Assembly: GCA_963662665.2 (NCBI GenBank)
Contig: CAXXJS010000053.1
Location: forward strand, 32,469-96,468
Length of the DNA: 64,000 nt
Reading direction: 5' to 3'
Origin: Candidatus Latescibacterota bacterium
Lineage (GTDB): Bacteria > Latescibacterota > UBA2968 > GCA-2709665
Shown: piece by piece, positions 1 through 64,000 of the stretch
How the letters are laid out: the number at the start of each line of letters is the position of its first letter
Numbering within the stretch: position 1 is the first letter of the stretch
Position numbers and translations under genes: made by a program
Notes under the pieces: generated by a model
Database searches by the model: none
Told to the model about the DNA's origin: nothing
What the model saw: only the letters and a program-made list of their open reading frames with translations

Positions 1-3000
1 GTGGAAGGTCCCGCGGTGGATTATCTGAAAATCAGGGATGCACTGCGGGGGGAATGGGAAGACAATTATCAAGCGGCACGGAAGGAGATCACGCTGGAGG
101 TTTTGGATCGCGTCGATCGGTCCCCCATGGAGCGTGCGGGAGCCGGACCGCTAAGTGTGGACGAAATCGCGAGGGCAAGGAGGAACCGGGCGACAACCGC
201 GTGGGGCAGGATTCAGGCAGAGAAAATCCTGCAGGACGCCTCCTGGTGGCTGGACAAGGACGATGAGTTCATCTACGGGATGATACCCACTCAAAATCCC
301 CGAGCGATATCGCCCAGTTACGAACGGGGCTGTCCGATCCACGGCGGAGGCCGCAAATGCATGCGGACAAATACGTCGCTGGAGTACCGCTGGCAGTGTG
401 TAATTGGAGGAGAGTGGTGGTACAACGGGGCCATCGTACACAATCCGGCCACGGGAGAGCCGGTGGAGGTGCGGGACGAGGATGACGGCTGGATCGCGCC
501 GGAGGGTTTCGCCAACCCGGGAACGATCTACCACTTCAATTCCGCGTGGCGATACTACGTTCTCTCGAAGCTGTTCTTTCATCCCTACGAGTTGACGATC
601 CATTCTCGAAATGCCTATACCGGCGATACGGCTGTGCTTCAACTGTCACGCGCCTTTGCAATTACGGGCGACGACCGGTACGCGCACAGAGCCGGCGTTA
701 TGCTGAACCGGCTGGCGGAGGTCTACCGATTCTACAACGGCACGGTTGACGAACAGCGTCCGCTCACGCGCGGCTATGTGGTACAGGTGAGCTGGGAAGA
801 AATGCTGATTTATAACTGTATGGTTGCCTGCGACATTGTGATGGACTCGATGTTGAATGACGATGCGCTTCTGACATTTTTCGGGTCAAAAGGTGAATGC
901 GACTACAATTCCGACGGACGGGTGGATTTCGAGGATATCCGTTACAATATCCGGCACAATCTGTTCGGCTACATGTATGAGTGGCTGCACCGGGCTATGG
1001 CGATCCAGACCGGGGACTATATTATCCGGGAGGGGCTGGTGCTCTGGGCTCTTGGCGAAATGCTCGGCAATGAGGAACTGGTTGACGAGGCCGTCGAAGG
1101 GCGGTACGGACTGGCCGTCAATCTGACCAACAACACGTTCCGGGATGGCAAGTGGTGGTACGACGCACCCGGTTACTCGGTGAGTTCGATAACGCGAACG
1201 ATTCTGGATCGGTTGTTTTCGATGAAAGCAACGGCCAGGCAACCGGATTCCCGTCTTCGAATCCGGGAGTCCATAGAGTTCGCCCGGAACATCTACTGCG
1301 ACGGCAGGATTCCCGCAATCGGGGATACGGGGGGCGGCGATTCCAGGATCAAGGTGCTGGATCCGCTCGTCAATTGCGATATTGAGGAACTGGCATATAT
1401 CCATACAGGGGATGACGATTATCGGAACCGTCTGCTCGCTGTGTCCCAGGGAGACGTGGACGGGATCAGAGAGCGATACGCCGATGCCAACCTGCTGTTT
1501 CACGCGGAGCCCATTCGCGGAGCAACCGGGCCGTACGTGCCGCGCACGACGATCTTTCACGATTCGGGCATCGCGATCCTGAGAACGGGAAGCGATATCG
1601 CAACGAGGAAGCACCTCGTGATGAACTACGGGAAGGGCAGCAGCGGGCACGGACACCGGGACAAGCTGGGGATCAACATGATCGCTTTCGGGTATGATCT
1701 GGCTTGCGACCTGGGGTATCCAACCACCTTTACCCACGATAAGGTGGACGGCTGGGAGAAGCATACCGCCAGCCACGCAACCGTCTGCATCGACGGGCAG
1801 GCTCAGGAGATCGCCACGGGCAGCCTTGGGTTCTACGGACGTACGCCCGGAATGCAGGCCGTCTGTGCATCGGGAGAACGTGCTTATCCAGGATGTGCGG
1901 AGGTCTACGAACGGACGCTTGTGATGGTGGATGCGCCCGGCTCGGACACGTACGTCGTCGACCTGTTCCGCGTGAAAGGGGGATCCACGCGCGACTATAT
2001 GTTCCGAAGTCTGAGCGGAAATGACGGTGAGAATTTCAGGCTGGAAGTCCCGACGGGCACTGAGACGGTGCGACAGGTCCGGGGTACTGCCGCGGGAGAA
2101 GACGTCGCATTCGGGACGTCGCCGGGATTGGGATTCATCAGGGACGTGAGCCGGACGGTGTGTGATGGAATGTGGTCGGCCGCGTGGCGGGCGGGGGACG
2201 AGGAGAATACCGGCATCCGGCTTACGATGATCGGGCAGCCCGGCAGTGAGATTGTAAGCGGCAAGGGAGAAGGATTCGGGTTTTTCGGACAGAGTCCCTG
2301 GGACGCCTGTGTGGCGGTCAGACAATCGGCTGGAGGCGGCGAGTCGATCTTCGCGGGCGTGCTGGAGCCGTTCCAGGGCGAACCCTTCGTCAGGTCGGTG
2401 GAAGCGTTGGAAGTCTCCGGGGGCATCGGCGCAAGGATCCGCCTCGACGGACGAGTTGATTACGTACTTCACCGGTTGGAGAAGGGGGCGGTCTGCACGG
2501 CGGAGATTGACGAAATACCCGTGTCTTTCGACGCGGAAGTGGCGAGGATTTCCATGTATGACTCCGGCCGGCGCGGCCTGGACTTCGTACAGGGTATCCG
2601 GCTGCGATTTGGAGACGAGGTCCTCGAATGCGGGCCAATACCGGCCGGCCGGATCGAGGCGATCGATCCGGAAGACCGCTTCGTTGTTGTGGCCTTGGAT
2701 TCCGGGGACGGGATCGTGGAAGGAGACGTGGTCGTCTTCAGGAATCCCGCCTATACCTGTAATTCCAGCTATGAGGTCCTCACCGCTGAAGCGATGGGCT
2801 CGAACAGGTACAGGCTGGGATTGCACATGTCCTTCAATCTGTCGGAGGGCGTCGTGCAGTCCGTGGATTCGGCGAGAGGCCTGTTCGCGACGGACACGTG
2901 TATGACCAAGCTGAGCGCGTGCCCGGGTCTGTTTGACGGAAAGGCGATCCGCTCGGGCGGAAAAGCCGTCGGGGCGATCGAGACGGCGGGTCCCGATATC

Positions 3001-3195
3001 CTGAAGCAGGATGAACGTCCGTTCGCGAGCGGGATGGGCGACGAGGCGTCTGCGACCGGTACGTTGAGTTATTTCCGGTTCAACGAGCCACCCCCGGATT
3101 CCGGCTTGAACGTCGGGGACCGGTTTATGGTATGCGATTTGAATGCGGGCGATCGGTTCACGGTGATGCGATCGGCCTCCCGGACCACCGCGTGA
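1..3195 (+). CDS. Heparinase II/III-like polysaccharide lyase family protein (probably 5'-truncated by window edge)
   Basis: 1064-aa ORF with the family-type segment GHGHRDKLGI...DLGY...HTASHATVCIDG and DSGIAILR. Confidence 0.75.
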   Translation: MEGPAVDYLKIRDALRGEWEDNYQAARKEITLEVLDRVDRSPMERAGAGPLSVDEIARARRNRATTAWGRIQAEKILQDASWWLDKDDEFIYGMIPTQNPRAISPSYERGCPIHGGGRKCMRTNTSLEYRWQCVIGGEWWYNGAIVHNPATGEPVEVRDEDDGWIAPEGFANPGTIYHFNSAWRYYVLSKLFFHPYELTIHSRNAYTGDTAVLQLSRAFAITGDDRYAHRAGVMLNRLAEVYRFYNGTVDEQRPLTRGYVVQVSWEEMLIYNCMVACDIVMDSMLNDDALLTFFGSKGECDYNSDGRVDFEDIRYNIRHNLFGYMYEWLHRAMAIQTGDYIIREGLVLWALGEMLGNEELVDEAVEGRYGLAVNLTNNTFRDGKWWYDAPGYSVSSITRTILDRLFSMKATARQPDSRLRIRESIEFARNIYCDGRIPAIGDTGGGDSRIKVLDPLVNCDIEELAYIHTGDDDYRNRLLAVSQGDVDGIRERYADANLLFHAEPIRGATGPYVPRTTIFHDSGIAILRTGSDIATRKHLVMNYGKGSSGHGHRDKLGINMIAFGYDLACDLGYPTTFTHDKVDGWEKHTASHATVCIDGQAQEIATGSLGFYGRTPGMQAVCASGERAYPGCAEVYERTLVMVDAPGSDTYVVDLFRVKGGSTRDYMFRSLSGNDGENFRLEVPTGTETVRQVRGTAAGEDVAFGTSPGLGFIRDVSRTVCDGMWSAAWRAGDEENTGIRLTMIGQPGSEIVSGKGEGFGFFGQSPWDACVAVRQSAGGGESIFAGVLEPFQGEPFVRSVEALEVSGGIGARIRLDGRVDYVLHRLEKGAVCTAEIDEIPVSFDAEVARISMYDSGRRGLDFVQGIRLRFGDEVLECGPIPAGRIEAIDPEDRFVVVALDSGDGIVEGDVVVFRNPAYTCNSSYEVLTAEAMGSNRYRLGLHMSFNLSEGVVQSVDSARGLFATDTCMTKLSACPGLFDGKAIRSGGKAVGAIETAGPDILKQDERPFASGMGDEASATGTLSYFRFNEPPPDSGLNVGDRFMVCDLNAGDRFTVMRSASRTTA

Positions 3196-3204
3196 ATATT
3201 CGCA

Positions 3205-3325
3205 ACAAAGAAATGGCCATTACCAGAGGCCCCGAGGTAGTGGTATTTGCGGGCTGACTATCGACTGAACGACTTTCAGGTGCCGCTAAAGGTTGGCTAC
3301 CTCTGGTGCCTGGGCAATGGCTTGC
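3205..3325 (-). ncRNA. Candidate structured small RNA (~120 nt), family unassigned
   Basis: Long rod-like fold (GCCAUUGCC/GGUAAUGGC, GAGGUAG/CUACCUC, GCGG/CCGC, CUGAA/UUCAG) directly downstream of a TTGACA-N17-TATCTT promoter, ending in a U-rich tail; no ORF. Confidence 0.55.
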
Positions 3326-3330
3326 GTGAC

Positions 3331-3359
3331 AAGATAGACCGGCTTTGGCGGGATGTCAA
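3331..3359 (-). promoter_or_regulatory. Sigma70-type promoter for the candidate small RNA
   Basis: TTGACA (3359-3354), 17-nt spacer, TATCTT (3336-3331); same -10 as the thi operon promoter. Confidence 0.6.
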
Positions 3360-3397
3360 TCAGAAAGCAACGATCCATCCGATGGGCCCGTAAAACC

Positions 3398-3510
3398 GTG
3401 AGACGTTAGACATGAGACGGTAGAAGACGTCCTTGCCCGACTGGTTCTTCCTTTGTGCCGCTGGCAGGAAATGAAACCGCACGGGCACTCGTATCATCTC
3501 CCGTTTCCCC
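3398..3510 (+). repeat. Dispersed intergenic repeat family A, copy 1
   Basis: Heptamer-like gtgagac/gttagac/atgagac lead, then core GACGTCCTTGCCCGA-TGGTTCTTCCTT...GGCA..AAATGAAACCGCAC shared with four other sites. Confidence 0.8.
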
Positions 3511-3550
3511 CAGGGGTGAGGGGCTGCGCAGGGGTGTCGGCCCTATAGAC

Positions 3551-3874
3551 TTACGTCAACTTGCCATGCACCGCGATCCAGATGCAGGGCGGATCTGCGC
3601 TGGTGTATTCCACGCGGTGTTTCCTGTGGGCGGTTATCAGGAGATGGTCGCCCGCGCTCAGGCTTACGTTCGGACCGTGCTCAATGGCCAGGACGGCCTT
3701 GCCCTGCAGGAGAACGACCCATTCGTCCCGCTCCTGGTCGTACCACTCACCCGGCGGCGTGACCTGTCCGGAGGACACGATGCGTTCAATGAGCACGCCC
3801 CGGTCCGGGACAAGGCTGGCGAACAGCTCTTCATTCCCGAGAGGGGCGGGGAGTTCGTAAATGTTGGTCGTCAT
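3551..3874 (-). CDS. Cupin domain protein
   Basis: IERIVSSGQVTPPGEWYDQERDEWVVLLQGKA...GDHLLITAHRKHRVEYT cupin motifs; start at MTTNIY. Confidence 0.8.
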   Translation of the reverse strand: MTTNIYELPAPLGNEELFASLVPDRGVLIERIVSSGQVTPPGEWYDQERDEWVVLLQGKAVLAIEHGPNVSLSAGDHLLITAHRKHRVEYTSADPPCIWIAVHGKLT

Positions 3875-4511
3875 CGTTCCGGGTTCGACCTTCCTGTATG
3901 AGGTTGTTAAGATTCCGGCAAGCGGCTTCAGGGTCGGCGTGGCAGCAGACGGCTGATATAACGGCGACGCCGTGGGCGCCGGACGGCACCACCGCGGCCG
4001 CGTTTCCTGCGTTGATACCGCCGATGGCAATCACGGGCGCCCGGACGGCGCGGGCGAAATCGGCCAGCTTGTCCAGTCCCTGCGCGTTGCCGGCGTCGCT
4101 CTTCGAGCCGGTTGGAAAGACGGGCCCGAATCCCACGTAATCCGCGCCGTCCGCCATGCCCCGCCGGGCTTCATGGAGATTCCCTGCTGACAGGCCGATG
4201 ATCCGATCGGCGCCCAGAAGATTCCTGGCAAGCGCAACCGGGAAATCGTCCTGGCCCAGGTGTACGCCGTCGGCATCGGCGGCGAGTGCGACGTCGACTC
4301 TGTCGTTGACAATGAGGGGGACGCCGGACCCCGCGCAGATGTCCCGTATGGCTCGAGCGGTCTCGATCATCTCGCGGGTATGCCCGTTTTTCTGGCGGTA
4401 CTGCACGGCGTCCGCGCCGCCGGCGACGGCCATTCGGGCCAGTTCGGCATGGGTGTGGCGGGACTGCAGCACGGTATCCGTGAGAACGTGGAGAGAGCCG
4501 ATTCTCTTCAT
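3831..4511 (-). CDS. thiE: Thiamine-phosphate synthase
   Basis: VQYRQK, LIVNDRVDVA, GVHLGQDD, GPVFPTGSK, AIGGI motifs; in thi operon. Confidence 0.92.
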   Translation of the reverse strand: MKRIGSLHVLTDTVLQSRHTHAELARMAVAGGADAVQYRQKNGHTREMIETARAIRDICAGSGVPLIVNDRVDVALAADADGVHLGQDDFPVALARNLLGADRIIGLSAGNLHEARRGMADGADYVGFGPVFPTGSKSDAGNAQGLDKLADFARAVRAPVIAIGGINAGNAAAVVPSGAHGVAVISAVCCHADPEAACRNLNNLIQEGRTRNDDDQHLRTPRPSRE

Positions 4512-5305
4512 TATTCGCGGTCGAGGAAGAAGAAGTGATGGGTGGGGCCGGGTCCGCGACCGATGGAAAGGCCGTGGCGAATGGCTTCGGTGACGTAGGA
4601 TTTCGCGTTTTCAATTGCCCGTACGAGTCGCTGACCCCTAGCGAGGTTTGCCGCAATGGCGGCGGAGAGGGTACAACCCGTACCGTGCGTATTCCTGAAC
4701 GGAAGTCGTTCGCCTGAAAAAACGGTTTCTTCGGATCCGTCGAAGAGCACGTCCGCAGTGGAATGCGGATCGGACAGGTGGCCGCCTTTTACGAGCACTG
4801 CCCCGGGGCCGGCATCGTAGATGATTCGCGCGGCCGCTTTCGCGTGGTCCGGGGAATCGACGGGTATTCCTGCCAAAACCTGAGCCTCGGCCAGATTGGG
4901 CGTGACAAGCGTGGCCATGGGCAGGAGGCGTCGTTTAACGTCCGCGACGGCGTCAGGTTCAAGCAGGGCGAAGCCGCTCGTGGACACCATAACCGGGTCC
5001 ACCACCAGATTGGACACCTGATGTTCGGCGAGTTTATCCGCGACGGCGTTGACCGTCTGCCCCGATGAGAGCATGCCGGTCTTGACCGCAGAAACTTCGA
5101 AGTCATCGAATATCGCGTCGATCTGGGTCTCGATAAGGTCCGCGGGCAGGTCGAACGACCTCCTGACCTCCCTCGTGTTCTGGGCGGTAATCGCGGTGAC
5201 GACCGACAGGCCGTATACGCCGTTGGCGTGAAAGGATTTGAGGTCGGCCTGGAGGCCTGCGCCTCCGCCGGAATCGGACCCGGCAATGGAGAGTACCTGT
5301 TTCAT
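4511..5305 (-). CDS. thiD: Hydroxymethylpyrimidine/phosphomethylpyrimidine kinase
   Basis: [40 protein letters not shown]. Confidence 0.95.
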   Translation of the reverse strand: MKQVLSIAGSDSGGGAGLQADLKSFHANGVYGLSVVTAITAQNTREVRRSFDLPADLIETQIDAIFDDFEVSAVKTGMLSSGQTVNAVADKLAEHQVSNLVVDPVMVSTSGFALLEPDAVADVKRRLLPMATLVTPNLAEAQVLAGIPVDSPDHAKAAARIIYDAGPGAVLVKGGHLSDPHSTADVLFDGSEETVFSGERLPFRNTHGTGCTLSAAIAANLARGQRLVRAIENAKSYVTEAIRHGLSIGRGPGPTHHFFFLDRE

Positions 5306-5967
5306 GACGGCAGAGAATGACGGGCGCAGGGTGCTGAAGCCCAGGCCTCCAGATAGGCGCTCACGGCGCACGAGATTTTTTCGGCGGCGAGGATGCCCGA
5401 CATGACGGCAACGCCCGTTACGCCCTCGCGTTTGCACGCGGCGACCCGCCCCGGTGTGATGCCGCCCAGGGCATAGACGGGAAGGGATGAGAACCCGGTA
5501 GCAAGGCGAAGTGCCGTGGGACCCGCGCCGGGACCGTATCCCGGTTTCGAGCCCGGACTGTGGATAGGGCTGAACGTGATAAAATCCGCGCCGTCGGCCC
5601 TTCGGCATTCCGTTCGGCTGTGGGTTGAACGGCCGATGAGCAGGTCGTTACCGTAATGTTGACGAATGATGGATGGGGAGGGCCCGTCTGCCGGAAGGTG
5701 CACGCCCGCCGCGCCGGTCTCGCAGGCAAGCCCTGCATGCGTATTGATGAGCAGGCGCGCGCCGTAATTCTCGACCCGGCGCTGGATACGGGCCGCCAGT
5801 TGACGCAGCGTGCGGATTTCGAGGCATTTTTCCCGCAACTGGACGAGGCGGACACCGGCGTCGAGCGCTTCCGAGAGAACGTCGTCAAGCGCACGTGGCG
5901 CGCAAGTCTCCCGGTCTGCTATCAGATAGAGCGGTGGCAACCCTGTCGCATGCGCTGTCTCATTCAT
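5302..5967 (-). CDS. ThiE/TenI-family protein (second thiamine-phosphate synthase or thiazole tautomerase)
   Basis: [26 protein letters not shown]; lacks the canonical NDR motif (INTH), consistent with TenI-like. Confidence 0.75.
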
Positions 5968-6739
5968 GGCTGACCGCGCCCTCCATGGGCGTGGATGCCG
6001 TGGCATAGAGTTTCTGAGGGATGCGTCCGGCCTCGAAAGCGAGGCGGCCCGCACGGACGGCGTGGCCCATGGCTTCCGCCATTCGCACGGGGTGGCGGGC
6101 GCCGGCCACCGCTGTATTCAGCATGACGCCGTCGCAGCCGATTTCCATCGCTACGGCGGCATCGGAGGCGGTGCCCACCCCGGCGTCGACAATAACGGGG
6201 AGGTCGACCGCGTCCAGGATAATGCGGAGATTGTAGGGGTTGCGGATGCCCATACCGGAGCCGATGGGGGCGCCGAGCGGCATCACCGCGTCGCAGCCGG
6301 CGTCTTCCAGTTTCTTGCAGGTAACGGGGTCGTCGTTGCAGTAAGGCAATACTTTAAAGCCGTCTCGAATCAGCTCGTGCGCGGCCTCCAGCAACCCCGC
6401 GACGTCGGGGAAGAGGGTGTTCTCGTCGCCAATGACCTCCAGCTTGATCAGGTCGGTTTCCAGGGCTTCGCGTGCGAGTCTGGCCGTGAGCACGGCGTCC
6501 CGGGCGGTGAAACATCCAGCGGTATTCGGCAGCAGCGTATATTTCTCTCGTTCGATCAGATCGATCAGGCTCTCGCCGGAAGGATCCTCCAGGTTGATCC
6601 GCCGGATGCCAACCGTAACGATATCCGCGCCGCTGGCACGGATGGCGTCCAGCATGACCTGCATGTTGGGGTACCGCGCCGTCCCGATAATGAGGCGGGA
6701 GCCGTACGTCGTCCCCGCAATGGTCAGACCGTCAGTCAT
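5960..6739 (-). CDS. thiG: Thiazole synthase
   Basis: [40 protein letters not shown]. Confidence 0.96.
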
Positions 6740-6864
6740 ATTTCCCTCGTTGAACAACGGTTCGGATACAGGGGTTTTTGAAGTGGATGCCCTTCCGCCC
6801 TGGTCGAAATTTACATGGCGGCGCCCACCGCGCCATCGCGCTTGCGGCGCCGCTGTTCTGTATT

Positions 6865-7071
6865 CTATCCGCCCTGAACCGCTGCGATGATGTCCACCCT
6901 GTCCCCGCTGTCCAGGCTCGTGGACGGCCACTCCGCTCTGGATACGATTTCCGCGTTGACGGCAACCGCAATACCCCTTCGGCCCGGGTCGTGCGCAAGG
7001 TCGATCAGCAGATCCCGGATGGAGATGCCGTTCCCGACGTTCCTGTTCTCTCCGTTCAGAGTGATCTGCAT
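6865..7071 (-). CDS. thiS: Sulfur carrier protein
   Basis: 68 aa MQITLNGE...AVAVNAEIV...[13 protein letters not shown] with C-terminal GG. Confidence 0.93.
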
Positions 7072-7082
7072 GGCATGAAGTT

Positions 7083-8219
7083 TCACGCGGCGAAGCGGCC
7101 GATGCCGAAGGGCCGGATATCTTCTGGTGTGTTGCCGTTCAGCACCAGTTCCGCAATGGAGTACGCGGTGATGGGCGCGAGCAGGATTCCCTTGCGGTAG
7201 TGGCCCGTGGCCATAATGAGGCCGTGAATGGGCGTGTTGCCGAGGATAGGCGCATCGTCCCTGCTGCCCGGGCGAAGACCGGCGGCGGTTTCGATGATCG
7301 GCAGGTCGTAAATTCCCGGAACGACCTCCCAGGCGGCGCGCAGGAGCTCGAAGATACCGCCTGCCGTCAGGCTGTCGTCGAAACCCATTTCTTCGGAAGT
7401 CGCCCCCAGTACCAGACGTCCCCCGTCCTTTGGGCACAGGTAGGCGACCGCCGATGACGCGGCCCGATTGTACCATACGATGGTTTTGAGGGTGCAGTCT
7501 TCAGTCATTTGCAGGCGAAGGATCTGGCCTCGGACGGGGCGGACCGGCGGTCTGGCGAGATCGGGCAGACCCGGAATGAGACGCGACCAGCATCCCGCGG
7601 CGAGGATGATCGTGGCCGCCTGGTACGCCTTGTCTCCGGCGACAATGCCGCGGACCCGGTCCTGAGCGACGTGGATGGTTTCGACCGGTGTGGATTCCAT
7701 GAGGGACCCGCCGGCTTTGAGAAATGCCCGCCGAAGGGCTTTCACCATCAGGCGATTGTCTACCTGGTGGTCTCCAGGACACCAGACCGCGGCGCCGACC
7801 TGGGGCGAGAGCTGAGGCTCCCGCGCACGCGCCCGGCCGCCGCTCATCCATTCCACGGGCAGGCCGAGGTCCCGCTGGTAGTCGTAGCGGAAACGGAGGT
7901 ATTCGATATCGTCGCGGGTGACACCCACCAGAAGGACGCCGTCGGGGCGATAGCCCACGGATATTCCGCTTTCGGATTCGAGTTCCGCCACAAATTCCGG
8001 GAAACGCCCCAGACTCTTCAGGCCAAGCCGCAGGAGCCCTTCTTCTTCGTGACGCACCTCGGCCAGCGGCGTGAGCATACCGGCGGAAGCCCGGCTTGCT
8101 GCCTGACCCGCCCCGTCTCGATCGAAGATCAGGACGTCCCGCCCCGCCCTGGCAAGCCGCCATCCGATTCCGAGCCCGATGATGCCGGCGCCGACAATAA
8201 TGATCCGGTCAGATGGCAT
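7083..8219 (-). CDS. thiO: Glycine oxidase
   Basis: [12 protein letters not shown] motif, [24 protein letters not shown]; first gene after TPP riboswitch. Confidence 0.92.
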
Positions 8220-8231
8220 CCGATGCATTCC

Positions 8232-8272
8232 CAAAAAAGCCGCCGCCCTCGATCTGGTCGAAAAGCGGCTGG
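8232..8272 (-). terminator. Expression-platform hairpin/terminator of TPP riboswitch
   Basis: Minus strand AGCCGC TTTTCGA CCAGA TCGAGGG C GGCGGCT followed by a T run, just before the thiO start. Confidence 0.65.
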
Positions 8273-8285
8273 GGTGCGTTTCCTC

Positions 8286-8362
8286 GACTCCCTGCGCCGG
8301 TATAATCCGGATCAGGTTCAAAGGGTATGTTCTCAGCTCGGCGGGCGAGCACCCCTGCGTTG
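8286..8362 (-). promoter_or_regulatory. TPP riboswitch aptamer
   Basis: Minus strand AGGGGTGC...GCTGAGA..ATACCCTTTGAACCTGATCCGGATTATACCGGCGCAGGGA, the THI-box consensus, upstream of thi genes. Confidence 0.95.
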
Positions 8363-8372
8363 TATTGAGACA

Positions 8373-8401
8373 AAGATAGCGGTTCGGCCGCGCTCCGTCA
8401 A
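8373..8401 (-). promoter_or_regulatory. Sigma70-type promoter of thi operon
   Basis: TTGACG-N17-TATCTT immediately upstream of the riboswitch. Confidence 0.6.
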
Positions 8402-8486
8402 GCGATTCCACTTGACATCGATTGACGATTTGTTATTAAAGGCGGTAAGACGTTAGGCGGGAGAGGATGTGAGTGCCTGAAGCGCG

Positions 8487-8660
8487 GGTAGACGTAAGAC
8501 GGGAGAAGGGAGATGATGTGAGTGCCCGTGCGGTTTCATTTCCTGCCGGAGGCATAAAGGAAGAACCAATCGAGCAAAGACCTCATCCACCGTCTCACCT
8601 CTACCCTCTCCCCGCCTTTCAGGTCTTTCATCTACTGTCTCCCTGCTCACGTCTAACCGA
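8487..8660 (-). repeat. Repeat family A, copy 2 (inverted)
   Basis: Reverse complement closely matches 3412-3500 (TGGTTCTTCCTTT.TGCC...GGCAGGAAATGAAACCGCACGGGCACTC). Confidence 0.8.
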
Positions 8661-8675
8661 ATTAAAGGGGGTTAT

Positions 8676-9872
8676 GTGGTCGATTTCACACTGAAGGTTC
8701 ACGCCGGGCCGCACCGGCGAGTCAACTGTCCGGTCTCCGTACTCGTGAAGAGATCGGGCACGATGCAAAACATCCTCGACGTCCTGGATCGAGCCGGGAA
8801 CGGGGAAAGGAATGTAAGTCTGGCTGGTTCGAGCGGCGCCACGGCCTGCCAGGTGCACGGCGAGGAGGACGGCGTTCGCGTGAGCTGGATTGTGGACGAT
8901 CTGCCGGCGGGTGAGACGGCGGACTACGAATTGGAGGTCGGTGAGTACGAGGCGTCCGGCGGCGCGGTCGAAGTGTCGGAAGCCGGCAACAGGATTCAGG
9001 TGCGGATCGACGGCGCCTACTTTACCAGCTACTGCTTCGGGAAGGACCTGGTGAGACCACACCTCTACCCGGTGATCGGACCGTACGGCGACGGAATCAC
9101 GCGTCCGCTGATCGACGAGGGCGAGGGAGACCATCATCACCACCGTTCCATCTGGATTTCGCACGGTCACGTGAACGGATGGAATAACTGGGGGGAGGGC
9201 GAGGGACACGCGTGGACCAGGCACCAGCGGTTCGAGGGCGTGGAAAGCGGCCCGGTCTACGGCCGGATCGTGTCGATCAGCAACTGGGAGGGCGCCGAGG
9301 CATGGCGCGGAGAGCACGGGTCGAACGTGATATGCGAAGAACGGGCCGAGTGGACGTTCTACCGGTCTGGTCCGGATGTACGGATCTTCGACCTCCACCT
9401 CACACTGACCGCGCCGAAGATCGACCTTCTCTTCGGTGACACGAAAGAAGGAGGCCTGGCGTCAATTCGCGTTGCCGAATCGATGGAAGTGCGATCCGGC
9501 GAAGGCGGGAAAATTGAAAACGCGATCGGGGGCGTCAACGAAGACGAGACCTGGGGTAAACGAGCCGCCTGGTGCCACTGTAACGGGCCGGTAAACGGCA
9601 ACAGCGTGGGCGTGGCCATTATGGACCATCCCGACAGTTTTCGGCATCCCACCTATTGGCACGTGCGTAACTACGGCCTGATGACGGCCAATCCTTTCGG
9701 TCACTCGCACTATTACGGCGACGCGAAACGGCGGGGGAACCACGTGCTTTCGCCAGGCGAATCACTTACCGGCCACTACAGGTTCTACGTGCACAAAGGA
9801 GACGCCGCCGAAGGTCAAATCGGACAACGCTATCACGACTTTGCCCATCCGCCCATCGTGGAGGTCGAGTAG
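8676..9872 (+). CDS. PmoA-like/DUF6807 family protein (unknown function, not a true methane monooxygenase)
   Basis: RPHLYPV, DHHHHRSIW, DTKEGG, WHVRNYGLMTANPFG motifs. Confidence 0.7.
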   Translation: MVDFTLKVHAGPHRRVNCPVSVLVKRSGTMQNILDVLDRAGNGERNVSLAGSSGATACQVHGEEDGVRVSWIVDDLPAGETADYELEVGEYEASGGAVEVSEAGNRIQVRIDGAYFTSYCFGKDLVRPHLYPVIGPYGDGITRPLIDEGEGDHHHHRSIWISHGHVNGWNNWGEGEGHAWTRHQRFEGVESGPVYGRIVSISNWEGAEAWRGEHGSNVICEERAEWTFYRSGPDVRIFDLHLTLTAPKIDLLFGDTKEGGLASIRVAESMEVRSGEGGKIENAIGGVNEDETWGKRAAWCHCNGPVNGNSVGVAIMDHPDSFRHPTYWHVRNYGLMTANPFGHSHYYGDAKRRGNHVLSPGESLTGHYRFYVHKGDAAEGQIGQRYHDFAHPPIVEVE

Positions 9873-9907
9873 AGAACATAAGCAGGGCGGAAGGCAGGTA
9901 TTGCCCG

Positions 9908-11347
9908 ATGGCCGATTCCTTCGAGCGACCACACATCGTCTTCATCACCACGGACCAGCAACGGGGCGACTGCACAGGGGTAGACGGACACCCGATTCTT
10001 GAAACGCCTCATCTGGACCAGCTTGCGAACGAGGGGGTCTATTTTCCCAGAGCGTACTCGCCCTGCCCTGTCTGTGTGCCGGCACGGATGGTGATGATGA
10101 CGGGGCAGTCGCCGTATAATACCGGATTCTTCACCAATTCGAGCAACGCGCTGGGCACAACCGATACGCTCCCCGCGACTCTGCGCGGCCGGGGCTATCA
10201 GACACAGCTGATCGGGAAGGCCCACTTCAGCCCCAAGCGGGCGCGGCTGGGATTCGACAATACGATCATCAACGAGTCCGGCCGGTACCGGGAGGGCGAC
10301 GATTATCACAGGTGGTTAAAAAAAACGCCCTATGCGGGTCTGGAGCGTGCAACGAGCATCGGGAACAACGACGTGTTCTCGCGCAGGTCGGTTGTGCCCG
10401 AGACGCATCACGTGAACACGTGGACGGCAAACGAGTGTATCGAGTTTCTGGACAGGAGGGATCCCACCTGTCCTTTTTTTCTGTGGATGTCTTTCAGCCG
10501 ACCGCATTCGCAATACGATCCGCCGGCGCCTTACGACACCTGGTACGATACGGACGACGTGCCGCCGCCCATAAAGGCCCCTGGCGACGATTTCCTTCCC
10601 CCGGAACTCCAGGAGGCGCCCCTGCGCTACGATTGGGATCGGATGTCGCCCGCGAGGATCGCCCGGGCGCGGCAGCACTACCTGGGGCAGATTACCCACA
10701 TCGACCATCAGATCGGGCGTTTTTTCGCCGCACTCCGCTGGAAGGGGTTGTGGGAGAACACGCTCGTAGTCTTTACCTCGGACCACGGGGATATGATGGG
10801 GGATTTCGGGCTTTTCTTCAAATCCCATTTCTTCGAAGGATCGGGTCGCGTGCCATTGATCCTGCGGCCGCCGCGAAGTTGGGACGGGGCGATTCCCGCC
10901 CGGCGTTACGAGAAGCCGGTGTCGCTTGTCGACGTGATGCCCACGCTGGTCTCGGCGGCGGGCGGTAGCGTGCCCGGGCAGGCGGCCGGGGTGTCGCTGC
11001 TGCCGGCGCTGGAAGGAGACGATCCCGTTGGGGAGCGGATATTCCACGGAGAAATCGGTGCGGAGAAGCGGCGCCACCACTGCCTGACGGACGGGCGGTT
11101 CAAGTATATGTGGTTCCGGCTGGGCGGGCGGGAGTATCTGTTCGATCTGAAGGAAGATCCGAACGAGGTGAACAATCTGGCATACGACGGGGCCCGCGTG
11201 GGCGAATGGAGAATCCGGTTGATTCAACTCCTGGAGGAACGCGGCGATTCCGCGGTAAGAGACGGCGCGCTGCTATCCACGCCATATATGGCGACCAGCG
11301 AGGCCGAACTGCGGGCGATGGACCCGTTCGGGAGAAGGCCGTATTAG
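9908..11347 (+). CDS. Sulfatase (S1, Cys-type)
   Basis: RPHIVFITTDQQR, CVPAR (CxPxR), GKAH, FTSDHG. Confidence 0.93.
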   Translation: MADSFERPHIVFITTDQQRGDCTGVDGHPILETPHLDQLANEGVYFPRAYSPCPVCVPARMVMMTGQSPYNTGFFTNSSNALGTTDTLPATLRGRGYQTQLIGKAHFSPKRARLGFDNTIINESGRYREGDDYHRWLKKTPYAGLERATSIGNNDVFSRRSVVPETHHVNTWTANECIEFLDRRDPTCPFFLWMSFSRPHSQYDPPAPYDTWYDTDDVPPPIKAPGDDFLPPELQEAPLRYDWDRMSPARIARARQHYLGQITHIDHQIGRFFAALRWKGLWENTLVVFTSDHGDMMGDFGLFFKSHFFEGSGRVPLILRPPRSWDGAIPARRYEKPVSLVDVMPTLVSAAGGSVPGQAAGVSLLPALEGDDPVGERIFHGEIGAEKRRHHCLTDGRFKYMWFRLGGREYLFDLKEDPNEVNNLAYDGARVGEWRIRLIQLLEERGDSAVRDGALLSTPYMATSEAELRAMDPFGRRPY

Positions 11348-11422
11348 CGCGTGCAATGCCGCCGGCGCGGCGTGCATCCGCGAGCGGGTTCCATGAAGGC
11401 ACGAAACGGAGGTCCGGGCTCT

Positions 11423-11905
11423 GTGGAAGAGTGTCTCGAAGCGCGATTGGGTCAATTGCTGGTGGAAAGAGGTTGGACCATCTCGGTCGCGGAGACCACC
11501 GCCGGCGGATTGATATGCGCGCGCATCGTGAGCGTGCCCGGCAGTTCAGCCTGGTTCGAGCGCGGACTTGTGCCTTACAGTGCCGGAGCCAAGACCCGGG
11601 CGCTGGGGATATGCCAATCTCTGCTGAAGCGTTACGGCGCAGTGAGTGAGGAAGTGGCCTCAGCCATGGCCGAAGCCGCGGGCAGGACAAGCAATTCAAC
11701 GCTGGGACTGGCTGAAACGGGCATCGCCGGGCCGATTCGAGGAAGATCGCCAAAGCCGTTGGGGACGGCGTATATCGCGCTGTGGACGCCGGAGGGCGTA
11801 GGATGTAAACGCTTTACGTTTGAAGGCGACCGGAGTGCGATTCGCGAACGGATTGCCGAACAGGCGCTGCGGATTGTGGTCGATTATGTCGAAGATGCCG
11901 CTTGA
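11423..11905 (+). CDS. CinA C-terminal/PncC-like NMN deamidase family protein
   Basis: SVAETTAGGLI, PGSSAWF, YGAVSEEVA, TGIAGP; GGAGG upstream of GTG (start uncertain). Confidence 0.8.
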   Translation: MEECLEARLGQLLVERGWTISVAETTAGGLICARIVSVPGSSAWFERGLVPYSAGAKTRALGICQSLLKRYGAVSEEVASAMAEAAGRTSNSTLGLAETGIAGPIRGRSPKPLGTAYIALWTPEGVGCKRFTFEGDRSAIRERIAEQALRIVVDYVEDAA

Positions 11906-11978
11906 CACCTGCTGCGCATTATCATAAATTGATGCTTTGGCCTGAAAAAGGTCTATCTGTTCACAGGCTGGAGGTTGC

Positions 11979-12281
11979 ATGGCAAAAGAGGAAAAGGTCT
12001 CACTCGAAGGAACCGTCACGGATACGCTTCCCGACGGGCAGTACATGGTGGAAGTGGAGGGTGGGCATGAGATTCTGGGGTATACGTCGGGCAAGATGCG
12101 GCGTTTCAATATCCGCGTTCTGGTGGGCGACCGCGTGACGATCGAGACCTCGCCTTACGATTTGAATCGCGGGGCGCATCGTGTGGCTACACCGGCTGCC
12201 CCCGCCCGACAATGCTGGCGGAAAGCGCAGGGGTGGCGGCAATCGCCCCAGGCGCCGGCGTTAGACTCAGATGCTTCCTGA
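11979..12281 (+). CDS. infA: Translation initiation factor IF-1, with apparent frameshift(s) near 12172
   Basis: MAKEE...EGTV...[28 protein letters not shown]; removing one G in GGGG restores the expected RIV. Confidence 0.88.
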
Positions 12282-12869
12282 GTTTCTGTGGCCGGGATTC
12301 CGCACCGCACGTGCATTCGTTCGAAAGTGATGTGCCAACCGCGTCACGACGGGTAAATCGTTGCAGATATCCATTCTGGAGGGCCGAATCTGAATTTTGA
12401 TCGGCCTTTTTCCTTTTTTCGCGCGTCCCTTAAATGTGTTCGCCACCCCGCCGGGGAGCCGAAAACGAGCCGCGCAGGTAAATTCGTCAGCATCGACATC
12501 CATGTTCAGGAAAGAGCGGACAAGTCGGGTAACGACGAACCGGGTTTTGCGACACAAGAAAAACAGGTCCGGACATAGGCTTGCGCAATCCGGACAACCT
12601 GGACTGGGCGGACAACTGGTGTTCTTTTCGAAGAGGCGGTGAGCTTTCGCAGGACAGAAAAAGAACAGGGATCGCTATGTGAACAAAGAGAAAGAAGGCG
12701 ACGCACAAGACGGGACGCCCGGTTGCCAAACCTTCGCCGGAAGCAGTCGACGAAATACCTGAAAACGTTAAGCGGGCTCCTTTGATCGCCCGGCAAAGAG
12801 TACCGGGCGAGTGGAAGTATCTGAATCGGAGCCGCTAAGTTATTGCAATTAAGTTGTTTATATACAAAG

Positions 12870-13310
12870 CCGCCCACCTATCTGGACGGCTCCCGTTTTT
12901 TTGCATGTGATGACTCGTCTTGTTTATTCCGCAATTCCTCGCCGGAATCTCCTTCCCCTTCTCTTTGGCGCCCGATTTTCCCCCCTCACGGCACCTGAGC
13001 CCCGACCGTCTCCACGTATAGGGAAAATAGCGACTACGAGCAGGTCATGAACAACCTGTTTTTTTTTGCGCCGCCGAAGCAGAGATTTGCGCAGGGGGCG
13101 GGGAGGTGGATTTTGCCGATGAGGGCGCCGTCCGGCGCGAAGCAGTGCACGCCGTCGTAGCCGTCTCCGGCCCAGCAGGCCCCCGCCCACAGGTTGCCTT
13201 CCACGTCGGCGCGGATGCCGTCGGACGAGGCGGGATCCATGTCGACGAAGACGCGGCCATTCGCAATCCAGTCGCCATCCACGTCGAAAACGGGGATGCG
13301 AGTGGGATAA
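12870..13310 (-). pseudogene. Diverged copy of the 3' third plus downstream region of the gluconolactonase gene (15705-16148)
   Basis: Near-colinear with 15705-16148; in-frame TAG at 13034-13036 replaces Gln; no 5' part. Confidence 0.85.
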
Positions 13311-13454
13311 CTTGAAATCGGCAGCGAACATGAGTATATTTTCAGAAGACGCACAGCGAAGTTTCCCGCGCGAACAAACCGCATGCTGACAGCAACATAC
13401 GGGATTCGTGGTCCGATTTCCGGTTCACAGCAAAGCGAAAGAGTAAGATATTCG

Positions 13455-13778
13455 ATGTGCATTGACGACGAATATGTATCAAAATTGGCGCCTATATACC
13501 GAGATATTCTTGCGTCATTTCCCGTTACTTTGCCGTACCGCAAGGCGGGAGATGGTCTTCATTACAACTTATTGGATTCAACGTTGACGGAGCAACAACG
13601 AGCAAACAGGTACGGAGAGATTTCGGAAGCGTGCCAGAATTTGGCGGCTTCAATGTTCGTGGAGATCAGTAATAAACACTTCGTCTATACCACCGAAATC
13701 GGGGAGGAACTCATTTCAAAGATAACAGGCCTTCCCGTATTAAGTTCGGGGGTTCCCCAAATCGATCCGCCCCCGTAA
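13455..13778 (+). CDS. Hypothetical protein (possible winged-helix fold)
   Basis: AT-rich 107-aa ORF; GEISEACQNL...FVEI...YTTEIGEELI resembles a wHTH. Confidence 0.5.
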   Translation: MCIDDEYVSKLAPIYRDILASFPVTLPYRKAGDGLHYNLLDSTLTEQQRANRYGEISEACQNLAASMFVEISNKHFVYTTEIGEELISKITGLPVLSSGVPQIDPPP

Positions 13779-14055
13779 GTTGGAATTGGGCCTTACTGAA
13801 TTCTGGATGAAGTGCGAGTTCGTTCCAAGCTTGCCCGCATCGCCCTTTTTTGGATTTCCAGCTCGGTAGAGTAACCCCGCTGTTCCATCGTTAGTGATTT
13901 ATTGGTTAGACAACTTGCCCTTGGAAACCAGTGGACGTTGTAAAGGGCGAAGGGGCCGTGAAGACAAAGAGCCGTGGGTCGCGCCGGTAGAATTGTATGC
14001 AAGAAGTCTTAGCGAAGGTGTCCGCTACACAACGCATCCATGGAGACACGATACG

Positions 14056-14322
14056 ATGAAGAGAACGTTGACCATAGACTACGGCGATGAGATCCTTCTG
14101 GCCCTGGGATATTCACCCAAGCAGTTCAGCGAAGAGGCCAAGATTCTCGTCGCCGTCAAGCTCTACGAGTTGGGACGGTTGTCCTCGGGTGCGGCAGCCA
14201 AGCTGGCTGGTATTCCCAAACCATTATTCCTGATGAAATTAGCTGACTACGGTGTTGATGCCTTCCATCTGACCGAGGAAGACATCCAACAGGACCTGGC
14301 CAGTGCCCGACGTCATCTGTAA
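14056..14322 (+). CDS. UPF0175 family putative antitoxin
   Basis: AVKLYELGRLSSGAAAKLAGIPKPLFLMKLADYGV; GGAG SD; overlaps PIN remnant. Confidence 0.85.
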   Translation: MKRTLTIDYGDEILLALGYSPKQFSEEAKILVAVKLYELGRLSSGAAAKLAGIPKPLFLMKLADYGVDAFHLTEEDIQQDLASARRHL

Positions 14323-14440
14323 TACGTCTCCTCTCCAGTACCTGCACCAGGCCGACGTATTGGAACTTCTGCCCGCACTCGTCGAACAGGTGTGCATCCC
14401 GGAAGCGGTGGTGGCGGAGTTGCGAGAGGGTCGACGGTGA
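14303..14440 (+). pseudogene. Truncated DUF3368/PIN-domain toxin (45 aa)
   Basis: MPDVICNTSPLQYLHQ...IPEAVVAEL, then stop; much shorter than a complete PIN domain. Confidence 0.75.
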
Positions 14441-14602
14441 AATGTACCCCTGCCTGCCGTGGAGGAACATGCGTGGCTTTGCCAAGGGTTAGCCCGTTTG
14501 GTCCCTACTGCGCCTTCCATTTCTCGCCACTTGGACTACCTTCAAAAATCCTATTGTCTGAGACAGGATCGTCTGTTCTTCACGTCGTCAGTATGCCCAC
14601 CA

Positions 14603-14631
14603 TTGACACATGAATCAATCCTGACTACATT
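14603..14631 (+). promoter_or_regulatory. Sigma70-type promoter for the hypothetical-dcd pair
   Basis: TTGACA-N17-TACATT. Confidence 0.55.
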
Positions 14632-14710
14632 CCGTTATCACCATATCTTGCCACCGTAGACAGCGATCGTGCGTTCAGTTTTGCCGTAATCTCAATGAAA
14701 GGGTATTGTA

Positions 14711-15010
14711 ATGATTCAAATCCCAGAGTGGCGTACTGAGCCTCAGCAAGTTTGGATTGCGTGTCGTCAATTTCATAAAATGGGATCTTCTGATGAATTC
14801 CTGGTTCAATTTGACGCAAACGGAGTGACCTATACGGCATTTGTGCCGGCTCGGTTTTGTGATCTTCAGAATCAAGCGCTAAAAGGATCAATCATTGCCG
14901 ATTGCAATGATGATTTGCTTGTTGATTTGCCGACAGACACTTTGACTTCGGGACCGAGAATTTTGGTACGCGGCACGGAACGAGAATCTGTTTTGCAGGA
15001 ATTCGAATAG
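14711..15010 (+). CDS. Hypothetical 99-aa beta-rich protein
   Basis: AT-rich ORF with AAGGG SD-like sequence, 9 nt upstream of dcd. Confidence 0.7.
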   Translation: MIQIPEWRTEPQQVWIACRQFHKMGSSDEFLVQFDANGVTYTAFVPARFCDLQNQALKGSIIADCNDDLLVDLPTDTLTSGPRILVRGTERESVLQEFE

Positions 15011-15019
15011 GAATACTCA

Positions 15020-15589
15020 ATGGTCCTTAGTGATCGAGAGATTTGGGCTGAGGTTGAGAAAGGTAAGCTTATTATTGAGCCCGATTTGGAACCTGATCAA
15101 GTTGGCCCTTCTTCCATTGATCTTCGTTTGGGAAATCAATTTACCGTTTTTAAGTCACCAGAAGAGGGAATCGAGACTATCATCGATTTGGCAACAATTG
15201 GCGATACAGAACGAGTTGCGGAACAGCTAGGCACGACTGAGAATTTGAAAGAAGGCGAGACGTTTGTTCTTTATCCGGGCAAGTTTGTGTTGGCCTATAC
15301 GTTAGAATCCATTGAATTACCTGATTATCTTGCGGCTCGAATTGAGGGCCGAAGCTCCTTTGCCCGATTGGGAATATCTGTTCATCAAACAGCTCCAACT
15401 GTTCACGCAACTTTTAGAGGTCAATTACGATTGGAAATATCACACAATGGACCGTATGCATGTCGGCTACACCCTGGACTGAGTATATGTCAACTAATAG
15501 TTGAACGGTTAGGTAGTTCTGCTGATGCTGAACTCAGTAGTAAGTTCCAAGGTCAAGGGCAGCGAGAACAAGCTAAGAAGGAGATGTGA
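15020..15589 (+). CDS. dcd: dCTP deaminase (trimeric dUTPase fold)
   Basis: MVLSDREI, PSSIDLRLG, IEGRSSFARLG, GQLRLEI, ICQL, SKFQGQ. Confidence 0.9.
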   Translation: MVLSDREIWAEVEKGKLIIEPDLEPDQVGPSSIDLRLGNQFTVFKSPEEGIETIIDLATIGDTERVAEQLGTTENLKEGETFVLYPGKFVLAYTLESIELPDYLAARIEGRSSFARLGISVHQTAPTVHATFRGQLRLEISHNGPYACRLHPGLSICQLIVERLGSSADAELSSKFQGQGQREQAKKEM

Positions 15590-15821
15590 GACGAAATTCT
15601 CGCAGGTCTTCACCTTGTGTAGTTCTTCTTTTTCGAAATTCTGAGAAACCTGCCAGCAGCCCACTTTCCGGTCCCGATCCGGCGACACATCTGCTACGCA
15701 ACGAGCCGCCCACCTGTGTGGACGGCTCTTGTTTTTTGCATGTGATGACTCGTCTTGTTTACTCCGCAATTCCTCGCCGGTGTCTCCTTCCCCTTCTCAT
15801 TGGCGGCCGATTTCCCCCTCT

Positions 15822-16764
15822 TCACGGCGCGTGAGCCCCCACCGTCTCCACGTAGACCGAGAACAGTGATTGGGAGCAGGTCATGAACAGCCTGTTCTTT
15901 TTTGCGCCGCCGAAGCAGAGATTTGCGCATGGGGCGGGGAGGTGGATTTTGCCGATGAGGGCGCCGTCCGGCGCGAAGCAGTGCACGCCGTCGCAGCCGT
16001 CTCCGGCCCAGCATGCCCCCGCCCAGAGGTTGCCGTCCACGTCGGTGCGGATGCCGTCGGACGAGGCGGGATCCATGTCGACGAAGACGCGACCATTTGA
16101 GAGTCGGTCGCCCTCCACGTCGAAAACGCGGATGTGGGTGGGGTATTCGGGGCCGTCCGACCGTCCGGTGTCGACAATGTAGAGCAGCGATTCGTCAGGG
16201 CTGAAGCAGAGGCCATTGGGGCGCTGGAAGTCTGCCGCGACCACGGTGGCTTCTCCGGTGTCCGGATCGAGACGGTACACGTTGGCGTCGTTTTCGAATT
16301 CGGTCCGGTGCCCCTCGTAGTTCATCAGAATGCCGTAACCCGGGTCCGTGAACCAGATCGACCCATCCGACTTTATCACGACGTCGTTCGGTGCATTCAA
16401 CGGCCTGCCCTGGAAACGGTCCATCAGGACCGTGATCGACCCGTCGTATTCCGTCCTGGTAACCCGCCGCGAGTCGTGTTCGCACGATACCAGACGGCCC
16501 TCGCGATCGCGCGTATTCCCGTTCGTGTTGTTCGATGGTTTGCGGAATACCGAGACCTCCCCGGTCTCTTCTTCCCACTTGAGGATGCGGTTATTGGGGA
16601 TATCGCTGAAACAGCAGATAGCGGCCGTCCCCGAACCAGACCGGGCCCTCCAGCCAGCGCCCGCCCGTCCAGAGCATTTCGATGGCGGCATTCGCCAGTT
16701 TGTATTTTGCAAAGCGGTCGTCAAGAACTTCGATGCGCTGGTCCGGATATCTCACAATGTCCAT
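15822..16764 (-). CDS. SMP-30/gluconolactonase family protein (one apparent frameshift near 16610)
   Basis: MDIVRYPDQRIEVLD...EGPVWFGDG joins FSDIPNNRI, APNDVV, WFTDPGYG, PNGLCFSPDE, DGIRTD after a +1 T. Confidence 0.85.
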
Positions 16765-17034
16765 AATTCCATTCCCGTCCCTTCAAGTGATCCGACTACG
16801 TCGGATATCTGACGAATGATCGCAGTATTCCAATGGCATCCGGTTTAACGGCTGGTTGGGCGACGGACTATCTGCGAACAGACTTACAGCGCGCGGCTGT
16901 CATTTTCGCGTTGTTCCCCGGAAATCTACCAGCGCAAATTGCACCCTGGCAGCAGCCTTGTCAACGTTTTCACGGGAAGACGGAACCTGAAGGTCATCGC
17001 CGGTCGGACCGGAGGTCGTTCACGCCGCCACACC

Positions 17035-17063
17035 TTGACAACTTTTCAGACGCCCCTTATATT
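17035..17063 (+). promoter_or_regulatory. Sigma70-type promoter
   Basis: TTGACA-N17-TATATT. Confidence 0.55.
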
Positions 17064-17206
17064 GAAAATTAGCAGCGGTGGAGGCACCGGTTAACGCGAT
17101 AATCGGTCAACTCGTGACGTGTTGCCCGCAAGCCCGCGGAAGACCTGCCTCGATGACGGGACGCAGCCTGGATGGATTTTTTCAACGGGCTGTTACGATT
17201 ATCAAT

Positions 17207-18259
17207 ATGACACGACGCCGTTATATACGGGGATTGAATCTGGCAACGGTCCTCGTCTGTTTGTTCTCGCCCGATCCGACCGGGTGCGGGGAGGCAGGCG
17301 CCTCCCGTCCGATGTACCAGGTTGTCAGCCGGCAGGAAATACTGGAGGCCATGCGTCAGGTCGGCGACTACGATCCGACGACGACGACGAACGGTGCCCG
17401 GTTCCAATGGGAGGTGATCTTCCATCTTTCGCGCCTGGCGTGGGAACGAGACCCGGATGGGGCGCCCCTGTTTATCGATTCTGAGGACTGGTTTCGGGCG
17501 TTTATGGAGGCAACCGGACTCACGAAAAATGAAATGCCACTTTACGCACGCCTGACACATGAGCACAAACAGCACATGGACGTGGAATATCGCACGGATC
17601 GTGTTGTCCGGAAGGTGATCGAGGGGCCGGCGCCTCATTTTGCGTTGAACGTCCGTATCTGGTGGGAGGATCGGCCGGGAAAGCCCGATCGGTATACATA
17701 TCTGGATACGCTCTCAACACCGCATCTCAGGGTTACCAATCGGCAGATGATAACCTATCGGCTGCTCGATCTTGGGGGTTGGTTTACCTGCGACAGGATA
17801 ACGGGTATAACAGGGCGTCCGACGTCGGGCCTGTTGGGATTTATCTTTCGAATTATTGGCGACGGGCACCTTGTACACTCTCGCATGGCAATTTCAAACG
17901 ACGGTCTTCAGATTGTTCGTGGAACTTCGAAGAAGGGGTTCATGAAAATGACGACCACCGCAACGATTTATCACGATGGCGAGATGATCAAGGGTCTGCC
18001 CGATGGCCGGTCCGACCTGCTGCAACTGAAGAAACGCATCAAGCAGACGCTGAAAGTCGACTACGTGGAACTTCCCGGGGGCAACCTGGAGAAACCCGAA
18101 GTCCCCGTGGAGAAACCGAAGGGCACGACCCTGGAGGAGCCTTATGAGCCAACGGACAGGCGACGCGAGATACACGATGGGACGCAGCAAGGGCGAAGAA
18201 GAGCGGTTGATTCATCAGTCTCAGTTGTACGACGCCGTCACCCGGCGTTTCTTGAGTGA
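17207..18259 (+). CDS. Hypothetical exported protein
   Basis: Long ORF with signal-peptide-like N-terminus; last ~115 nt overlap the next gene, so the true end is uncertain. Confidence 0.6.
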   Translation: MTRRRYIRGLNLATVLVCLFSPDPTGCGEAGASRPMYQVVSRQEILEAMRQVGDYDPTTTTNGARFQWEVIFHLSRLAWERDPDGAPLFIDSEDWFRAFMEATGLTKNEMPLYARLTHEHKQHMDVEYRTDRVVRKVIEGPAPHFALNVRIWWEDRPGKPDRYTYLDTLSTPHLRVTNRQMITYRLLDLGGWFTCDRITGITGRPTSGLLGFIFRIIGDGHLVHSRMAISNDGLQIVRGTSKKGFMKMTTTATIYHDGEMIKGLPDGRSDLLQLKKRIKQTLKVDYVELPGGNLEKPEVPVEKPKGTTLEEPYEPTDRRREIHDGTQQGRRRAVDSSVSVVRRRHPAFLE

Positions 18260-18974
18260 AGCGGGCGTAGGAAACGGGATGAAAGTCCTGGATATCGGCT
18301 GCGGTCCCGGCGACGTCTCCCTGACGGCGGCCGAACTGGTGGGGACCGCCGGAAGCGTGTTGGGCGTGGACGTCAATCCGGCCATTATCGAAACCGCGCG
18401 GGAACGGGCGCACAGCGCGGGTTTCACCAACGTCGAATTCAGGACGGGAGACGCCCGGACGCTGGACGTGGGAAGAGACTTCGACGCGCTTGTCGGCAGG
18501 CTTGTGCTGATGTATATGGGCGACCCCGCGGAGGCTCTGAGACAGCTTGCGACACTGGTGCGGCCGGGCGGAATCGTGGCGTTCCAGGAAGCCGATTTCA
18601 GTTACTATCGCAAACAAGCCGATACCCCCGTGGCGAACGATCTGATTGAATGGGCCATCTCGGTTTTCGAACGATCCGGCGCCCACACCGAGATGGGCTT
18701 CAACCTGTACGGCGCGTTTGTAGACGCGGGACTTCCAGAGCCGGCAATGAATTTCGCGGCCCCGGTGGGTGGACCGGCGAACTGGCCGGGGTACCAGTTC
18801 GTCGTGGAAGCATTTCGCAGCCTTGTTCCGCTGATCGAAGAGTTCGGGATCGCAACCGCCGAAGCGGTGGACCTGGATACGCTGGCAGACAGGCTCCGAA
18901 ACGAGGTGGTGTCGACCAAACGTGCGTTCATGCTCCCGCCCCACGTGACCGCATGGGCGGTGCTGCCGGGATAG
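18144..18974 (+). CDS. Class I SAM-dependent methyltransferase
   Basis: VLDIGCGPGD, LGVD, FDALVGRLVLMY, VRPGG; GGAGG SD. Confidence 0.9.
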   Translation: MSQRTGDARYTMGRSKGEEERLIHQSQLYDAVTRRFLSEAGVGNGMKVLDIGCGPGDVSLTAAELVGTAGSVLGVDVNPAIIETARERAHSAGFTNVEFRTGDARTLDVGRDFDALVGRLVLMYMGDPAEALRQLATLVRPGGIVAFQEADFSYYRKQADTPVANDLIEWAISVFERSGAHTEMGFNLYGAFVDAGLPEPAMNFAAPVGGPANWPGYQFVVEAFRSLVPLIEEFGIATAEAVDLDTLADRLRNEVVSTKRAFMLPPHVTAWAVLPG

Positions 18975-19047
18975 GCAATTGACGTCGGATCCGGATTTCA
19001 CTGAGCGGCATGCTGCGGAAGGCGTTTGGTCGATAAGATATCGTTTC

Positions 19048-19075
19048 GCAGGGGCAACGCATGCGTTGCCCCTGC
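19048..19075. repeat. REP-like perfect palindrome between convergent genes
   Basis: GCAGGGGCAACGCATGCGTTGCCCCTGC. Confidence 0.7.
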
Positions 19076-19101
19076 ATTGTTGCGATTGACGGACGTCCTT
19101 T

Positions 19102-20379
19102 TTATGCCGACCTCCCCGCCGCACGGACGCCTTCCTTTTCGTCTACCCACTTCAATAGCACACTTCCTGCCACGAATAAGACCGCGACGATCGATACACC
19201 CGCGCGCTGGGACTGGAAGATACGCGTGAGTTCGCCAAGGGCGAGGGGTCCCAGAAAGGCCGTGGCTTTGCCCGAAAAGGCGAACAACCCGAAAAACTCG
19301 TTCTCCTTTTCCGGCGGGACAAATCGGCCCATGAGCGAACGGCTGGCGGACTGGTTCGGACCGGCAAAAAACCCGACCAGGATACCGGAAATCCAGAAAA
19401 CGGTTTTGTCTTGGGTGAAGATTGCCATCAGCGTCGCCAGGATGAGAAACACAAGGCTGATCTGAATGGTGCGTTTGCCGCCCAGCATATCGTCCAGGAA
19501 GCCCATCGCAAACGCCCCGATACCCGCGGCAACGTTCAGGACGATGCCAAAGACCATGATTTCGGTGAATGTGAAGCCGAAGGTGCCAACCGCGTAAATG
19601 CCGCCGAAGGCAAAGATGGTGATTAGCCCGTCGTTGTAGACGAGGCGGGCAATAAGCAGCTTGATGATTTCCTTGTATTGCCTGGCATCTCTGAACGTCT
19701 GACCGAGTTGGCGGTAGGTGGACGCCAGAACCCCGCACGTTTGGAATGCGCGGGGTTTTTTTTCTCGTACCCAGAGAAAGATGGGGACGCTGAAAACCGC
19801 GAACCAGACGGCTACCAGCAGGTTGGTTGCGCGAATGTTTGCGCCGTCCTCCGATGTCAAGCCGAACCATGGCGTTTCCGGGCTGACAAAGCCGACCATG
19901 GCAATGGCCATTGCGATGAGACCGCCAATATAACCCAGCCCCCATCCGTACCCGGATATACGCCCAATGTATTCCCGGGGCGCGATGTCCGGAAGAAAGG
20001 CGTTGTAAAAGACGTTTCCCATTTCAAAGGCGAAATTCGCAACTGCGAACCAGAGCAGCGCTCTAACGACCTGGCCCGGCAGTACCGTGTAGAGACCGGT
20101 GGTTGCAGCGATCGCGATGATCGTGGAGAAGAGCAGGAAGCCTTTTCGGTAACCGCCGCGGTCGGCAAGGGCGCCCGCCAGCGGTGAGACCAGCGCGACG
20201 GCGATGGCCGAAAAGGTGACGGCTCTGGACCAGAGGGTGGTACCGATGATTTCGTTTGGCGCGACGGATTTTACAAAGTACGTGGAATAAATGAAGGTAA
20301 CCACGAGAGTGGTAAACGCGGAGTTGGCAAAGTCGTACATTGCCCAGGACACGACGGTTTTTTTGTCAATCCTGTTCAA
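19102..20379 (-). CDS. MFS transporter (UMF1/Atg22-like)
   Basis: SWAMYDFANSAF, FYNAFLPDIA, GWGLGYIGG, YNDG, SASRS; multiple TM segments. Confidence 0.9.
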   Translation of the reverse strand: MNRIDKKTVVSWAMYDFANSAFTTLVVTFIYSTYFVKSVAPNEIIGTTLWSRAVTFSAIAVALVSPLAGALADRGGYRKGFLLFSTIIAIAATTGLYTVLPGQVVRALLWFAVANFAFEMGNVFYNAFLPDIAPREYIGRISGYGWGLGYIGGLIAMAIAMVGFVSPETPWFGLTSEDGANIRATNLLVAVWFAVFSVPIFLWVREKKPRAFQTCGVLASTYRQLGQTFRDARQYKEIIKLLIARLVYNDGLITIFAFGGIYAVGTFGFTFTEIMVFGIVLNVAAGIGAFAMGFLDDMLGGKRTIQISLVFLILATLMAIFTQDKTVFWISGILVGFFAGPNQSASRSLMGRFVPPEKENEFFGLFAFSGKATAFLGPLALGELTRIFQSQRAGVSIVAVLFVAGSVLLKWVDEKEGVRAAGRSA

Positions 20380-20407
20380 AGGCGGGTGAATCCCTTCCTA
20401 TAAACAC

Positions 20408-20565
20408 AGGGGCGACCACAAGGGTCGCCCCTACAAATGCGCATTGGGCGCAGCGGGTGACGTGTTGTTCCGGCGGTTTATCAGGACAACGCTTGTCTCC
20501 CCCTTTCCTTCAGGAGAGGGGGCCGGGGGGAGAGGTCCCGGGAGCGAGGGCATCTTGCCCTCGCC
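20408..20565. repeat. Cluster of REP-like hairpins
   Basis: AGGGGCGACCACAAGGGTCGCCCCTAC; CCCCCTTTCC..GGAGAGGGGG; CGAGGGCATCTTGCCCTCG. Confidence 0.65.
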
Positions 20566-20665
20566 GTGCATATTCCGGGCTTGCTATTCACGGCGCTGAT
20601 GTCAACGGATCTGGTCTTTGATTCAAGCTGACTGCTTATGGCTGATAGCTGTCTTTGCCTGATTG

Positions 20666-23548
20666 CTAAAACTCCGCCGTGAGTCCAACGGACAGCAGAC
20701 GCCCGATCTCGGGTGCTCCAACGAATTCGCGGTGTTTCTGGTTGAACATGTTGGATGCGTTCACGACGAGCTCGACGGTTCCATCCGTAATCAGGGACGG
20801 CAGTTCGTACCTGACGTTTGTGTCGAAGACGAGGGCGGACTTGACGTCGCCGATGTAAACACCGGAGTTCATGGGAAATCCGCTGCGACCCCGGAGGCGT
20901 AAACCGAAGCGGACCCCGGGTTCGGGCAAATTGGCGGATGCGCCCAGGGTGAATTTGTTTCGGGGGGCATTGAGCGCAATGTCCGCGATGCCGGCCAGAT
21001 TCTTGAAAAGGTCCTTGTTAACGTGCGAGTAACTGCCCGTAAAGGTCCAGGTTTCGTCGGCGTAGTAGGCAAAGCTGACGTCGAAGCCGTAGAATTCCAC
21101 GTCGCCGAAGTTACGATAGGTCAACATGACCGCGTGGGGATCGGAAGCTTGAAGGGGTGAAACGGTGCCAAAGGGGATAAATGCGGCGCCGTTGTTATTT
21201 GTGCCGGCCACGAAGAGACGGGTGATTTCGTCAATGGGTGTGTTGTTTCCGTTGCCGCCCTGTTCCGGCATATCGAGGACGCCGAGCGCTACGGCCAGAA
21301 GTGCCGCGGAGGGGTCCTGCAGGGCTTGCGCGACAGCGGCGGAAAGCGAGGCCGAGAGCGCGTTGGGATCCAGGAAGACGTTCGGCGTTTCCACACGCAG
21401 CGGCGCGACGAAGTCGTGCGTGCGGGTACGGTACACGTCGGCCGCAAACGCGAAACGGTTACCGAAGATACCCTTGTAACCCAGTTCATAGGTTTCAGTG
21501 ATCGTCGGCCTGATTTTTTCAATTTCCCGAATGGTGGAAGCACCCAGATCCGGGACCGGATCGAAGGCTGCCGTTGATGGATTCAGAACCCTGAGGGTAT
21601 TCCTCAGGCCCGGCAGGGTCTGCGGTATAATATTCTGAAAACCTGCCGCCAGCGCCTCCACCTGCGCGGCCGCGATGGCGGGTATCTGTTCCGCGGGGAC
21701 CCCGGCGGCCGTAAGTTGCCCGGTTATCAAAGCGGTTGCAAGTTGCTTCAGGGATGGAAGGGCCGCGGCCATGACGGCGCTTCGACCGATTCCCCACATG
21801 ACGTTGCTGAACCTCGCGTCGTTCATCCCGATCTGGTGGGAAGGCGAAAGGCCGATCACCTGGGCGAACGGCGAACGGAAAGTGGGTACGCCGCCGGCGT
21901 CGCGGCTCCATGTAAATCCATCCTCGGTGCCCTGCGCGCGGACGTCGAAGCTCGGGCTGAATCCCAGGACCGGTTGAAAGCCGCGCCCGGTGCCGAAGGC
22001 GTCCCTGGCCTGTGCGACGTCCAGAAAGAGGTTGTTTGTGGAAGGCGTGCTGAATGCCCGATTGAAGGTGAACCTGACAGTCTGCAATGGATCGGGTTTT
22101 AGGACGACCGCGGCCCTTGGCGAGAAAACGCGCTCGTCGACGTGGTTGTGGTCGTCGTACCGGGCGGCCGCCACCAGGGTCAGATACTCGTTGATCGTGC
22201 TCTCCCCTTGCACGTAAACCCCGTATTCGTCGATATTGTCGCGGGTCTCATTGGAACCGGTTATGGTCCCTCCGGTTTTCGGACGCGTGAACAGGCCGTC
22301 CACCCCGTAGGTAATCCGGTTGCGGTCTGCCACGCTCAGGCTATGCTGGGCCTGGAGGACCGTAAAGGATGACGTGTCAACGATCGGGTCGTTTGACCGG
22401 AGGAGTTTGGTATCCCCGGCGTCGCTGCCGTTGTGAAAGGCCTGAATGAATACGTCCTTGAACAGCAGGCGGCCCTGCAGGGAGTAGTTGGACCATCCGT
22501 CGGCCTGGCCGGCGCCGATTCCAGTCATTTCGATACTGTTGATCTGCGCAAAACCGCTGGAAAAAATGGCCGTGAAGTCCTCGGTTGGACGAACGTCAAG
22601 TCGCAACTCCCCGCTGATTCGGCTCACGTCGTAGTCCCTGGGATTCCTGCCGCGCAGCCGCACCTCCTCCGGGTCTTCGTATTCCCAGTCTGTTCCGGAA
22701 AAGTATTGGCCCGAGAGTTTAACGCCGACCTTTTCGGTTGAAGCCGCGTGCCGGAACGAGATTTTCCGAAGGTCGCGTTCTCCGCCCATGACACTGACTG
22801 ATGTTCCTTCGGACCCGAAGGGAGACCGGGTAATAATGTGCATCACGCCGTTTGCGCTGTTCGGCCCGTACAGAGCCGATCCGGGTCCCAGGACGACCTC
22901 GACGCGGTCGACGTCGTGGTTTGTAACCGGGATGAAGTGATGTGCATTGAACCGGAGAGAAGGCACTCGCGAAATCCGGTTGTCCACCAGAGTAAGCAGC
23001 GTTCCGGAGAACACGTTGTTGAAGCCGCGCGCCACGGTGTTGGCCTGGAACAGGCCGGTTTGGGCGTTGTCCACGCCCGCAAGCCCCACGACGTAGTCCG
23101 CGGCGCTCAGCCCGCGCTGCGCCTTCACGGCCTCGGATTCGACGACAGCGACCGAGGCCGGCGCATCCAGGACTTTTTCCCGCCGGCGAGAGGCGGAAAC
23201 GACAATCTGTTCGCCATAAAGAACCTCGACGTCCAGCGAGAAGTCGAGGTTGATTGCGCCGCCGGCGGATATACGGACGTTGCTCCGGGTCGCCGTCTCG
23301 TATCCGACAAAGGAAACGGAGATTTCGTAGACGCCGTCCGGAAGGTCTGCGACCTTGTACATGCCGTTCACATCTGCGACGACTCTGATTGGAGCCTGCA
23401 GAGCCGCGCTCTGGACAATGACGTTGGCGCCGTACAGGGCATCGCCTCCCGCGCCTGTGATTTCTCCGTTGATGGAACCCGTGCCTTGTGCGAAGGCAGG
23501 AGCGACGAAGCACAGGAGCAGGGCCATGGCCTTTCTTGCGGATGTCAT
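20666..23548 (-). CDS. TonB-dependent receptor with N-terminal carboxypeptidase-regulatory-like domain
   Basis: Signal peptide, SFVGYE, plug motif DRVEVVLGPGSALYGPNSANGV, C-terminal Phe; AAGGAG SD. Confidence 0.92.
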   Translation of the reverse strand: MTSARKAMALLLCFVAPAFAQGTGSINGEITGAGGDALYGANVIVQSAALQAPIRVVADVNGMYKVADLPDGVYEISVSFVGYETATRSNVRISAGGAINLDFSLDVEVLYGEQIVVSASRRREKVLDAPASVAVVESEAVKAQRGLSAADYVVGLAGVDNAQTGLFQANTVARGFNNVFSGTLLTLVDNRISRVPSLRFNAHHFIPVTNHDVDRVEVVLGPGSALYGPNSANGVMHIITRSPFGSEGTSVSVMGGERDLRKISFRHAASTEKVGVKLSGQYFSGTDWEYEDPEEVRLRGRNPRDYDVSRISGELRLDVRPTEDFTAIFSSGFAQINSIEMTGIGAGQADGWSNYSLQGRLLFKDVFIQAFHNGSDAGDTKLLRSNDPIVDTSSFTVLQAQHSLSVADRNRITYGVDGLFTRPKTGGTITGSNETRDNIDEYGVYVQGESTINEYLTLVAAARYDDHNHVDERVFSPRAAVVLKPDPLQTVRFTFNRAFSTPSTNNLFLDVAQARDAFGTGRGFQPVLGFSPSFDVRAQGTEDGFTWSRDAGGVPTFRSPFAQVIGLSPSHQIGMNDARFSNVMWGIGRSAVMAAALPSLKQLATALITGQLTAAGVPAEQIPAIAAAQVEALAAGFQNIIPQTLPGLRNTLRVLNPSTAAFDPVPDLGASTIREIEKIRPTITETYELGYKGIFGNRFAFAADVYRTRTHDFVAPLRVETPNVFLDPNALSASLSAAVAQALQDPSAALLAVALGVLDMPEQGGNGNNTPIDEITRLFVAGTNNNGAAFIPFGTVSPLQASDPHAVMLTYRNFGDVEFYGFDVSFAYYADETWTFTGSYSHVNKDLFKNLAGIADIALNAPRNKFTLGASANLPEPGVRFGLRLRGRSGFPMNSGVYIGDVKSALVFDTNVRYELPSLITDGTVELVVNASNMFNQKHREFVGAPEIGRLLSVGLTAEF

Positions 23549-23711
23549 AAACTCACTCCTTACAGTTGGAAGTTTGGGTTTCGGCTTTGACGATAACGTT
23601 CGGAAGTTGATGGGAGCACATTGCGGGGTTTTCGATAGGTCCGGCACGCGGTGGGGGAGTCCGCTGCGCCTGGTTTTCCGGCTGGATCCTGCCGTTACCC
23701 TTGTGGATCGT

Positions 23712-24287
23712 TCAGACGCTGCATCCGCCACCCTGGCCCGGCGCGCGGGACAGGGTGGCTTTGATTGCGCCCGCCAGCGGTTCGGCTGAATCCAGAAATT
23801 GTCGCTTGCTCGAGAATACGCGTCCGCCGATCTGTTCGCCGGAAAGCCTGGGTATCAATTGAAAGTGGAGATGGGAAAGTTGTCCCGAACACATCGTCAC
23901 CTGATAGACCTTGTCGCAGGACGTTACGGTTTTCAGTGCCCGGGTCAGCCGGAGCATGATCGCCATCAACTCGCTGCCGAATTCGTCGGACAGCGCGGCG
24001 ATATCCGGAACATGGGGTTTGGCGATAACGATTGTGTGACCCAGGCCCCGGGGGTATTGCTCGAGGACCGCGAAACACCGCTCGTTTTCGAACAGCAGAG
24101 TACCGTCCGAGTTCGACGTTGCTTCTCCCCCGGCGATCCGGTGACACGTATGGCACACCTCCTGCTCGATAAGCCGGTTCCATCCGCGACCGCGCTCGAC
24201 GCGCTTGCGCAACTCGTCCTCCGTGGCAGGTCTTACACAGCCACGCAGACGATCGAAGTCCGCCACCGCCGGTTTACCGTCTCCCAT
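23712..24287 (-). CDS. HIT family protein
   Basis: CHTC, YPRGLGHTIVIAKPH, HLHFQLIPR. Confidence 0.8.
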   Translation of the reverse strand: MGDGKPAVADFDRLRGCVRPATEDELRKRVERGRGWNRLIEQEVCHTCHRIAGGEATSNSDGTLLFENERCFAVLEQYPRGLGHTIVIAKPHVPDIAALSDEFGSELMAIMLRLTRALKTVTSCDKVYQVTMCSGQLSHLHFQLIPRLSGEQIGGRVFSSKRQFLDSAEPLAGAIKATLSRAPGQGGGCSV

Positions 24288-24398
24288 CTATTCGCCGGTT
24301 TCGCAAATTGCGACAGTGATTTTTCTTAATATAAGGAATTTATCATTTTCTGCCCGAAGAAATCGATAATTTCGCAGAATGCGGGCGGGTAACACGAA

Positions 24399-27300
24399 CT
24401 AAGGCAGCGCGATTTTCCCCAGGTATTCCCTGAGCCTGGGGGGAACATGCTTTCGTATCAGGGTTTTCTCCAGCGTCCAGGCCGTTTCCGGATCGAGTTT
24501 CTTCTCGAAGTGAACTGATTTTCCTTCGTACCTCGCGACGGGTTCTCCATCGCGAAAGAGAATCCGGTTACCCGGAGTCGCGGGTATGCGTTTACCCGGC
24601 GTAACGACCCCCACAAGGTTGACCGGATCGCAAGCGCTGACCGATACGAGTTCGCCCCGTTTCTTTTCGCGCTTAAGCGACCGGATGACCGTGATCGCCT
24701 CCGGGAGCGCGTACTGCTCTCCCCATCTTTCCACAAATCGGCCTCCCCGCACCTCGCCTCGGTCCTCCATCCTCCTCAAGACCCTTACCAGATCGCGCCA
24801 CGGCGGTATCCCGTTCTCTCTGGCCAGTACCCGCCTGAACACAACCCCGTAACGTTTAAGCAGAATCCGCGCGCATTGTTCGATATCGGCCTGATCCTCG
24901 AATTCGGCGTCGATCACGGACCACCGGCCTGCCTGCTCCATACCAAAGACCGGTCCCCGATTCCGTCGGAACCGCACCTTGAATTTCTCGGGTATCAGAA
25001 GCGCCCGCAGACCTGCGAAGCTGTCGCACGTGAGCAATCCGCCCGCCACCAGTTCCGCGATGGCGCTCTCGATTTCGCTCCTGAGCATTTTCGACCTGGC
25101 AAGGACGTCGTGATAGAACAGCGCGCCGCCGGCTTTCAGACATTCGAGTACCGTTTGCGCGGACGGGGTCAGGACCGGCCCAGAGGACTCATGTGGGCGG
25201 AACGGCCAGGCCGGGAAGGTGGTTCGATTCACCAGGGTGATCGGCGTGGTGCGAATTGGCGTGTTTCCCGCCTTGACGCTCTGTGTCCGGAGATAACGGC
25301 CCCACATGGTCTTCCCTGATAAGCAGCAGGTATCCAGCCATACGTGGTCGTAGTCCTTGATGCGTGACGGCAGGACGTCGCTCTCCCACGCGATGGCGGG
25401 ACAGGAATATCCGTCGAGTTGATCCAGAACTTCATTGAGCGCTTCGGGACCTTCCTTCCGGGTGCCCTCCGTCAGGCTGTGCCAGCGGAGCAGAAACCGC
25501 AAGTAATCCGACGAGGAAATGGGCTTGATCGCTCGCCGCAGCTTTTCGAGCGTATATCTGTGGATGCGCGCAAGCAGGCGGCGCTCGCACCATTCCGTTT
25601 CGGCATCGGAAGGCTGATCCGGGGAGAAGTGTCCCCTGATCGCAAAGCCTTCGGATTCCAGAGCGAGAAGGGCCTGGTCGATCCTCTCACTGGAGAGGCC
25701 CAGGTCCCCGGCGATCCCGGTCGCGGTTGTGGGACCCAGCAGTTCTATTCTGCCCCTGACCACGTCCGTGAGTACCTGTTCCGAATGTTCCGACGGGAAT
25801 TCCCGGATGGTGTCGGGAACCGTCGTCCCGGCACGTCCAACGGCTTCTCCATAAAGGAGTTCAAATTGCTGAATTCGTTCGATTGCGATCCAGAACCTGT
25901 GGCCGTCCTCCGGGTCGACGGGTACGGCCTGGCCGGACGCCACAAGCGTTTCCAGGTGTGGGCGCCACGTCCCGTTGCCGCCTTCCATCACTTCCGCGTC
26001 GGTCAGGAACCCGTGCATCACCAGAACGTCGTAAAGCTCGTCCGCGTCCGTAACCACGGGCCAGGCCTCCGCCTGCACCGCCTCGATCGCGCCTTTTTCA
26101 AGCTTGCCCAGCTTCCTGGCGTCTTCGGGTTCGAGCCATCTACGGGTTCTGACGGCCTGTACCCGCCTTTCCTCCAGGGGCGCGTCGTCGAGAAACGCAT
26201 ACGGCCGCGCGTTGAGAATGCCTTCGGACATCGGAGAGGGCTCGCGCAGGTCGCGGGCGGAGATTTCGATTTCACCGTTGTGAATCCTCTGGAGAAGACG
26301 TTCCAGGGCACCCACGTCCATCGCCTCGTACAAACAGTCATGAATAGTCTGGTACACCAGAGGATGGTCGGGCACCTCGCGGTCGCCAGGGATGTTTTCC
26401 AGGCAGGCGAGCTGATCGGGAAATATGAGCGCAAGCAGGTCTTCGGCGTCGGAACGCTGGATCTGGGGCGGAACGCGTTCTCCGCCCCTTCGCCTGAGTA
26501 CGGCCAGCGCGGTGGAGGCGTTCCATCTCCAGCGCGCCTGGAACATCGGTGCATCCAGGAGGGCCTGTACGAGAACCTCCCGAACCGTCCGGTCGTTCAG
26601 ATAATCCACCACTTCCTTGAGAGGGAAGCTGTGCGTGGGCCCGAGGGAAAGCACCAGACTCTCTTCGTTGGCCGCCGCCTGGAGTTCGAAATTGAACTTG
26701 CGGCAGAATCGTTTTCGAAGGGCGAGCCCCCACGCCCGGTTCAACCGGTTTCCGAAAACCGAATGAATGACGAGGTGCTGGTCGCCAACCTCGTCGAAGA
26801 ATCGCTCCAATACGATGTGCTTCTGAGATGGCACGAGGTCCAGAGATGCCTTTGTGGCAGCGAGGTACGTCACCACCTGATCGGCCGCCTCCGCGCTTGC
26901 GCCGACGGATTCGGTCAGCCAGGCGACGGCGTCTCGTTTCCACTCGCCGGACCCGTCGTCATCGAGCACATCCAGGTCTACGCGTGCTGACACTTCTTCG
27001 CGGACGCGGGAGACTGCCGATGAGAGTTCCGCGGACCTGCCCGGAGCCTCGCCGATCCAGAACGGCATTGTGGGGGGAAGGCCGTCGGCGTCTTCGACGC
27101 GCACCTTTCCCGTTTCCACCTTGAGAATTCGCCAGGACGCCGTCCCCAGCTGGAAGATGTCACCCGGAAGGCTTTCTACTGCGAAGTCCTCGTGTACGGA
27201 CCCGATCTGGACGCCAGACGGTTCGAGCCGGACGTCGTAGTCGAACTGGTCGGGAATCGTTCCACCTGACACGGTCGCATTGAGGCGGGCGCCTTTCCGG

Positions 27301-28730
27301 GCCCTTAGTGTCTGAGTGACCGGATTGAAGTGGAGGTATGATCTTCGCGTGCCGCGCCTGAATGTGAACCCTTCAACGAGCATCTGGACGACGCCGTTGA
27401 ATTCTTCAATGCTCAGGTCGCGGTAGATGTACGACTTCCGTACGAGGTCGTAAAGGGCATCTGCGGTATCGTCCTCGCAGGCGACTTCCGCCACAACCTG
27501 CTGGGCGAGTACGTCCAGCGGTTTCTCGGGGATCGGGAGCTTGTCCAGTTCTCCTCTGCGAACACTGTCCAGCAGCGCCACCGCTTCGACCAGTTCGTCC
27601 TTGGTGAGCGGAAATAACTTTCCCCTGGGCGTTCCCTCGAGGGTATGGCCGGATCGGCCAACGCGCTGGAGCAGCGTGGCAATTGACTTGGGCGACCCGA
27701 TCTGAACGACCAGATCGATGGATCCTACGTCGATGCCCAGTTCGAGAGATCCCGTGGCCACCAGGGCCCTTAGTGCGCCGGCCTTAAGCCTCGTCTCCGC
27801 ATCTTGGCGTTTCTCGCGGGACATGCTCCCGTGGTGGGCGGAGACGACATCGGATCCCAGCCGGGAGGAAAGATGATGCGACAGGCGTTCGGTCATGGCG
27901 CGTGTGGGAACGAATATCAGCGTCGTCTGATGTTCGACGATCGTACTTTCCAAAGACCGATGGATCTCTTCCCAGACCTCGTTGGCCATCACCGCCGTGA
28001 GTGGGGACTCGGGTAATTCGATCTCGAGTTCAAGCTCGCGCCGGTGCCCGATGTTGAGGATCTTGCATGGATCCTGGTCGCCGGTGAGAAATCGCGCCAT
28101 CCGCTCGATGGGTTTCTGGGTGGCGGAGATGCCGATCCGGTGGATGGGGTTCCGGCTGAGACGGGCGAGTCGCTCCATGGAAATGGAAAGGTGGGCGCCG
28201 CGTTTGTTACCGGCAACGGCGTGGATCTCATCCACGATAAGGGTGCCCGCGTTGCTCAACATTTCCCTTCCGCCGTTGCTTGTCAGCAGAAGGTAGAGGG
28301 ATTCCGGCGTGGTCACCAGGACGTGGGGGGGCGTCCTGACCATTTTCGCCCGTTCCGTGGCCGGGGTGTCTCCGGTCCGGACCATCGCTCGTATGCCGGC
28401 GTGCGGATAACCGTGCTGTTCGAGGAGCGCCTTTATGCCTTTGAGAGGAACCTGCAGATTGCGATGGATGTCGTTGCTGAGCGCCTTCAGAGGCGATACA
28501 TAGACGACCTGCGTCCGGTCCTCCAGCTTGCCATTGAGACTACGCTCGAACAGATCGTTCAGGACGGCAAGAAATGCGGCGAGTGTTTTTCCGGACCCGG
28601 TCGGCGCCGACAGCAGGACGTTCCTTCCGTTCAGAATCTCAGGCCAGGCCAGCGACTGGATTTCCGAAGGGCCGTTGAAATTCTGATTAAACCACTGTTC
28701 GACAAGGGGATGGAAGCCTCTTAGGGACAT
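24399..28730 (-). CDS. lhr: Lhr-family ATP-dependent helicase (long form)
   Basis: APTGSGKT, SPLKALSND, DEIH, SAT, HHGS, LELGID, QRVGRSGH; long C-terminal region. Confidence 0.9.
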   Translation of the reverse strand: MSLRGFHPLVEQWFNQNFNGPSEIQSLAWPEILNGRNVLLSAPTGSGKTLAAFLAVLNDLFERSLNGKLEDRTQVVYVSPLKALSNDIHRNLQVPLKGIKALLEQHGYPHAGIRAMVRTGDTPATERAKMVRTPPHVLVTTPESLYLLLTSNGGREMLSNAGTLIVDEIHAVAGNKRGAHLSISMERLARLSRNPIHRIGISATQKPIERMARFLTGDQDPCKILNIGHRRELELEIELPESPLTAVMANEVWEEIHRSLESTIVEHQTTLIFVPTRAMTERLSHHLSSRLGSDVVSAHHGSMSREKRQDAETRLKAGALRALVATGSLELGIDVGSIDLVVQIGSPKSIATLLQRVGRSGHTLEGTPRGKLFPLTKDELVEAVALLDSVRRGELDKLPIPEKPLDVLAQQVVAEVACEDDTADALYDLVRKSYIYRDLSIEEFNGVVQMLVEGFTFRRGTRRSYLHFNPVTQTLRARKGARLNATVSGGTIPDQFDYDVRLEPSGVQIGSVHEDFAVESLPGDIFQLGTASWRILKVETGKVRVEDADGLPPTMPFWIGEAPGRSAELSSAVSRVREEVSARVDLDVLDDDGSGEWKRDAVAWLTESVGASAEAADQVVTYLAATKASLDLVPSQKHIVLERFFDEVGDQHLVIHSVFGNRLNRAWGLALRKRFCRKFNFELQAAANEESLVLSLGPTHSFPLKEVVDYLNDRTVREVLVQALLDAPMFQARWRWNASTALAVLRRRGGERVPPQIQRSDAEDLLALIFPDQLACLENIPGDREVPDHPLVYQTIHDCLYEAMDVGALERLLQRIHNGEIEISARDLREPSPMSEGILNARPYAFLDDAPLEERRVQAVRTRRWLEPEDARKLGKLEKGAIEAVQAEAWPVVTDADELYDVLVMHGFLTDAEVMEGGNGTWRPHLETLVASGQAVPVDPEDGHRFWIAIERIQQFELLYGEAVGRAGTTVPDTIREFPSEHSEQVLTDVVRGRIELLGPTTATGIAGDLGLSSERIDQALLALESEGFAIRGHFSPDQPSDAETEWCERRLLARIHRYTLEKLRRAIKPISSSDYLRFLLRWHSLTEGTRKEGPEALNEVLDQLDGYSCPAIAWESDVLPSRIKDYDHVWLDTCCLSGKTMWGRYLRTQSVKAGNTPIRTTPITLVNRTTFPAWPFRPHESSGPVLTPSAQTVLECLKAGGALFYHDVLARSKMLRSEIESAIAELVAGGLLTCDSFAGLRALLIPEKFKVRFRRNRGPVFGMEQAGRWSVIDAEFEDQADIEQCARILLKRYGVVFRRVLARENGIPPWRDLVRVLRRMEDRGEVRGGRFVERWGEQYALPEAITVIRSLKREKKRGELVSVSACDPVNLVGVVTPGKRIPATPGNRILFRDGEPVARYEGKSVHFEKKLDPETAWTLEKTLIRKHVPPRLREYLGKIALP

Positions 28731-28902
28731 TCGTTTTCCTCATCCGGTGTCTGCGGACGCCGGGGCAGGATGTTCTGGCGGACATGGAAGGGGATCATCC
28801 GTTCACCAATATAACGAACAGCCACTCCATGCGCAAGACATTGGATTGCGATTTCCAATGCATCCCTGAACCGGCGCCTGGAACCTGTGGCCGTGAAGCT
28901 AT

Positions 28903-28970
28903 ACCCTGAGCCGCTCCCTGAACACTCGCCCTGTGCCTGTCGAAGGATGTCGAAGGCTTGGCGAAGGGTA
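28903..28970 (-). repeat. CCCTTCGAC-type intergenic repeat
   Basis: Tandem CCCTGAGC/GTCGAAGG units; reverse-complement relative at ~44318-44336. Confidence 0.55.
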
Positions 28971-28973
28971 TCA

Positions 28974-29702
28974 TCACGGCCTGAACGCATCCCAGTGGGT
29001 GATCGAGTCCTGCCACGCCTCCCGTTCCGCCATCGGCCGGTCGTGTGAACGGTCGAAATAGATCGCGTTCATGCCCAGCGATTCCGGCCCCAGAACGTCG
29101 TTGCGAAGATTGTCTCCGATAAACAGGACGTTGCCTGCACGGTCGTGGGTGAGACCGGCCCGGCGGAGCGCTTCGCGATAGATCTCGGCGCCGGGTTTCC
29201 TGAATCCGATTTCGGCGCTGTCCACGACGAACTCGAAATCGCACAACAGTCCGTGAACGGCCAGCAGCCGTTCCGGCCATCCCGGCAGGTAGAAATTCGA
29301 GACGACTCCCATTGAAACTTTGCCGCGCCACGACGCCAGCATCGCCTCGACCCCGGGGGTTGGCCGGACCTGCTTCGGATACGCCTTCTCGAATTCGTCA
29401 ACCATTTCCTGTACAAGCCGATGAACGGGCTTTCGACCGGTCTTTCCCGAAGCCGCCAGAACATCTGTCAGACGGTCCGGGAGCAACACCTCCCTGGAGT
29501 TGTTTCCGGTCAACCGCGTTTTCCGCCAGCGCGAATACGCATTCACGAAGTCGCGCGTCGTGGCGAAGAATCCCTCCCGGACCGGCAAATCCAGAATCGA
29601 GCTCAATCCGGATTCGTCTCCGGTTTCGTCGAAATCGTCCAGGAGCGTATTGAAGCAATCGAAGAAGATCCAACCGGGTATGTGTTCGGGCATGGGGTCC
29701 AC
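28974..29702 (-). CDS. HAD-superfamily hydrolase
   Basis: FFDCFNTL, VVSN, RKP, FIGDNLRNDVLG. Confidence 0.88.
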   Translation of the reverse strand: MDPMPEHIPGWIFFDCFNTLLDDFDETGDESGLSSILDLPVREGFFATTRDFVNAYSRWRKTRLTGNNSREVLLPDRLTDVLAASGKTGRKPVHRLVQEMVDEFEKAYPKQVRPTPGVEAMLASWRGKVSMGVVSNFYLPGWPERLLAVHGLLCDFEFVVDSAEIGFRKPGAEIYREALRRAGLTHDRAGNVLFIGDNLRNDVLGPESLGMNAIYFDRSHDRPMAEREAWQDSITHWDAFRP

Positions 29703-29720
29703 GAATGGTTTCGCAGGGTT

Positions 29721-30473
29721 TCAGACATCACGGCCGGGATTCTCCAGCGTCCATTCCAGAACGGTATCGAGTCCGGCCAGATGCGCGGCCGTTCGCTGCG
29801 ACATCGGCCAGGCCGTTGACGTCTCGAAGATGAGCACGTGGTCGGCGTGGTTGTGATATACGTATGGGACGACACCGCCGGTGCCCCACGACGGTGCGAC
29901 CTGGTAGACGCCCCGGGATATGGGGATGTCGTTCTCGTCCTCCTCCCCATCCGGGTCGATTATGCCCACGCTTTCAACTGCCCGGATGACTGACGGTCCG
30001 GCCCACCGTTCATCGTGCCGGCCCTCGTACATGTAGAAACCCGCAGCCTCCCAGTCCTCGTGGAAGTCCACGTAAAGGTCGAACCGCTTTCCGTTCAATA
30101 TGCGCCTGACAATTTCCCCCTCGCGAACGCCGGCTTCCGAGAAGGACCGGTTGATATCCTGGCCCAGGCGGTTCTCTCTCTTATTGTGGACGTATCCCCA
30201 GGGATTGACGCAGGGCAGAACCAGAAACGAAAACGACCGCAGCAGGTCGGCCGGGTTACGCTCGAGAAACGCGAGGACCGCTTCCGGCCCCGCCGGCTCG
30301 TCACCGTGGACGCCGCCGGAAAGAAGCACGCGTTTCCTGCCGCGCGGATCACCGCCCAGCCGGATACAATAGATGGGATAGTCGTCCACGAATCCGGCCG
30401 CCTCCATTTCCATGTCCGCCAGGTCCAGACCCTCCAGCCGCCGGGTCAAGCGGTTAGAATCATGGTCATTCAT
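29721..30473 (-). CDS. M14-type metallocarboxypeptidase / succinylglutamate desuccinylase family protein
   Basis: GGVHGDEPAG, NPWG, DINR, DFHED. Confidence 0.85.
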   Translation of the reverse strand: MNDHDSNRLTRRLEGLDLADMEMEAAGFVDDYPIYCIRLGGDPRGRKRVLLSGGVHGDEPAGPEAVLAFLERNPADLLRSFSFLVLPCVNPWGYVHNKRENRLGQDINRSFSEAGVREGEIVRRILNGKRFDLYVDFHEDWEAAGFYMYEGRHDERWAGPSVIRAVESVGIIDPDGEEDENDIPISRGVYQVAPSWGTGGVVPYVYHNHADHVLIFETSTAWPMSQRTAAHLAGLDTVLEWTLENPGRDV

Positions 30474-30518
30474 CTTTGCAATTTCCGTGTTACCGTATGA
30501 ATTCGTGTGTGGATATGA

Positions 30519-32834
30519 TCAGGCAAGGCTTCGGTAGCGATCCAATGCCTCTGCCCTCATGTCGCGGGAAACACACCCCGTGACCATCTTGAACGCACTA
30601 TCCAAACCCCAGGCATATCCAATGTCAACGATTGCTTCTCCAGATGCTTCAATTATTCTCCGAGTAGGAACTTTATTGCTGTTGGAAAGCTCGACCAGTT
30701 CATGAATGCGGTTACGGTCCGAGATCAGAACTGGCGCGCAGCATTCAATTGTCCTACCCAACATCAGCGTCGCCAGACGTGACGAATCCGTAGGAAGCTT
30801 GTCCCACACATTCCAGATTATCGGTTTGGAATTTGCTTGTTTTGCTTGGTCTATAATGTGGAAACATTCCGCTGCATCAAGCATTCGTTCGTTTCGCACA
30901 ACACCCAGGTAAACCGATCCCTGTTCGAACTCAAGAGTACATCCGGGATCGTCTACAGTCCTCCATCTGGACCCGCTGAACACAGCCGGTTGTCCATTGA
31001 GTTGCCGCACACGGATTGGCATCTTTGCATTCGGGTTTGGTGGATTCTGTGGTCTCGGTCTCGGCAGGTCATCGGCTTGTGGAATCCGATCCCACTCCAA
31101 TTCTCCATCAAGTAACCCCAAAACGAGATCCACAACGTAGATCGTCTCCGATTCGGTACATTTCGACAGTGGAAGTGCATTCGTAGTACCCACTTTTATT
31201 GCTGTGAGCTCGTTACCATCTGGAGAAAACGCAAATGGATGGGTTCTGGTCGTCCTCTGTTTGCTATCGTGGAGCGTACAGAGTGCGAACACGCGATTTT
31301 CGACCGCTCTTAGACGTAGAATCGATGACCATTTGATGTCAACTACATTGTCGTAGCTTGGATTAATCCATATTTGGGCGCCGCTCCTGGAGAGAAATCG
31401 GGCGAGCAGGCCCAAGTATTGGTCGTGGCAAATGGTCGAACCAGCCGTTACGCCGGCCAGATCGAAGGTTGGAAGCATCGAGTTCGGTGTCCAATCGGGT
31501 GTCTCAAATGCAACTGCGCATTCTGTCGAATGCTTCACATATGTTCGCGAGTGTGATCCATCTGGATCTATACGTAACAGGACCTGCCAGGTGCGGCAGG
31601 TAGAGTCGATATTATCGTCGGTCGCGCCGACCAGCAATGGTGCATCGAGATCCCCAGCGAGTTCCTTCAGTAAGTTGATCCGCTTGGAATCGGTCGCCCT
31701 AATGTATCCTTCCGGAAAGAGAACGAAGTCTACGACTTCGCCAGCAAAGGATGCGCGGGTGGGTATGACGGGTTTCTGGGCATTGTCTCCGAAAGGTACG
31801 ATTCCGAGTATCGTTTTTTGGTTTACCTGAGGAAACACGAACGCCGCACGCAGCGCAGAAGTCTTTTCATTAGCGTAATGATGCTTTTTAATCTTCGTTT
31901 GAGTTGTTCTTACGGGCTTCTGCATTGAACCGCGATGGCCAACAAATGTGCCGAATCGCTGCTGGTCGATGGTGCTTTCCGGGTCGAGGGAGCACCAGAT
32001 CATATCGCGGGCGTAAAGTCTGACTGTCGGTTGAAGACCCTTCGTCACCGGCACGAGATCGCGCAGGGCGTCATACCAGGCACGCTGTTCGTCGCGGAAT
32101 GGGGGATCGTTGTCCTTTGCATCGTGTTGCTCACAGTGTGAGATCCATTGCTTTCCGGAAAAACCCAGGACCAGGTCCTCCGGGTACGCGTGAAGCGTCA
32201 GCTTTCGAGGCATCGTAAAGTGTTGTCTTTCGTCAAACTCCAGGATGAAGCCGGGTTCCGGTACCCAAAAGTCGCACGCGGCCAGCGATTCGGTTTTCAC
32301 GAAATCCTTCAGGGAAAAACCACGGTATTTCTCTAGAATTGCTGCGAGGTTGCGCAGTGTCGAGTAGATCGGCGTTCCAGGGAATGAGGAAAGACGAGTT
32401 GGCCAGTCAAACCTGTGATTCGCCAGGCATTTCCCGTAGATTCGTTTGAGAAGATCGCGAACACGGACCTTACAGTCCTGACAATGCTCGCTGTGATGTT
32501 GATGCTGAATCACGGACTTTGTTTTCCTGAGTCGACCGGCATTAATCGCGGATGGCGAGGGGTAATTATTACCTCCGCAATTGCAATTGGTGATTTGGAA
32601 GCCACGTTTCCTCAGAAAGCCGTTTGACTCACCGCCGCCAGAGAATTCGTCCGAAGGAAGAAGCCGACCGGTTGCTATCTTGTGAGCCAATGCGACTGTG
32701 TATTTCGGTGGATAGTGGTATCCATCCGATACAAGACAGTAATTCAGTGCCCGCCTTCGTGGTGGAACCCCATCACGTCTAATTTGGCCCATAGCTGAGA
32801 CTACGTGAGTTTTGCTGATCAATGAAGGAATCAT
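30519..32834 (-). CDS. Multidomain protein: restriction-associated N-terminal head + PD-(D/E)XK-like nuclease + carbon-nitrogen hydrolase (nitrilase)
   Basis: YPPKY...FSGG.ESNGFLRKRGF head; CDF...ILEFDERQHF...QRAWYD nuclease-like core; LFPEG, YVKH, ICHD nitrilase E-K-C triad; lower GC than flanks. Confidence 0.7.
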   Translation of the reverse strand: MIPSLISKTHVVSAMGQIRRDGVPPRRRALNYCLVSDGYHYPPKYTVALAHKIATGRLLPSDEFSGGGESNGFLRKRGFQITNCNCGGNNYPSPSAINAGRLRKTKSVIQHQHHSEHCQDCKVRVRDLLKRIYGKCLANHRFDWPTRLSSFPGTPIYSTLRNLAAILEKYRGFSLKDFVKTESLAACDFWVPEPGFILEFDERQHFTMPRKLTLHAYPEDLVLGFSGKQWISHCEQHDAKDNDPPFRDEQRAWYDALRDLVPVTKGLQPTVRLYARDMIWCSLDPESTIDQQRFGTFVGHRGSMQKPVRTTQTKIKKHHYANEKTSALRAAFVFPQVNQKTILGIVPFGDNAQKPVIPTRASFAGEVVDFVLFPEGYIRATDSKRINLLKELAGDLDAPLLVGATDDNIDSTCRTWQVLLRIDPDGSHSRTYVKHSTECAVAFETPDWTPNSMLPTFDLAGVTAGSTICHDQYLGLLARFLSRSGAQIWINPSYDNVVDIKWSSILRLRAVENRVFALCTLHDSKQRTTRTHPFAFSPDGNELTAIKVGTTNALPLSKCTESETIYVVDLVLGLLDGELEWDRIPQADDLPRPRPQNPPNPNAKMPIRVRQLNGQPAVFSGSRWRTVDDPGCTLEFEQGSVYLGVVRNERMLDAAECFHIIDQAKQANSKPIIWNVWDKLPTDSSRLATLMLGRTIECCAPVLISDRNRIHELVELSNSNKVPTRRIIEASGEAIVDIGYAWGLDSAFKMVTGCVSRDMRAEALDRYRSLA

Positions 32835-32915
32835 TCGTCTCTCGATTTGGGATCGGCGATTTTGATTGATTCGAACAACATTGCTTCCGCCTTGTGCGTC
32901 TCGCTGGAAGATTAG

Positions 32916-33740
32916 TCAAACAGTCGAATCTCGATTTCTGTACCGTATCTCGTGGTGGTCGTAATCGCTCGTGATGGGCACCGGTTTACCGTCCAGAAAC
33001 GCCCATCTCCCCACGTCGCACGCGGATGCGCGGACGAATCCGTTGATGTACGATCGCCGGGGCCGGTCGGTTGTATTCGGCGATGAGCCGTGAACCGTGT
33101 ACGACGTGAACATCAGCACGTCGCCCGGCAGGGCCTCGCAGGGCACGGCGGAGGAGACGTCCAGCTGCGCTTCGACGCTCCCTTTTGCATACCGTTTCAC
33201 TTTCAGGTTACCCAGTCTGTGGCTCCCCGGAACGACGTGCAGACACCCGTTGGCTGCGTTGGCTTCGTCCACCACAACGATGGTCTGAACATAATTCTTG
33301 ACCTGATCGCGAAACGCGGGTGTGGGGCGCACGTCCTGGTGCCATGGAAACTCGATTTTTCCGCCCGGCATCTTGAAGTTGATCTGGTTGATATACTGCT
33401 TCAGCGTCGTCCCGACCAAAGGGGCAAGGAGCGCGGGAAACTTCGGACTGTTTCGGATCTCCTCGAAGGCCGGATGAATGAGAGACGGCCACTGGACCTT
33501 TCGAAGATATCTTACGGCGTTTGGCCCGACCATCGGCCCGGGGGTCTGCAGGTGAATATGCACGTCGTTTCGCCTGCCCTTGAGAATCTCATCCGGAAGG
33601 TCCGTCCGCGAAGCCAGTTCCAGGATATAGTCGTAACCTTCGCGCAATCGCGCGATTTCGTCCAGGCCGAACACGCCGCGCGCCACGTGGAAGCCACGCT
33701 CCCGGAAGGCCTCGACTTCGTTCTTGCTCAAAGTTGTCAT
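32916..33740 (-). CDS. Phytanoyl-CoA dioxygenase (PhyH) family Fe/2OG oxygenase
   Basis: PWHQD, NGCLHVVPGSH, VHGSSPN..RR. Confidence 0.9.
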   Translation of the reverse strand: MTTLSKNEVEAFRERGFHVARGVFGLDEIARLREGYDYILELASRTDLPDEILKGRRNDVHIHLQTPGPMVGPNAVRYLRKVQWPSLIHPAFEEIRNSPKFPALLAPLVGTTLKQYINQINFKMPGGKIEFPWHQDVRPTPAFRDQVKNYVQTIVVVDEANAANGCLHVVPGSHRLGNLKVKRYAKGSVEAQLDVSSAVPCEALPGDVLMFTSYTVHGSSPNTTDRPRRSYINGFVRASACDVGRWAFLDGKPVPITSDYDHHEIRYRNRDSTV

Positions 33741-33932
33741 CGATAATCTTCCCAACCCTGCCCTCGTCGTGGGGAAGCCAGTTACCGCGATTCCGGGCAC
33801 GCTATGCAATGGCGTAGCGTAGCCGGGCGATTTCACACCATGGGAGTGGCCTTTCCTGTCTGCCCTTCTCCTCGTCATTCTGCATTCGGAGACGCACAGA
33901 CATGCCGGTCAGGACACCCTTCGCTCGCGATA

Positions 33933-34733
33933 TCATGGCCGCTTCCTGGCGACGAACAGACCGGGCCGCTTGACGATATGTATAGCGCCCCTGCCGGCAA
34001 TCTCCCGGTCCGCGATTTTTTCCAGTTCCCGCAATTCACTGGCGCTGAGCCAGTTGAATGACTTGAAGTACGCGACCAACGGTCCGGACTCCGTAATTCG
34101 GAGAGCGTCTTCGTACTTATGTAATCGCACGTCGGAGAACCATTCTTCAAGCTCCCTGCGGCCACTTTCGAGGCTGAACCAGTTGGAGTCTGTCACTTTG
34201 TCCGGAAATAAATCCGGATTCACCCTGCGCCCAAGTTCCGAGATGTTTCTCTTGTCTCCCCTTCCATTTGCAGCCGCGTACAGGAATCCACCGGGTTTCT
34301 GCACCCGCCGAATCTCGGAGAATGCTGTCCGGCGGTCCGGTACGTGATAGAGCATGTGATTCGCGATAACGGCGTCGAATTCGCGGTCGCCGTAAGGGAT
34401 CGCCTGGACGTCCAATACGACGAAGTGGAAGGGCGATTCGAGATTCGACAGAATCTCTCTTGCGGCCTTGACCATTCCAGGCGAGAAGTCGGAAAGCGTG
34501 ACTTTCCAGTGTAAGGGAACCCTTTCCGCGTTGTGGGTCCAGAGGTAACCCGGCCCGCATCCGACCTCCAGGATCCTCCCGAAGGAAGGCGCCGTAAGTT
34601 GATCGAAGACCCACGGGTGCCAAGCGCGGCTGTTCGTGCTGAAACGTGCGTGGAGTTCATATCTCGCATTGAGGTTGGACGTATCCCCATACTGTTCAAG
34701 ACGGAGGCGGTCCCGGTCGGAATGTCGTATCAG
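33933..34733 (-). CDS. Class I SAM-dependent methyltransferase, probable CTG start
   Basis: Frame stays open upstream of the listed ORF through ILEVGCGPG to a CTG with a GGAGG SD; also DFSPGMV, FDAVIANHMLYHV. Confidence 0.8.
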   Translation of the reverse strand: MIRHSDRDRLRLEQYGDTSNLNARYELHARFSTNSRAWHPWVFDQLTAPSFGRILEVGCGPGYLWTHNAERVPLHWKVTLSDFSPGMVKAAREILSNLESPFHFVVLDVQAIPYGDREFDAVIANHMLYHVPDRRTAFSEIRRVQKPGGFLYAAANGRGDKRNISELGRRVNPDLFPDKVTDSNWFSLESGRRELEEWFSDVRLHKYEDALRITESGPLVAYFKSFNWLSASELRELEKIADREIAGRGAIHIVKRPGLFVARKRP

Positions 34734-34734
34734 T

Positions 34735-36486
34735 CTACCCCTCCGCGCCGTATCGCCTGAGCAAAGCGCCCATGTCTGTTATCTTCGTTTCAATTCGGGC
34801 ATATTCCTTGTAGCCCTGCGGATTCTCGGTCCAGGCCAGCGGCGTCGCCCAGGGCGCACCCGCCAGATTCGGATTGGCGCCCGCTTCCAGCATGAATCTG
34901 ACGAGTTCGGGCCACTCGAAGCGTACCGCCATGGCGAGCGGCGTGGATTGCCTCTCGCCGCCCAGCACGTTCAACTCGGCTCCGTGGTCAATCAACTTTT
35001 CCGCGAACACGATTCGGTCGTGCTCGGTGACGTGCCAGGTGATTTCCGCGGTCCAATGAAGGGGGGTGAGGCCGCCTTTTTTCTCGCGTGCGTTCGGATC
35101 GAACCCGTGATCCAGAAGGCGTTCGAAGCAGGAGTAGAAGTGTTCGGCGCGGGATTTTCCCGGTTTGCCCGGACAGCGTAACCGCCACATCCGCATGGAC
35201 TGGCACAGTACGTCATGCATTTCGCTCTCTGAAAAACACGGATTCCGTGAAAGACAGAGTGCCACGAGATCCGGGTGCCCGCCGTGGACGGCGCCCTTAA
35301 TAACGTCCTTTACACACGATGGATCGGAGTTGACGAGCGCTGCATCGACGGCAATGTTGTCGCTGTTCGAGGCGTAGAATCCCGGCGCGATCTCGTCGTC
35401 GAACCCGGGATATGCGCCGTGCCGTAAAAGCAGTTTTTCCATCGCCTCGTTCCCGTTCGCAATCGCCCAGTTCAATGCGTTCCCGGATGCGTCCATCACG
35501 GTATGCGCCGAGGCCCCGTTCGCCAGGAGCAGCGCCGCCATCTCAAGATCGTCGTTGAGCGCAGCCGCGTGTAACGGGGCGCCGCGCTCGGCCACGGGGT
35601 ATCCTTGGTACTTGTCATAAGGCGTGTCCGGATTCGCGGCCCGTTCCAACAGGAGACGCACGACCTCGACGTGTCCCTTGTCGGCGGCGATCGAAATCGG
35701 ATAGGCGTCCATGCCAGGATAGTTTCGGGCCCGGTCATTCACGGCATCGGGATCGGCATCAAGAATCCTCCGCGCGCCGTCGGCGTCGCCGATGGCGCAG
35801 GCCACCCACAGATCGTATTCCGCGCCCCTTCCCAGCAGAATGCCGCCTATGACCGGCCACAACGGGCTCGGCGGCGGGTCCCATCCGCGTTTGGGCCGTG
35901 GTCCAAGGGCGAGGTGGATGGGCTTCTTTCCACGAGCATTCGTTCGATTCGGATCGGCGCCGCGGTCCAGAAGTTCCTGAGTCACGTCGATATGATGGTT
36001 TTCCACCGCGACGTGAAGCGCCGTATCGCCGCTGCGGTTCACCGAGTGTACACCGGATGGGTCCGAGACGAGCAGTTCCGTCACGCGATCGTAATCACCT
36101 CTGCCCGCCGCCCGGCACAGCTCGACGCCAGTCTCTGACTCTCCGGACTGCCGCAACCGCCACGCTTCCATCGCTTCAGCCACTTCGGCATGCCCGTGGT
36201 GCCTGGCCATATCGATCGCGGAGACACGCTCCCGGTAGGTTATCCGGGTCGGGCTGGCGCCGGCCGACAGGAGCAGCCTGACCACTTCCAGGTGTCCCTC
36301 GCGCGCCGCTTGATGGATGGCCTGATAACCATGCACGCCGTCTCGCCACGCGAGTTCGGGTTTCTGCTTCAAGATGGACCGCACCTGGTCCAGGTCACCC
36401 TCGCGCGCTGCCTTACAGATTTCCGCGACGCCGGCGGACTCGTTATCCCGGGCCGGTCCATTCCTGCGAAGCTTTCTCTCTGACAT
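34735..36486 (-). CDS. Ankyrin repeat protein
   Basis: Repeated GxTALHxA / AAxxGHxEVVRLLLxxGA units. Confidence 0.9.
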   Translation of the reverse strand: MSERKLRRNGPARDNESAGVAEICKAAREGDLDQVRSILKQKPELAWRDGVHGYQAIHQAAREGHLEVVRLLLSAGASPTRITYRERVSAIDMARHHGHAEVAEAMEAWRLRQSGESETGVELCRAAGRGDYDRVTELLVSDPSGVHSVNRSGDTALHVAVENHHIDVTQELLDRGADPNRTNARGKKPIHLALGPRPKRGWDPPPSPLWPVIGGILLGRGAEYDLWVACAIGDADGARRILDADPDAVNDRARNYPGMDAYPISIAADKGHVEVVRLLLERAANPDTPYDKYQGYPVAERGAPLHAAALNDDLEMAALLLANGASAHTVMDASGNALNWAIANGNEAMEKLLLRHGAYPGFDDEIAPGFYASNSDNIAVDAALVNSDPSCVKDVIKGAVHGGHPDLVALCLSRNPCFSESEMHDVLCQSMRMWRLRCPGKPGKSRAEHFYSCFERLLDHGFDPNAREKKGGLTPLHWTAEITWHVTEHDRIVFAEKLIDHGAELNVLGGERQSTPLAMAVRFEWPELVRFMLEAGANPNLAGAPWATPLAWTENPQGYKEYARIETKITDMGALLRRYGAEG

Positions 36487-36670
36487 CGTCAATAGTCCCT
36501 CTTCAACCTTATCTATTCTGGTCGCAGACGCATGATCACAATAATCGGCGGCGCCTGCGGAAACGCTGTGACTCACTGGTAAGCCTGATGATTTCAGTAA
36601 ACCACGCGGGGCGAGTTGAACGTGGTTGATGCGTCCCGGACAGTCTTTGTCAGGTTCACCCCGATGCAGG

Positions 36671-39001
36671 TCAGGACCCAACCAGATCGGACGTCTCTAC
36701 GAGTTTCCACGTATTTCCGCGGTCTTCGGACATTATCAGCGAGCGGCGGCTTTCGGGGTGGTCGTTCCGGTAGAACCAGTAGGTTGAGAAATAGTCGTAT
36801 GAGAGGAAAAGCCGGCCGATGCGGTCTATGGTGAGGCGGTGGTAGAACACGCTGTATTCCGAAAACGGAGGCACGACAAGGACCCTGGGTTCCTGCCAGG
36901 CGTCGCCCGCGGGGCACTGCTGATGCGCGAGGGTGGCGTAGTTGCCGGCAGGGAAGTAGCTGGTTCCGTTCCACCAGAGCCTGAAGGCCGAATGCAGCGT
37001 GTCTTTCGGGTCACACACGAATCCGATGTAGGTCTGCCGGGCGTCCGGCCAGGCCTCCCGGGGCTCCGTCCAGCCGGCGTCAGCCGTGTTCGAACCCAGC
37101 GATCGGGCATACGGGAAGGGGCATCCGTGGGTACCCGAGAGCGCGTGTAGATAGCCCTGGCTGTCCATCGTGATGCTGGGTGAATTGTGGACGTCGTTCG
37201 CGGGCGGACCGTAGCCGACCAGCGCGGGCGCCCCCATCGTCCGTGTCTTCCTGTCGATGGTGGCCACGTACGTCGGCACGCCCGGGACGTCTTCGTCCGG
37301 ATCGGTCGCTTCGGCCCAGATGACGTGTACTTTGCCTTCCCTGGAGACAACCGAAGCCGGGATTCCGGAGTGCTGGGAGAGACCGATACACTGATCGGAG
37401 ACGAGTATCGGTTCTCCCAACGAAAGCCCGCGCGACGTCGTCTCGGGCAGGAAAAGTTCCAGGTCGTTGACTTTTCGCCAGAACAGGCGGGCATCTTCCG
37501 CGGTGCGGGCGTAGCGGAGGATGGGGGGCGGTCCGTCGCAGGAATTGTGGCCTGTGAACCATTCGATATCGAATGTACGCGGACAATCCTCTCTTCCGGG
37601 AATTGCGCACGCGGAAAACGTGTGGCCCTGATCCCTGGAATACAGCAGGTTGGGTTGACCGTTGACATTTTCTACAATATATAGTAGATTTCGCGCGTCG
37701 AAGGCAATCTTGGTGGACGCGGATCCAAAAGTGGCGTTGTCAAAACCGTCGACGGATCTTCTGAAGTCGGATTCGGTCCAGCGTCCCTCGCGCAAGGCGC
37801 CGATCCCTTTTTCGGTCCTTACGAACGGCCGGTTGTCGAGATCGAAATAGATCTGGCTCTCCACGGGACAGTCGGGAACAAAACCGAACTGTGCGTTTTC
37901 ATGTTCGTAGGGCTTTAGTACCAGTGGTAGACGGATGGGACGTCTAACGGGTGAAGTTCCGGTCCTGAGCGTCAACGTCGAATAGGTGGATATCTCGGGG
38001 TATGTTTCGGATGTTGCCGTCACTCGGCACGTTAGGACGTCGTCTTTCCCTGCCGAATCCGGCATGCTGTAACGGGCGGAGACGCGCGCGCTCTCCATTG
38101 CGCCGAGATGGACGGTGTCCGCTGAGAGCCGGACGGGGACGATGGCTGCCCCATCGATTTCGGGCGTCAGCCGCACGGTTTGCGGGCTGTTGGAGCTGTT
38201 TCTGACCTGGAGGTCGATCGCGCCGGACGCTCCCCGGCGAACGTACACGTTTCGGTTGTAGGGTGTGAGCAGCCAGCGGCAGGCGTGGAGCGGGAAGAAG
38301 GAATCCAGTTGAGGGGTCCAGTAGGACATGTTCACGTGCGGGTCGTCGTCCCACCAGCGCGTGACGCCGTCGATGTGGATAACGGCCTGCTGGGCGGGAA
38401 GGTGGAGGCGCCACGGCGTGGAACGGTGAACGTCTGCCGGAAATGTATGGAGGACGCGCCCGCCCCGAACCGCAAGGGTATCAACGAGGCTACCGGAAGC
38501 ATCGAACACGGTCAGCGCTGCCACAGAGTCGGGCAGGTCTTCGATTTCAACGGCGAACGCGCCCTCGGGAGGAAGAAAGCAGACGTCGCCGGGATGCTCC
38601 GGCGCGAGCAGCACGATGGGTTCCTGGTGCCTGGCGTCCTTGTGCCCGCGGGAAGTCTCGATGAGGTAAAGCCTGCAGTTGGTCCGAAACGCCCAGATGA
38701 TCTCCTCGCCGTACCTGTCATTTGAAATAGTGATGCTGAGTTTGTAGATACCTTTGTGGTTGACATACGTCGACAACCGTGTATGTTGAAGAGGGCCGTC
38801 GCCATCGCCCGGACCGGTATCGGGGAGCGTCACCTCCTGAATGACCTTTCGGTCCGGCGCTATCAGAAGCGCGCGCAGGTCCGTGCGGCGGTCATGCACG
38901 TTCCGGTCGCGTTTCTGCAGGTCAATGACAAGCTCACCGGGCTCAGTGAGAAAATACGCGCCTCCGGCGCCTCCGATACCCCATCGAATCTTCGAGTCCA
39001 T
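36671..39001 (-). CDS. BNR-repeat (BNR_4-like) protein, putative glycoside hydrolase
   Basis: YSRDQGHTF and MSEDRGNTW Asp-boxes; DVHNSPSITMDSQGYLH. Confidence 0.75.
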   Translation of the reverse strand: MDSKIRWGIGGAGGAYFLTEPGELVIDLQKRDRNVHDRRTDLRALLIAPDRKVIQEVTLPDTGPGDGDGPLQHTRLSTYVNHKGIYKLSITISNDRYGEEIIWAFRTNCRLYLIETSRGHKDARHQEPIVLLAPEHPGDVCFLPPEGAFAVEIEDLPDSVAALTVFDASGSLVDTLAVRGGRVLHTFPADVHRSTPWRLHLPAQQAVIHIDGVTRWWDDDPHVNMSYWTPQLDSFFPLHACRWLLTPYNRNVYVRRGASGAIDLQVRNSSNSPQTVRLTPEIDGAAIVPVRLSADTVHLGAMESARVSARYSMPDSAGKDDVLTCRVTATSETYPEISTYSTLTLRTGTSPVRRPIRLPLVLKPYEHENAQFGFVPDCPVESQIYFDLDNRPFVRTEKGIGALREGRWTESDFRRSVDGFDNATFGSASTKIAFDARNLLYIVENVNGQPNLLYSRDQGHTFSACAIPGREDCPRTFDIEWFTGHNSCDGPPPILRYARTAEDARLFWRKVNDLELFLPETTSRGLSLGEPILVSDQCIGLSQHSGIPASVVSREGKVHVIWAEATDPDEDVPGVPTYVATIDRKTRTMGAPALVGYGPPANDVHNSPSITMDSQGYLHALSGTHGCPFPYARSLGSNTADAGWTEPREAWPDARQTYIGFVCDPKDTLHSAFRLWWNGTSYFPAGNYATLAHQQCPAGDAWQEPRVLVVPPFSEYSVFYHRLTIDRIGRLFLSYDYFSTYWFYRNDHPESRRSLIMSEDRGNTWKLVETSDLVGS

Positions 39002-39354
39002 GGTCCTCGCCTCCGGATTGTCGTCGATGCATTGTATTGGTACCAAGTATAAGGTTGGGGCCCGTCAATTGAAACGAAAATAAGCCGTGGGCAGGGTCTG
39101 CGGATCTGCATTGCGTCGGCTGCGATCCGATACGCTTTACCATGGAAACGTGAGACGCGAAGCTGAAATCTTGGAACGAACAAGCGAACCGGGAAGTCGA
39201 AAGGGCATGAAGGAACCACGCCTCGACGTCGGTTCGTCTCCACAGGTAATAGATTCAAAACCTTCACGTAACCGGTCCGTAACATGGGTTGTATATTCTG
39301 CGTTGCTGATGGTCTTTTTCGCGGTTCGACGTAGATACAACGAGGGGGGATAAG

Positions 39355-40128
39355 ATGAAGTTCGTGCTGCATCGGTTTGAAGGATCCATACTGTCGAGTC
39401 TGGCCGCCAAGCGAGAGCGGAGAAAGCGGTTTCATCTGCTCCTGGCGGACAAGCGAACGGGGATCCAGGTGGAAAAAAAGGACAAGGACCCGGAGGCGGA
39501 TCTTAAACAGCGATACAGGCGGGCGTTGGGCTATTCCATCGTAATCTCCGCTGCAATTCATGCCGGAATCGCCATCCTGTTTCCAACCCTTGACATCCAG
39601 GCCACACCATCCAAACCCGATCAGATCATTATTCAGATAGAGGATCTTCCGGAGACCCGGCAGTTATCCCGTCCGCCGCCGCCACCGCGTCCGGCCCTGC
39701 CGATCGAGACCGAAAGCGACGACGTGCCGGACGACGTGACCATTGAGACGACCGACCTCGAATTGGACGACGTGCCGGTAGACCTGCCGCCCCCGCCGCC
39801 GACGGGAGATAGTGAATCCGCGCCCTTCGAAGAAGAGGAAATTCTGGAAGTCTGGAAGGTAGAGCAGAAACCGAGGCTGGTGAGGAGGGCGATTCCGGTG
39901 TATCCGCAGTTCGCGCTGCGTGCCGGCCTGCAAGGATCGGTCATGTTGAAAGTGCTTCTTGGCAAGGACGGCAAGGCGGAGTCGATTCAGGTCTTGAAGG
40001 GCGAGCAGATCTTCCGGAAATCGGCCGAAGACGCGGTGCGCAAGTTCCTGTTCGAGCCGGCGCGCCAAAGCGATCGGCCCGTCAAGGTGTGGCTCGTGGT
40101 TCCGATTCACTTCAAGCTTGAGGAATAA
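39355..40128 (+). CDS. tonB: Energy transducer TonB
   Basis: TM anchor with SAAIH, Pro-rich linker, C-terminal PVYP..A...G.V...FEPARQ...PIHFKL; true start may be downstream. Confidence 0.88.
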   Translation: MKFVLHRFEGSILSSLAAKRERRKRFHLLLADKRTGIQVEKKDKDPEADLKQRYRRALGYSIVISAAIHAGIAILFPTLDIQATPSKPDQIIIQIEDLPETRQLSRPPPPPRPALPIETESDDVPDDVTIETTDLELDDVPVDLPPPPPTGDSESAPFEEEEILEVWKVEQKPRLVRRAIPVYPQFALRAGLQGSVMLKVLLGKDGKAESIQVLKGEQIFRKSAEDAVRKFLFEPARQSDRPVKVWLVVPIHFKLEE

Positions 40129-40283
40129 GAGCGGCGCGTCAGCCGATCCGAACACACGACGGGCTCAGGAAAAACCGGAGCCCGTCGTGTGTTCGAGGGT
40201 AGAGGTAAGACGTTAGACGGTAGACGACGTCCTTGCCCGATTGGTTTTTCCTTTTTATCTCCGGCACAAATTGAAACCGGACG
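40057..40283 (+). repeat. tonB 3' end + hairpin + repeat family A (copy 3); left copy of imperfect direct repeat
   Basis: Colinear with 41780-42030. Confidence 0.85.
40149..40195. terminator. 18-bp stem hairpin after tonB
   Basis: CGAACACACGACGGGCTC...GAGCCCGTCGTGTGTTCG. Confidence 0.65.
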
Positions 40284-40600
40284 CTGAAACGGGTTGCGAG
40301 GGAATAAACTCAATTATCAAGTATTTAATGCTCTGTTTATCGACGTTCTTGCCCCGCTACCACAAAGCAGGGGCAGATAGACGAAATCATGCTCCCCGTC
40401 ATACGGGCGAAATAGGGCACGAAGGCGTGATTTTTTGTCATTGCAATATGGCGGAAAATCCGTTACATTCGGTGATTGAGTGTGGCGTCCCGAGAATGAC
40501 TTCACCTTGCCATCCCTCTCTATTAAAACTCTTCTTTCCAGCAGGGACAACCGACAGCTTAATCAGAGATTCCTCAAGTTCACAATTGCAAACGTAACCC

Positions 40601-41737
40601 ATGGGGTCAGCCTTGTTTACCAAGATTCGCAGTCTGTTCGTTTTCTCGCTCGTCGCTGCCGTGAGCTGGGGCTGCGTTGCAGATGGTCTGCCCGAAAAGA
40701 TCGAGATCGGCGTCGCACTCCCGCTGACCGGCCCGCAGATTTTATACGGCGCGCCGGCGTGGGAAGGCTTCCAGTTCGCACTTGAAGAAATAAACGGTTC
40801 ATCGATACTCGGAGGCTCAAACATCGAGTTCATCAGGGAGGATTCCCGAGGCACGGTTGATGCCGCCACGAAAGCGTTCAATAAACTTATCAAAGAGGAC
40901 AGTGTGTCCGTCATCCTGGGTCCCGGTATTTCCACTGTGGCGAAGGAGGTATTTCCGATCGCTCAACAGAGCGAGGTTCTGACTTTAAGTTCGACATCGA
41001 CCGCCGTCGGCCTGAGCGCGATCGGCGACTATATCTTCCGCACGGGCCTCAACGTTGGCACGCTCGCTCCAGGCGCCGTCAAGGGTACGAAGGAGAAACT
41101 GAGGTATCGAAGAGTGGCGATTATGGTCGATTCGACCGACGTGTATTCCCTTAGCCTGGACGAGGAATTGCGCAACGCCCTGGCCGAGAACGAGGTCCAG
41201 ATTCTGACAAGGGAGACTTTTGCAACGGGCGACACCTCGTTTGCCGACCAGCTGAGCAGAATAATGGCTTTGAAGCCACATGCCGTGTTTGTCTCGTGTC
41301 TGGCGGCGGAGATGATTCAAGTTCTGGTCAACGCCCGTGAGGTTGGCATCACTTCAACGATTCCTATAATCATACCTGAACTGTCCCTGGCCGAAGTTAA
41401 GAAAGCGGGCGACGCCGCCGAAGGCGCGATTTCCGTATTGAGTTGGGCAAGCAACGCTTCCACACCTGGGAACCAGGCCTTCGTTGAAAATTACATCGCC
41501 AGGTACGGCTATGAACCGCATCCATGGGGCGCAATTTCTTACGTCTCGCTGCTTGTTCTCGCCAAAGCAATAGCGGAAACTGGATCGATGGACGCGAGTG
41601 CGATCAAACGCGCGATGAACAATACCCGGGAGGTCGATACGATTCTTGGGCGTTTCTCGTTCAATCCCGATGGCGACGCGGTTTACAATCCCATTGTGCT
41701 GAAGGTGCGGAACGGTGCCTTTGAAGTCTTCAAGTAA
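40601..41737 (+). CDS. Orphan ABC substrate-binding protein (branched-chain amino acid/LivJ-like)
   Basis: IEIGVALPLTG, EEIN, EDSRG, YIFR, LGRFSFNPDGD; possible lipoprotein signal; no permease nearby. Confidence 0.88.
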   Translation: MGSALFTKIRSLFVFSLVAAVSWGCVADGLPEKIEIGVALPLTGPQILYGAPAWEGFQFALEEINGSSILGGSNIEFIREDSRGTVDAATKAFNKLIKEDSVSVILGPGISTVAKEVFPIAQQSEVLTLSSTSTAVGLSAIGDYIFRTGLNVGTLAPGAVKGTKEKLRYRRVAIMVDSTDVYSLSLDEELRNALAENEVQILTRETFATGDTSFADQLSRIMALKPHAVFVSCLAAEMIQVLVNAREVGITSTIPIIIPELSLAEVKKAGDAAEGAISVLSWASNASTPGNQAFVENYIARYGYEPHPWGAISYVSLLVLAKAIAETGSMDASAIKRAMNNTREVDTILGRFSFNPDGDAVYNPIVLKVRNGAFEVFK

Positions 41738-41779
41738 GCCAATCTATGGCCCCTACTGAGATAGTGTAACGGGCGCGAT

Positions 41780-42060
41780 CCCGCCCGCCAGAGCGATCGG
41801 CCCGTCAAGGTCTGGCTCGTGATTCCCATACACTTCAAGGTGCAGGACTGAAGCGGCGCGCCTGTAGATCCGTGCAAACAACGGGCTCCGGAAAAACCGG
41901 AGCCCGTTGTTTGCACGTGGGTAGAGGTGAGACGGTAGAGGGAAGACCCGAAAGCGGAAGACGGTAGATGACGTCCTTGCCCGATTGGTTCTTCCTTGAT
42001 GCCTCCGGCACAAAATGAAACCGCACAGGGCAGGCGATCTCTCCCCTCTAACGTCTCCCC
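41780..42060 (+). pseudogene. Diverged copy of tonB 3' end + hairpin + repeat family A (copy 4)
   Basis: Encodes ARQSDRPVKVWLVIPIHFKVQD* versus ARQSDRPVKVWLVVPIHFKLEE* in tonB. Confidence 0.85.
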
Positions 42061-42159
42061 CGGAGGGGACGTGCAGGGTGGAAAGGTCCCTTCGGTATCT
42101 CCAACAGATATCGCCGGCCCGTATCGTTATCCGATGTGCGAAGTGTCATCATCTCCCGT

Positions 42160-43242
42160 CTACCGTCTCACGTCTAACCGTTTTTCCAGGAACGCATACG
42201 CCATTTCGCGGTGCGCATCTTCGAATCCGTGGCCATCTTCGTGCAGGACCTGGCGATAGTTATCTTCAACGCCATAAAGCGAAAAGACGCCGGAGACGGA
42301 TTCTGCCATGCACTCGAGAACCGGCCGCGTGAGATGGACTTCCTCCAGGCTGTACTGAAAGTCGTTGAGCGCAGTGATGTGCATAATGGCGCGGGGGGCG
42401 GCCAGCGCGAGGTATTCGTGGAGTTCGATCGGGAAAGGTTTACCGGCCTGACAGTACGGCCTCAGAAAGGGGCGCCCCACCCACCAGCCCGTGCGCGCAT
42501 GATTGAAGGGATTCTTGGAGAACCGCACGGGCCAGTCTCCGCAACTCGCGGCACCGGCCGAGATGCGCGGTTCGAGCGCCATCGCGTGAATCGTGATGCC
42601 GCCCCCCTGTGAATGGCCGATGGATCCGATGCGTTCCGCGTCCACCTCTTGTATGGTCTCGAGCAGGTCGACGGCCCGGCTCAGGTCCCACAGGTCTTTT
42701 CCGCGTACGGACCATTCGGGATTTTTTTTGTAGAAGGGCGCGGTGTCGAAGTCGCGCAGCCCCTCGTATTTGCGTTCGTTGGCGCTCAGAAGGTCGTATG
42801 ACAGGGTAATGAACCCGCGCCTGACCAGGTGAAGCGCGTAGGCGCGGTCCTGACCCTTTGCAGAGGGATCGTTACCGATGACCTGCTCTCGCCCGAAGGG
42901 TGTGGTTGGGTGGATGCACAGTACGGCCGGGGCCCTGCCGTTCAGTCTTTCGGGGATGAGCACGTCCGCGACAATGCGTTCATCCGGCCCGACGCTGTAG
43001 GCGATGCTTCGCTTGACGTGGTCTCCCCGACTCGTTTCCGAGACAACCTCCGCGTCGAGCGGACAGACCTCCGAGGGGCCTCGACCCAGGGTCTGGCGAA
43101 AAATCGTCCTGAGCGCCTCCGCCTTTGCCTCCCATTCTTCCACCGTCTCGATTGTTGCGATATGAGACGGCCCGCCACCCATCGTGAGGCCATCTCCACC
43201 CTTTCGAATTTCCAGCAGATCGTCGAACGAGATGTCGGTCAT
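42160..43242 (-). CDS. Alpha/beta hydrolase (dienelactone hydrolase/acetylxylan esterase-like)
   Basis: PAVLCIH, RIGSIGHSQGG (GxSxG), LAAPR, HGF. Confidence 0.85.
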   Translation of the reverse strand: MTDISFDDLLEIRKGGDGLTMGGGPSHIATIETVEEWEAKAEALRTIFRQTLGRGPSEVCPLDAEVVSETSRGDHVKRSIAYSVGPDERIVADVLIPERLNGRAPAVLCIHPTTPFGREQVIGNDPSAKGQDRAYALHLVRRGFITLSYDLLSANERKYEGLRDFDTAPFYKKNPEWSVRGKDLWDLSRAVDLLETIQEVDAERIGSIGHSQGGGITIHAMALEPRISAGAASCGDWPVRFSKNPFNHARTGWWVGRPFLRPYCQAGKPFPIELHEYLALAAPRAIMHITALNDFQYSLEEVHLTRPVLECMAESVSGVFSLYGVEDNYRQVLHEDGHGFEDAHREMAYAFLEKRLDVRR

Positions 43243-43569
43243 ATCTTGTCTCCGTTTTAGGGCGCTTTCGCGGCAATGAATCCTGCAACATGGATATACA
43301 GGATGAAAAGGATGAAAGGCACGCTCAGTGCGTCTGCCGGCGCATCGCTTTCTGCAATATCAACAAACTGTGCAGACAAAACAACTTGAACGCACGCAAG
43401 GCGGGGACGCGGTTCGCGAGAGGAGGATCTATCTACCAGGCCCCCTCGAACGAAGCTATCGGCGATCAGCCGTAAGCGGTCAGCTAAACACGAAAAGCAA
43501 AAGGCGAAAACCCAAATTCAAGATCCCCTTTTCCCCAGATTCCCTGCCTACGGCGTGTTCCTTAAAACC

Positions 43570-43695
43570 GGGAAGACGCAAGACGGGAGAGGGTAGAGAT
43601 TTCCTGCACTGTGAGGTTTCGTTTCGTGCCGGAGGCAAGAAGGAAAAAAATAGCGGGCAGGGATTTCTTCTACCGGCTTCCCTCTACCTTCTTGC
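43570..43695 (-). repeat. Repeat family A, copy 5 (inverted, more diverged)
   Basis: Reverse complement contains CCCTGCCCG...TTTTTCCTTCTTGCCTCCGGCACGAAACGAAACCTCAC. Confidence 0.7.
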
Positions 43696-43729
43696 CGCCT
43701 TTGGATTAATCGCCGCTGGGCCTGCATTA

Positions 43730-44450
43730 TGCATAGCGCGAAGTACGTCGTAGACCCACTGGATCCTCTGCCCTGTAAACTTCGAAAGTACACCCGTCCC
43801 AAGCGGTGTACGGTAAAGCGCGCTCTGCTCTGGAAGTACTCGCGAATGACCTCGCGTTAGAAAACCGAATGACATTCTGAGAGCGAGCTATCAGCCCGCA
43901 GCAAAGGGCGCAGACCTCTCTCCCCGGCCCCTCGTAGAACCCATCCCGCCTGCCTGGCGGCAGGCACCCTTTCCTGAAGGAAAGGGAAAAGCGGGTCACG
44001 AAATAGGATCCCGGTTCCCCCTTCCTTCGGGAAGGGGGTCAGGGGGTAGGTTTCGCCCCATCAGTGAATTTCACACGTGGCGACCGGGGGTATGGGGGGT
44101 TTTTCCACGCTAATCCGTCCACCATCGAAGTGCCGTTCGGACCTATAAGTGCCCAGGCCACAAGGGCCGATTTACACCTCAGAAGTGGTTCACGGAAAAA
44201 TGATTGGACTCTTTGAGTCTTACAGTAAGACTTCAACGCAAAATGCGTAGAAGTTTAGTCATGCTGCTTGCATACGTTAAGGCGTTGAAATCCCCCCACC
44301 GCATCAGCCGTCGCCGGCCCTTCGACAAGCTCAGGGATCGGCTCGGCTTCTGCGACTCCCCCTCAAGGGGGGAGTGATTGAACTCTCAAACGGGCTCGAC
44401 CAATAATTGCCACCTGTTTGGTTGCGGCTGAACACAGTGAAACCGCGTTA
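43730..44450. repeat. Cluster of mixed palindromic repeats and possible MITE remnants
   Basis: CCCTTTCCTGAAGGAAAGGG, CCCCTTCCTTCGGGAAGGGG, CCCTTCGACAAGCTCAGGG, CTCCCCCTCAAGGGGGAG; no credible CDS. Confidence 0.6.
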
Positions 44451-44460
44451 GGTATATATC

Positions 44461-44489
44461 TTGTCATTACGACTAAATTTATCTATAAT
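44461..44489 (+). promoter_or_regulatory. Sigma70-type promoter overlapped by inverted repeat TCTTGTCAT/ATGACAAGA
   Basis: TTGTCA-N17-TATAAT in an AT-rich patch upstream of the HTH gene. Confidence 0.65.
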
Positions 44490-44647
44490 ACGGAGTTAAT
44501 TACATAATATATGACAAGAAATACATACACTCAGTTTCGAAGTCCTGGCCTTGTAGTCGTTCCTTTTTCGCAACGCGTTTTTCCCCGGTTGTCGTAAATT
44601 CGAACGGCCTGCGGGGCAAACCGAAGCAGTCGTTGCAGGAGGTGTGT

Positions 44648-44983
44648 GTGATACAAATCAAACTCGAGGACATGATGTGGCGGCGGAGAATTCGCAGCAT
44701 CTCCCGCCTTGCGCGTCTCGCGGGGCTTTCGCGGCAGACGGTCGATGCACTTTATAACCGACCGCACCGGGTGAAGGGGTTCCGGCTGGAAACCCTGGAG
44801 GGACTCTGCCGGGCGCTGGACTGCCGGATCGAAGACCTGATCCAGTACGTGCCAGAGACCGATCGGGAGTTGCCGCGCCGGACTGAGGAAGCGGACGAGG
44901 AGGATGCCGATTCGGATCGGGTCGGCGCTGTCGGGGTTTGCACGACACCCGTGGATACACAATCTGTGCCTCCATCTCAATGA
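44648..44983 (+). CDS. Cro/C1-type (XRE) HTH regulator
   Basis: SISRLARLAGLSRQTVDALYN...LETLEGLCRALDCRIEDLIQY; CAGGAGG SD. Confidence 0.88.
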   Translation: MIQIKLEDMMWRRRIRSISRLARLAGLSRQTVDALYNRPHRVKGFRLETLEGLCRALDCRIEDLIQYVPETDRELPRRTEEADEEDADSDRVGAVGVCTTPVDTQSVPPSQ

Positions 44984-45060
44984 AACCATGGGGCAAGGGT
45001 CTTTGGATCGAAGCAGACGAAACACGGCGAACAGGATGGCGAACGGTAGGAGGTGAGGTT

Positions 45061-46617
45061 GTGCTACAGGTGCATGAATTGCGCGTTGCCTACGGGGCTG
45101 TTTCAGTGCTGGACCGAATAACATTCAGCTTGCAGGGGGGTGAGGCGGTAGCGGTCGTGGGCGCCAATGGATGCGGAAAGACCACGCTGTTGAAATGCAT
45201 TACCGGCGAGATCACGGATTGCGATGGAAACGTGGCAATGGACAGATCGGTCGCGCTCGCTTTTGTGCCTCAGGAGAGCCCGGTGGATTTCGAAGGGTCG
45301 GCGCTGGAACGCGCACTGTCCTTCGATGCCGGATTGGCTCGGTTTTACGCGGGCATTCAGGCGGGGCGGCACGAGTTCTATCAGGACTACTATGAGTCGG
45401 GCGGGTTCGAGCGCGAGGACCGGATTCGAGCCTATGCCCGGAATTTCGGCGTGGGGTTGGAAACGCCGTACAGGACTATGTCTCGCGGGCAGCAGCGGAA
45501 GGTGGACCTCGCGGGGGCGTTGGCCCTGGACGCGGACCTCTTGCTGTTCGACGAACCCCTGAATTACCTGGATATCCGGGGTATTACGGCGTTCGAGGAA
45601 GCCATCGGCCTTGCAAAACGCCGCGGAAGTGCCATTTTGATGGTGAGTCACGACCGAGAACTGATCGACAACGTCGCGGATCGGACAATTTACCTGGAGC
45701 GGGGAAGCATGTTCTCGGTCCAGGGCGGCTATTCCACCGCGCTGGAGCACAAGGAGCGGGACTTTCAGGGCAGAATGGACAGAGCGAGGACGCTGAGAAG
45801 GAAAATTTCCGGGCTGCAGGAGGCCATGCGGCGGCGGATGTCGTGGGGGGCGAGCCGGGAGAACGAGACGAGGGATTCGTCAAGCCGTCGTCTGGCCGCC
45901 AAAGTAATGAAGGGCGCGAAGGCGATGGAGCGGCGCCTTGAACGGCACACGGCCGCCCTTGAAGAGGAGAATCCCTGGATCGAAAAGAGAATCCGGTTGA
46001 ATTTCCCGCCCTACGACGTGGATCGGCGGCTGGTGGGCCGGCTGGAGTCGGCTGGCAAACAGTTCGGTGGCGAGCCGGTTCTGGATGCGCTGGACCTGGT
46101 TGTGGAGACCAAAGACCGGATCGCAATCATGGGCCCGAACGGTGCCGGGAAGACAACACTCCTGAACGTGATGACACGGAAACTGCCACCGGATTCGGGT
46201 GCGGTCTACTTCAACTCGAGGGTTAGGGTGGGGTATGTAACACAGGGCCTGGACGGGTTTTACGACCAGCAAGTCTTCCTGGACAATTTCCGCGACGTCG
46301 ATTACGAGGAAAGCGAGGTCCGGCAGTTCCTGGGCGCGGCCAAACTGCGCGCGGACAAGGTGGTCCGGCCGGTCCATACGCTGAGTTACGGTGAGCGGAT
46401 GCGCGGCGCCATCGTGAAAATGATCCTGAAGCAGATGGAATTCCTGGTGCTGGACGAGCCCACGACGCACCTGGATATCGAATCCGTGGAGGTGTTGGAA
46501 AGGCTTCTCGAGAGTTTTTCCGGCGGCTTTGCGATCGTCAGCCACGACCGGCGGTTGATTACTAACGTGGCGGATGAAGTCTATATATTAGAGGAAGGTC
46601 GGCTGAAGAGGTTGTAG
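45061..46617 (+). CDS. ABC-F family ATPase, possible ribosome-protection (ARE) type
   Basis: Two NBDs (GANGCGKT/DEPLNYLD; GPNGAGKT/DEPTTHLD), no TM segments, long helical linker; alternative start 44980. Confidence 0.85.
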   Translation: MLQVHELRVAYGAVSVLDRITFSLQGGEAVAVVGANGCGKTTLLKCITGEITDCDGNVAMDRSVALAFVPQESPVDFEGSALERALSFDAGLARFYAGIQAGRHEFYQDYYESGGFEREDRIRAYARNFGVGLETPYRTMSRGQQRKVDLAGALALDADLLLFDEPLNYLDIRGITAFEEAIGLAKRRGSAILMVSHDRELIDNVADRTIYLERGSMFSVQGGYSTALEHKERDFQGRMDRARTLRRKISGLQEAMRRRMSWGASRENETRDSSSRRLAAKVMKGAKAMERRLERHTAALEEENPWIEKRIRLNFPPYDVDRRLVGRLESAGKQFGGEPVLDALDLVVETKDRIAIMGPNGAGKTTLLNVMTRKLPPDSGAVYFNSRVRVGYVTQGLDGFYDQQVFLDNFRDVDYEESEVRQFLGAAKLRADKVVRPVHTLSYGERMRGAIVKMILKQMEFLVLDEPTTHLDIESVEVLERLLESFSGGFAIVSHDRRLITNVADEVYILEEGRLKRL

Positions 46618-46684
46618 CGGTGGAAACCCTTCTGATACAGGCGAATTTACACGAACCACGATCGCATATCCAATAGGGGACGCA

Positions 46685-47701
46685 GTGAAAGTCATCTATT
46701 CGCCTACCCACAGTCGTCATGCGCCGCCCGTTCAGTTTATCGGCGGCGGGCTGAAGCCGTATCCGGAGGTCCCCGCGCGTGTGGAGGCGATTCTGCGCGA
46801 GATTGAAGGGACGCATGATGTGCTGCCGCCGCGGACGTTCTCAATGGACGCCATCCGGGCCGTGCACGACTCGGGATATCTGCGCTTCCTCAAGCGCGTT
46901 CACGCGGCGTGGGTCGAGCGCGGAGGAGGAGGCGAAACCGGACTGATCCCGGACACGTTCGCGGCGCGCGTGTCATCCCGCAAGCCGCGCGACGTGGTAC
47001 ATCAGGCGGGTTACTACGGCTTCGAGACGCAGACGCCGATACTTGAACATACCTTCGCGGCGGCGCGCGACACCACGTTCTGCGCGCTTACGGGCGCTTC
47101 GATGCTGCTTGAGGGTGAGCCGTCGGTCTACGCGCTCAGCCGTCCCCCGGGCCATCACGCCACGCGCGATCTCTACGGCGGCTATTGCTACCTGAACCAC
47201 GCCGCGGTTGCCGCGAGTTATCTCAGCGACGGTGGACGGGTGGCCGTGCTGGACGTGGACTATCATCACGGGAACGGGACCCAGTCGATCTTCTATGGGT
47301 CGGACGCGGTTCTGTTCGTTTCTATTCATGCAGACCCGGACTTCGAGTATCCGTGGTTCAGTGGTTCTGAGGATGAGACGGGCGCCGGCGCCGGTCGCGG
47401 GTTGAACGTGAATCTGCCGCTTGCCATCGGAACGGACGAAACGCGGTACCTGGAGACGCTGGACCGGGCGTTGAACGAAGTGGACCGGTTCGCGCCCGCC
47501 TTTCTGGTGGTTTCACTGGGCGTGGATATCTGCCGCAAAGACCCGCTGGGCAAGTTCGCCCTGCCGGTTTCCGCGTTCGAGACAATCGGACGGCGACTGG
47601 CCCTGATGGACGTTCCGACACTGCTGGTGCAGGAAGGCGGATACCACCTGGACAGCATTGGCGCGTGTGTGCAGAATGTGCTTGATGCATTTGGGCGTTA
47701 G
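46685..47701 (+). CDS. Histone deacetylase family / acetylpolyamine amidohydrolase
   Basis: RPPGHHA, GGYCYLN, DVDYHHGNGTQ, QEGGY. Confidence 0.92.
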   Translation: MKVIYSPTHSRHAPPVQFIGGGLKPYPEVPARVEAILREIEGTHDVLPPRTFSMDAIRAVHDSGYLRFLKRVHAAWVERGGGGETGLIPDTFAARVSSRKPRDVVHQAGYYGFETQTPILEHTFAAARDTTFCALTGASMLLEGEPSVYALSRPPGHHATRDLYGGYCYLNHAAVAASYLSDGGRVAVLDVDYHHGNGTQSIFYGSDAVLFVSIHADPDFEYPWFSGSEDETGAGAGRGLNVNLPLAIGTDETRYLETLDRALNEVDRFAPAFLVVSLGVDICRKDPLGKFALPVSAFETIGRRLALMDVPTLLVQEGGYHLDSIGACVQNVLDAFGR

Positions 47702-47794
47702 GCGTTAATTGTCCGTCCGGACGTCCCGAACGAAAGCACATAATTCAGGCGCCATAGCGACGCCAGTGTCCGCTATTGCCAGCGAAAGGCGGCA

Positions 47795-48544
47795 GTGATG
47801 ATTCTCGCTGAAATGACGTCCCCCGAAATCGACGCCCTGCCGCGGGATATTGTGGTACTGATGCCCGTGGCGTCCTGTGAACAGCACAGCCTGCATCTGC
47901 CGGTGTTTACCGACAGTCTGATCGGGGGCGAGGTGGCCAGGCGGGTGCACGAACGCTGTCCGGACGACGTGCTGGTGCTGCCGGTGCAGTGGTTGGGGTA
48001 CTCGCAGCATCACATTCGATTTCCCGGTACGGTGAGCGCCGTGTCCGAGACCCACCTGCTCCTGATGATGGACATTGTGGCGTCAATGGTGGGGCACGGG
48101 TTCCGGAAGATTCTGATTCAGAACAGCCACGGCGGCAATGGCGCGAATGTCTCCGTACTGCTGCAGCGGCTGATGGAACGGTACCCCAATGGCAACGTGG
48201 AGTTCTACTCGCGCTGGGGGTGGGCATCGGGCGATACGCTAGACGAGATACGCAAACTCGGTTCCGGCGGGTCCGGCCATGCCGGCGAGTCGGAAACGTC
48301 GATGATCCTGGCGATCCGACCTGAGCTCGTGCGAACGGACAGGCTGGACGCGGATGGCGAGCGGGACGGCATGCGGGTGCCCGGCGTGGCGTCCTATTAT
48401 CGATTCGATCAGCGCACGCGGCACGGGGGCGTGGGCGACCCCACGGTCGCAAGCGCGGAGGACGGGGAACGTATGCTGGACGCTTCCGCCGATGAGGTCG
48501 CCTCGCACGTACGGCAGATCCGGGCACTCAAGCCGTTCGGTTAG
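47795..48544 (+). CDS. Creatininase family amidohydrolase
   Basis: EQHSLHLPVFTD, HIRFPGT, NSHGGN, HAGESETS. Confidence 0.9.
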   Translation: MMILAEMTSPEIDALPRDIVVLMPVASCEQHSLHLPVFTDSLIGGEVARRVHERCPDDVLVLPVQWLGYSQHHIRFPGTVSAVSETHLLLMMDIVASMVGHGFRKILIQNSHGGNGANVSVLLQRLMERYPNGNVEFYSRWGWASGDTLDEIRKLGSGGSGHAGESETSMILAIRPELVRTDRLDADGERDGMRVPGVASYYRFDQRTRHGGVGDPTVASAEDGERMLDASADEVASHVRQIRALKPFG

Positions 48545-48735
48545 CCCCAATTAAAAAAAAGCAACTCGGCAACGCGACGAAAACCCCTGAAGCGGGGCGT
48601 AACGGTCGTCAAAAAGGATATTCTTTCAGTTCACGTCCAGTGACCTGGTGTATCCTGGTAATCAGCCGTTAAATCACCTTTATCCACTTGCATATTTTCG
48701 GTTTTACTTCCCCGAAGAATTTCGAATCAAGGTTA
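48542..48735 (+). mobile_element. ~194-bp MITE-like repeat B, copy 1
   Basis: Near-identical to 53266-53460; imperfect terminal inverted repeats; TA at both ends. Confidence 0.65.
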
Positions 48736-48877
48736 GAATCGGATCCGGCGACCAGGCATCGGGTTCGGCCGGCGATGACGATATCGCCGGATGACGTGGG
48801 GGCCGGCCGCGCAATCCAGTGGTAGACGTCCTGGAACATTGTGAATTCAGCAGGTTGAAAAAACCGGAGGAGTCGGC

Positions 48878-49669
48878 ATGCGAAGGAACAAATTGAGTGA
48901 GTTGCTGAAGGCGGACAAGCCCAGCGTGGGGACCCACGTACACAGTCCCTGGCCGACGGTTATGGAACTCGTGGGGCTTACCGGAATGTACGACTACGTG
49001 GAATACGTGTCGGAATACGCGCCGTACGACCTGCATACGTTCGAGAACCTGGCGCGCGCGATCGAGCTGTACGATATGTCGTCGATGATCAAGGTGGAAC
49101 AGGAGCCCAGATCGCACCTGGCATCGCGCGCGATTGGCGCGGGGATCCAGAACGTCCTGTTCGCCGACGTTCGGACCGTTTCCGACGCCCGGGAATGCGT
49201 GCAGGCGGTGCGCGCCGAGACGCCGAAGACGGGTGGGCAGCATGGTGCAAGCATGCGCCGGAACATGGGGTTCGGGATGGCCGGGGGTCTGCCCGAGTTC
49301 GTGGAAGCCATGGAGGACGTCGTCATCGCCGTAATGATAGAAAAGACGCCGGCGGTGGAGAACCTCGAGGCGATCCTGTCCGTGGGCGGCCTGGACATGG
49401 TGCAGTTCGGCCCCGGAGACTTTTCAATGAGCATCGGTCATCCCGGCGAGTACGGAAATGAGAGAGTCAATGAGGCGGAGAAGTTCGTTATCGAGACGTC
49501 CTTGAAAATGGGCGTGGCGCCGCGGGCGGAAATCAGCAGTCCGGACCAGGCGAAGCGCTATCTGGATATGGGCGTGAAACATTTCTGCATAGGTACGGAC
49601 GTCAGCATTCTGATGGACTGGTTCCGCACCCGTGGAGAGGAGATGCGGCGGGTGCTTGAAGGCGCGTAG
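48878..49669 (+). CDS. HpcH/HpaI aldolase family protein
   Basis: AVMIEK..AVENLEAILSVGGLDMVQFGPGDFSMSIG. Confidence 0.88.
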   Translation: MRRNKLSELLKADKPSVGTHVHSPWPTVMELVGLTGMYDYVEYVSEYAPYDLHTFENLARAIELYDMSSMIKVEQEPRSHLASRAIGAGIQNVLFADVRTVSDARECVQAVRAETPKTGGQHGASMRRNMGFGMAGGLPEFVEAMEDVVIAVMIEKTPAVENLEAILSVGGLDMVQFGPGDFSMSIGHPGEYGNERVNEAEKFVIETSLKMGVAPRAEISSPDQAKRYLDMGVKHFCIGTDVSILMDWFRTRGEEMRRVLEGA

Positions 49670-49753
49670 AGTTGCATACGGGTTGCGGGCGACTCGACGG
49701 CCGAATTCAGGCAACTTATTTCACGGACAGAACACAAGGGAGGCGATTTTCTG

Positions 49754-50809
49754 ATGGCTGCGGAATCGGGTGACAACGGTCGATCGAATCCACACGGTCT
49801 CTGGAACGTGGACAATCCCCGCATGCACGTGGGAACGCAGCGGTTCGACACAACGGACGAACATCTGGCGTTTCTGGCGCGCCTCGGCGTGAACAGCATG
49901 GCAGCGAACGATATTACGTTCGATCGCGAGCGGGGCTGGGATGCCGAGGAACTTGCGGCGAAACGTGAGAAGTGCGCTTCTTTCGGCGTGGATCTGGAGA
50001 TGGTGGCGCTGCCACTCCATCAGTTCAACGAAGACGGCGGGTCGGTGCCCAACTACATGCTGAGAAACTGGAAGAAGGGAGAGAGGGAGATCGAACGCGT
50101 GTGCAGGATGGTGCGGGCGACGGCCGATGCCGGCATTCCCGCCATCAAGTATTTCCTGTGCGAAATGGAGAACCAGCGCACGGAGAGTGTGCCGCTGGGA
50201 CGCGGAGGCGTTCGGTACTCCACGTGGGACCTTTCGAAGGCCGATGCGGCGACGCCACATTACGACAAACCCGTGACGGCCCAGGAGAACTGGGAGCGGG
50301 TGACGTTTTTTCTGGAGCGCGTGATTCCCGTTGCGGAGGAGTGCAAGGTCCGTATGGCATGCCATCCGTGCGACCCGTGGCTGCCGCCGGGATACAGGGG
50401 CGTGGATCGCGTCCTGGGCGGAGCCGAGGGGTTCAAGCAGTTTATTGAAATCTGTCCCAGTCCCTATCACGGCCTGAATCTATGCCTGGGTTGCATGGCC
50501 GAGAGCGTGGAGGACCCCGCCACGGAGGTGCCGGACATCATCCGGTATTTCGGAGAACGGAAGAAGATCCACCTGATTCACTATCGAAATATCTTCGGCG
50601 GCCGCAACAAGTTCCAGGAGGTCTGGCCCGACGAAGGCGACATGAATATGTACACGCTGATGCAGGCGCTCAAAGACGTCGGATATCCGCACATGGTCGT
50701 ACCGGACCACGCGCCCGGCCACAGCGCCCCAGGGAGTTTCGAACAGGCGTTCGCCTTCCAGTTCGGCTATATCAAGGCGATGATGCAGGCGGTGCTCACG
50801 GTTGCTTGA
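49754..50809 (+). CDS. uxuA: Mannonate dehydratase (UxuA-like)
   Basis: FLERVIPVAEE..VRMACHPCDP, GLNLCLG, IHLIHYRNI, PDEGDMNM, PDH. Confidence 0.75.
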   Translation: MAAESGDNGRSNPHGLWNVDNPRMHVGTQRFDTTDEHLAFLARLGVNSMAANDITFDRERGWDAEELAAKREKCASFGVDLEMVALPLHQFNEDGGSVPNYMLRNWKKGEREIERVCRMVRATADAGIPAIKYFLCEMENQRTESVPLGRGGVRYSTWDLSKADAATPHYDKPVTAQENWERVTFFLERVIPVAEECKVRMACHPCDPWLPPGYRGVDRVLGGAEGFKQFIEICPSPYHGLNLCLGCMAESVEDPATEVPDIIRYFGERKKIHLIHYRNIFGGRNKFQEVWPDEGDMNMYTLMQALKDVGYPHMVVPDHAPGHSAPGSFEQAFAFQFGYIKAMMQAVLTVA

Positions 50810-50905
50810 GCACAGGTGGATATCGGCAGATCACCAGACTCGCCCAGTCAATCCGGCGTCGGGGAGTTGATGTTTGTCGTATAGTACCCGGTTATCCGTG
50901 GAGTC

Positions 50906-51250
50906 GTGACGATGTTTGATACGAGCATATTCGACCGGGCATTGAAAAAACGGAAACGGAAACGGAACCGCGAGAGAACGGAATGTCTGCGTTCGGTTAT
51001 CGCAACTCTGAAACGGATCCGGAACGATTATGACATTCGCGAAGCTTATGTCACGGGATCGCTTATTGTTGAGAATCGATGGAATGAGGCTTCCGACGTC
51101 GACGTGGCTGTCGGTGGTTGTTCCGGATCAACCCTCGACGTAATGAAAGCGCTGGAAGATGCCAGCGGACGGATTATCGACATCATCGATCTGGACACAC
51201 ATCCATATCCGGGAACGGTCAGGGACAGGGGATTGACGGTTTATGGATGA
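50906..51250 (+). CDS. Minimal nucleotidyltransferase (MNT) antitoxin
   Basis: VTGSL...SDVDVAV, IDIIDL; overlaps the HEPN gene. Confidence 0.85.
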   Translation: MTMFDTSIFDRALKKRKRKRNRERTECLRSVIATLKRIRNDYDIREAYVTGSLIVENRWNEASDVDVAVGGCSGSTLDVMKALEDASGRIIDIIDLDTHPYPGTVRDRGLTVYG

Positions 51251-51704
51251 GGCCAGGATTGCCATTCTGAGGGCGGAAGTCGATTCGCGCCAGCGTGATA
51301 TCGATGCCATTTACGATCGGATCGAAAACAGGCGTGGAGTATTCCGCGAAACGTCCGAAGGCATTGACAGTATGGCCTATCAGATCCACAACCTCTATTC
51401 CGCTTTCGAGCAACTCTTTGAGACGGTTGTACATTTCTTTGAAAACCGTATTGAAGAGGAGCGGTATCACATAGACCTCTTGCGCCGAATGCGTCTTGAA
51501 ATCCATGGTATCAGGCCGGCTCTGGTCTCCGACGAGGCATTTGATATGCTGGATGAACTTCGCAGGTTTCGGCATTTTTTCCGGCACGCGTACACGGCCG
51601 AATTGAATCCGGACAACCTGGCAGACCTTGTCGCAAAGACCGACCGGCTGAGGGAGGTCCACCGCCGTGATGTTGAAGGATTCGTGCAACGGATGACGCA
51701 ATAG
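51243..51704 (+). CDS. HEPN (HepT-like) ribonuclease toxin
   Basis: HNLYSAFEQLF, HIDLL, RRFRHFFRHAY (Rx4H). Confidence 0.87.
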   Translation: MDEARIAILRAEVDSRQRDIDAIYDRIENRRGVFRETSEGIDSMAYQIHNLYSAFEQLFETVVHFFENRIEEERYHIDLLRRMRLEIHGIRPALVSDEAFDMLDELRRFRHFFRHAYTAELNPDNLADLVAKTDRLREVHRRDVEGFVQRMTQ

Positions 51705-51809
51705 GCGGAAACCCGCTGCGCACCGGCGGCGCCGGACGGTGTTTTCCTATTCTCTCAACACGTTAAGGTAGATTCGGATGACGGACGTCGCCACGAACTG
51801 GAGGATGGC

Positions 51810-52601
51810 GTGAATCTGTTTTCGCTGGAAGGCCGCGTCGCTCTTGTGACGGGCGCCGGACGCGGGATCGGGCAGGGCGTGGCGAAGGGTCTCGCAGCCC
51901 ACGGCGCCAGGTGTGTATTGGCGGCAAGGACCCGTTCCCAGCTGGAGGAAACCGCGGCGGCGATCCGGGCGGCCGGGGGCGACGCGATTGCCGTGGAAAT
52001 GGATATGGCGGACCTGGATTCCGTCAGGCGAGGGGTGGACAAAACCTGCGCGCACTACGGTCAATTGGACATTCTCGTAAACAACGCGGGGATGAATATC
52101 CGGGAGCCGGTGGACGAAGTCACCGAGGAACATTACGATCGGATTATGGCGGTAAATCTGAAAGGGCTCTATTTCCTCACGCAGATGGCCGCCCGGCGCA
52201 TGATCCCAAGAAAGCAGGGCAAAATCATCAACATCGGCTCCCTGACAACGGCAATCGCGCTGCATGGCGTGTCGGTCTATACCGCAACCAAAGGAGCCGT
52301 GGGACAACTGACGAAGGCCCAGGCGCTGGAACTGGGACCGCACAACATCCAGGTGAACGCGATCTGCCCTGGCTTCATTCTCACGCCGCTGACGGAGAAA
52401 CTCTGGACGGACCCCACGATGCGGGAATGGGGCGAGAACCGGACCCCTGCCGGTCGTCTGGGCATCCCGGGCGATCTGGTGGGAACCGCGGTTTTCCTGG
52501 CATCCGCCGCTTCGGACTACGTAACGGCCCAGCACATCTACGTGGACGGCGGCTTCATGGCGGGAGAGAAATGGCCGCTGCCTCCCAAGGGCGGTCAATA
52601 A
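51810..52601 (+). CDS. Short-chain dehydrogenase/reductase (KduD/gluconate 5-dehydrogenase-like)
   Basis: VTGAGRGIG, NNAG, YTATK. Confidence 0.9.
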   Translation: MNLFSLEGRVALVTGAGRGIGQGVAKGLAAHGARCVLAARTRSQLEETAAAIRAAGGDAIAVEMDMADLDSVRRGVDKTCAHYGQLDILVNNAGMNIREPVDEVTEEHYDRIMAVNLKGLYFLTQMAARRMIPRKQGKIINIGSLTTAIALHGVSVYTATKGAVGQLTKAQALELGPHNIQVNAICPGFILTPLTEKLWTDPTMREWGENRTPAGRLGIPGDLVGTAVFLASAASDYVTAQHIYVDGGFMAGEKWPLPPKGGQ

Positions 52602-52606
52602 GGCGC

Positions 52607-53251
52607 ATGTATACAGATGCCGACAGGATGGACCAGCAGATTGCCTTCATTACGGAGGTCGACAAGCTGAAGCATGTGCTCCGACGGACGTATCTGATTG
52701 ACGGGAAACGCAGGGAGAACGATGCGGAGCATTCATGGCACCTGGCGGTGCTGGCGGTGCTGCTTTCGGAGTACGCCAGTGAAGAGCCGGACCTGCTGAA
52801 GGTCGTGAAGATGTTGTTGATTCACGACGTCGTCGAGATCGACGCCGGCGACACGTTCGCGTACGACGAGGCGGGCCACGCCGATAAAGCAGAGCGGGAG
52901 CGGCGTGCCGCCGAGAGGATTTTTAATTTGCTGCCGGCCGATCTGGCCGGGGACGTGTTTGCGTTGTGGGAGGAGTTTGAAGCGCGTGAGACACCGGAAG
53001 CAAAATACGCGCAAGCCCTGGACAGGCTCCAGCCGATTCTGCTGAACTACGGTTCCGGCGGGATCGCGTGGCGGGAGCATAACATCAGCCGGGAGCAGGT
53101 AATCGCACGGAACCGGCACATCGAAGCCGGGGCGCCCGCCCTGTGGACGTACGTCCGGGGGTTGATCGACCGCGCCGAAGACAGCGGTTATCTTGTACCG
53201 GAATCATGTTCGCGCGGACGAAGTGCGGCGGGTGAGTCGGCCGGAGTTTAG
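52607..53251 (+). CDS. HD-domain hydrolase
   Basis: ENDAEHSWH, IHDVVEIDAGD, LDRLQP. Confidence 0.88.
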   Translation: MYTDADRMDQQIAFITEVDKLKHVLRRTYLIDGKRRENDAEHSWHLAVLAVLLSEYASEEPDLLKVVKMLLIHDVVEIDAGDTFAYDEAGHADKAERERRAAERIFNLLPADLAGDVFALWEEFEARETPEAKYAQALDRLQPILLNYGSGGIAWREHNISREQVIARNRHIEAGAPALWTYVRGLIDRAEDSGYLVPESCSRGRSAAGESAGV

Positions 53252-53265
53252 TAATATGAAGGAAT

Positions 53266-53460
53266 TAACCCCAATACAAAAAAAAGCAACTCGGCGACGC
53301 GACGAAAACCCCTGAAACGGGGCGTAACGGTCATCAAAAAGGACATGCTTTCAGTTCACGTCCAGTGACCTGGTGTATCCTGGTAATCAGCAGTTAAATC
53401 ACCTTTATCCACTTGCATATATGCGGTTTTACTTCCCCGAAGAATTTCGCATCAAGGTTA
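53266..53460 (+). mobile_element. ~195-bp MITE-like repeat B, copy 2
   Basis: TAACCCCAATACAAAA...TTTCGCATCAAGGTTA imperfect TIR; matches 48542-48735. Confidence 0.65.
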
Positions 53461-53477
53461 AACAGGAGATCGGGATT

Positions 53478-54536
53478 ATGGGACAACAGGCTGAAACGAT
53501 GTGGTTCTACGTGGGCGGCGCCGGAATATCGGTCTACCGTCTGGATCTGTCCACCGGGAACCTGACGCACCGGAGTACGGTTTCGGACGTGAAGAATCCT
53601 TCCTTTCAGGCAGTCCATCCGTCGAACCGCTTCCTCTATTCGGTGGCGGAGGTGCAGGAGGGCGGGGCGGTTCACGCGTTCGCGATCGATCCGGCCACGG
53701 GTGCGTTGCGTACGCTGAATCACCAGTCCTGTATGGGCGCCGGTCCCTGCCACGTGAGCGTGGACGCAACCGGTCGCGTCGTTCTTGTGGCGAATTATTC
53801 GAGCGGCGGCGTGGCGGCATTGCGCATCCGGGAGGACGGCAGCCTCGGCGAAGCCACATCCGTCTTTCAGCACGAGGGTTCCAGTGTGAATCCGGGTAGA
53901 CAGCAGGGGCCGCACGCGCATTCCATCACCATTGATCCGGGCAATCGATACGCCGTCTCGGCCGATCTGGGTATCGATAAAGTGCTGGTATACCGGCTGG
54001 ATGCGGAGAACGGAACGATTTCGCCGAACGACCCCCCGTCGGTGGACGTTCAGGCGGGCGCCGGGCCCAGGCACTTCGCGTTCCATCCCAACCGGAAACA
54101 CGCGTACCTGATCAATGAGCTGGACAATACCGCCGTGGCGTACGCCTACGACGGGAGTCTCGGGGTCCTGGAAACGCTTCAGGTGATTTCCACGTTGCCC
54201 GGGGATTTTACCGACACCAGCTATTGCGCGGATATCCACGTGTCGCCGGACGGTCGTTTCGTTTACGGTTCCAACCGTGGGCACGACAGTATCGTGATTT
54301 TTGAAGTGGACTCAGGTACGGGCAGGCTCTCGGTCGTGGACTACGAGTCGACCCGCGGCGAGTTCCCGCGAAATTTCGCCCTGGATCCCTCCGGCAGGTT
54401 CCTGTTCGCCGCCAACCAGAATACGGACAACGTTGTCACGTACCGGATCGACGGACAGACGGGAAGACTCACGGCAACCGGACATCAGGTGGAGACGCCT
54501 CAGCCGGTCTGCATTAACATGATACCCGCGGCCTAG
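53478..54536 (+). CDS. pgl: 6-phosphogluconolactonase (beta-propeller lactonase)
   Basis: GPCHVS, ANYSSG, PHAHS, DLGID, GPRHFAFHP, SNRGHDS, PRNF; CAGGAG SD. Confidence 0.85.
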   Translation: MGQQAETMWFYVGGAGISVYRLDLSTGNLTHRSTVSDVKNPSFQAVHPSNRFLYSVAEVQEGGAVHAFAIDPATGALRTLNHQSCMGAGPCHVSVDATGRVVLVANYSSGGVAALRIREDGSLGEATSVFQHEGSSVNPGRQQGPHAHSITIDPGNRYAVSADLGIDKVLVYRLDAENGTISPNDPPSVDVQAGAGPRHFAFHPNRKHAYLINELDNTAVAYAYDGSLGVLETLQVISTLPGDFTDTSYCADIHVSPDGRFVYGSNRGHDSIVIFEVDSGTGRLSVVDYESTRGEFPRNFALDPSGRFLFAANQNTDNVVTYRIDGQTGRLTATGHQVETPQPVCINMIPAA

Positions 54537-55028
54537 TCCCGTCCGACTGGAAACCGCCCCGGTCCCGCTCGCGATCAATCCGGGCCTCGTCGATGGCCAA
54601 TGACGACCAATTCGCGAGTATCGCTGGAGTGAAGCCAACCCAATCAGAATACCTCGCCGACGGTCAATCTTGCATTTCAAAATCAATTACCATGGCAAGA
54701 GGTTCGAAAGAACTCTCTTCAACCCTTCGAATGACTCGACGGCAGCCTCATAAACGTCTGTGTCAAAACTCTACATAACCGATTTCCACTTACAAAAATT
54801 AGTCGGAACCTGCACTTTCGGCTTCTTGAATTGAGTGAATCGACGTTACACCTAAGACGGGAACGTCGGAACGTGTTGATGCAAAATGTAACACAGTCCT
54901 ACAGGCGTTCTGGTGAACCAGCGCAAATTCACATCAGAACTTCTGTTATATTGCAGTGGAGAATTAACACCATACCCCTTGAGAGAAGATGCCTTCGACC
55001 ATTCCGGATACGCTTCGGTTACCAGGTG

Positions 55029-55460
55029 TCAATCTTCAATGATTGTTTCCATTTTCAAGCCCGTCAGGGTAGGAACTTGACTTCGATAAATCTTCTCCTC
55101 TTTCTTGTCTATTCGAAGCAGAATTGAATGCTTGCTACTATCTGCCTCAACATAATTCCAAGAGAACCAGTGATGCTTCCGCTTGGAAAAAATCAAAAAT
55201 GGGGTGACCAATAGCGCTGCTGCAATGCGCGAATGCTTAGACCGTTCATAGGTCAGACCGGACATCTGGTCATAACGAAATGTTCCCTCAATTCCTGCGT
55301 AACGAACAGAATCATCACCGTCTTTGAAGCGAAGAGTGACAGTGGAATCGCCCCACGTCACAATGGCCTTCCTCTCCATTGTCTCTTCGCCATCAAATAC
55401 GACAATTTTCGTCTTTTTAAAGACAAGACCTCTGGCTTCCGCGATTCCAATAGGGAGCAT
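55029..55460 (-). CDS. Hypothetical protein (AT-rich; start uncertain)
   Basis: Long ORF in AT-rich DNA with hydrophobic IAAALLVTPFLIF segment. Confidence 0.5.
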   Translation of the reverse strand: MLPIGIAEARGLVFKKTKIVVFDGEETMERKAIVTWGDSTVTLRFKDGDDSVRYAGIEGTFRYDQMSGLTYERSKHSRIAAALLVTPFLIFSKRKHHWFSWNYVEADSSKHSILLRIDKKEEKIYRSQVPTLTGLKMETIIED

Positions 55461-55998
55461 ATACGCAGCTAGAAGTGATAGCGGAATTACTCTGAGTATT
55501 CTTGACACAATACCCCTCCAACGTGGAATTTCGTTGATGTCCTTTGACACCCGATAGGTCGGATACCAACCGATGCCCGAAATTATCCAGAGAGTGCCGA
55601 AATTACTCTGCCAGTGCCGATGGAAAACGTTGAATCGACTTATTCCTCTTTCGGCTACTGTTATTGCTATTGGCACACCATCAATCGTCCCGGCTCTCCC
55701 TTTCTATGGTAAGTGCGAATATCAGTTACTCCGCTTGAAATTGCAAGTTGATTTGTGGTCCGAGTGTGAATCCGTTGCAATTGGGATTGACTATTGATTG
55801 CCGGTTCTCTAAATTTTCGGTGGAAATATCAGTTTTGTCGAAATGATCCAGGCGTGTTGAGAGTGCGACGCCCAAACGCAAACCCGAAACACTGAAGACA
55901 ATCGTAAAATCGATACTTCGCGCCGAGAATACAATCGAGAGCGAACGGCGGTATCTCCAAAACAAAACCGTACGTAATCTCACACCAGAAAGAAAGTC

Positions 55999-56244
55999 AT
56001 GCCGCTATCCAAAGAGATCCAGGCATACGAAAACTTCCGCTCTGAACTGGAGATGGACCACTTAGGCGAGTGGGTGGTCGTTCACGACGAGAAGCTCATT
56101 GGGAGGTACCTCTCATTCGAGGCCGCTGCCGAAGATGCCATAGAGAGGTTTGGGCGAGGACCGTATCTTATCCGTCAAATAGGACAGGCCCCACTTACGT
56201 TGCCGGCTTCTGTGGTGTATGGAGTTGGCTATGGCACGCACTAA
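55999..56244 (+). CDS. DUF5678-like small protein
   Basis: EIQAYE...LEMDHLGEWVVVHDEKLIG...FGRGPYLIRQIG. Confidence 0.75.
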   Translation: MPLSKEIQAYENFRSELEMDHLGEWVVVHDEKLIGRYLSFEAAAEDAIERFGRGPYLIRQIGQAPLTLPASVVYGVGYGTH

Positions 56245-56692
56245 GTGTGGTTTTGAAGATCAGCCTGATTTACCTGGCCGTGATGCATTGATTCTTCACG
56301 GGCCAACGTTAATAGTCAATATTGGGTTAGATATAGCCTTCCGTGCAGGCAAAAACGCGCGCCCCCAACTTCCCTCTCAAAACTGGCCCGCTTTAGTCGA
56401 TACTGGCGCAGGCGAGAGTTGTATTGATTCCAGTCTCGCGTCGAGCCTGAGTCTTCCAATTGTGGATCAGCAAATCACATCAGGGGCTCATGGCGCACAT
56501 CCCGTTAACGTTCATCTAGCACAGATTCATGTTCCAAGTTTGAATTTTACAATCCATGGCCGGTTTGCAGGCGTTCATTTGACCGCTGGTGGTCAACGCC
56601 ATATGGCGCTTATCGGAAGGACGTTCCTGCAACATTTCACCATGATCTACGAGGGTAGGACAGGCACTGTTGTAGTGAGCAATAACTCATGA
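56231..56692 (+). CDS. Retropepsin-like (clan AA) aspartyl protease
   Basis: ALVDTGA and ALIGRTFL motifs; GGAG SD; overlaps the upstream gene by 14 nt. Confidence 0.85.
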   Translation: MARTKCGFEDQPDLPGRDALILHGPTLIVNIGLDIAFRAGKNARPQLPSQNWPALVDTGAGESCIDSSLASSLSLPIVDQQITSGAHGAHPVNVHLAQIHVPSLNFTIHGRFAGVHLTAGGQRHMALIGRTFLQHFTMIYEGRTGTVVVSNNS

Positions 56693-56918
56693 AATGAACA
56701 GATTATTCCATCTCATCTGTGTATCCCACCGACCGACAGCCTTGCGAACCGATGCCTCACGCCTTGAATTTCCATTTCGGGCTGAGGCATCACCTGTTTA
56801 TGCGGTAATCTCGTTGTCTGCATCGTGGAAGAAATTCCTTCGGGACCGGTTCGCTGAGTGAATGAGACACTTCAGCGTCGAACCGAAATGGTTTTTCTCC
56901 CACGAACAAAGGCTGCCC

Positions 56919-58484
56919 ATGAACATCGGCACGTTGTTGACGAAATCCGCGCGAACGTTTCCGCAGAATCTGGCGGTGGCGTGCGGCTCCAGGCGATGGA
57001 CCTATGCCCGATTCAACGAACGCGTGAACGGGCTGGCGAACGCGTTTGCCAGGCTCGGCATCGGCCGCGGCGTCCACGTCGCGATTCTCATGCAGAATCT
57101 CCCCGAAATGCTGGAATCCATGTTCGCCTGTTTCAAGCTCGGCGCCGCGGCCGTGCCGATCAATTTCCGTCTGCATCCCAACGAATTCGCGTTTGTCATT
57201 GATCACTCGGAATCTGAAGTGGTCGTTATCTCCTCCGAATTCAACGCGCCCATTTCACAGATCAAGGATCGCCTGCCGCGGGTCCGGCACGTCGTCACCA
57301 TTGCTGGCGCGCAGGAGCGAATGCTGGACTACGAGACGTTGATTCGCGCCGAACACGCCGCATTCGCCGACGTGGACGTGGCTCCCGACGACGTAGCGTG
57401 GGTGTTCTACACGTCGGGAACCACGGCTCAGCCGAAAGGAGCGCTCCTTACCCACCGCAATCTGCTTGCGATGACGATGAATTTCTACTCGGACATTTGC
57501 CAGGGGTTCGGCCCGGACGACGTGGTCCTTCACGCGGCGCCACTGTCTCACGGAAGCGGACTTTACGCACTGCCCAACGTCGGCAAGGCAGCGGCCAACG
57601 TCATCCCCGAGACCATTTCATTTGACGTCGACCGGATTCTGGAGGCGGTCGAGCGGTACCGGGTCACGAATATGTTCGCGGCGCCGACGATGGTCAAACG
57701 CATGGCGGAATGTCCGGCGCTGCATCGGTACGACCTGCGGTCGCTGAAAATCCTAAATTACGGCGGCGCACCGATGCTGGCCGAAGACCTCCGGATTGCA
57801 ATCGAAGAGTTGGGTCCGTGCCTCGTGCAGCTATACGGCCAGGGCGAGTCTCCCATGACGATCACCTATATGCCCCACAGCGACCACGTCCTGAACGGTA
57901 CGTCGCAGCAGATGAAGCGACTCAGTTCGGTTGGGTTTGCGCGCACCGACGTGGAAGTCAAAATTCTGGACGACGAGGGCTACCAACTTCCAACGGGAGG
58001 CATCGGGCAGATCGTGACCCGGTCGGACATGGTCATGAAAGGTTACTGGCGCAATCCCAGGGCCACGGCCGACGCCCTGAAAGACGGATGGCTTCACACC
58101 GGCGACGTTGGGTACATGGACGAGGATGGCTACGTTTTTCTCCTGGATCGCTCCAAAGACCTGATCATCAGCGGGGGTGAGAACATCTACCCCCGCGAGA
58201 TCGAAGAGGTGCTCGTACGACACACGGCCGTATTCGAGGTCGCGGTCATCGGTGTGCCGCATCCGGAGTGGGGCGAGGCTGTTAAGGCCGTTGTGGTTCC
58301 GAATCCCGGGTGCGAGGTGTCAGGCGATGAGCTGATCGACTTCTGTAAAGGCCGGATCGCAAGTTTCAAGAAACCCGGATCCGTGGATTTTGTCGAGGAA
58401 TTGCCGAAGAACAACTACGGCAAGATCGTTAAAAACCTGATAAGGGCGCCGTATTGGGAAGACAGGCAGAGCAAGGTAATCTGA
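56919..58484 (+). CDS. Long-chain fatty acid-CoA ligase
   Basis: YTSGTTAQPKG, YGQGE, HTGD, DRSKDLIISGGENI, PKNNYGK. Confidence 0.92.
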   Translation: MNIGTLLTKSARTFPQNLAVACGSRRWTYARFNERVNGLANAFARLGIGRGVHVAILMQNLPEMLESMFACFKLGAAAVPINFRLHPNEFAFVIDHSESEVVVISSEFNAPISQIKDRLPRVRHVVTIAGAQERMLDYETLIRAEHAAFADVDVAPDDVAWVFYTSGTTAQPKGALLTHRNLLAMTMNFYSDICQGFGPDDVVLHAAPLSHGSGLYALPNVGKAAANVIPETISFDVDRILEAVERYRVTNMFAAPTMVKRMAECPALHRYDLRSLKILNYGGAPMLAEDLRIAIEELGPCLVQLYGQGESPMTITYMPHSDHVLNGTSQQMKRLSSVGFARTDVEVKILDDEGYQLPTGGIGQIVTRSDMVMKGYWRNPRATADALKDGWLHTGDVGYMDEDGYVFLLDRSKDLIISGGENIYPREIEEVLVRHTAVFEVAVIGVPHPEWGEAVKAVVVPNPGCEVSGDELIDFCKGRIASFKKPGSVDFVEELPKNNYGKIVKNLIRAPYWEDRQSKVI

Positions 58485-58589
58485 CGGGTTGCCCGCATGC
58501 CTGTGGGAGGCGACCCGGTACCGGGCCGTCACGTCCCATTATTATTTCACCCGCCGGTGCAACTGAAACAGGTGTCGAGGCGATATACA

Positions 58590-59855
58590 ATGGTCAGGAA
58601 ACGAAGACTCGGGCGCGGTGTCGCAATCGTCGGCGCGGGCATGTCGCCGTTCGGCATGTTCCGTGAAAGGGACTCCAGGGACCTGTTCGTGGACGCCTTT
58701 CGCGCCATGATCGAATCCGTGGAAAAAGGCCTGGACCCCGCTGAGATCGATGCGCTCTATATCGGTAATTTTACGAACGACTTCTTTGTACATCAGTCCC
58801 ACTGGGGCGCCATTCTCGTGGATGCGCTGGGACTGGTTCCCACGCCGGCAACCCGTACCGAGGGTGCCTGTGCCTCCAGCGCAATCGCCTTCCGCGAGGG
58901 CGTCTTCGCAATCGCGTCGGGGTTCTACGATATGGTGTTGGTTGGCGGCGTGGAGGACATGTCCAAACGCTCCACTGCCGACGTGGCGGAGGGTCTGGCA
59001 TCGGCAGCCGTACCCTACGAACGGAAGTCGGGCTTTACGTTTCCCGGGGTGTTCGGCGCGATCGCCACTGCCTATTTTCATAAGTACGGCGCGACACGGG
59101 AACATCTGATGGACGTGACCATTAAGAGTCATGAAAACGCCCCGCTGAATCCGAAAGCGCAGTTCCGGGCCTCAATCGCAGATATTATGGATGTAAAGGT
59201 TGAGCGCGCAAGAGCGGGCGGCACGTTGGTGCCTCAATGGTCGAATGAGAAGGACTTCCTTGCCGATCCCGGCGTCAACCCGCCGGTCGCCTGGCCGATG
59301 CACCTGTTCGATTGTTGTCCCATCAGCGACGGGGCCGGCTGTATCCTTCTGGTCGGCGAAGAGATGGCCAGGCAATTTACCGACGATCCCTTGCATGTGG
59401 TGGGCCTCGGCCAGGGCAGCGGCCGAGGGCTCCACGCCGCGCCCGACCTGACGAGCTTCGAGGCCACGCGCCGAGCCGCCGGGGAAGCCTATGCCATGGC
59501 CGACCTCGGTCCCGCGGACATACAGTTCGCCGAGGTACACGACTGCTTTTCCATCGCCGAGATCCTGCACATCGAGGATCTCGGCTTCTTCGGCCCCGGA
59601 GAAGGGTTCAGGGCCGCCGGTGAAGGCGCGACCCGGCTTAACGGGCCCAAGCCGATCAACACCTCGGGCGGACTGAAATGCAAGGGACATCCCGTGGGAG
59701 CGACAGGCATCGCGCAATTGATCGAGGTATGGGAACAGCTGAGGCAACAGGCCGGTGGACGGCAGGTGCCGAACCGCGATCTGCGTCTGGGCGCTGCCCA
59801 TAACCTCGGCGGCACAGGCGGCACAAGTACGTTTACGATCCTGGAAAGGCGATAG
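58590..59855 (+). CDS. Thiolase-domain protein (SCP2/archaeal type)
   Basis: EGACASS, DCCPISDGA, EVHDCF, SGGLKCKGHPVGATG. Confidence 0.9.
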   Translation: MVRKRRLGRGVAIVGAGMSPFGMFRERDSRDLFVDAFRAMIESVEKGLDPAEIDALYIGNFTNDFFVHQSHWGAILVDALGLVPTPATRTEGACASSAIAFREGVFAIASGFYDMVLVGGVEDMSKRSTADVAEGLASAAVPYERKSGFTFPGVFGAIATAYFHKYGATREHLMDVTIKSHENAPLNPKAQFRASIADIMDVKVERARAGGTLVPQWSNEKDFLADPGVNPPVAWPMHLFDCCPISDGAGCILLVGEEMARQFTDDPLHVVGLGQGSGRGLHAAPDLTSFEATRRAAGEAYAMADLGPADIQFAEVHDCFSIAEILHIEDLGFFGPGEGFRAAGEGATRLNGPKPINTSGGLKCKGHPVGATGIAQLIEVWEQLRQQAGGRQVPNRDLRLGAAHNLGGTGGTSTFTILERR

Positions 59856-59858
59856 AAG

Positions 59859-60293
59859 GTGGCCACGCCCCCGATCAGCGATTACTGGTTCGAATCGTTC
59901 CTCGGCGAAGAAAAACTGATGGGGTCGACGTGCGCTCGATGTGGGGCCACGTTCGTTCCGCCGCGTCTTCTGTGCGCGAAATGCCATCACACGGGAATGC
60001 AGTGGATCCGGATGGGAGGCGCCGGCAGGCTCGCGGCCTTTACAAGCATATCCATCGGCCCGCCCGCCATGCAGGACGAGGGCTACAACCGGGACAATCC
60101 GTATTGTACAGGGGTCGTGCAACTGGCCGAAGGCCCCAGGATCGTCGCCCGAATAGAGGGTGTCGACACGCGGAACCCGGAATCCATTGGAATCGGCGTA
60201 TCGGTAACGGCGATATACCTGCATCGTGGCGCGGGCGAAAACCGCACGACACAGCTGGCCTTTCGGCCGGTGTCCGCGGACGATATTAAATGA
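59859..60293 (+). CDS. DUF35/ChsH2-like Zn-ribbon + OB-fold protein
   Basis: CARCG...PPR..CAKC; PY..GVVQLAEGPRI; adjacent to thiolase. Confidence 0.9.
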   Translation: MATPPISDYWFESFLGEEKLMGSTCARCGATFVPPRLLCAKCHHTGMQWIRMGGAGRLAAFTSISIGPPAMQDEGYNRDNPYCTGVVQLAEGPRIVARIEGVDTRNPESIGIGVSVTAIYLHRGAGENRTTQLAFRPVSADDIK

Positions 60294-60479
60294 CGGGAAA
60301 CAATTGCGGCGGCCTGAGTGCATGGTTATATTAGCACGCTTGCCCGTCGGGATAACGTCGAGCGTTTCATTCGGCGACGCGTTATGAAGCGGCTTCGGGA
60401 ACGGTAGTCAGATCGGCTGACGCCCGCGATGCGGCGGGAGCATCCAACACCGGCGCCGGAACAAAGGAGATATACGGAT

Positions 60480-62333
60480 ATGAATCGGACACTCAAAGAC
60501 CTGATGAACGAGAGCTTCACGGAGCACGCGGATCGGACCGCCGTGCGCGTTCTGAGACAGTCCGATAAGCAGGGAGAACGGGGTCTGCGCTACGTTCCGA
60601 TGACCTATGCGCAACTTCGGGAGCAGCGGGACCGGCTGGCGTCCGGACTGGCCCGCGCCGGCTACGCGAAGGGCGACCGCGTGGGGATACTCACGGACGG
60701 CGGCCTCGAGACGGTGCTGATTTTCCTGGCGGCGGATATGCTGGGGTTGTCTTCCGTGCCGCTGTGCAACAAGCTTCCGGACGATATTCTCAAGTATAAA
60801 ATCGAGCATTCGGGCCTCGAGGTGCTGTTTCTGGACAGCAGGAGCCGCGAACAGGCGGACCGGATACTGCCGGATCTGGCGAAATCCCCGAAGCTGATAC
60901 TCACGGAGGGCCAGTCCGATGACATCAGGTCATTTTTCGCTGTGGTGCAGGACGGCGGCGATGCGCCTCCTCCCAACGTGGAAATCTATCCGGACGACGA
61001 GTCGAAGGTGGTCTACACCTCGGGTTCGTCGGGCCTGCCCAAAGGCGTGGTGCAGACCCATCGCAACCTGGTGGACAACGTCAGGTCGGTATGGGACGGG
61101 ATCTCCCGCCTCGAACAACCCGTTCTGTTCAAGTCCGCGCCGGACTACCATACCATGGGCATCCTGAATATCTATTTTCCCCTTATGAAGGGCTGGACGC
61201 TGGATCTCGCGCGTTCGCCGGACCGGGTGCTGGTGGACATTCGATATTCCGAGCCGCACGGCTTCCTGACGGTGCCCCTGATTCTGGACAAGGTATATGG
61301 AAACGTCCGGAAGGAGATCGACGCCGGCGGCGTCAAGGGCAAGCTGGTTGAGCGTGCAGTTCGCGCCAAGCGAAACATCACGCGAGGCGAGGCTTCATTC
61401 GGGGACAAAGCGGTGTACGGACTGATCGGGAAGAAGGTGGTGGCAGCGATAAAGGAGAAGCTGTCCCAGCGCGTGGGCGGGCGGCTGGAACTTCTGATCG
61501 TGGGTTCGGCCAAGGCGGATCCGGAGGCCCTGGACTTCTTCCAGGACGTGCTGGATATCACCTCGCTCGAAGGGTACGGCACCACCGAGTGCTGTCCCCT
61601 GATCGCGGTCAATACGATGGACGCCCAGAAGACAGGTACCGTTGGAAGGCCCCTGCAGGAAGTGAAGCTGGTGACCGAAGCGGGTGAGGAGGTCGGGTCC
61701 GGCGATCCGGCCACGCACACGTACCGGGACAGCAACGGAGAAGAGGGAGAACTCTGGGTACACGGGTCACACGTGATGCGCAAGTATCTCAACGATCCCG
61801 ATCGTACCGCGGAGACGCTGGTGAAGGACGAAACCGGCAAGACGTGGTATCGGACGGGCGATCTTTTCAGCATCGACGATGGCGGTTACCTGACGTTTCG
61901 AGGACGCCTGGGACGGCAGTTCAAACTGAGCAACGGAGAGTTTGTGAATCCCGAACTGCTCGAACGACTATACGCGCGGGTACCACTTGTCGAACACGTG
62001 ATAATCTACGGAGATCAGAGCGGGTCCTTTCCCATGCCGGTTGTCACGGTAAACGTAGAGGAGGCGCGAACGTTGTCCGATATTTTAGACCTTCCCGAGG
62101 ACGATGACGCCGTACGCAGGCATTCGGGCGTGGCGGACCGGTTGCGGGAACTCCTGTTGAACGAGGCGACCGCCGCCGGCCTGCCCGGCCACGAGCGCCC
62201 TCAGAAGGTGCTGGTGCTGCCGGACGCGCTCAGTGAGGAGACGGGTACGCTGACGCGCGGTTTGAAGAAGGTGGTCCCGGGCGCGATCCTGGAGACGTAC
62301 CGGGACAGCGTAGAGGCTGCGTATACCAGTTAG
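60480..62333 (+). CDS. AMP-dependent long-chain acyl-CoA synthetase
   Basis: YTSGSSGLPKG, EGYGTTE, YRTGD, KLSNGE; AAGGAG SD. Confidence 0.88.
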   Translation: MNRTLKDLMNESFTEHADRTAVRVLRQSDKQGERGLRYVPMTYAQLREQRDRLASGLARAGYAKGDRVGILTDGGLETVLIFLAADMLGLSSVPLCNKLPDDILKYKIEHSGLEVLFLDSRSREQADRILPDLAKSPKLILTEGQSDDIRSFFAVVQDGGDAPPPNVEIYPDDESKVVYTSGSSGLPKGVVQTHRNLVDNVRSVWDGISRLEQPVLFKSAPDYHTMGILNIYFPLMKGWTLDLARSPDRVLVDIRYSEPHGFLTVPLILDKVYGNVRKEIDAGGVKGKLVERAVRAKRNITRGEASFGDKAVYGLIGKKVVAAIKEKLSQRVGGRLELLIVGSAKADPEALDFFQDVLDITSLEGYGTTECCPLIAVNTMDAQKTGTVGRPLQEVKLVTEAGEEVGSGDPATHTYRDSNGEEGELWVHGSHVMRKYLNDPDRTAETLVKDETGKTWYRTGDLFSIDDGGYLTFRGRLGRQFKLSNGEFVNPELLERLYARVPLVEHVIIYGDQSGSFPMPVVTVNVEEARTLSDILDLPEDDDAVRRHSGVADRLRELLLNEATAAGLPGHERPQKVLVLPDALSEETGTLTRGLKKVVPGAILETYRDSVEAAYTS

Positions 62334-62393
62334 TGTTCAGGATTCACCGGATAATGCAGCGCGGTAAGTGAATCCGCGTAGAGGAGTATTCAA

Positions 62394-63437
62394 ATGCCGG
62401 TTTTTTCCGCCGCCGAACTCCGTCGAATCGGGCGGGAGATCTACGAGCGCGCAGGCGCCACGACCGAAGAAGCGGAAACGGTCGCGGGTCAGCTGGTTGA
62501 ATCCAGCCTTTGCGGGCACGACTCGCACGGCGTACAACGCCTGCCCCAGTACGTTGCGGGGGTGGCATCCGGACAGATAGTTCCCGGCGCCGTGGTCGAG
62601 GTGGAACGGGAGACACCCGCAACGGCCGTGTTGAACGGGAACTGGGGGTTCGGGCATGTAACCGCGGTGGCCGCAATGAAGGTTGCGATACGCAAGGCCC
62701 GCGAGGTCTCGGTGGGGCTGGTCACGGTCCACCGGTGCAACCACGTGGGCCGGCTTGGCGCTTTTTCGCCGCTGGCTGCCGAAGCGGACATGATCGGAAT
62801 GCTGACGAATAACGGACATGGGGCCGATCTGGCGATGCCTCCCTCGGGCGGAATCGGACGGATACTGCCCGCGAATTGCCTGGCAGTGGCGTGTCCATCC
62901 GCGGGTGAATTTCCAATAGCGCTGGATTTTACCACCGCGGTGGCGGCCGGAGGCAAGGTTCGCGTGACGCTGGCGAAGGGTGAACGGATGCCGGACGGCT
63001 GGATGATCGACCACGAAGGAAATCCAACGAACGATCCCCGGGTGTATATGACGGAGCCGAAGGGCGCGTTGCTGCCGTTCGGCGGTCCCGTGGCGCACAA
63101 AGGATACGGGCTGGCCTTCGTGATCGACATTCTCTCGGGCGCGCTCTCGCCGGCCGGATGTTCCCGCAAGGACTCGAAGGAGACCGGCAACGCGCTTTTT
63201 GTACAGGCCATCAATATTGAAGCGTTTCAATCGCTTGAGGCGTTCAAGGCGGAGGTAAGCCGGTTCGTCGACTACGTGAGATCGGCCAAACCGGCGCCGG
63301 GGTCCCACGAGGTGCTGGTGCCGGGTGAGCGGTCGTGGCGGACCAGGAAGGAACGTTCGAAGTCCGGCGTTCCCGTGCCGGACGCCACCTGGGAGCAGAT
63401 TGTGGAGACCGGGCGAAAGGTGGGCCTCGAACTGTAA
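62394..63437 (+). CDS. Ldh_2 family oxidoreductase (malate/L-lactate/ureidoglycolate dehydrogenase type)
   Basis: GHDSHGV, NHVGRLG, LDFTT, HKGYGL, VLVPGE. Confidence 0.9.
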   Translation: MPVFSAAELRRIGREIYERAGATTEEAETVAGQLVESSLCGHDSHGVQRLPQYVAGVASGQIVPGAVVEVERETPATAVLNGNWGFGHVTAVAAMKVAIRKAREVSVGLVTVHRCNHVGRLGAFSPLAAEADMIGMLTNNGHGADLAMPPSGGIGRILPANCLAVACPSAGEFPIALDFTTAVAAGGKVRVTLAKGERMPDGWMIDHEGNPTNDPRVYMTEPKGALLPFGGPVAHKGYGLAFVIDILSGALSPAGCSRKDSKETGNALFVQAINIEAFQSLEAFKAEVSRFVDYVRSAKPAPGSHEVLVPGERSWRTRKERSKSGVPVPDATWEQIVETGRKVGLEL

Positions 63438-63599
63438 GAGGCTGTGTTATAACTACCGGTGAGTTCCCGAGCGCGAGCGAAAAAGTGGTGGTCAAGGCGG
63501 GAAAATTCGCCTCTATCTAAAGATAATGGTGGATTTGACCAACGCCGACCGGCGCTTTTGCAGCCGCGCGAAGACCATTGGGGGTTTTAAGACAGCTTC
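63438..63599. mobile_element. 162-bp MITE with IS5-like ends and TAA target duplication
   Basis: Ends GAGGCTGTGTTATAAC / GTTTTAAGACAGCTTC (imperfect TIR), flanked by TAA on both sides. Confidence 0.7.
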
Positions 63600-63679
63600 T
63601 AAGGAGTCGCATACCGTCGAGTCCGTGATCCGTGAACGACCCGTTGAGTGGCGCGTATATTTGTTGGTTCCGAAGGAGG

Positions 63680-64000
63680 ATGAAGGACGTGTCTGACGAA
63701 ATTCGTTCCAAAGCCGAGGGCGCCCGTGCGGCGGCGTTACAATTGAGCAACGCGTCTGAGGAGGAGCGCAACGCGGCGCTGGAGGCCATCGCGCGGGGTC
63801 TGGAGGCCAACGCAGGGGCCATTCTGGAGGCGAACCGGAGGGACCTGGACGCGGGCGGACGTCCTGCTGGCCGACGGCAGGTTGACGGGGGCGCTGGTCG
63901 GACGGCTGAAAGTGGATGAGGTCCAAGCTTCGAAGCGAGATCATCCCCGGGGTGCGCAGCGTGATGGCCCAGGTGGATCCCATCGGCCGGACGTTGGCGG
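63680..64000 (+). CDS. proA: Gamma-glutamyl phosphate reductase, 5' part (apparent frameshifts; runs off window)
   Basis: ARAAALQLSNASEEERNAALEAIARGLEANAGAILEANRRDL, then ALVGRLKVD and DPIGRTL in shifted frames. Confidence 0.8.

Follow-up and report, generated by a model that had tools for sequence, protein, structure and literature searches.

ScoMcrA of Streptomyces coelicolor is a Type IV, phosphorothioate-dependent restriction endonuclease that carries SBD and SRA reader domains together with an HNH nuclease. Type III-B CoCoNuT belongs to the Type IV-related (McrBC-related) systems, and a Vsr-like effector is described for it. Nitrilase domains have been recognised in anti-phage systems only recently, namely in the DRT1 and UG5 reverse-transcriptase-nitrilase systems; the nitrilase domain is the effector in DRT1, and oligomerisation through it is needed for DRT1 activity. 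Here we describe a protein in which a ScoMcrA-type head, a predicted Vsr-like domain and a nitrilase-superfamily domain are joined in one chain. A literature search (articles exclusive of supplements) returned no description of a head-nuclease-nitrilase fusion. The claim of novelty made in the preliminary description of this DNA stands for the architecture, but it does not extend to nitrilase domains in defence, which were already known from DRT1 and UG5.

The window, that is, the whole stretch of 64,000 nucleotides of a Candidatus Latescibacterota contig that was analysed, encodes the fusion protein in a single ORF (Table 1). The 771-residue ORF and all motifs quoted in the preliminary description were confirmed in the translation. 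The motif HYPPKY...FSGGGESNGFLRKRGF lies at residues 40-79, followed by H114-x3-C118-x2-C121, C187-D188-F, LEFDERQHF (198-206) and QRAWYD (250-255), the codons of which were checked, and by the nitrilase motifs FPEG (373-376, containing E375), YVKH (432-435, containing K434) and ICHD (468-471, containing C469); LRAVENRVFALCT and LGRTIECCAPVLIS correspond to residues 508-520 and 692-705, respectively. The gene had been noted as lower in GC, and its GC of 0.514 and GC3 of 0.532 indeed lie below the values for the six neighbouring genes (0.589-0.619 and 0.70-0.75). A promoter scan found 0 sigma-70-like sites where 2.1 were expected, and no convincing terminator flanks the gene. Three of the four domains originally called (head, nuclease and nitrilase) were upheld by the searches described below, and the fourth, a half-nitrilase in the tail, was not.

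Table 1. Features of the fusion gene and its product, with coordinates in the window
Feature	Residues	Coordinates	Strand	Basis
Whole gene, 771 codons and stop	1-771	30519..32834	(-)	Single ORF, ATG start, 771 aa
ScoMcrA_N-type head (PF26345)	1-92	32559..32834	(-)	Profile and fold match to PDB 5zmm
Predicted Vsr-like PD-(D/E)xK (restriction-endonuclease-fold) domain	113-307	31914..32498	(-)	VIA-align and conserved residues
H-x3-C-x2-C motif at start of nuclease domain	114-121	32472..32495	(-)	Cysteine conservation
Nitrilase-superfamily (CN_hydrolase) domain; E375, K434, C469 and second Glu E444	325-575	31110..31862	(-)	Pfam, Foldseek, VIA-align
Conserved C-terminal tail	590-771	30522..31067	(-)	Packs against nitrilase in model of nitrilase and tail

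The N-terminal head is shared with ScoMcrA. The profile of the head-containing alignment matches residues 4-98 of PDB 5zmm_A (E 7.7e-6), and the head model, which has a pLDDT above 90, aligns with 5zmm at a VIA-align Z of 7.7, with an rmsd of 2.2 over 65 residues. In precomputed annotation, PF26345 (named ScoMcrA_N) is present on 117 of 120 homologues among the matches listed. The head had been likened to that of McrA/McrB-type proteins, which is right in so far as profile and VIA-align both show homology to the ScoMcrA N-terminal head, but it is not a generic McrA/McrB head. ScoMcrA and the fusion protein alike combine several domains, a nuclease among them, in a single chain; the SBD, SRA and HNH domains, however, are ScoMcrA's own. 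Pfam searches of the fusion protein at E <= 1 matched no modification-reader family (SBD, SRA, EVE and the like) and no HNH nuclease, and it has the Vsr-like domain, the nitrilase and the tail instead. The fusion family is a second, much larger context for the ScoMcrA head domain.

For the middle domain (residues 117-305), the best VIA-align fold match is E. coli Vsr (1cw0_A), at a middling Z of 7.1 with an rmsd of 3.6 over 112 residues. The other rows, at Z 4-6.6, list RAP domains, I-Bth0305I (Z 5.5), 3hrl, TnsA, Bax1, VRR_NUC and Can2 next; most of these rows are PD-(D/E)xK proteins, and they span residues 113-307. At the level of fold, the model thus presents a restriction-endonuclease-like, Vsr-like domain, which bears out the earlier call of a PD-(D/E)XK/Vsr-like nuclease together with the conserved D/E/H motif. 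D188, E199, E202 and H205 are invariant across 58-61 diverse relatives and appear from the alignments to form an intact acidic/His motif, the putative nuclease active site. D201 and Q204 are invariant in one broad alignment and conserved at 90% or more in the widest, and R247, D248, E249, R251, D255, R258 and D259 are further conserved residues of the domain. Given this fold and the intact motif, the domain may be expected to bind and cut nucleic acid; since some of the top fold matches are RNA-binding RAP domains, RNA is also possible as its target.

Vsr itself has a zinc site. For the fusion protein, the broad alignments show conservation of 90% or higher at C118, C121, C234 and C281, and the H-x3-C-x2-C motif with C234 and C281 is a candidate structural zinc site, possibly metal-binding as in Vsr, with which the domain may also share the motif type D ... 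E-x-D-x3-H. Vsr and the DUF559 nucleases are smaller than this domain, which has about 195 residues, forms part of a 771-residue fusion and has no mismatch-repair context. Their Pfam models also fail to match: neither Vsr nor DUF559 was found in the protein at E <= 1 or in 61 relatives at E <= 1e-3, and the fusion protein retrieved only a weak match to DUF7255 (E 8.4e-4).

Residues 325-575 belong to the nitrilase superfamily by sequence threshold, with an alpha-beta-beta-alpha sandwich fold and an E-K-C triad. PF00795 matches residues 380-541 (E 1.1e-9; score 38.5 bits, cut-off 23.2), Foldseek matches the domain to Nit2 (2w1v) at E 3.9e-13, and VIA-align of a model of nitrilase and tail (pLDDT 92.3, pTM 0.93) returned 24 chains at Z of at least 8, all of them nitrilase-superfamily members, with a top Z of 24.0. 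The triad E375-K434-C469, previously reported as intact, is invariant in 30 of 30 aligned sequences, its codons were verified, and E444 is conserved at 90% or more. The closest sequence matches are Nit-branch amidases (E 1.3e-4, about 18-22% identity), and the structural neighbours at Z 21-24 include formamidase, N-carbamoyl amidohydrolases and beta-ureidopropionase-type enzymes. A free nitrilase associates with a second subunit. Compared with the Nit-branch amidases mouse Nit2 (2w1v), yeast Nit3 (1f89) and NitFhit (1ems), the domain has the same fold and the same triad, but here it is joined to nucleic-acid-type domains, and a tail of 180 residues clasps it.

The most conserved residues of this tail are W674, N675, W677, G693, R694, E715 and K721. 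It had been proposed as a degenerate half-nitrilase from an echo of LRAVENRVFALCT in LGRTIECCAPVLIS; the echo is not significant, and in profile comparison the tail bears no likeness to the nitrilase (hhalign against the nitrilase slice: probability 0.55%, E 0.11, 19 columns). ESM Atlas features for residues 585-771 gave weak leads only (0.88-0.90).

At E <= 0.001, 462 homologues were found among 8000 scored candidates. A separate count gave 234 cluster representatives at E <= 1e-30. Among the matches listed, both PF26345 and PF00795 are annotated on 117 of 120, the alignment of most spans 98-100% of the query, and full-length homologues are 55-94% identical to it. As most listed homologues are full-length and hold both Pfam families, the fusion is genuine rather than a read-through artefact, a concern raised at the outset, and the ORF is no chance frame. 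The family occurs in bacteria and archaea: full-length copies of 52-58% identity were found in records titled Nitrospira, Acidobacteriota, Alpha- and Gammaproteobacteria, Dadabacteria and Thermodesulfobacteriota, and a record titled Aenigmatarchaeota holds a copy of 41% identity. Within its own phylum, the gene turned up in 13 of 168 genomes, which represent 2 of 49 genera. In the tree, the path within the genus measures 0.37, and those between phyla, at 0.74-0.79, are no more than roughly double. In viral contigs, none of 19 pattern matches was confirmed as a relative.

The fusion family is modular, and its modules recombine. The architectures seen are head-mid-nit-tail, head-nit-tail, nit-tail, head-mid-X, mid-X and head-mid, X standing for domains that replace the nitrilase and apparently lack the catalytic Glu. 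Nitrilase and tail without the N-terminal half make up 9 of 149 representatives, and a genome of a close relative of the host (G003) keeps just these two parts. This free-standing form bears on the idea that nitrilase and tail are a killing effector in abortive infection, hydrolysing an essential amide or nitrile small molecule, with the head and the Vsr-like domain as a sensor or switch for foreign nucleic acid. The strict conservation of the triad and the effector role of the nitrilase in DRT1 and UG5, with oligomerisation needed in DRT1, point the same way. Nevertheless, conservation is just as strict for the nuclease motif as for the triad, which is unexpected in a mere sensor, many relatives keep head and middle domain while swapping the nitrilase for X domains, the protein has no sequence likeness to the PADLOC DRT1 models, and the short entries of nitrilase and tail may be gene fragments. 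On balance, we consider a killing effector unlikely.

At its locus, the fusion gene lies in a co-directional string that reads PhyH, fusion gene, AstE-like, HAD and Lhr, and the window's neighbours (Lhr, HAD, M14/AstE-like, PhyH, ankyrin and BNR genes) include no defence genes. The gene had been called stand-alone, which holds in that it has no conserved partner gene, but physically it is inside this string. Every one of the 5 same-genus genomes from which the gene is absent has a clean empty site, with PhyH directly abutting the AstE-like gene, and in such genomes the string with Lhr is intact. The fusion gene is thus a single-gene insertion/deletion polymorphism at one intergenic point, where no terminal repeats or target duplication were detected beyond matches of chance size. 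Judging by its GC3 (0.53 against 0.70-0.75), the empty sites, its presence in 13 of 168 genomes and the full-length copies in other phyla, the gene is accessory, foreign to its host and horizontally acquired.

These observations weigh on two explanations that draw on the surroundings of the gene. A metabolic nitrilase or amidase, merely regulated or localised by its N-terminal domains, would suit both the metabolic genes around it (PhyH dioxygenase, M14/AstE-like, HAD) and the Nit-branch amidases as closest sequence matches; however, the neighbours are conserved without the fusion gene, the putative catalytic motif of the nuclease is invariant, and the head and middle module occurs alone and with other C-terminal domains, which together make a metabolic role highly improbable. 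Accessory DNA repair or maintenance would instead couple a Vsr-type nicking nuclease to an amidase acting on damaged bases, which would strip off a carbamoyl-, formamido- or ureido-type remnant. The middle domain matches Vsr, itself a repair nuclease, best in fold, the fold neighbours of the nitrilase number formamidase, N-carbamoyl amidohydrolases and beta-ureidopropionase-type enzymes among them, and an Lhr helicase gene lies two genes away in the conserved string. Since that string is intact in genomes without the fusion gene, the Lhr linkage is positional only. Presence and absence within one genus, foreign GC3, spread across phyla and frequent decay fit a maintenance function poorly, and we know of no nitrilase-superfamily enzyme that acts on DNA lesions; repair therefore appears distinctly unlikely.

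The fusion gene also decays in place in close relatives. Whereas flanking genes are 75-90% identical among these genomes, the fusion gene is 58-75% identical; it is interrupted by an IS insertion in one genome (G007), has lost the nuclease domain in frame in two others (G002 and G012) and is reduced to nitrilase and tail in G003. A gene that is often broken and sits as a single-gene insertion at one intergenic point could be selfish cargo that resembles a homing endonuclease or is mobile in some other way, propagates on its own with no host benefit and takes the nitrilase along as a passenger, and the Vsr-like clade does include the homing endonuclease I-Bth0305I. Yet the insertion lacks terminal repeats or a target duplication, the surroundings of the insertion vary from phylum to phylum and share no conserved target gene, and nothing was found in viral contigs. 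That four domains and both predicted active sites are conserved in different phyla, along all 771 residues, speaks for selection acting on the protein as a whole, and selfish cargo is accordingly very unlikely.

All-against-all clustering of 1216 ORFs from 80 loci identified no partner gene shared across phyla; the recurrent neighbour clusters came only from the window's own genus or from a single lineage. Restriction, methylase or mobile genes flank a minority of loci: a Type ISP enzyme stands alongside one copy (L047), Mrr_cat alongside three (L068, L091 and L105) and D12 methylase alongside three (L034, L064 and L103), and resolvase, integrase, HNH and AlbA_2 are also among the neighbours of some loci. 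Most neighbours are ordinary metabolic or housekeeping genes. In plain tallies that count families rather than proteins, the commonest Pfam family among 119 neighbours of 34 full-length loci was sulfatase (3), with defence and mobile families at 1-2 members each, and histidine-kinase ATPase, HisRS, GTPase and small-molecule methyltransferase domains led among the 107 neighbours of 35 head-mid loci. No PADLOC-DB 2.0 family matched the fusion protein at E <= 1, and Pfam found no reverse-transcriptase family in the protein or in the window's neighbours.

Two described defence systems nevertheless offer a comparison. DRT1 and UG5 are defence systems that, like the fusion protein, join a nitrilase-superfamily domain and a nucleic-acid enzyme in one protein; in contrast to them, the fusion protein has no reverse transcriptase and no PADLOC model match, and the partner enzyme is a predicted nuclease, not a polymerase. 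In the fusion family, a nitrilase would have been paired with a nucleic-acid enzyme a second time, independently. In CoCoNuT, a Type IV-related restriction system, the effector is a Vsr-like PD-(D/E)xK domain, but CoCoNuTs are multi-gene McrB/McrC/helicase systems, whereas the fusion gene is solitary and has no GTPase or helicase partner.

The reading that we tentatively prefer, while holding it to be short of probable, is that the fusion protein is a solitary, restriction-like and horizontally mobile defence enzyme with an accessory amidase/nitrilase module. The widespread family looks like a mobile DNA-targeting defence enzyme, and the single-gene defence or modified-DNA restriction suggested in the preliminary description is plausible. 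Under this reading, the N-terminal half would bind and cut nucleic acid, most likely DNA, and the C-terminal half would be a catalytically competent amidase/nitrilase, clasped by the family-specific tail and working with the nuclease. About equally likely within the same reading, the nitrilase would either hydrolyse or read an amide- or nitrile-bearing group on bound nucleic acid, or provide a second, regulated activity or a scaffold for oligomerisation, as in DRT1. Whereas the analysis shows the domain identities, the conserved catalytic residues, the foreign composition, the insertion/deletion polymorphism, the spread over phyla and the modularity, DNA cutting, a defence role and any link to modified bases are inferences. 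In favour of the defence reading stand a head matching that of a Type IV restriction enzyme, a Vsr-like fold and a nitrilase, each with invariant predicted active-site residues, an accessory and foreign gene patchy in its phylum and spread over others, fast change and decay in place, recombining modules, restriction-modification or mobile genes adjoining some loci, and precedents for Vsr-like effectors in CoCoNuT and nitrilase effectors in DRT1. On the other side stand the lack of a PADLOC match, of relatives in viral contigs, of a conserved partner gene and of a detected modification-reader domain, the mostly ordinary neighbours (the window's own included), the middling Z of the nuclease fold and the RAP domains among its top matches.

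A more specific reading, which we regard as rather improbable, is that nitrilase and tail take up a flipped-out base bearing an amide, nitrile or carbamoyl group and hydrolyse or covalently trap it, thereby licensing the Vsr-like cut. Candidate bases may include 7-amido- or 7-cyano-7-deazaguanine, Mom-type carbamoylmethyl-adenine or, in RNA, a t6A-type adduct. If this were true, the fusion protein would be the first among restriction-type enzymes to have a catalytic de-modification domain and the first member of the nitrilase superfamily to act on nucleic acid, and relatives with Gly in place of the catalytic Glu would be pure readers. A nitrilase acting on modified bases would make the family a new restriction-enzyme class, and one that might serve as a tool to read DNA modifications bearing an amide or nitrile. 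The role of the nitrilase here, once worked out, could answer the substrate question for nitrilase effectors in general, and the family supplies natural variants for its dissection in the forms without the nuclease, those without the nitrilase and those in which a nitrilase-like domain apparently lacks the catalytic Glu.

We would like to note that this last form concerns the replacement domains X1 and X2. X1 had no match to the nitrilase profile and no meaningful PDB match. X2 is collinear with the nitrilase profile at three motif positions, although weakly (E 0.01, probability 4%), and its sole PDB match is to the Cys strand of the glutaminase domain of NAD synthetase (E 0.045). By ESM features, 17 of 30 matches of X2 fall in one set, of which 29% of members carry CN_hydrolase. 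As a lead, X2 may be a nitrilase-like domain with Gly in place of the Glu, and comparison of the X1 and X2 profiles with each other gave an E of 0.008.

The fusion gene encodes a protein of four parts, which the following table lists together with the state of the locus in other genomes of the same genus (G numbers). All motifs cited in the preliminary description were found at their positions in the 771-aa translation, and the gene was rightly described as standing apart in composition: its GC is 0.514 and its GC3 0.532, against 0.589-0.619 and 0.70-0.75 in the six genes around it, an anomaly that is real and strong. Among 8000 scored candidates, 462 proteins match the fusion protein at E <= 0.001. 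Among the matches listed, 117 of 120 homologues carry PF26345 and PF00795 together, most of them aligning over 98-100% of the query with 55-94% identity. Conservation spans all four parts in an alignment of 30 homologues (mean column identity 62%). The head-nuclease-nitrilase fusion is therefore no read-through artefact.

The fusion gene, the parts of its protein and its state in same-genus genomes
Feature	Position	Strand	Description or basis
Fusion gene	30519..32834	minus	single ORF, 771 aa
Head	residues 1-92		ScoMcrA N-terminal domain by profile and VIA-align
Middle	residues 113-307		Vsr-like PD-(D/E)xK fold by VIA-align
Nitrilase	residues 325-575		Pfam CN_hydrolase, Foldseek and VIA-align
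Tail	residues 590-771		well conserved among homologues
G005, G011, G013, G014			fusion gene full length
G007	L017:9402-10883 (transposase)		orthologue split at ~residue 272 by DDE_Tnp_1_4 insertion
G002, G012	G002:C1:3375748-3377400 (L019); G012:C2:4820121-4821815 (L018)		head and nitrilase-tail in one open frame of 568 or 594 aa; nuclease domain absent
G003			nitrilase-tail alone left
G001, G006, G008, G009, G010			fusion gene absent

Two pieces of the protein were modelled separately from alignments. Residues 1-320 reached a pLDDT of 89.7, residues 95-105 being a disordered linker, and residues 321-771 reached a pLDDT of 92.3 and a pTM of 0.93. The profile of A3, an alignment of relatives, matched residues 4-98 of ScoMcrA (5zmm_A) at E 7.7e-6, the same chain ranked first by VIA-align against the head model (Z 7.7, rmsd 2.2 over 65 residues), and PF26345, precomputed on the homologues, is the family named ScoMcrA_N. 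The proposed McrA/McrB-type head thus corresponds to that of ScoMcrA in particular and not to a general McrA/McrB one. For the middle domain, nearly all entries in the VIA-wide list are PD-(D/E)xK proteins, with a Vsr-like clade at the top (Vsr 1cw0_A, Z 7.1, rmsd 3.6, 112 residues; also two RAP-domain proteins, I-Bth0305I and NGO0050, 3hrl) and TnsA, Bax1, VRR_NUC, Can2, McrC and Hjc below it. The nuclease that had been proposed here was recovered at the level of fold, to which we hold the assignment because the Z values are middling. Alignments of 58 and of 61 diverse relatives both show D188, E199, E202, H205, R210, D248, R251, D255 and R272 as invariant; D201, Q204, D241, R247, E249, A252, W253, R258 and D259 are invariant in the 61 and 90% or more conserved in the 58, a pattern that would back the Vsr-like call. 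Four cysteines (C118, C121, C234 and C281), conserved at 90% or more in both alignments, may form a structural zinc site. The only Pfam match was a weak one to DUF7255 (E 8.4e-4), seen in 12 of 61 relatives; the Vsr and DUF559 families gave none.

The nitrilase domain exceeds the Pfam CN_hydrolase threshold and matches Nit2 by Foldseek (E 3.9e-13); its top VIA-align Z is 24.0, and the 24 chains that reach Z >= 8 are without exception members of the nitrilase superfamily. Its triad (E375, K434, C469) is indeed intact, being invariant in 30 of 30 aligned homologues. The tail had been suspected of being a degenerate half-nitrilase, which was not borne out, as its profile showed no likeness to that of the nitrilase domain (probability 0.55%). 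With a pTM of 0.93 for this piece, the tail is predicted to pack with the nitrilase as a single unit.

In eight same-genus genomes, the slot between the PhyH and AstE/M14-like genes holds the fusion gene, whole or in part, with flanking genes 75-90% identical to those of the window and the fusion gene just 58-75% identical. In all five genomes without it, PhyH directly abuts the AstE-like gene; no flanking repeats were found at the presence/absence site. The gene is thus a clean presence/absence polymorphism within the genus. The insertion in G007 encodes a 493-aa DDE transposase on the opposite strand (Pfam DDE_Tnp_1_4, E 2.6e-33), and this insertion sequence has inactivated the gene in that genome. 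In G002 and G012, head residues 1-90 are joined to the nitrilase-tail from about residue 300, a natural variant without the nuclease whose architecture recurs in 2 of the 149 cluster representatives described below.

Within the phylum of the window, 13 of 168 genomes, belonging to 2 of 49 genera, gave a match to the protein (E <= 1e-20). Scanning a single genome for each species yielded 240 confirmed relatives, from which 80 loci were retained; viral contigs scanned with the full-length family yielded no confirmed relative. Going by record titles, full-length copies at 52-58% identity occur in Nitrospira, Vicinamibacterales/Bryobacterales/Acidobacteriota, Alpha- and Gammaproteobacteria, Dadabacteria, Thermodesulfobacteriota and Latescibacterota. 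An Aenigmatarchaeota record holds a copy at 41%, and many archaeal records hold head-middle forms with or without a further C-terminal domain. In a maximum-likelihood tree of 27 full-length proteins, tips cluster mainly by phylum on short deep branches, Acidobacteriota and Latescibacterota each occupy two places, and the path from the window's protein to other phyla is 0.74-0.79 versus 0.37 inside its own genus clade. Together with the GC3 anomaly, the shape of this tree indicates that the gene spread horizontally and then descended vertically at a local level. The records with full-length copies are often MAGs whose isolate names draw on a few common prefixes; a common habitat could account for the occurrence in so many phyla.

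When 1.84 billion cluster representatives were searched in full with HMMER, 1634 matched at E <= 1e-3; at <= 1e-10 there were 734, and at <= 1e-30 there were 234. Architectures were parsed with HMMs of the four parts on 149 relatives among the matches listed, some of the short ones being probable fragments of genes. With X denoting C-terminal domains of about 300 residues in place of the nitrilase, head-middle-X was the most frequent (36/149), followed by middle-X and middle only (24 each), head-middle (20), head-middle-nitrilase with or without tail (15), nitrilase only (10), nitrilase-tail (9), head-nitrilase-tail (2) and other combinations (9). No Pfam family matched the X domains, the most frequent types of which are X1 (TCGGF ... 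GKSYPT ... LGCHD ... HHPHT; 18 loci) and X2 (LFPGGW ... GRKFHP ... CVCYD; 11 loci). X2 is collinear with the nitrilase at all three triad motif positions, with Gly replacing the catalytic Glu, although hhalign was weak (E 0.01, probability 4%). Its sole match in the PDB was the Cys strand of an NAD synthetase glutaminase domain (E 0.045), and in a search by ESM features 17 of 30 matches fell in one set, with CN_hydrolase on 29% of the set's members. We take kinship of X2 to a nitrilase lacking the catalytic Glu as a lead only.

Many records, both archaeal and bacterial, have X1 or X2 behind the module of head and nuclease (L067-L105, among them L069:1986-2858 and L080:10895-11725), and both domains keep Lys- and Cys-containing motifs, apparently with Gly at the position of the catalytic Glu. 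An ESM Atlas cluster labelled as 100% viruses (row 5, Uroviricota), 29% of whose members have CN_hydrolase, is a feature neighbour of X2 and hints that phages may carry related nitrilase-like proteins, although the viral contigs gave no confirmed relative of the full-length family.

When the 1216 ORFs of the 80 loci were clustered, no partner gene proved to be conserved across phyla. For 34 non-redundant full-length loci, the two closest ORFs per side with a length of 150 aa or more gave 119 proteins, nine ORFs over 1000 aa being excluded. Their Pfam tally holds three sulfatases and two each of luciferase-like, resolvase, ABC, GDSL lipase, Mrr_cat, phage integrase, Schlafen AlbA_2 and HNH; raw PADLOC matches include mad2, mad3, mad8, PDC-S02, PDC-S11, mREase_IV, DruA and MTase_II. 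The 107 neighbours of 35 head-middle loci are mainly housekeeping families, with two N6_N4 DNA methylases, two D12 DNA methylases and two Mrr_cat. Individually examined loci include a Type ISP restriction-modification enzyme (L047; 1704 aa, 438 bp from the family gene), Mrr_cat proteins adjoining the family gene (L068, L091, L105), a sulfatase (L049), HisRS (L080) and an ABC ATPase (L029). In one lineage of Latescibacterota-titled records, a D12 N6-adenine methylase adjoins the family member (L034:12839-13969, L064:10951-12108, L103:2249-2834; 86-93% identical) and, in members that lack the nitrilase-tail, overlaps it by 42 or 3 bp, which could be a restriction-modification-like pairing. The tallies, being of families and without a control set, do not amount to an enrichment in defence islands: restriction or mobile genes surround a minority of the loci, and the majority have other neighbours.

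A literature search, supplements being outside its reach, returned no account of this architecture, and no PADLOC model matches the fusion protein, in line with the suggestion that no such defence protein has been described; the DRT1 paper describes nitrilases as not common in anti-phage systems. The parts are all of known kinds; the combination, the family size and the modularity are new. The gene is accessory, horizontally mobile and rapidly changing, both predicted enzymatic centres are under strong purifying selection, and the nuclease module also travels alone or with other C-terminal domains. Such a profile is typical of solitary defence nucleases. The only characterised protein bearing this head is the Type IV restriction enzyme ScoMcrA, and the literature describes Vsr-like effectors in McrBC-related systems and nitrilase effectors in DRT1/UG5, where the nitrilase also supplies oligomer contacts. 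Because of this profile and these cases, we rank a restriction-like defence enzyme first, as a tentative reading that falls short of even odds. An abortive-infection variant with the nitrilase as effector is about half as probable. On the same grounds an accessory repair function is unlikely, selfish cargo rather more so, and a metabolic function very improbable. The natural head-nitrilase-tail forms suggest a head able to cooperate with the nitrilase when the nuclease is missing, which leaves room for the bolder idea that the target bound by the head is also what the nitrilase acts on. The specific proposal of a 7-deazaguanine substrate gains no support from these results and meets no contradiction in them.

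Several other genes near the slot deserve mention. A 1443-aa Lhr-type helicase (window 24399-28730, minus strand; DEAD, Helicase_C, DEAD_assoc and Lhr winged-helix domains), which keeps 88-90% identity throughout the genus, lies in the conserved gene string beside it. A 180-aa methyltransferase ORF (33933-34475, minus), whose Pfam matches start at about profile position 30, seems to lack the N-terminal part of its domain. Relatives L013, L015 and L018 match its interval fragmentarily or not at all, and the stretch from PhyH to the ankyrin gene is therefore also variable. A genus-conserved tandem pair encodes a 648-aa ankyrin-repeat protein (34735-36681, minus) and a 791-aa BNR_4-family protein (36671-39046, minus). 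Finally, the Gemmatimonadota-titled L028 (JAPPJY010000070.1) shares its syntenic locus and genus placement with the Latescibacterota-titled L026 and L027, and one of these labels is probably wrong.
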